Part shown: positions 1 to 64,000 of the stretch, piece after piece | Numbering within the stretch: position 1 is the stretch's first letter | Layout: the number at the start of each line of letters is the position of its first letter | NCBI RefSeq assembly: GCF_001194135.2 | Contig: NC_068984.1 | Coordinates: forward strand, 3,454,906 to 3,518,905 | DNA length: 64,000 nucleotides | Source of the DNA: Octopus bimaculoides | Lineage: Eukaryota | Direction: 5' to 3' | Position numbers and translations under genes: made by a program | Notes under the pieces: generated by a model | Database searches by the model: none | Told to the model about the DNA's origin: nothing | The model's input: only the letters and a program-made list of their open reading frames with translations

Positions 1-13481: not shown

Positions 13482-15089
13482 TTGTTTTCCCACAATTGAA
13501 TCAAACTTCAAATATATTTCTAACAAGTAACAAATTGTCTTGGAGAGTTATTCAAGCATACGACTCTGTCGCTTCCGTCATTCCTTACTATGCCACATCT
13601 ATCAAGTACCACCCGACTTCACACCGAAACTTTTTAGACGATGTATTGTTTGACTTGGGGTTTTCGTAACCACACAATGGCGTAGCTCTGAAAATATCAC
13701 ATTAATGTTAAAGAGCCATGGTGTACATTTGTGATTCTACACCTCAAAATACACTTACTGAAATACTTTTCTTTGAACACATGTGCACCTTGGTGCTTAT
13801 ATTTATATATACTTGTGATTTTATCTAACACAAGGACAAAGTTTAAACTTAAAAGACAGTGGTTGGAAAACCCATCAGGTTTTACGTTCGTTTCGCTCGA
13901 TTTCTTTAGCCATGTCAGTTCGTATACTCAAATCAACTCCAGATAAGCTCAGTCAAAAATATAAAGTAACAAAAAATACAAATTAAAGTCGTATCCCTCA
14001 GTCTAAATTTAAGCAGGAACTACATACTTAAGAATATGCAAAGAATAAAAGAACAAAATTGAAGTAAGCGAAATTCTCTGATAGTCTATGGATATTACGG
14101 AGCTTTCAATATAGGGACACAATTTATTTCTCATCTACCGCAAACAAGCAAAAAATCTGTAAATACTTACGGAAACCATACATTTCTATACTGAATATAT
14201 ATCTTAAAGCTCTAATCTTCTACAAAATCGAGACGATTGTAACATATTCGTGTTATATTTGAAGAGACAATAACGTTAGTCAGAAAATAAATTTGAAACC
14301 CAACTGAGTAATTTAAGAAGATTCATTTATAAATCCTTAAAGATATCAGACACAGAAATAAAACATTTAAAAGAAAGAATCCATCTCGAAAATATCGACA
14401 ACGAATTCAAAACAAATAACAAACGCGCAAACAAAAATAAAATAATTGGAGCTATAAACATTGAGAAGGTATACTCCAGAGATAGATATAACACGGGGAA
14501 GATAAGCAAAATGAAAAATAAAACAAAATCAAACATTGATATATTTGCTGAATATTGGCCAATGAAATCCAAATCACAAACAGAAATATGAATATAATTA
14601 AGATTTGTGAAGAGAAAAATTGAAACAAAATGGAAATGTTTAAAATGGTGGAAATATTTAAAGAACTCAGTTCAAACGTGGAAATAATTAAAGAATTCAA
14701 ATCTATGAGGCATCATTCAATGAACGATCAAAAGATAAAAGAAAAAAACCTTCATGATAAAAACAGCAACAATAAAAACAAACCCGTCAAATTGGCCATC
14801 GAAGACTTAATGAAAATAGATGTGAATATTGAATACCGCAAAGCTAAATAAAGTATTCTGTATAGAAGGGTCACAATAAACATTGTGGACTCCCTTATAA
14901 CTATTCTTATAGTAATATTTAAATCGAAGTAAACAAGCGGAGAAAACAAACCTGAACAAAAAGCGAAGAAGAATATCTCTGAATCGTTAATGTAATTAAC
15001 ATTGAATAGACAGAAATTCTGTCAACGAACAAGACAAATACTACAGAGATCTCTGATAAAAGATGAAGTGAATGTAATACACAAAAATA

Positions 15090-15290
15090 GAAACACCTGA
15101 AATTAAAGAACGTCTAAAATAAACGATCTTCGCAATGAATCAGCCGTTATGGAAAGAGACGACGATTCTTTAAACAGCAGGAACGGTTTCAATTCTAACG
15201 CAAAACGATTTTTCATCAAACCGGGTAAAAAAAAAGAAAACCACGCAACACCAGCAGCCAGAGAATTATATTGCTAATCTGGTTTACAGT
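15090..15290 (+). mobile_element. R4-like pre-RT region, decayed
   Basis: ISRYGKRRRFFKQ..FNSNAKRFF resembles R4-type IRRYEKR.KFYRQN..F..NPKKFY. The A-rich sequence upstream (from about 14300) may belong to the same ORF. Confidence 0.5.
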
Positions 15291-15304
15291 TTTCCCCCAT
15301 TTCA

Positions 15305-15502
15305 CAACCATGTAATAACATTTATCCTGACCAAATCTAACCGCTTTGAGAATGTTGTAAGTAGGTCAAGGCTCTTTTTCATCTCGTGCATATTCTTTGC
15401 ATAGAGTTTCGAGTCATCCACAAAGAAACAGTGTGTAATTTTGGTACTCCTCTTTGGTACTCCTTGTGAACCAGTGAGATATCTTTCAGACGTCCTTAAC
15501 AT
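15305..15502 (-). mobile_element. R4-like RT catalytic fragment
   Basis: KITHCFFVDDSKLYAKNMHEMKKSLDLLTTFSK..FGQDKC. (TATG)n lies on its 5' side at about 15525-15542. Confidence 0.8.
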
Positions 15503-17164
15503 GAATGTGGAAATTATATGTGCTTATGTATGTATGTATGTATACTGTCAAATAAATTTACATACTCTTCCACAAGTAATCTAGCAGATATTATTGCAGG
15601 CATAATGCTGAAAGATTGAACACTTTCGAAGCGAAGGAAAGAATCAGTTCTTATTCCGAGTGTAAAACAAAACAACCTATGTTCACCCCTAATGATGCAA
15701 ATATATCTAGTTAGGATAAAGAGTGAGACTATCTCACATTTTTCTCGTTAGGATACGGAACACGATAATTTCTCATCGTTTAATATAGAGAATAGTATCA
15801 ACAGTGACACAATGAATAAAACCCCTCAAAATTGTAGGCTTAACGAATTGTGTAATTGTAGGAACATTAGCAATTCCCCCAATGTCTAATATATATATAT
15901 ATATATATATATAAGTTTTCGGTAACAATACCTTGAAATGTCTATTATTACATCGGCGCTTCTGCTACAATATTCAAAGCTAGAATTCATAATCACATTA
16001 CTTCTAAATATAACACGAAAGAAAACGTTACGTCATTAAGCAAATTCTTATAGAGCTTCAGTACAAGTAATGTTACCTACTCTCTCATGTCTTTCAAAGG
16101 TAACGCTCCTCTCAATAATGGCAGCGCCTCATGGTACAATTTATGCCTGGAAGAAGTGTCGGAACTATTCAAATGTAACTCTAAAAAATTTTGACTCGCT
16201 GCTTACATTTGTACGGTAAAGCACTCTTATCATTTCCAAACAAAAATCGTAAATGATTAGTTTACCTGGGTATAAATAAATAAGTTCAATACCTTGGTTA
16301 CATTATTGATGATTATACCTTAAATATGAACCACGATTATAAGGAATATTCTCCGAAGTAATCTGGATTTGCATTAACTTGAAATTTAGATCATTTTTAA
16401 TAATTCTCCTTCCTCGATTGATGTTATAAACAATCCTTTCCTAACTATTTCGAAATGCATTTTACTTTGCAATTGCAGGTGTATAATTATCACATCTAAT
16501 ATAATGTAGTATAATCTTTTTCTTTTTTAATAATTCCATTTAACGGTTGTAAACTTGAAATTCTCAGATATTTTCAAAAAGTAGTTTTATTACATTCTTT
16601 CTTCTACGAATGTTGAATCACATTCAAATAACCTTAGACACTTAAACACGTTGTTCTCTTTAGCAGATAAATTAATAGAGACATTATGTAGACTCGTTTC
16701 CCAAGAGTTTTTCTCACAGGCTTAGCTTCTCCAACCTCTGATAACAACATTAGATCCCAAAAGTATAAACTCGCCATAGGGTAATTAACAATGGCAGGAA
16801 ATCTGGTATGTCCATTGTCAACTTCCCACTTCGACTAATTCTGATTGTGTCAATCTTATAAAACTTCGACATATATTTTAGAGGTTCTGAAGAGAATGGG
16901 TCGGGTGATGAACCACTAAATGGATCGATTAAGTATGCAAACCATATTATGTAATAGAAAAAGTCTATTGGATCAATTAAAACATACGTGAGCGAATTGA
17001 GTGAGTTACTTATTAGCGACGAAAGCAGTATTAGTGCCAAAGTGTAATCTCTATATCCAACTTAACAATGATGTCACATTAGAACCCCGAATACTGCATT
17101 ATTAGCTTCGAGCATCAATGTCAGAGAAACTCTCAAAGCTAATAATGCAGTATTCGGTTAGTTG

Positions 17165-17385
17165 CTTATCTAGTCATGCGCACGTAAGTACAAAACTTCT
17201 GAAGACTTTTATTTATTTATTTATTTTTACATTTTCATTGATGGCTTGAATCTGTAATCTTCTAATTAGCTTTCTTCCTTCTAGTTTAGAGAAATCTAAT
17301 TTCTCAAGTTGGGGCTTAAGCAGTTTGTTACATATGTTCACCTCTAGTTGTCCCAATAGTTACAGGTATAAACCTGAATGTGTAT
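17165..17385 (-). mobile_element. R4 family 1, 3' fragment
   Basis: Reverse complement of the 12680-12900 region (ttacaggtataaacctgaa, aatttctcaag). (TATG)n at about 17390-17441. Confidence 0.75.
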
Positions 17386-17400
17386 AAATATGTATGCATG

Positions 17401-17434
<34 letters not shown>

Positions 17435-19621
17435 TGTATGTACAGATACACTGACAAAGAAAACGTGTTTCTATCGGATGTTGGAGATGCTAGTCTGAAT
17501 AAACTCGCGGCTAATTTGAACCAGAAGATCCAAAGACCAAATTGAGGTGAAAATATAGAGGAAAACGGAGAAAGTGATTTGTAAGAGGGTGTTAAAGAAA
17601 TGGGAATCAACCATATGGTAATAGGTTTGTAGGATTGTGTTTATCAGCAAGGGATTGGTGTTGGAGCCTGTAGGAGGCGGGCTGGGTGGAAGAGTCCAAT
17701 TTTTTCTTCTTTAATTGGTGTCAGGAATGTTGTGTTGCTTTTATCGGCAATCAATATGTTGGGGAGTGGGGGGTGGACCAAGTCGTCGAATCAACGCAAG
17801 GATGACAATAGCTTTTCACCTTATAATCAATATCGACCTTTAAATTGAGCTTGCAGAAAGAATTTTATTGGTTGTCAGAGTCAAGAAGCATTGGGTCAAT
17901 GAAGATTCAATTAACAATGCTTAATATTCAAGTTTTTATCTTTACATTACGTGTGGAGTCTTGTCAGAGAGCAGACGTACTCGCAGAAATACACACACAA
18001 GTGTGTGTATATGTGTGTGTGTGTGTGTATGTGTGTGTGTGTGTATAAGTGCATGTGTACATTATATGTATATGTATACCTATGTGTGTATGATGAGACA
18101 TATACATTCGTCACAGTATTTTCCTGTAGAAGATATATAATCCCATTGTACGTGCAGAAATGTGTTTTATGATACAGGTATTAAGACGACTCTCTTTTGT
18201 CTAGGAAGAATTATAAGTGTATCTTTGCGCGCGCGCGCGTGTGTGTGTGTACGTGTGTGTTTGTGTGGAGGGGTGTTAGTATATCTCGTGGTTTTCTTTG
18301 TTACGACATTATTCACTCTGAGTTCAAATCACGCGAAGTCAACTTCACCTTTCATCCTTTTGGGATAAAAAGAAGAAACAAGTCTAGGAGTGGTAGATTG
18401 GCGGGACTGTTTGTGTCGGAGGGGATGCGTTCGGTATCAAGTTTGAATCGGTGCATTAGGATTTCAAACCCCGCCACTGGAAACTGTCAAGAATAGACAG
18501 ACAGACAGACAGACAGACAGGTATGTAGGTAGATAGATTTCAAGGATGAAATAATGAATGGATAAATAATTGCGTGGATGGGTGACTATAAATGATAAAC
18601 TCCTTCTACGTCACACAACCGTAATTACTTGTTCTTGACAATAGCAATTCTAGAGTCATTAAAATCAGCAATATCTTCCACATTTTCTGCCTTACAGGCG
18701 ATATAAACTATGACCATTCCTTCATCTTTAACGAGAAGCTACACTGGAGTTCTTCGTTAGGTTTGAGGTGACAAATGCTTTTCTCGTTAAACATCCTGAT
18801 TAAACTTTCCATAGATTATGTAAAAGCTACTCGGCTCAACAATTTCATTGCAGATTTTCTTATGGGTGTTACCTGCGTAATCTCCAATGTATATATTACA
18901 ATAGCCTGCACGGTACCAGCAGGGATACTCTTAGAAAGAGCAGCCAAACCTCTCTCAAATTTTCATACTATCTTAAATAGAAGAAATTGGATTATGGAAT
19001 CCTTGATATTCAAAAAGATGAGATGGACGATCCTAGAACTGAACTGAAGATAAAGAACAAAAACTACTACTACTGCTACTACTACTACTACTACTACTAC
19101 ATGGCATTTATCACTCAATATATTATAGAAGACCTTTTGTAGTAAAATAAGGCAGATGTGACGACTACTTAACCAAGGAAACGTTAGTATAGTCTGTACA
19201 AAAGATAGAGACAGACAGGCATACATACAGACAGACAGACATGCAGATTGACAGAGAGGGAACGAAATCGAGCTGACTCATGTCTAAAGTCAAGGCTCAA
19301 GACGCAGAGAGGATAACATGCTGTTGTCTCATGTCTAAAGTCAATCAGCCAGACCCGAGAAAGTAGAAGTATGTTACCTCAACATTGCATTATTAATTAT
19401 GAAACTAAATCTAATTTGCCTCTCGGTTATGATGTTGAGTTTTTAATTACAGTGTTTTTTGACAGTGTTTTAAGGCTGCGTATAATCTCTTTGTGTTGGA
19501 ATAATTCAGCTTAGACATCCTCGTAACATATCTGAGTAGATCGTTATTTATTATCGTCTGTACCAAACCATGAAGAGGGCGTTAATACAAGGTTTCTTTC
19601 AGCATGAATAGACTGCACCCA

Positions 19622-19978
19622 AATATAAATCTTTACGTGAAGGCGCATGGCTCAGTGGTTAGAGCGTCGAACTTACGACCGTGAGGTTGTGAGTTCGAAC
19701 CCCGGACCGGGCTGTGTGTTGTGTTCTTGAGCAAGACACTTTATTTCACATTGCTCCAGTTCACTCAGCTGTAGAAATGAGATGCGACATCACAGGTGCC
19801 AAGCTATATCGGCCCCTTTGCCTTTCCCTGTGTAACATCGGTGGTGTGGAGAAGGGAGGCTGGTATGCATGGGCGACTGCTGGTCTCCCATAAACAACCT
19901 TGCCTGGATTTGTACCTCGGAGGGTTACTTTCTAGGTGCAATCCCATGCTCGTTCGTGACCGAAGGTGGGGGGGTCTC
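19622..19978 (+). mobile_element. tRNA-derived SINE family B with a CORE-like central domain
   Basis: A box tggctcagtgg, B box gagttcgaaccc, then gtgttcttgagcaagacacttt...ccagttcactcagctg, then a unique tail. Confidence 0.8.
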
Positions 19979-20583
19979 CGACTGTTGGCAGTAAATGGGT
20001 GAGATTTTGCAAGATCAGGTCGAGAAGTGCACACAACTAGGTAGCAATCAGTGATGACAAAACATTTCCTTCCCTTTGCGCCAATTCACTCAGCATTTCA
20101 CCGTTATTTGAATAATTACATAAATACTAAAAGGAAAACACTTATCTTCAAAAGAGCGATTTTAAAAGACGCTAAAGGCTCCGTTTAGATTCCTCTTTTA
20201 CGGTCTATTTTGAAAACTTTCTGGGAATGACAAACATAGTTACTGCTGCAAGGAATGTTATTGTTGTTGATGCTGCTGGTGCTGTTGCTGATGATGGTGA
20301 CGTTGTTGAGATGTAACTGGTCCTTTTCTGAAGTGTCTATTGTACTTTGTGTGAGAAAAGCAAACAACAGTATCCCTCCTAAATTAGTTGACCTTTACTG
20401 TAACCCACATCAACTCCCACCACCTCCGACAAGATAATGTCAGCTGAACGCAATACAAGAAACACAATGAGAGCCATACAGCTTCGACATTTGTTGCTGG
20501 TGGTACAACTGTTGTTGATGTCGATGATGCTGACGCTGTTATTCTTGTAGTTGATGATAATAATAATAATAATAATAATAATG

Positions 20584-20627
<44 letters not shown>

Positions 20628-20811
20628 CATCATCATCATCTTCTATTGTTTAACCTCAAATCGGTTTAGAAAAAAAAACACTCGAAAGTGTTCCAGTTAT
20701 GACCATCTCTTCTGTTTTTCTCACGGTGCATTATCAATTACATAATCTAGCGAGTCCTTCGGATTCTAAGATATTTGTGATAGACTGGTATTTCTAGCAC
20801 ATCAAGCGACT

Positions 20812-20990
20812 AGGTGATTGTTTGTTTAACCCTAGGTCAGCCTTGATCAAGTAGGCTTGTGATCAGAGGCGAACTTATCTTTTTGTACATCTGGAAAACT
20901 ACATCGTTCAGTGTCCTTCCCGTCAGAAGATGTTAGGGTGAGAATTGACGGAATCTGGTTGCAATTTCTAGCAGGTCGGGTAGCCGCTGG
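20812..20990 (+). mobile_element. Unclassified dispersed repeat (family E)
   Basis: Weak similarity to about 49960-50140 (gttta.cc..ggtc..., actacat, aga.g..agggtg). Confidence 0.4.
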
Positions 20991-21341
20991 TGTTGTTTCT
21001 GAATGTAGCAATGGTGGTGACGTTAGTGGTAGGGTTAAGGATCTGTCTGCGACCTCTTCTCCGGCCGGCCCATAGCAATGTAGGAGATGACTAAATACTT
21101 AGAAGCGACTCACAGTTGTAACATCTCAAATAAGCATTCGCTAAATATCTAGCTTTCTCAAAATGTATTCAGGGAAAATGCTGTATCCGTAAACATAAGG
21201 AATGAAAGGGATTTAGGGAGAAGAAATAATGGAGTTACGTATTTGAAATAATGTAACTATTCCAGTTGTTAGTTTATATATCATATATACTTGTTCACGG
21301 TTCTGTTACGATAAGATCAATAAAAAAGTACTCATATATAT

Positions 21342-21504
21342 AGGCGCAGGAGTGGCTGTTTGGTAAGAAGCTTGCTTCCCAACCACGTGGTTCCGGGTGC
21401 AGTCCCACCGCGTGGCACCTTGGGCAGGTGTCTTCTACTATAGCCTCGGGCTGACCAAAGCCTTGTGGGTGGATTTGGTAGACGGAAACTGAAAGAAGCG
21501 CGTC

Positions 21505-21597
<93 letters not shown>

Positions 21598-21809
21598 AGT
21601 GCGCCTGTGTTTGTTTCCCCCGTCACTACTTGACAACCGGTGTTGGTGTGTCTACGTCCTCGTAATCTAGCGGTTCGGCAGAAGTGACCGATAGAATAAG
21701 TACCTGACTTAACTAAGTACTGGGGTTGGCTCATTCGACTAACAATTTTTGAAGGTAATGCCCCAACATGGCCGCAGTCTAATGACTGAAAGAAGTAAAA
21801 GATAAAAGA
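21342..21809 (+). mobile_element. Full-length tRNA-derived SINE family C with an internal (TA)n(GT)n block
   Basis: tRNA-like head (tggctgtttgg ... gggtgcagtccc), CORE-like ccttgggcaggtgtctt, internal microsatellite, and tail ending gtaaaagataaaaga. Fragments also at 7962-8002(-), 36338-36430(+), 42332-42545(-) and 43097-43200(-). Confidence 0.85.
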
Positions 21810-21850
21810 TAATAATATATATATAACAATACATATATTTATTATTTATA

Positions 21851-22033
21851 CAGCATAAAGATAAGAACTACTAATAGTTTCATGCATTGGAGACGCGTGT
21901 CAAGGCAGATCTTTATAGCACGCCTTGTATCTTCAAGCAATTTTCAGGCTCACACAAGTTGTATTATAAAAACCTGCCTAGACTCGCCTCTCCACTGCAT
22001 GAAACTATTAGTAGCTCTTATCTTTATACTCTG
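21851..22033. mobile_element. Tc1/mariner-type MITE (183 bp)
   Basis: Imperfect inverted arms of about 70 bp (cag..taaagataaga.ctactaatagtttcatgca.tggaga.gcg) flanked by TA at 21849-21850 and 22034-22035. Confidence 0.8.
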
Positions 22034-22927
22034 TAAATAATATATATAATATGTATTGTTATATTCATCATTATATATGTAATTTGTTGTATTGTATTGC
22101 ATTTGACTCATAAGTCAATCCCTAAAAAGTTCCTCGTGCCCCAGTCTATGGTACACTGACCAAATATCTTCCACATCTTTTTTAGTCAACATTTATTACG
22201 ATGGCCTCCACTTTGCACGACCTGATTATTCATTCATCGCCCAAAACATTTAGCTTCTGTTATTTGAAAAGAAAATATTACTGTTTGAGTAAAAGTCGAG
22301 CGCACTACTTTCATAAGAGAAGGAATAAAAACTGAAGAAATCAAATTGTACAAAGAAAGAAGCTATAAGGAAGGAACTCGTGCTAGAGAAATGTATCTCG
22401 CTGCTCGAAGATGAACTATTTCTGACTCATCAACTGAAATTTAATTTAAATTTGATTTAAATTTATATTTCGAGAACACTTTAAAAATAACATTAGTCTA
22501 AACAGCGATAGAATCTAAATAAACGGTTGTGTTAATACCCGAACAGGAGACTTCATTTTGAAATAATGTATAATACACATGTACAATAATGGAATCTGCA
22601 GTTGGAGATGGGTTGAAGGAATTAAAGATAATAAGGAAGAGATTAAAAAAAAAAAAGCCTTTGAAATGAATATCAACATGAAGAATAATAAGTGTAAAAG
22701 GAAGACTAAAGCTATCAATGAGAAATAGAAAATGAAACAAGTTAAAATGTAATTGTTATCAATGCCTAAGTTGTTAACAGCGGAAATTTACGACAAGAAA
22801 GTCATTAAGAATCATTATAACTGTCATCTGTAGATGTAGTTAAACTGTAGCAACAGTTGCATTATATATTTATATACTTGTTTAATTTATATATCTATTA
22901 TAATTATTGTTTTTGTTATTATCACAT

Positions 22928-22994
<67 letters not shown>

Positions 22995-24191
22995 CTGCTG
23001 TTGTTGTCGTTGTTCCTTTCTCAATTATATTTCTAGATGCCCCAATCCCGGAGATTGCTGCATTTAGAAAAAAATGACATCAAGAAATCTTGGCTGCTGC
23101 AGTATTTTACTCGGTTGTCACATACTGTAGATCCTTAATACTAAGGGTCCCTTACATTCCAGTTTGCTCACACAAGTCCTCTTACTTCAGATCCCTAATA
23201 CCCTTTACAATATCTTAGTTGTCCCCTACAGTTTTATTTCTAACGTAGTTAACAAATTGTCTTACGTATTGGATTGCAAACTGAGGGCAAGGGATGTACT
23301 TCATACTAACCATATATCATATCTTGGTCGCAAGGGATATTATATTTAACAACACATTGGTCATAAGCGTTACATTTAACAACACATTGGTCATAAGTGT
23401 GTCACATGATTGAAGAAATCTCTTGAAATCCTCAAGAAACAAAAATATAAACTGCGTCTTGAAGAAACGAAAATAAATGTAAGAAAAATGACGAGAAGTC
23501 AAGAAGAGATGCCGAGTAACTGATAAATCAATATGCTCAATACCACAGATTTGCTTGTCATTTGCTTGATCTTAACCAGTTGAGCATGTCCCTTAGTGGC
23601 TGACGCTATGTGCATCTCTGATCACGAGCAGAAGTGGTGGGGGAGCATCATAATCATGTGTTGGTAGGAATTCTTTGGGGTTTGGATAATTCACTTTTGG
23701 AAACATGGGTATTTCGTTCGACATCCTCAAACAACCTTTATTCAAGGACCTCTTGAGCGGGACGAGCTACTCGATCTGAAAAAAATTCTAACTGGGCCCC
23801 ACCTGCAAGGTCATGCGCTGTTTATCTNNNNNNNNNNNNNNNNNNNNNNNNNNNNNNNNNNNNNNNNNNNNNNNNNNNNNNNNNNNNNNNNNNNNNNNNN
23901 NNNNNNNNNNNNNNNNNNNNNNNNNNNNNNNNNNNNNNNNNNNNNNNNNNNNNNNNNNNNNNNNNNNNNNNNNNNNNNNNNNNNNNNNNNNNNNNNNNNN
24001 NNNNNNNNNNNNNNNNNNNNNNNNNNNNNNNNNNNNNNNNNNNNNNNNNNNNNNNNNNNNNNNNNNNNNNNNNNNNNNNNNNNNNNNNNNNNNNNNNNNN
24101 NNNNNNNNNNNNNNNNNNNNNNNNNNNNNNNNNNNNNNNNNNNNNNNNNNNNNNNNNNNNNNNNNNNNNNNNNNNNNNNNNNNNNNNNNNN

Positions 24192-24421
24192 GTAGTACCA
24201 ATAATTGTCGGAGCCCTGGGAACAGTGAGCAAAAATCTCGAGAAGTACGTGGAACAAATAGGGGCTGCAATAAGGGTGGAGTACTTGCAGAAAACAGTAC
24301 TGCTTGGAACCATTCGAATACTCCGGAAGGTGCTCGGAAAATAAGAGGTGTTACCTTAGTTCACTGGTAGTGAACAGCTGACACCGTAATACATCTCCAG
24401 CGTTAGAAGCTGTGCAAAGGC

Positions 24422-24466
<45 letters not shown>
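24192..24466 (+). mobile_element. Dong-like R4 element (family 2), 3' end with (TAA)n tail
   Basis: VVPIIVGALGTVSKNLEKYVEQIGAAIRVEYLQKTVLLGTIRILRKVLGK*, a short UTR, then (AAT)n at about 24422-24466. Confidence 0.8.
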
Positions 24467-24544
24467 TGATAGGTAGGGGTTGTAGTAGGTAAAAGTGAAA
24501 TTATAATAGTGAACAAGTAAGTAATAAGCTATAACAAGTGGCGT

Positions 24545-25955
24545 TGTGCAAAAGTCGAGCTGTCGGCGACTAAACCGGCAACCCCTGCTCACCATCCAGC
24601 TAGCGCCAGAGATGTCTCAGCCTCAGCGCGTACTTGCACATCATCAACCAAGGCATCCCCAGTCCGCCATTTAACGGTTTTTGACAGCAGATGGAGCGCC
24701 TCACACGTGGCGTTTTCTTTTTCCACAAAAAGCGAGAAAGGATCCGTTCCAACTTGGTCAACCACAAATCGGGGCAAGACCAGGTCTGGGTTATGGCCGT
24801 CACCTTTCTCGCCACCTCGCTCCAGTTTTTCTCCACTTGGAGATCTGGTCCAAACCAGATTCCGAGCAATTTAACAGGGCCCTCCGTCCAGCGTCCGACG
24901 ACTCTGTTGGGAGGCATCGACTTGCTACGCCAGGTGCCGAGTTGCAAGCCGACTAATTTCTCCCGGTTAATTTTTGCCCCTGCCACCGCTTCGTATCCTT
25001 TGATGGCGTCTTCTACACAAGGTAGCTGCCCTTCATCAGACACGATAATGGTAACCTCATCCGTAGACCATCCAATCTCGGTGACTTGTCCCCGGGGCAC
25101 TCGGAAAGCACTTCTATAATCTCCTCGGCCGTGATCGGTCCTTCACAGCGCTCAGCGTCATCACGGAAAGACGTGGTCCGCCGGCCAGGAAATGCCGTAA
25201 GGCATCCCCATGGTCATGCTCCCCGCTCCTCCCGAACAACGTGGCAAAGTGCTCGTGAAAGGCCTTGCACATCTCGTCTTTGGATCTCCTGTCCATGTTC
25301 ATCTACCACAGATCTTATCGTGGCCTCCACGCCACGTCGGGTTTCTTCCGAGCGATCCCACCCGGCACCGTTGATACCCTCGCGTCCCAGTGCATGTATT
25401 TTATCCCGGACTCTGCATCCCTCGTGTTTGGCATTGAGGTGTTGGTCCAGGGCCGATCTCGCTGCCAGCACTTGGGGTGCAGAGCCTATTCTCAGCGCCT
25501 CTTCTAATGCTTTAACTAATTCCGTTTCTACTCTAGTCTGTTCTAGACTTAACTGTTTGCTAAATCTAATAGACTCAAGTCGAATGGCTCTTTTAAGGCA
25601 CTCCACCACCGGTTGTTAATCACAGAGCCGGTTAGTGCCCTCATTACTAACACCTTAATCTGGCTACGGTAAGCTTCGCAATCCAATAGGGTCTTGTTCA
25701 ACTTCCAATAGCCAGATCCCTGTCTATGAACCTTATCTATATGTAGTCTACACGTCCCTAATTTGTGATTCGTGTAGGGTACATAGGTAAACTGTGGACA
25801 GCTTAAGCTAGACTTATCTCTAGCATTAACTTTTATCCTGTTTATATAAGACCTGATAGATCCGTCGTAATTAGACCAAGTCTAAAATAACCTTGCAAAA
25901 CTTGTGTCCTTGATGTCACAAGAAAGTTCTCTAGGCGTCGATAGAACTCATCCCA
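24545..25955 (-). mobile_element. L1/Tx1-like LINE ORF2 remnant with the RT core deleted
   Basis: End of APE GSGYWKLNKTLL, linker, CEGPITAEEIIE, then a jump to the late RT GAKINREK, KLLGIWFG, RFLWKKK and GGLGMP. Confidence 0.8.
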
Positions 25956-25959
25956 TTTG

Positions 25960-26615
25960 CCTTTCGTATATATCTGTCTAGTGCTAGCCTGCAGTTTCAC
26001 AGAACATGTCGCACTGTCGCTTTCTCTCCGCATCTAAATTCGCCGGTGAAGGTAAAACGTCGAAGGCAGACTTGATCAGGAAAGATATTCTTGCTTATTC
26101 TCAAGCCCAAAGTTCCTTCCATGAGATTCTGCGACTGACCACGTATTCCTCCCATCTCAGGCACTGTCCCTGTTGACAACATTGTACTAAATATACATTC
26201 CGCCTTTCTTCTTCCTCCTTTCTCACTTCATGTACCACTGACTCTTTCATCTCTTTTACACTGCTCATGCAAAATGGCTTGAAATTGTGCAACCCTAGAC
26301 CAGCTCTTGCTTCTTGTGTCACTCCAACTATATCAGCGTGCCGTAGCTTTCCGATCGCCCTGTTTACTGCTTCTTCCACTTTCCATTTCCTCCCCGTTCG
26401 TACCTTTGAAGGGTTTTCTCGGATGCTCTGATCTTTCGAATACCTTACCATCATTACTGTCCTCGCCATTCCTGCTTTAAATTCTTCGGCGATTGATGTT
26501 ATCGGTATTTGCAGCACGGGTTTTCCATATAGTGCAGTTGTATTCAGTGGTTTTGCAAGACCAGGCCATATTCTGATAAACAGACTGCATCTTTGTTCCA
26601 TTCTTTCTATTCTAC
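25960..26615 (-). mobile_element. HERO-like (RLE-type) non-LTR fragment, post-RT region
   Basis: TALYG...LQIPITSIAEEFKAG, VRTGRKWKVEEAV, RAGLG, QQGQCLRWE, LIKSAFDVLPSPANL and CGEKATVRHVL*NC..ALDRY. These are motifs I associate with HERO elements. Confidence 0.7.
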
Positions 26616-49270: not shown

Positions 49271-51974
49271 CTGTACTCGTTTATTACACTAATTTTCTTC
49301 TACGCTCCTGCTCTCTGATTCCACGTCGCCAGTCTTGCACTACCTTTCTCACTGCACAACCTTTCATCTTGGCTTATTTTCCTATTCTGCATACAACATT
49401 GTGCACTCAGCCACCGGCTGAAAAAGAGATTGTTTCGCACATCTACTACAGCTGATGCAATTGTGTTTTTGTTTGTTTTTGTTTTTTCACTGGAATTAGA
49501 AAGGTTTCTTTGGCTTCGAGATACGAATATATAAGGGACAGAGGTAAGCATGTCTCACCCTTTGTCACACAGTTTGCTAGGTGAGCTTGTTTTATCTATC
49601 AAATACTTCGTGCTCAGAACCCGTTTATTGAAGGAGAAAGTAGGGCTGGAAGTCTTTTTCATTTGGTTTTATTTGCTTTAACTCAGTTTTTGTCCCCCAA
49701 GAACTAACCACACATTTAATGACGGCTGTGTAGAATAAAGACGGCAGTTTTGCCTGAATGATCTTTTTGAAGTATGATAATCCTCAGCATTGTTACATTT
49801 ATCCGGTAAGAATAAAATTGTGTGAGCATACACACACACACACACACACACACACAAACCATGTTGGTGCAAAGTAAACATTTTCGCCTCCCAACCATGG
49901 TTGACATTATAAGAGAGTTCCTGGTTTACTTCTGTGGACAGGGGTCGGTCAGAGGGTAATCGTTTAGCCTTGGGTCTGATCTGACCGAGAAAAATTAAAA
50001 CTGTGACCAACCCATCTTATTTTCAAAGATAGTTCACCTAGGACTACATTATTTGATGCATCGTTCATATCTTTAAGACGTCAGGGTGTGCTCTGAGGGC
50101 GAGTTGCCTGTTATTTGTTGTAGCGTGCGCGGCCACATACAGGCTTCTTCATTGGTTTACGTAGTATTTAATTATGTGACCATGAAAGGAAGATGTAGGT
50201 GATGAAGATGGTGCTGCTGGTGGTGGTGATAATGAAACAGTGGTGGTGATGGTGGTTGACTGTTTGTGGTGGAGAGGTGTTTGTGATGATAATGGAAGGG
50301 AAAAGTTTAAATGGTGAGTAAATATTTTTTATACCTCACTAGCTTACTTTACTGGATCTGCTAAATTATTTCTCTATTAGTTTATTGTTTTAGCATTCAG
50401 CTTAATAAACGTAACAATGGACAGAGAGACCAATACGCCATCTGGTGCACAACTCAATAATTATACCTCTCTGCTGTAGGCATAGAATGAATGACCCAGA
50501 TGCTACGAACTTCATCTGCAATGCAATATACATTCATATTGAGCAAACAGAAATGCAGTTAATATGGAACTGTACACAGCCTTAAATTACAACGACCTGT
50601 CTCTGTATGCATATATGTTTACGTGTGTGTGTTTGTGTAGTTTTATGCAAGTATACGCATACATTTGAAAATCGACAAACCCAGTCACACACACACACAC
50701 TCACGCCTATAAACATATCCTCCTACTTTACACACACGCACTCACACACACAAACGACAAGTGTAAATCTCCATTGTTAATACAGGATAAAGCTGTGGCA
50801 ACATATGGCAAAAATAAATTCTGAAAGACTATCTTTTTCTGGAATCTTCCATGTTGACAAGCAAAATTATTTCCCTGTCTTAGAATTATTCGTTTGTCTT
50901 TTATTTTAATCTTTTGTCTTCATTTTCCACTTGGATTCTGTTTGCCAAGATTTGCATATCTCTCACATTCGGCATCTGTCTATTTAAAGCTGTTTTAAAA
51001 CCGAAGATATTTAAGCAACAAGTTGCGCTTCTTCCATAAGGACCGCCTTTTGTAGAAACTTTTCTCCAATGATATTTCAAAGCAAAACTTTCCTTACATT
51101 GATAATTTTATTGTGAGATGAGCGAAGCAAATGGGGAACAGAATAATGTTCTGGGGTTGGTCGAAGGCGGAGATGTTTTAATATGGTTTTGACTATTATT
51201 GTTCTTACAACAACACCCTCTTTCTTCAGTGACTTATGCTGGCTCTAAACACCCATGGGTGGTCATGGTTAGACTCTTATTAAACATAAAAATGTCTGAT
51301 CAAGGTTGACCCGGAGGTAAAAACTACTACATGGGTTTTGTAACGAGAAAGTTTGAGTTCAGCATGGCGCCGCTCTGTATTATACGATGTTTCAGTCCCC
51401 TTTAGCAGCGAACGATGCCTGTACTCACCTAATTTTATCCTTTGAGCCCGTAACACCGGTTTATCGGTGGATGGTTTATTTTTCTCTACACCGTAGCACA
51501 AGTAGTGTGCCAGGTATATGGGAAAATAAGGTTCAGCAGATCAGAGTTCAAAGGGTTAAACGAGAGGCAGGGTTGTTTGTCTTTTTAATACATTTATTGG
51601 TAACAAGAGAAAGCAAGGTCGAACAGTCATCTTGGAGATAATAGTGATAGTCTTGGTGGTGAGGTCATAAGGCCGAAAGTAAGAAGAATGCCGAATTTCG
51701 TGTGACCTGAAAATCACAAAACCGAAATCTTGAAAGACGGAATACTTACAATACCAAATTTTGAAATATTTTAGGGAAAAATATGAAAATAAACCTTAAA
51801 AAGAACATTTAGTTTTAAAATGGAGTTTATTCGAGAAACATAGCATTTACTTTCTTTTATGCTATTTCTACTCAAGGCACAAGGCCTGAAATTTTGGTGG
51901 GGAGGAGGCTAGGCGATTGCATCAATCTCAGTGCTCAATTGGTATTTATTTTATCGACCGGCGTGCTAGCGATT

Positions 51975-52190
51975 CTTTTCTACTCTAGGCACAAGGTCTG
52001 AAATTTTGGGGGAGGAGGCCAGTCGATTAGATCGACCCCAGTACGCAACTGGTACTTAATTTATCGACCCTGAAAGGATGAAAGGCAAAGTCGACCTCGG
52101 CGGAATTTGAACTCAGAACGTAAAGACAGACGCAATACCGCTAAGCATTTCGCCCGGTGTGCTAACGTTTCTGCCAGTTTGCCACCTTAT
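51975..52190 (-). mobile_element. SINE family A, near full length (partial second copy at about 51865-51965)
   Basis: gaaaggatgaaaggcaaagtcgacctcggcggaatttgaactcagaacgt...gccagtttgccacc. Confidence 0.88.
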
Positions 52191-52985
52191 GCTATATCAA
52201 AATGATAAAAGCAATCAAAATATAGCGAGTATATTCAGTTAATAAAAATACTAAGAAGAAGAATTTTCAAATTGTGGCACAAGGCCAGCAGTTTTAGGTG
52301 TGGAAGGAGTTATATATTTAAAACCCTTCCCACTGTCTGAATTCCATCAATATATGCTGGTGGAAAAAATTGCATTCACTTTCTCTAGAAATTAATAATG
52401 AAGGAGTCGCAAGACTTTTGAAATTTTAGTCAATCAGAAACTTCCATTGCCGGCATACAGGAAGTTGCAATTTCCGAATGAAAGTATTACGGAAACATGA
52501 TGAAATGAACAAAATTTAACGAAAGAAGATGAAATTGGGAAAAATGGGAAAATTTAATGAAATGCAATTAAAATTTTATATAACCTTTAAACATGAATCC
52601 TTAACCTAACGCTACGTTTTTATACTTTTCCACAAATTTACGATATTCGCTCTTCAAACGTTCGTTTTTTTTTCGTCTTAAAAATGTGTTTAACAAAGAA
52701 ACCGAAACTACAGCTTGCTACACTTGTTCAAAGAATCTGGCTGGCCTTGTACCAAAATTAGAATTATTACGTAAATAAATATGCTAATCATAACTCGTCT
52801 TTGTTATTCTGATATAACATAAATCTAAGAACTTAATAATAAACTTCTTTTAAGAACCATAAATGTCTTATAAGACTGTTTCCACATCATTTTCTCCAAA
52901 ACTATTTCAAAAGTTGGTCTTTTGAGCATTCGATCTAAAAAGCTTTCGGAATTCAGACAATTACGTCATTTGAAAATCTGTTTCC

Positions 52986-53090
52986 CTCGTCCGGTCTTCT
53001 CTCGTCCGGTCTTCTCTCGTCCGGTCTTCTCTCGTCCGGTCTTCTCTCGTCCGGCCTTCTCTCGTCCGGCCTTCTCTCGTCCGGCCTTCT
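52986..53090. repeat. 15-bp minisatellite, 7 units
   Basis: ctcgtccggtcttct x4 followed by ctcgtccggccttct x3. Confidence 0.95.
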
Positions 53091-54227
53091 CATGTTGTTG
53101 ACGACGACAATGTTTCGCAGGACTCTGGTTGTTGTTTAACCCTAGGTTAGTCGTGATTGATACATTTATGATAAAAGGCGTCCCACTCATGATCATTTCT
53201 TAATGCATCAAGGACTATATTAATGTGTTCTTTTTCAAAGCGATAAGTTCCTTTCTGTAGGGTGAATCTGCACTATTTTTAGCAGGACTAACGACCTCAT
53301 AAGGGCCTATCAGAGGTAGGTGGTGGTGGTGGTGATGATGGTAATAATGGTGAAAGTAGAAGTAGCAGTGGTGGTGGTGGTGGTGGTGGTGGATATTGTT
53401 GATATGAACAATGTAGACTCGTTGGCTGGAGGTGTGTTTAAAGTGTGTGTGTGTGTGTGTGTGTGTGTGNNNNNNNNNNNNNNNNNNNNNNNNNNNNNNN
53501 NNNNNNNNNNNNNNNNNNNNNNNNNNNNNNNNNNNNNNNNNNNNNNNNNNNNNNNNNNNNNNNNNNNNNNNNNNNNNNNNNNNNNNNNNNNNNNNNNNNN
53601 NNNNNNNNNNNNNNNNNNNNNNNNNNNNNNNNNNNNNNNNNNNNNNNNNNNNNNNNNNNNNNNNNNNNNNNNNNNNNNNNNNNNNNNNNNNNNNNNNNNN
53701 NNNNNNNNNNNNNNNNNNNNNNNNNNNNNNNNNNNNNNNNNNNNNNNNNNNNNNNNNNNNNNNNNNNNNNNNNNNNNNNNNNNNNNNNNNNNNNNNNNNN
53801 NNNNNNNNNNNNNNNNNNNNNNNNNNNNNNNNNNNNNNNNNNNNNNNNNNNNNNNNNNNNNNNNNNNNNNNNNNNNNNNNNNNNNNNNNNNNNNNNNNNN
53901 NNNNNNNNNNNNNNNNNNNNNNNNNNNNNNNNNNNNNNNNNNNNNNNNNNNNNNNNNNNNNNNNNNNNNNNNNNNNNNNNNNNNNNNNNNNNNNNNNNNN
54001 NNNNNNNNNNNNNNNNNNNNNNNNNNNNNNNNNNNNNNNNNNNNNNNNNNNNNNNNNNNNNNNNNNNNNNNNNNNNNNNNNNNNNNNNNNNNNNNNNNNN
54101 NNNNNNNNNNNNNNNNNNNNNNNNNNNNNNNNNNNNNNNNNNNNNNNNNNNNNNNNNNNNNNNNNNNNNNNNNNNNNNNNNNNNNNNNNNNNNNNNNNNN
54201 NNNNNNNNNNNNNNNNNNNNNNNNNNN

Positions 54228-54268
<41 letters not shown>

Positions 54269-57149
54269 GAGAGAGAGAAACGATTTCTCTATTCTGTCTT
54301 GAAACAGAAATACTCATTAGAGGGAGACGGTGGAGGCGGGGGATAAATTAGTGAGGTGGATGTAGGGAGGGAGAAGAGGAAGAAACTGAGATGAAGAGTG
54401 AGAGAGAGAGAACGAGGTATGTGGTAAATGGAAAGGTGAACAGTAAATAAAAACAAACCGGAGAGGAAGTACGAAAGAGAAGGAAGAGGTGGACTTTGTT
54501 TAAAGTGTTTGTATACACACACACACACCTGCCAACCTATTACTATGAATGAAGGTATGAGAATGTGTGTGTGAGTTTGCGAAGTAGTGCAAGGGACAAA
54601 GAGTAAAACTTGGGAAAAAAAAACATTCGTTACACGTGCGCACGCGCACACACACAATGAGAAAGAAAAAGAAAGAAAACCAAGCATGGTGTAAAAATCG
54701 AAGCTAGTTTCAAAGTGATCGACTAAAGATTTAGTAATTATCTGCTGAGGCGATTTGTTCTTTAGTTGTTGTTCATTGTATTGCCGGATGTTGGGACAAT
54801 TTCCTTGATATATTGCATTTCAACTGATGCCAACCAATTCCAGCAACAGCTGGCACCGAACACTTATCACCAACATCTCCTTACGCCCCACCCCTCCCCC
54901 CACGCTTCCTTAATGGTGGACAGCTAAAGAATGCATGCAATATATAAATGGTTGCACGTATGTGGGTATGTGAGTGCGTTGCATAATCCAAATAACTGGA
55001 TAAAACTCTACCGGAGGTATTGAGTACTCTTTGTCTAGTTTGTGAAACGAAAATGCGCATCTGTATATGTATAGCTGGGTAGACCGAAATTCTCTTAAAC
55101 CTTAGTCTCAAAGTTCTCTTCGTAGCCTCGCTCTCAGTAACCAACTAAACCCTCACCATCCACTCTGAACAGATGCTCAGCCCTCAACCGTTGCGATTTG
55201 TAACCCTGTGAGTTCATGTATTTGAGCGATTCACATTTTTTTTTTTCTTGGAGAGTTTGTTGCGTGGTCTAGGATTCGGGAAGTACCGATGAGCCAGTGC
55301 TGCATTGTTAGTGGTCGGTCTTATTACAAGAACGATTCATTTTAATCTTTTCTTTCATATAATCACGATAATGGTGTGTCGTATGTAAAACTCTTTCTTG
55401 AGAAAGTTTTTCTACGCTTGTTCCGCAATGATATCTGATGTAAATAAAGTTAACATTTCAATTTTAAAAAAATTACTTTACGTATATCTTTAAATTTTAC
55501 GGCACGCAGACTACCATTCTCTTTGTCTGTTTCTCTCTTTCCTCTCACTCTTTCTCTCCCTCTCCCCCTCTCCCCCTCTCTCCACATGTAAATTCTGAGG
55601 TTTCTTGTTTAGAGGAATAGTCAGACTACTTAAATATGCTCCTTCGGGTTATTTTGTCAACGTAATGAAATCATTGACTCGTTGTCTTAAAACAAGTCTA
55701 CATTACATTCCAAAAAATTAACAGTAAATTCGAGAACCATCCCAATAATTTTTATTCTGATAAAACAACTTTATAGTTTACATGAAGTATTGTTTATCTT
55801 ACAGTATTACCTATATATGTGTGTGTGCGCGCGTTGTGTAGATAGAATGCCTTTGATAGCACTTCTTCACCTATAAAACAGGATATTTACTATTTTACAC
55901 TTTACTCATGCAAAGCAAACAGTATTAATTATAATATTACAAATTTGGGATTTCACCAATAGGACCACAACTTCAATTTCAAGACAACCTTATTTTCTGG
56001 AGTACACATAGAAAGTTTCAACTTAGAGCGCTCCGAGTTAAAGCGTCGTCCAAATCAATTTTACCTTTCATCCTTTCAAGGTTAATAGAGCAAAATACCC
56101 ACCCAAGGTGGTGGCTTGGCGGAACTGTCAGACTGGCGGCATTTATTCCGCCTGTTTGTTTACTGAGTTCAAATCCGGCCATGGCTAAATTAAGAGGTAG
56201 ACTTAACCGTAGACTTAATGTTAACACTACTATCTGGCCCCTTGGGTCCCTTTAACTCTGTTGCTAACGTTCAAACCTTCCTCCCTCTCGACCACCTATT
56301 AACGCTGAAAGCCTTGTGATTGGTTTTATGGACACTCCCTTTCCTCGTGGTAAAAAGATATTTTTAAAAAAACTACACAAAGGTAGCGTTAAAAGCAAAA
56401 ATTTACAGCAAACTTTTATTGAAGATCTTTCAAAGAAACCAAAACGGATTCAGGAAAAATCGATCAACTATCATACGGATCTTAGAAGTTGGGAGAATTA
56501 TTGAAGAGACCAGGAGAAAAAAATCTACCAGAAGTTTTATTGTTTGTTGACATTCCAAGTTTTCAACTCCGTATATTGAAGTGAAGTGGAGCAAATATTT
56601 CTTGCATGCGCTATGCCAAAAGATACAGAAGTAATGATGCTCTAGAGCTAAAGTTCGATCACCGAAAAAAATAAAAACACAGATTTCTTCGACATCAATG
56701 CAGGTGTCTTAGAAGTCATTACTCCAGAACCATACCAATTTCGCACCTGCCTCGATGACGTCCTTTGTATCTCTAAAGACAAAAAGACAAAATTAGACAT
56801 TTCATTTCATGGTTATAGAATCATCCTCCCCTTTGCTATCCAATTGCAACAATAACAGATACAGATTGTGCTAAACATGGCGTTCTATTGACAGACCGCG
56901 TCTCAAAAGATACCTCACCCTTTTTTTACATGACCATGAGAAAACATCAGGAGATATCATTCGTCATTTTAAGTGAATATATCTGTTCCAGTCAGGATTC
57001 AAGAAGCACAGTTAATCAAAACAGTCTAAATTTTGTAGATACTTTCCTAAACTTAGATTGCATCATCACATCTATAGAAAAGGATGTTGAAACTCATCTC
57101 GGCAAAAGTTTGGTGGCCTCGCTGCTATCTGGAATTCATCGATTTCAAA

Positions 57150-57447
57150 GGATCTTGATTTCAATTGGATCTGTGAGAATTTCTTGGTCAACAAGAAAGC
57201 AATGGACTATAAGGATAGCATCAAGAATCTACTGAAATGTTACTTAACAATAATGGGTTATCGCATGTCACTGGAAGTTCACTTCTTGGACTCTCATCTG
57301 GATTTCTTCACAGACAACCTTGGAGCAGTGTCTGATGAACATGGGGAAATATTTCACCAGGTCATTAGTGCTATGGAGAAATGGTACCAAGGCTTCTGGA
57401 ATGACAACATGTTGGCTGACTACTACTGGACACTTTACCGTGATCAA
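57150..57447 (+). mobile_element. Chapaev3-like transposase C-terminal remnant
   Basis: ENFLVNKKAMDYKDSIKNLLKCY..MGYRMSLEVHFLDSHLDFFTDNLGAVSDEHGEIFHQVISAMEKWYQGFWNDNMLADYYWTL. Confidence 0.65.
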
Positions 57448-57470
57448 CATTTGCTAGTGTGTGTGTGTAT

Positions 57471-57584
<114 letters not shown>

Positions 57585-57655
57585 TTGTAGTAGTTATGTA
57601 CTTCCATATATTTGTTCAGGTTATCTACCGTAATCCATCATAGTCCACTGTTAAT

Positions 57656-57942
57656 CCGTCGGTTACGACGACAAGGGTTCCAAGTGATCTGATCAACAGA
57701 ACAGCCTGCTCGCGAAATCAACGTGCAAGTGGGTGAGTACGCCACAGATACGCAGGTAGATTCAGCTTGACACAGAATGTGACAAGGCTGGTCCCCTTTG
57801 AATTACAGGTACAACTCACGTTTTCCAGCTGAGCGAACTGGCGCAATATGAAATAAAATGTCTTGCTCATGAACATAACGCACCGCCGGGAATCGAACTC
57901 AGGACCTAATGACTGAGTCGAAGACCCTAACCCTATGCGCCT
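57656..57942 (-). mobile_element. Composite SINE: tRNA head + CORE-like domain joined directly to a family D tail
   Basis: On + reads gggaatcgaactc (B box, reverse complement), tgtcttgctca..aaca and cagctgagcgaactgg, next to gtgacaaggctgg...gtcggttacgacgac. Confidence 0.75.
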
Positions 57943-58394
57943 TCACCTTGATCTACTAAACAAGCGTCTACAGTCATTTCAAACCCTCGGTGATTTAGCG
58001 ACAAACAATTGTAAATCTTTGCATAATTATAAACATATTAAATGGTCACGTGATTTAATCACAGCATTCCATTGGTGAGAAAGTTTTCGGGGAATTGCGT
58101 CAAAACTTGTTTCCAACCTATCAAAAGACGTCTGTTTAGGCTCTTTCTTTGTTTTATAAGAACTTCTGACTTCATAGACTTTCTCAGTGGTCAGCACTTT
58201 TACAGAACTCGACAGAAAAATCTTCCTTCCAACTTCTTCCATTGACAAAAGACGGACAGTCAAACAGCTACCTATTTCCGTTTTGCTATTTTGTTTTGCT
58301 TGACCCGACACCGACCTCTGCGACTATTGATAACCCGGAAAAATAACACGTTATACTGGTAATCATACCGCCAAGTACTCAAGCCTGGAATCTC

Positions 58395-58404
58395 TCTATC
58401 TCTT

Positions 58405-58435
<31 letters not shown>

Positions 58436-58615
58436 TTCTCTCTCTTTCTTTCTCTCTCTTTCTTTCTCTCTCTCTCTCTCTCTCTTTCTTTCTCTCTCTT
58501 TCTTTCTCTCTCTTTCTTTCTCTCTCTTTCTTTCTCTCTCTTTCTTTCTCTCTCTTTCTTTCTCTTCCTTTCTCTCTCTCTTTCTCTCTTTCTCTTTCTC
58601 TCTCTCTCTTTCTCT
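58395..58615. repeat. Complex (CT)n/(CTTT)n polypyrimidine tract
   Basis: About 220 bp of essentially C/T only; it explains the ERKKER pseudo-ORFs. Confidence 0.95.
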
Positions 58616-58771
58616 CATATTTATGTCTTCCACTATCTCCTTTGACCAAGGATGCTGCAATTTCATTCACGTAGCTCCATTCAGATACGAAGCAGACTCC
58701 CTTTTGTGTTCTTGCACTTCCAACTGGAAGATGGAAGTTAATTATTAATGGCACCAGCAGACACAATTTAG

Positions 58772-59045
58772 TTTTGCCGTTTTAAAAATGAAATATTTAC
58801 ACACATCCCTGTCTCGAGCAAAAATGACTGGAGAAATTAATGAAGAATTAGAAAGGAAAAACCCTCCGAATTTCTAAGAAGGAATAAGCGTATGTTAGCT
58901 TTATGTTCTTATATAAAGCTAACATACGCTTATTCCTTCTTAGAAATTCGGAGGGTTTTTCCTTTCTAATTCTTCATTAATTTCTCCAGTCATTTTTGCT
59001 CGAGACAGGGATGTGTGTAAATATTTCATTTTTAAAACGGCAAAA
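58772..59045. repeat. Perfect 133-bp inverted repeat with an 8-nt spacer
   Basis: 58772-58904 is the exact reverse complement of 58913-59045; the spacer is gttcttat. Confidence 0.97.
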
Positions 59046-60489
59046 AAAAACATTCTTCTTCCTTTGCTTTGCACCATACATGCAGGTTAACCTTGCAGCC
59101 GCAGGGGACCACAGTCAATTGACCGACTCGATGAATGAGTGCAGTAAATACTTCTTTTCTACACCAACGGCTGCGAATATCCAGATTATTTTTCGTTTCT
59201 AATTCGTCGGTAAATGCTTCTCTTAAACTGTTAACTGAGCAGCAGGAATAACAGATTTAAACCTTAACAGCACGATAGGAACATTTAGAACAACTTTTTT
59301 GTTTTTGTATCTCATCCTCCTCAACGTTCCAAAAATTCTTCCAGAGACAGCCTTGCGCTTCTCGTGATGCATCAAAGGACAGATGTTGATATTCTCACCA
59401 ATTTGGGATTAATGCTCAGCTCTGTGTTCCACCTTGTACTTATTGACCAGCATTCATGCACAAACGCTGACCAATGAACACAGCCAGGTCACCTGACAAA
59501 TCCCCAATCAGCTATCACTTTTAATTATTTAATTAATAGCTTGAAATGTTTTTTAGTCGACGCAGAGGTAAATTTTTGTCTCCAAGTTTTCTGTGATCGA
59601 AGACCTACAATCGTGACTTTAGAGGTAGTTGATTATTCACGTGATCTATAGGCCACCGGCTCCCACCCCCACCTCATGTTAATAGGTCGATGACTCTGGA
59701 TTTTAATTTTCTACTTTTTTTGTTTGCTCGTCTTTTTGCTTTTTATTAATTTTGTTTTTTGTCTTTCGACCAGCCTAGCTCTGTTTTAAAAACAGATTTC
59801 CGCCATTTCAAATTGCTGGTGGTTATCAAACATAAGCTTATAGACATCACGACTTATCTAACGTGGAATCAATATTTGGATAGATTCTTCCAGCTCTGTT
59901 TTCTTCGATTCTGCTGCTTCAAACGCAGTGCTATTCTACGCGAGTTTAATAAGAAACTTTCTCACCCCTTCAAATTTTAACCACCCGTTTCTTCGAGACC
60001 TCGTCGCTTTGCTGCTGACCAACTGAAAATCGCCAAGTAAAAATTTAGTCATACGTTACAATTTGGTATCATTAAATCCTCGGACATTAACTGGTCTTCA
60101 TGTCTCCACATAATTCCTATGAAAATCTCAGGTGCCTGGCACCCCTATGGGAATTATTAGGTTTTTAGTACTCATAGTGTACAGTTGTCCATATCTAAGA
60201 CTTTTCGTTTTGTTTTGGGGGGTGGGATCAGATATTGCCTGAAAATTGATATTGCCTAGAACTATAATCAGACACCAATCGAATAGGTGATGACGACATT
60301 CCTTGGTTTCTTTGAATTTTTAAGAATGAAATTTGATTTGAAAGAAACTCCGAAATCCTTTCAACTGAGCATGGAAGTTATCTGCACGGTGCATTTCGTT
60401 TACGTCTTTATCGATGATTTCGTAATTACCAATTCTCATTAGGTTGTGTGTGTTTGAGAGAGAGAGAGATTTTCTCTCTCTCAAGTTTT

Positions 60490-60590
60490 CTTTGATGTAA
60501 CGAAAGCCTTTGGCACAGTGAATCGATATGGAGCGAGGAGAATCGTAAAAATGTTGGGCTTTGCACCAATCATTAGTTTTTTATTCACAT
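60490..60590 (+). mobile_element. Very short RTE-like RT fragment
   Basis: FFDVTKAFGTVNRYGARRIVKMLG resembles FIDLTKAFDTVNREGLWKIL. Confidence 0.45.
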
Positions 60591-61122
60591 GTTCGCTCAA
60601 AAGCTGCTTGAAGGCCTACTTCAGCATAAATGGATGGAGTAAAATGTTGTGAAATAATTTATCTGCGTTTACATATTCGAAAAACTCAGTTTCGGATGAG
60701 CTGTTGAATTAGTGAAAGCGGAATTTCGATGGTGACGTATTAAATTTGTAGAATAAAACTCTTTGATCTAGAGTTGTCACTAACTTGTATGGAGTCCTCT
60801 TAGGATTTCTAGTCTCCTTCATACTTAATTTAAAATGTTCATTATATATATATATATATATATNNNNNNNNNNNNNNNNNNNNNNNNNNNNNNNNNNNNN
60901 NNNNNNNNNNNNNNNNNNNNNNNNNNNNNNNNNNNNNNNNNNNNNNNNNNNNNNNNNNNNNNNNNNNNNNNNNNNNNNNNNNNNNNNNNNNNNNNNNNNN
61001 NNNNNNNNNNNNNNNNNNNNNNNNNNNNNNAATAATGTGTTGGGGTTAACGGCTCAACATGTTGAAATGACTGAGAGCGGGAAATAAACCAACGCCCTTA
61101 GGTACAAGCAAAATATATTTAT

Positions 61123-62007
61123 CCAAGGGGCTACCCAAAAGAAACCGGAATTTTGCAGTATGATTTCATTCACTTAGTTTTACAAGTTTACACTTTTATC
61201 CCCTTCAAAGTATTCTCCATTTGAAGCAATGCTTCAGTCCAGACGGGTTTTCCATTGTTCGAAGCAGTGTTGGAACTCTTGCGAATGGATGCCTTTTAAC
61301 GCCTCTATCGGTTTTTTTGTTTTTGTTTTTTATTTTTTTACGTCTTTCACATCTTCAAATTCCGTAGCACCAGTTTTCGTCACCAGTGATGACTTTCGAA
61401 AAAAGGTCCGAATCAATTTCCAACTGTTCTTTCAGTTCCCAATATGAATTTAGTCATGATTGTTTTTGAGTAAGCGAGGCACAATTTTTGCTGCAATTCT
61501 TTTCATTCGCAATTCCTCGCTCAAAATTCGTTGGCAGGAGTTCCAGGACACACCAGTCATATCAACAAGTTCGTCAATTGTTCATGAATTTTCATGATGT
61601 TTTTTGTTCAGGCGGTCGACGGTTGCCTTGAAAGCGGTTGGTCCTCAAGCGACAAGTGACCATTCCTAAAGTGTGAAAACCACTCGTAAACTTGTGTTTT
61701 GCTCAAGGCAGCGTCCTTGTAAGCTGTTTGAAGCATGATAACTGTTTCGGACTCCCTTTCCCTCAACAGAAAACAATTTTATGGAAGCACGCTGTTCCTT
61801 CGTTTCACCCATCATAAAAATCGACAAACAGGGGAGAAGTGCTGCAAAACAAAGACGCACCACGTGACAATATGACTCTACTGAACAACAACGGTCGGCA
61901 GGCTGATGCCTGAGGATTGCACCAAGTGCCTTCTAGCGCCAGAATCCAGAACTACAACGGGTGTGACCCACAGAGAACGTTTCCAATTACTTTTGGGTAC
62001 CCATCGT
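61123..62007 (-). mobile_element. Internally deleted mariner element
   Basis: MGETKEQRASIK..ETVIMLQTAYKDAALSKTQVYEWFSHFRNG..SLEDQP, VITGDENWCYG, then a jump to FQHCFEQWKTRLD*SIASNGEYFEGDK. Degenerate TIRs (gg.tacccaaaag.aa..ggaa) at both ends. Confidence 0.85.
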
Positions 62008-63161
62008 GTCTCGGGTCCGAGAGTTGCAATGCAACGGTAAAAGAAACACAATTATGACCCTACCACATTTATTTGATATGACCACCTCTGTTTCGAATCA
62101 CAGCCTTAAGTATAGGTGCGAATGCTTCACTCACGGCACGCAGCTGTTCTTGCGAAATCAAAGCCTATTCCTGGCGTAGTTTTGCTTTTAGAGCGCCGAG
62201 CTAAGTATGAAAAGTTCTCGAGACCCTCATCTCCAAAATGAACCAAACAGAAAAATCCAACAGGTTGAGATAGGGGCTTTTTGAGGGCCAGACATCCTTG
62301 TCTATGAACGATGGAATGTTTTTTTCTGAATCCAGTGTTTGGGGCTGTGGGGTGGTGCTGATTCCTATTGGAGGCTTCGATGTGCGCCTTGAAAGTGCTC
62401 ATTCGCCTATGGAAGCAGTTCAGCTTCCAGAATGTCGCTTATGTATCGCTGGGTGTTAATTCTAACACCCGAGATCTTCCAGTGGTTGTCACAGCCACCC
62501 AAACCATAATTGACAGTGGATTTTGACGTTGATTTACGAGTCTACTCTCGGCGGAGTCAGATACACTCCAAAGTCGGTCATTCTGGTGGTTTGCTGTTTG
62601 TTTGATGTCAAATTACTTTTGAACAGTGAACACCAGTTAGGGCAGCGTGCCTTCCGCAATCTGACTCGGGATAAGACGACTTCACTCCAGTCTCATGGCT
62701 TTATGAACTTGCATGAGCTCATGATGGCGGATATCTTGTAGAGCTGGGTCCTGATATTTTCCTTCAGCACTCGATACATCGATGTTTGACTTAATTTGGA
62801 TCTGGAAGCCAGTTTTCTGACGGAACAATGATAATTTCACCGTATCTTTTCTCTGGTACTTTGGTAAGCTGAGGGGTCCGCACACTTCTTTTTCGGTCAC
62901 GTCCAGGTCAATCAGCGGTGGAACCAGTCTCTTGAAAATCTTTCGACAATTTTAAACTTTTTTGTTATAGCTGTACTGCTTTCGTCCCCTTTGTGGAGGG
63001 TCTATAGCCATTATCTAATTTATAAATCTGAATTTAATTCCTGAAACAAAAAAGACGACATACTAAGCTTTTATGATGATGTATAATTTTTATATTTTAT
63101 CATATTTATTGATAGTAACTAAAGCCCGAAATTTCGGTTGCCTTTATTTCGAGACACCCTG
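62008..63161 (-). mobile_element. Second DD37D (maT)-like transposon, decayed
   Basis: Minus frames give RKLASRSKLSQTSMYRVLKE, LVFT..FDIKQTANHQNDRLW and NPLSIMVWVAVT, plus a W..GPQKAP/LNLLDFSVW-type segment. The terminus caccctg+TA lies at 63155-63163. Confidence 0.7.
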
Positions 63162-63242
63162 TAGACATGAACATGTCTGGACGGACATGTATGTGTTTGT
63201 ACGTACGTACATACAAACATACATACATACATACATGCATAC

Positions 63243-63933
63243 ATCATCAAAGCAGTACCAACAACCGGATTACTAACTCCCACTTCGAAGGGTATGCGTT
63301 TGCAATCCAAGAACAAGAAATATCGACCAAATACTTGATGTACAAAGGGAACAGAAATGCAGGAAAAGCAGTAAAGCGTGACAACCGATGCAGACTTTGT
63401 GGAGTTCACAATGATGATATCACCCACATCATAAACAGTTGTCCGAAAATGTCATCACGGTATTATTTACCGATGGGACATGATGTTGTAGCAAGGACAC
63501 TATATAATGAGGTCCGTCGGAAGGAAAACCTCAATGAAATGTAAACACAATAGACCTCATTTGGAGAAGAGAAACTCTGTACAGTTGCAGAAATTAGCTG
63601 CCCATCAGATATTAACATAAAGTTAAAGATCAGCGAAAAAGAGAATACCTATGCTGAATTATTGAGAAATCTGCAGTTACTTTATCCAGATTAGAAGTTC
63701 AGGTAATTATTAGAGCACTGGAATATGTAACACACTGCCTAAATACCAATCTTGAGAAACTAGGCTTCTCAAAAGGAGAAAGCTGATTTGAAGACTACAG
63801 ATCTAATCCAACACTGGAACTGTAAAAATCTGTAAAACTTTCCAGAAGTTTATCATCTAGATATATATGAGCATGTCTAGATATGCAACTATATGCATGA
63901 GAATACACACATAAAGCAAAACATTACAAATCT

Positions 63934-63940
<7 letters not shown>
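63243..63940 (+). mobile_element. R4 family 1, 3' fragment with internal deletions
   Basis: NNRITNSHFEGYAFAIQEQEISTKYL and CRLCGVHNDDITHIINSC; closely similar to 12120-12945. Preceded by (ACAT)n at about 63205-63242. Confidence 0.9.

Positions 63941-64000
<60 letters not shown>

What the first reader, a model, noticed from the sequence alone, without database searches (positions are those of the whole stretch)
58772..59045. Perfect 133-bp fold-back hairpin in otherwise decayed DNA
Seen: the two arms match with no mismatch over 133 bp around an 8-nt spacer, while almost every other repeat here is visibly decayed. I see no TA or other TSD and no second copy in the window. Inference: it is a very recent fold-back duplication or young MITE, a selected hairpin-RNA locus, or a library/assembly chimera. 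If transcribed it would be a long perfect dsRNA. Such RNAs are substrates for Dicer and ADAR (established), which is relevant if this is a coleoid cephalopod with extensive A-to-I editing. Perfect palindromes of this size also extrude cruciforms and are usually unstable.
Basis: partly seen in the sequence, partly recalled or inferred. Interest (0 to 1): 0.7.

Follow-up and report, generated by a model that had tools for sequence, protein, structure and literature searches.

The report
Young perfect fold-back duplication, octopus-like DNA
The 274-bp perfect hairpin is really in the assembled sequence and is most likely a very recent, probably functionless inverted duplication made in one step by a DNA-copying slip, although an assembly error cannot be excluded without the raw reads.

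Summary
Arms 58772-58904 and 58913-59045 are reverse complements at 133 of 133 positions around the 8-nt spacer GTTCTTAT. Chance expectation is about 1e-77. No other repeat in the window exceeds 91% identity, and there is no second copy of the arm.

The window is a short-read-style draft scaffold of an octopus-like genome. The hairpin sits in a field of decayed transposon fragments.

- **Transposon (MITE):** no target-site duplication in any register and no related copy in the window.
- **RNA gene:** no curated RNA family passes threshold. A survey of 32 mollusks found no dedicated endo-siRNA pathway.
- **Virus, plasmid or bacterial origin:** no match.

The palindrome is interstitial. It has two novel junctions inside 6.6 kb of gap-free sequence. 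The outer junction lies in an A9 run, giving up to 4 nt of microhomology. An older, decayed fold-back of similar size lies at 21812-22074.

Best reading (about 0.5): one snap-back or template-switch event copied about 129-133 nt of adjacent sequence in inverted orientation. It is under about 3 My old and neutral. Assembly or library artefact is about 0.2. A TSD-less fold-back element or hairpin cDNA is about 0.15-0.2. A functional hairpin RNA is about 0.05 or less. Reads, other assemblies and RNA data were out of reach.

The parts
58772..58904 (.). Left arm of the fold-back (133 nt). It is purine-rich on the + strand (0.564), which is atypical for its neighbourhood, so it may be the inverted copy.
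   Evidence: 133/133 complementarity. (only 1.5% of local 133-nt windows are this purine-rich).
58905..58912 (.). Non-palindromic spacer GTTCTTAT, the turn-around point. T2-A7 can pair, leaving a 4-6 nt loop.
58913..59045 (.). Right arm of the fold-back (133 nt). Its + strand composition (purine 0.436) matches both flanks (0.45 and 0.453), so it may be the ancestral orientation.
59042..59050 (+). A9 run that spans the outer junction between the right arm and the unique right flank. The last 4 A of the arm are ambiguous between copy and flank, giving 0-4 nt of junctional microhomology. It is one of only 7 A>=9 runs in the window.
   Evidence: P that a random position starts with AAAA = 0.013, and with AAAAA = 0.0046.
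58623..58771 (.). Unique left flank between the (CT/CTTT)n microsatellite (58391-58616) and the left arm. It ends in AATTTAG. There is no TSD partner on the right.

Best explanation
This is a real and very young inverted (fold-back) duplication. In one mutational event a DNA 3' end stopped copying its proper template. This happened either at a repaired double-strand break (snap-back synthesis, as in synthesis-dependent MMEJ / polymerase-theta end joining) or at a replication fork (intra- or inter-strand template switch). The end turned back after an 8-nt loop and copied about 129-133 nt of the immediately adjacent sequence in reverse complement. It then rejoined the original duplex, probably through the A-run at 59042-59050.

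The product is a perfect palindrome in non-coding, transposon-derived DNA. It has no function of its own. Its expected consequences are structural: it can extrude a hairpin or cruciform, it is prone to deletion, and it would form a 133-bp dsRNA only if the locus happens to be transcribed.

**Shown:** the structure, its uniqueness in the window, its perfection against a decayed background, the absence of transposon hallmarks, and the interstitial two-junction geometry.

**Inferred:** the mechanism, which arm is ancestral, and the neutrality.
For: 1. The copy lies directly beside its template, with an 8-nt turn and 133/133 identity. This is the signature of snap-back or template-switch synthesis. 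Template switching is documented to create perfect hairpin stems in a single event (PMC10710096, PMC5453318, 10.1101/2021.04.15.439925). Snap-back synthesis followed by microhomology pairing is documented for Pol theta and SD-MMEJ (PMC4912351, PMC5728401, PMC2943611).
2. The outer junction falls in an A9 run, giving up to 4 nt of microhomology (chance 0.5-1.3%). An enzymatic rejoining step would leave this. An assembler, which needs overlaps of k-mer size, would not.
3. One arm matches the strand composition of both flanks and the other does not. This is as expected if one arm is native sequence and the other its inverted copy.
4. There is no TSD, no second copy, and no protein, RNA-family, viral, plasmid or prokaryotic match. 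Nothing points to a mobile element or a gene.
5. A decayed fold-back of similar geometry lies at 21812-22074, with arms of about 120 nt at about 84% identity and a 25-nt spacer. Such structures therefore arise and then decay in this genome. An old, diverged one cannot be an assembly artefact.
6. The palindrome lies inside a 6.6-kb gap-free block (54228-60863), 1.8 kb from the nearest N run.
7. Zero mismatches bound the arm-to-arm divergence below 2.2% (95%). With the octopus rate implied by PMC13282606 (JC 0.09 = 25 My), that is under about 3 My.
Against: - No reads, second assembly, second haplotype or sister-species locus could be reached. Neither the reality of the palindrome nor the one-arm ancestral state has been seen directly.
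- At 133 nt it is longer than the template-switch events documented in the cited primate work (28-83 nt). It is also much longer than typical Pol-theta templated insertions.
- The centre shows almost no priming microhomology beyond what the arms themselves hide (only T-A plus a G/T mismatch in the spacer).
- The two polarity hints disagree. Composition says the right arm is native. The microhomology at the right-arm/flank junction is most simply read with the left arm as native. Both hints are weak.
- Closed gaps are invisible in the final sequence. 'Not near a gap' is therefore only partial reassurance.
Confidence: 0.5

Rival explanations
1. Assembly or library artefact. The sequenced genome carries only one arm. 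The second arm was created by chimeric fold-back molecules made in vitro (snap-back during end repair or PCR) or by a gap-closing or contig-joining error in a short-read draft assembly.
For: - The window is a draft scaffold with 10 N runs of estimated size, nearly all at microsatellites. Gap closing was clearly part of the pipeline.
- A 226-bp microsatellite lies 155 bp to the left.
- Absolute identity of the arms is what an artefact gives.
- Library preparation is known to make chimeric reads that join inverted copies of the same locus (PMC10908179).
- Perfect inverted repeats this long are extremely rare in finished genomes. The longest in human, with spacer <=8, has 140-bp arms (PMC13155455).
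Against: - The palindrome is interstitial. It needs two independent novel junctions (spacer to right arm, and right arm to flank), each supported by reads. The usual fold-back artefact has one junction and runs to the end of the read or contig.
- No N run is nearer than 1.8 kb.
- The outer junction shares only 4 nt, far below any assembler overlap.
- Library chimeras occur at low allele fraction (PMC10908179). They should not outcompete the true path at normal coverage.
- An old, diverged fold-back of the same size exists in the same window.
Confidence: 0.22
2. A fold-back transposable element: a young MITE, or another non-autonomous element made almost entirely of its terminal inverted repeats, newly inserted here.
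For: - The size (274 bp) and the all-TIR architecture fit MITE or fold-back elements.
- The genome has recently active DNA transposons. A repeat annotation of O. vulgaris lists 65 single-insertion 'MITE' families of about 200 bp that are <=2% diverged (PMC13282606).
- A mariner-like transposase remnant lies 2.6 kb away, at 61611-62612 on the - strand.
- The 21812-22074 fold-back has AT-rich ends and a possible TA duplication.
Against: - There is no TSD of any length in any register within +/-12 bp, including TA, TTAA, TWA and 8-9 bp types.
- There is no second copy in 64 kb or in 21 kb of O. bimaculoides DNA. That only excludes very high copy numbers, above about 1e5.
- The arms are not similar to any transposon remnant in the window.
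- The arms contain no subrepeats like those of Drosophila FB elements.
Confidence: 0.12
3. A reverse-transcribed hairpin cDNA. A transposon reverse transcriptase copied about 129 nt of the 3' end of a polyadenylated RNA at a nick. The cDNA then snapped back on itself (self-primed second strand, or an extreme form of twin priming). This left T4-body'-loop-body-A9.
For: - The right arm runs into an A9 tract, and the left arm starts with the complementary T4. This asymmetry is expected if priming was on a poly(A) tail at the right end.
- Reverse-transcriptase-bearing elements are abundant around the site. They include Ty3/Gypsy-type pol remnants at 59990-60440, a non-LTR RT fragment at 60458-60649, and a Penelope-like ORF at 41080-41568.
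Against: - There is no TSD.
- There is no AATAAA or ATTAAA in the right arm.
- No source sequence was found.
- The composition hint suggests that the right arm belongs to the local sequence.
- A-runs of 5 or more are common here, about 5 per kb on both strands.
Confidence: 0.06
4. A functional hairpin-RNA gene (an hpRNA or giant-miRNA-like precursor, or a dedicated ADAR substrate), kept perfect by selection or by arm-to-arm conversion.
For: - If transcribed, it would fold into a 133-135 bp perfect duplex of -234.5 kcal/mol.
- Below-threshold hits to long-hairpin miRNA models appear.
- Coleoids edit RNA heavily (established knowledge).
- Template switching is a documented source of new hairpin RNA genes (PMC10710096).
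Against: - All Rfam hits are below their gathering scores. They occur on both strands and to unrelated plant and animal families. They therefore reflect 'any long hairpin' and not homology.
- Known hpRNAs and miRNAs tolerate and carry mismatches, so perfection indicates youth.
- No arm-encoded peptide matches any protein. No target-gene origin is visible.
- A survey of 32 mollusks, including O. bimaculoides, found no dedicated endo-siRNA pathway (PMC12479628).
- The locus is in decayed transposon DNA, with no sign of a transcription unit.
Confidence: 0.04

Closest known systems
Template-switch mutations (TSMs) that create perfect inverted repeats in one replication error (Loytynoja & Goldman 2017, PMC5453318; Monttinen et al. 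2023, PMC10710096)
   Same: A reverse-complement copy lies immediately next to its source, with perfect pairing at birth and a short loop. No transposon hallmarks are present, and it arises in non-functional sequence.
   Different: At 133 nt it exceeds the 28-83 nt events described there. Membership is therefore inferred, not shown.
Snap-back synthesis in alternative end joining (SD-MMEJ / polymerase-theta templated insertions; PMC2943611, PMC5728401, PMC4912351)
   Same: An inverted templated insertion is copied from the sequence adjacent to the break. It is followed by rejoining at a short microhomology, here up to 4 A.
   Different: Typical insertions are a few to a few tens of nucleotides. 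Here there is about 130 nt and no visible priming stem at the turn beyond the arms themselves.
MITEs / fold-back transposable elements
   Same: Size of about 270 bp, almost entirely inverted repeat, in a genome with recently active DNA transposons.
   Different: There is no target-site duplication, no further copy in the DNA available, no match to a transposase-bearing relative, and no subrepeats.
Drosophila-type hpRNA loci and long invertebrate miRNA hairpins (PMC10292708, PMC12553114)
   Same: A long inverted repeat able to give a long RNA duplex.
   Different: Those loci are transcribed and processed, carry mismatches, and often derive from a target gene. Here none of that is shown, and mollusks appear to lack the siRNA branch (PMC12479628).
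Fold-back artefacts of library preparation and assembly (PMC10908179, PMC6218980, PMC12870357)
   Same: Perfect inverted duplication of a stretch of about read length with a short turn.
   Different: Those artefacts have one junction, are rare per locus, and end with the molecule. This one is interstitial, with a second junction back into unique sequence.

Membership tests
Template-switch / snap-back inverted duplication | The inverted copy lies directly adjacent to its template, separated by a short loop | tested here: met
   8-nt spacer between the arms
Template-switch / snap-back inverted duplication | The copy is identical to the template at formation, with no TSD or other transposon hallmarks | tested here: met
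   133/133 identity. No TSD.
Template-switch / snap-back inverted duplication | Microhomology at the point of return to the original template | tested here: inconclusive
   0-4 nt (AAAA) within an A9 run. Chance is 0.5-1.3%. The polarity conflicts with the composition hint.
Template-switch / snap-back inverted duplication | The ancestral or allelic state carries exactly one arm | not testable with these tools
   No reads, other assembly or sister-species locus could be retrieved
MITE / fold-back transposon | Target-site duplication flanking the terminal inverted repeats | tested here: not met
   No direct repeat >=4 nt exact, or >=7 nt with 1 mismatch, in any register within +/-12 bp. The outermost bases TTTT/AAAA are not TA, TTAA or TWA.
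MITE / fold-back transposon | Multiple dispersed copies | tested here: inconclusive
   No copy in the 64-kb window or in 21 kb of O. bimaculoides DNA. This excludes only copy numbers above about 1e5. A genome-wide search was not possible.
MITE / fold-back transposon | Termini shared with an autonomous element | tested here: not met
   No similarity to any transposon remnant in the window, including the mariner-like fragment at 61611-62612
hpRNA / endo-siRNA locus | Transcribed and diced into 21-22 nt small RNAs | not testable with these tools
   No expression data. The literature reports no dedicated endo-siRNA pathway in 32 mollusks (PMC12479628).
hpRNA / endo-siRNA locus | Arms derived from a target gene | tested here: not met
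   All reading frames of 58620-59650 give no protein match at E<=1e-3 among 5.8 billion proteins
Curated miRNA or other RNA family (Rfam 15) | Score at or above the family's gathering threshold | tested here: not met
   No hit at gathering thresholds. The best sub-threshold hit is MIR5048 at 95.6 bits against 160. Hits occur on both strands and to unrelated families.
Fold-back assembly or library artefact | A single novel junction, with the palindrome running to a contig or read end or abutting a gap | tested here: not met
   Two junctions. The palindrome is embedded in the gap-free block 54228-60863, and the nearest N run is 1.8 kb away. Closed gaps cannot be seen.
Fold-back assembly or library artefact | Reads from independent libraries or long reads lack the second arm | not testable with these tools
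   No read data available
Viral terminal hairpin (parvovirus/densovirus-type endogenous element) | Adjacent viral genes, or similarity to viral sequence | tested here: not met
   No protein hits in the flanks. The arm 28-mer is absent from IMG/VR. No phage or plasmid similarity.

The most novel reading that the evidence does not exclude
The hairpin is real and transcribed. It would be a newborn, still perfect 133-bp dsRNA locus in a coleoid, created in one step by template switching. It would then be a natural substrate for the expanded ADAR system (hyper-editing or ADAR titration) or for Dicer in an animal thought to lack endo-siRNAs. That would catch the de novo birth of a long hairpin-RNA gene at time zero.
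Probability: 0.04. Interest if true: 0.6.

Novelty: new member of a known kind. Interest (0 to 1): 0.2.

Why it matters
If real, this is an unusually large and clean example of a one-step inverted duplication. Its arms of 133 nt are close to the longest perfect short-spacer inverted repeat reported in the human genome (140 bp, PMC13155455). It would show that template-switch or snap-back events can build more than 100 bp of perfect hairpin at once in a cephalopod genome. Such hairpins are the raw material from which hairpin RNAs can evolve, and they are potential fragile sites.

If it is an artefact, it is a useful flag for quality control of the assembly. Either way it does not, on present evidence, point to a new gene or system.

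Tried and rejected
**Looking for independent copies of the locus**
- Exact-protein look-ups of ORFs touching the hairpin and of another window ORF found nothing on record.
- I concatenated all 23 stop-to-stop frames of 58620-59650 into one query against 5.8 billion proteins. There were no hits. This means no other assembly of this locus is reachable, and neither the arms nor the flanks derive from a recognisable coding sequence.

**Looking for the arm elsewhere**
- Two different 28-mers were absent from JGI metagenomes.
- One 28-mer was absent from 185k prokaryotic genomes and from IMG/VR.
- blastn of 58623-59400 found nothing in plasmids or phages.
- There is no similarity in a 21-kb O. bimaculoides locus.

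**RNA-gene reading**
- Rfam at gathering thresholds gives nothing.
- At E<=1 there are only structure-driven hits, on both strands, to unrelated long-hairpin miRNA models, all below threshold. I rejected these as evidence.
- There are no tRNA-like sequences, so no SINE head.

**Other checks**
- Pfam on nine neighbouring ORFs gave nothing.
- The 30-nt, 80% match between the arm and 59189-59218 was rejected as chance (E = 0.05).
- A heterozygous-inversion mosaic was considered and rejected. Neither haplotype would contain the spacer-to-right-arm junction, because the spacer is not palindromic.
- A PacBio missed-adapter fold-back was rejected. The 8-nt spacer is not a SMRTbell adapter, and the scaffold has short-read-style gaps.
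- An shRNA vector or adapter origin was rejected. There is no similarity, and the CTCGAG site is inside the arm, not at the loop.

Full report
**1. The observation**

The sequence at 58772-59045 is a perfect fold-back.
- Arms: 58772-58904 and 58913-59045, reverse complements at all 133 positions.
- Spacer: GTTCTTAT, non-palindromic.
- First mismatches: 58771/59046 and 58770/59047. Three further T/A pairs beyond them come from the A-run on the right and are not part of the repeat.
- Chance: with the window's composition the per-position match probability is 0.264, which gives about 1e-77 for the arm.
- Folding: -234.5 kcal/mol as RNA (z = -31.8) and -158.7 kcal/mol as DNA (z = -42.9). Two spacer positions (T2-A7, plus G/U in RNA) extend the stem, leaving a 4-6 nt loop.
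- No other copy of the arm or of either flank exists in the window, by blastn with word size 7.
- All other repeat pairs in the window are 72-91% identical. If the arms were as old as the youngest of these, the chance of zero differences would be 3.6e-6.

**2. Where it sits**

The window is 36% G+C and rich in microsatellites. It contains ten N runs of 100-758 bases, nearly all abutting microsatellites or homopolymers. This is the signature of a short-read, scaffolded and gap-closed draft.

A retrotransposon ORF at 11538-12602 has its best match, at 72%, in Octopus bimaculoides LOC106878562.

The hairpin lies in the gap-free block 54228-60863. Its neighbours are all transposon debris:
- A (CT/CTTT)n microsatellite at 58391-58616, with the hairpin starting 155 bp to its right.
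- The C-terminal part of a widespread transposon-type protein family at 57091-57460.
- Frame-shifted Ty3/Gypsy-type pol remnants at about 59990-60440 on the + strand. The motifs are RPRRFAADQLKIAK, HIIPMKISGAWHPYGNY and YVFIDDFVI, identified from my own knowledge of these families.
- A non-LTR RT fragment at 60458-60649.
- A mariner-like transposase remnant at 61611-62612 on the - strand.

No reading frame of 58620-59650 matches any protein. Nine neighbouring ORFs have no Pfam domain.

**3. What it is not**

*Not a conventional MITE.* No direct repeat of >=4 nt exact, or >=7 nt with one mismatch, flanks the element in any register within +/-12 bp. The outermost bases (TTTT...AAAA) are not a palindromic TSD such as TA or TTAA. 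The arms resemble no transposon remnant in the window and carry no internal subrepeats. Absence from 64 kb excludes only families of more than about 1e5 copies, so genome-wide copy number remains open.

*Not a known RNA.* Rfam gives no hit at gathering thresholds. At E<=1, many long-hairpin miRNA models from unrelated plants and animals hit the centre of the palindrome on both strands, all below threshold. The best is 95.6 bits against a required 160. Any perfect hairpin would do this. There is no tRNA-like head.

*Not viral, plasmid or bacterial contamination*.

*A Drosophila-type hpRNA role is unlikely a priori.* A survey of 32 mollusks, including O. bimaculoides, found no evidence of a dedicated endo-siRNA pathway (PMC12479628). 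Perfect pairing is not what selection on such RNAs produces. It is what a very recent origin produces.

**4. Real or artefact?**

This could not be settled directly. Exact-protein look-ups and the concatenated-frame search showed that no independent assembly of this locus is reachable with the tools. No reads are available. The sequence itself gives four indirect arguments for reality.

1. **The palindrome is interstitial.** It needs two novel junctions: the turn at 58904-58913, and the return to unique sequence at 59045/59046. Fold-back artefacts of library preparation or long-read sequencing have one junction and continue to the end of the molecule (PMC10908179, PMC12870357, PMC6218980). In short-read libraries they occur at low allele fraction (PMC10908179).
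2. **The return junction shares at most four bases (AAAA) with the flank.** That is far too short for a computational overlap. It is typical of enzymatic microhomology use. The chance that a random position starts with AAAA is 1.3%, and with AAAAA 0.46%.
3. **The nearest N run is 1.8 kb away**. Closed gaps are invisible, however.
4. **A second fold-back of the same size class lies at 21812-22074.** Its arms are about 120 nt with indels, at about 84% identity, around a 25-nt spacer. An old, diverged palindrome cannot be an assembly product, so this genome does generate such structures.

I put reality at roughly 0.75-0.8 and artefact at about 0.2.

**5. How it most likely arose**

The geometry is that of template-switch or snap-back synthesis: an inverted copy directly beside its template, a short turn, perfect identity, and a return through microhomology.

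Replication-associated template switching is documented to create perfect hairpin stems in one event (PMC5453318; PMC10710096; 10.1101/2021.04.15.439925). In break repair, snap-back synthesis followed by annealing of the new 3' end to a microhomology on the other end is the SD-MMEJ / Pol-theta mechanism (PMC2943611, PMC5728401, PMC4912351).

Which arm is ancestral is uncertain.
- **Composition favours the right arm as native.** On the + strand the right arm has purine fraction 0.436, like both flanks (0.45 and 0.453) and the local mean (0.461 +/- 0.057). The left arm, at 0.564, is matched by only 1.5% of local 133-nt windows.
- **Microhomology favours the left arm as native.** The A-run microhomology at the right junction is most simply explained if the left arm is native and the right arm is the copy.

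Both hints are weak.

Two features are atypical. At 133 nt the event is longer than the 28-83 nt events documented in the primate work. The turn shows no obvious priming stem beyond what the arms conceal.

Zero differences in 133 nt bound the arm-to-arm divergence at 2.2% (95%). With the octopus calibration JC 0.09 = 25 My (PMC13282606), that is under about 3 My. This holds unless arm-to-arm correction keeps it perfect (PMC8604942 describes such homogenisation for short inverted repeats).

**6. Other real-sequence alternatives**

- **A TSD-less fold-back element remains possible (0.12).** O. vulgaris has many recently active DNA transposons and 65 single-insertion 'MITE' families of about 200 bp (PMC13282606).
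- **A hairpin cDNA also fits the T4...A9 asymmetry of the outer ends (0.06).** This would be target-primed reverse transcription of a short polyadenylated RNA followed by self-primed snap-back. It lacks a TSD, a polyadenylation signal and a source.

The orthologous or allelic site would separate these readings from local duplication. One arm present means local duplication. No arm present means foreign insertion.

**7. Function and consequences**

Nothing indicates a function.
- **As DNA:** a perfect 133-bp palindrome with a 4-8 nt centre is cruciform- and hairpin-prone. It is expected to be unstable (established knowledge; PMC3855049, and PMC12708500 for the replication problems at such structures).
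- **As RNA:** it would be an ideal ADAR substrate, but only if transcribed, which was not testable.

**8. Verdict**

The MITE and selected-RNA readings are not supported, and an artefact is not excluded.

This is a new instance of a known kind of mutation, not a new kind of element. It is notable mainly for its size, which is near the 140-bp maximum for perfect short-spacer inverted repeats in the human genome (PMC13155455). Interest is low to moderate (0.2).

Noticed in passing
window 21812-22074: A second, decayed fold-back of about 263 bp. Its arms are about 120 nt with small indels, at about 84% identity, around a 25-nt spacer (21929-21953). The outer ends are AT-rich, with a possible TA duplication, so it may be an old Tc1/mariner-type MITE or an old fold-back duplication. 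The sequence just to its left (21574-21833) belongs to a repeat family that is also present at 1906-2118 and 42326-42568 and in the O. bimaculoides locus L001.
   Followed up: partly
window 40983-41054 and 42124-42195, with ORF 41080-41568 (+) between them: Inverted 72-nt repeats at 92% identity, 1.07 kb apart. They flank an ORF whose motifs (LAFLDVLI..., LPYVKGLSEKIQKI) look like the RT-to-endonuclease linker of Penelope-like elements. Those elements are known for inverted pseudo-LTRs. Pfam gave no hit for this ORF, so the identification rests on my own knowledge.
   Followed up: partly
window 61611-62612 (-): Frame-shifted mariner-like transposase remnant. It has an N-terminal helix-turn-helix-like peptide (YEWFSHFRNGHLSLEDQPLSRQPSTA) and downstream catalytic-region peptides.
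   Followed up: no
window 59990-60440 (+) and 60458-60649 (+): Ty3/Gypsy-type pol remnants with frameshifts (RPRRFAADQLKIAK, HIIPMKISGAWHPYGNY, YVFIDDFVI). A (GT)n/(GA)n microsatellite follows directly, and then a non-LTR RT fragment (FFDVTKAFGTVNR). This is a junction of two unrelated decayed retroelements.
   Followed up: no
window 57091-57460 (+): The C-terminal part of a transposon-type protein (…HFLDSHLDFFTDNLGAVSDEHGEIFHQ…). It has 224 homologues at 52-80% identity, mostly unnamed metagenome proteins plus Lepidoptera, mosquito, spider and pseudoscorpion proteins. No Pfam domain was found. The family is very widespread and uncharacterised.
   Followed up: partly
window 11538-12979, 36833-37230 (-), 63119-63972: Three copies, 78-88% identical, of the same retrotransposon 3' region. 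The best-preserved copy encodes a 354-aa ORF that is 72% identical to O. bimaculoides LOC106878562. That protein is annotated as a gene but is evidently a transposon ORF.
   Followed up: partly
window 45168-45528 and 46195-46569: A direct repeat pair of about 370 bp at 87.6% identity, about 1 kb apart. It could be the LTRs of a small or solo-like element, or a local duplication.
   Followed up: no
window N runs (5750, 7234, 11168, 23828, 26900, 27776, 34706, 47555, 53470, 60864): Nearly all assembly gaps abut microsatellites or homopolymers, and the gap sizes are estimates (100-758). The 226-bp (CT/CTTT)n array at 58391-58616 was nevertheless assembled through. This suggests a closed gap close to the hairpin.
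   Followed up: partly
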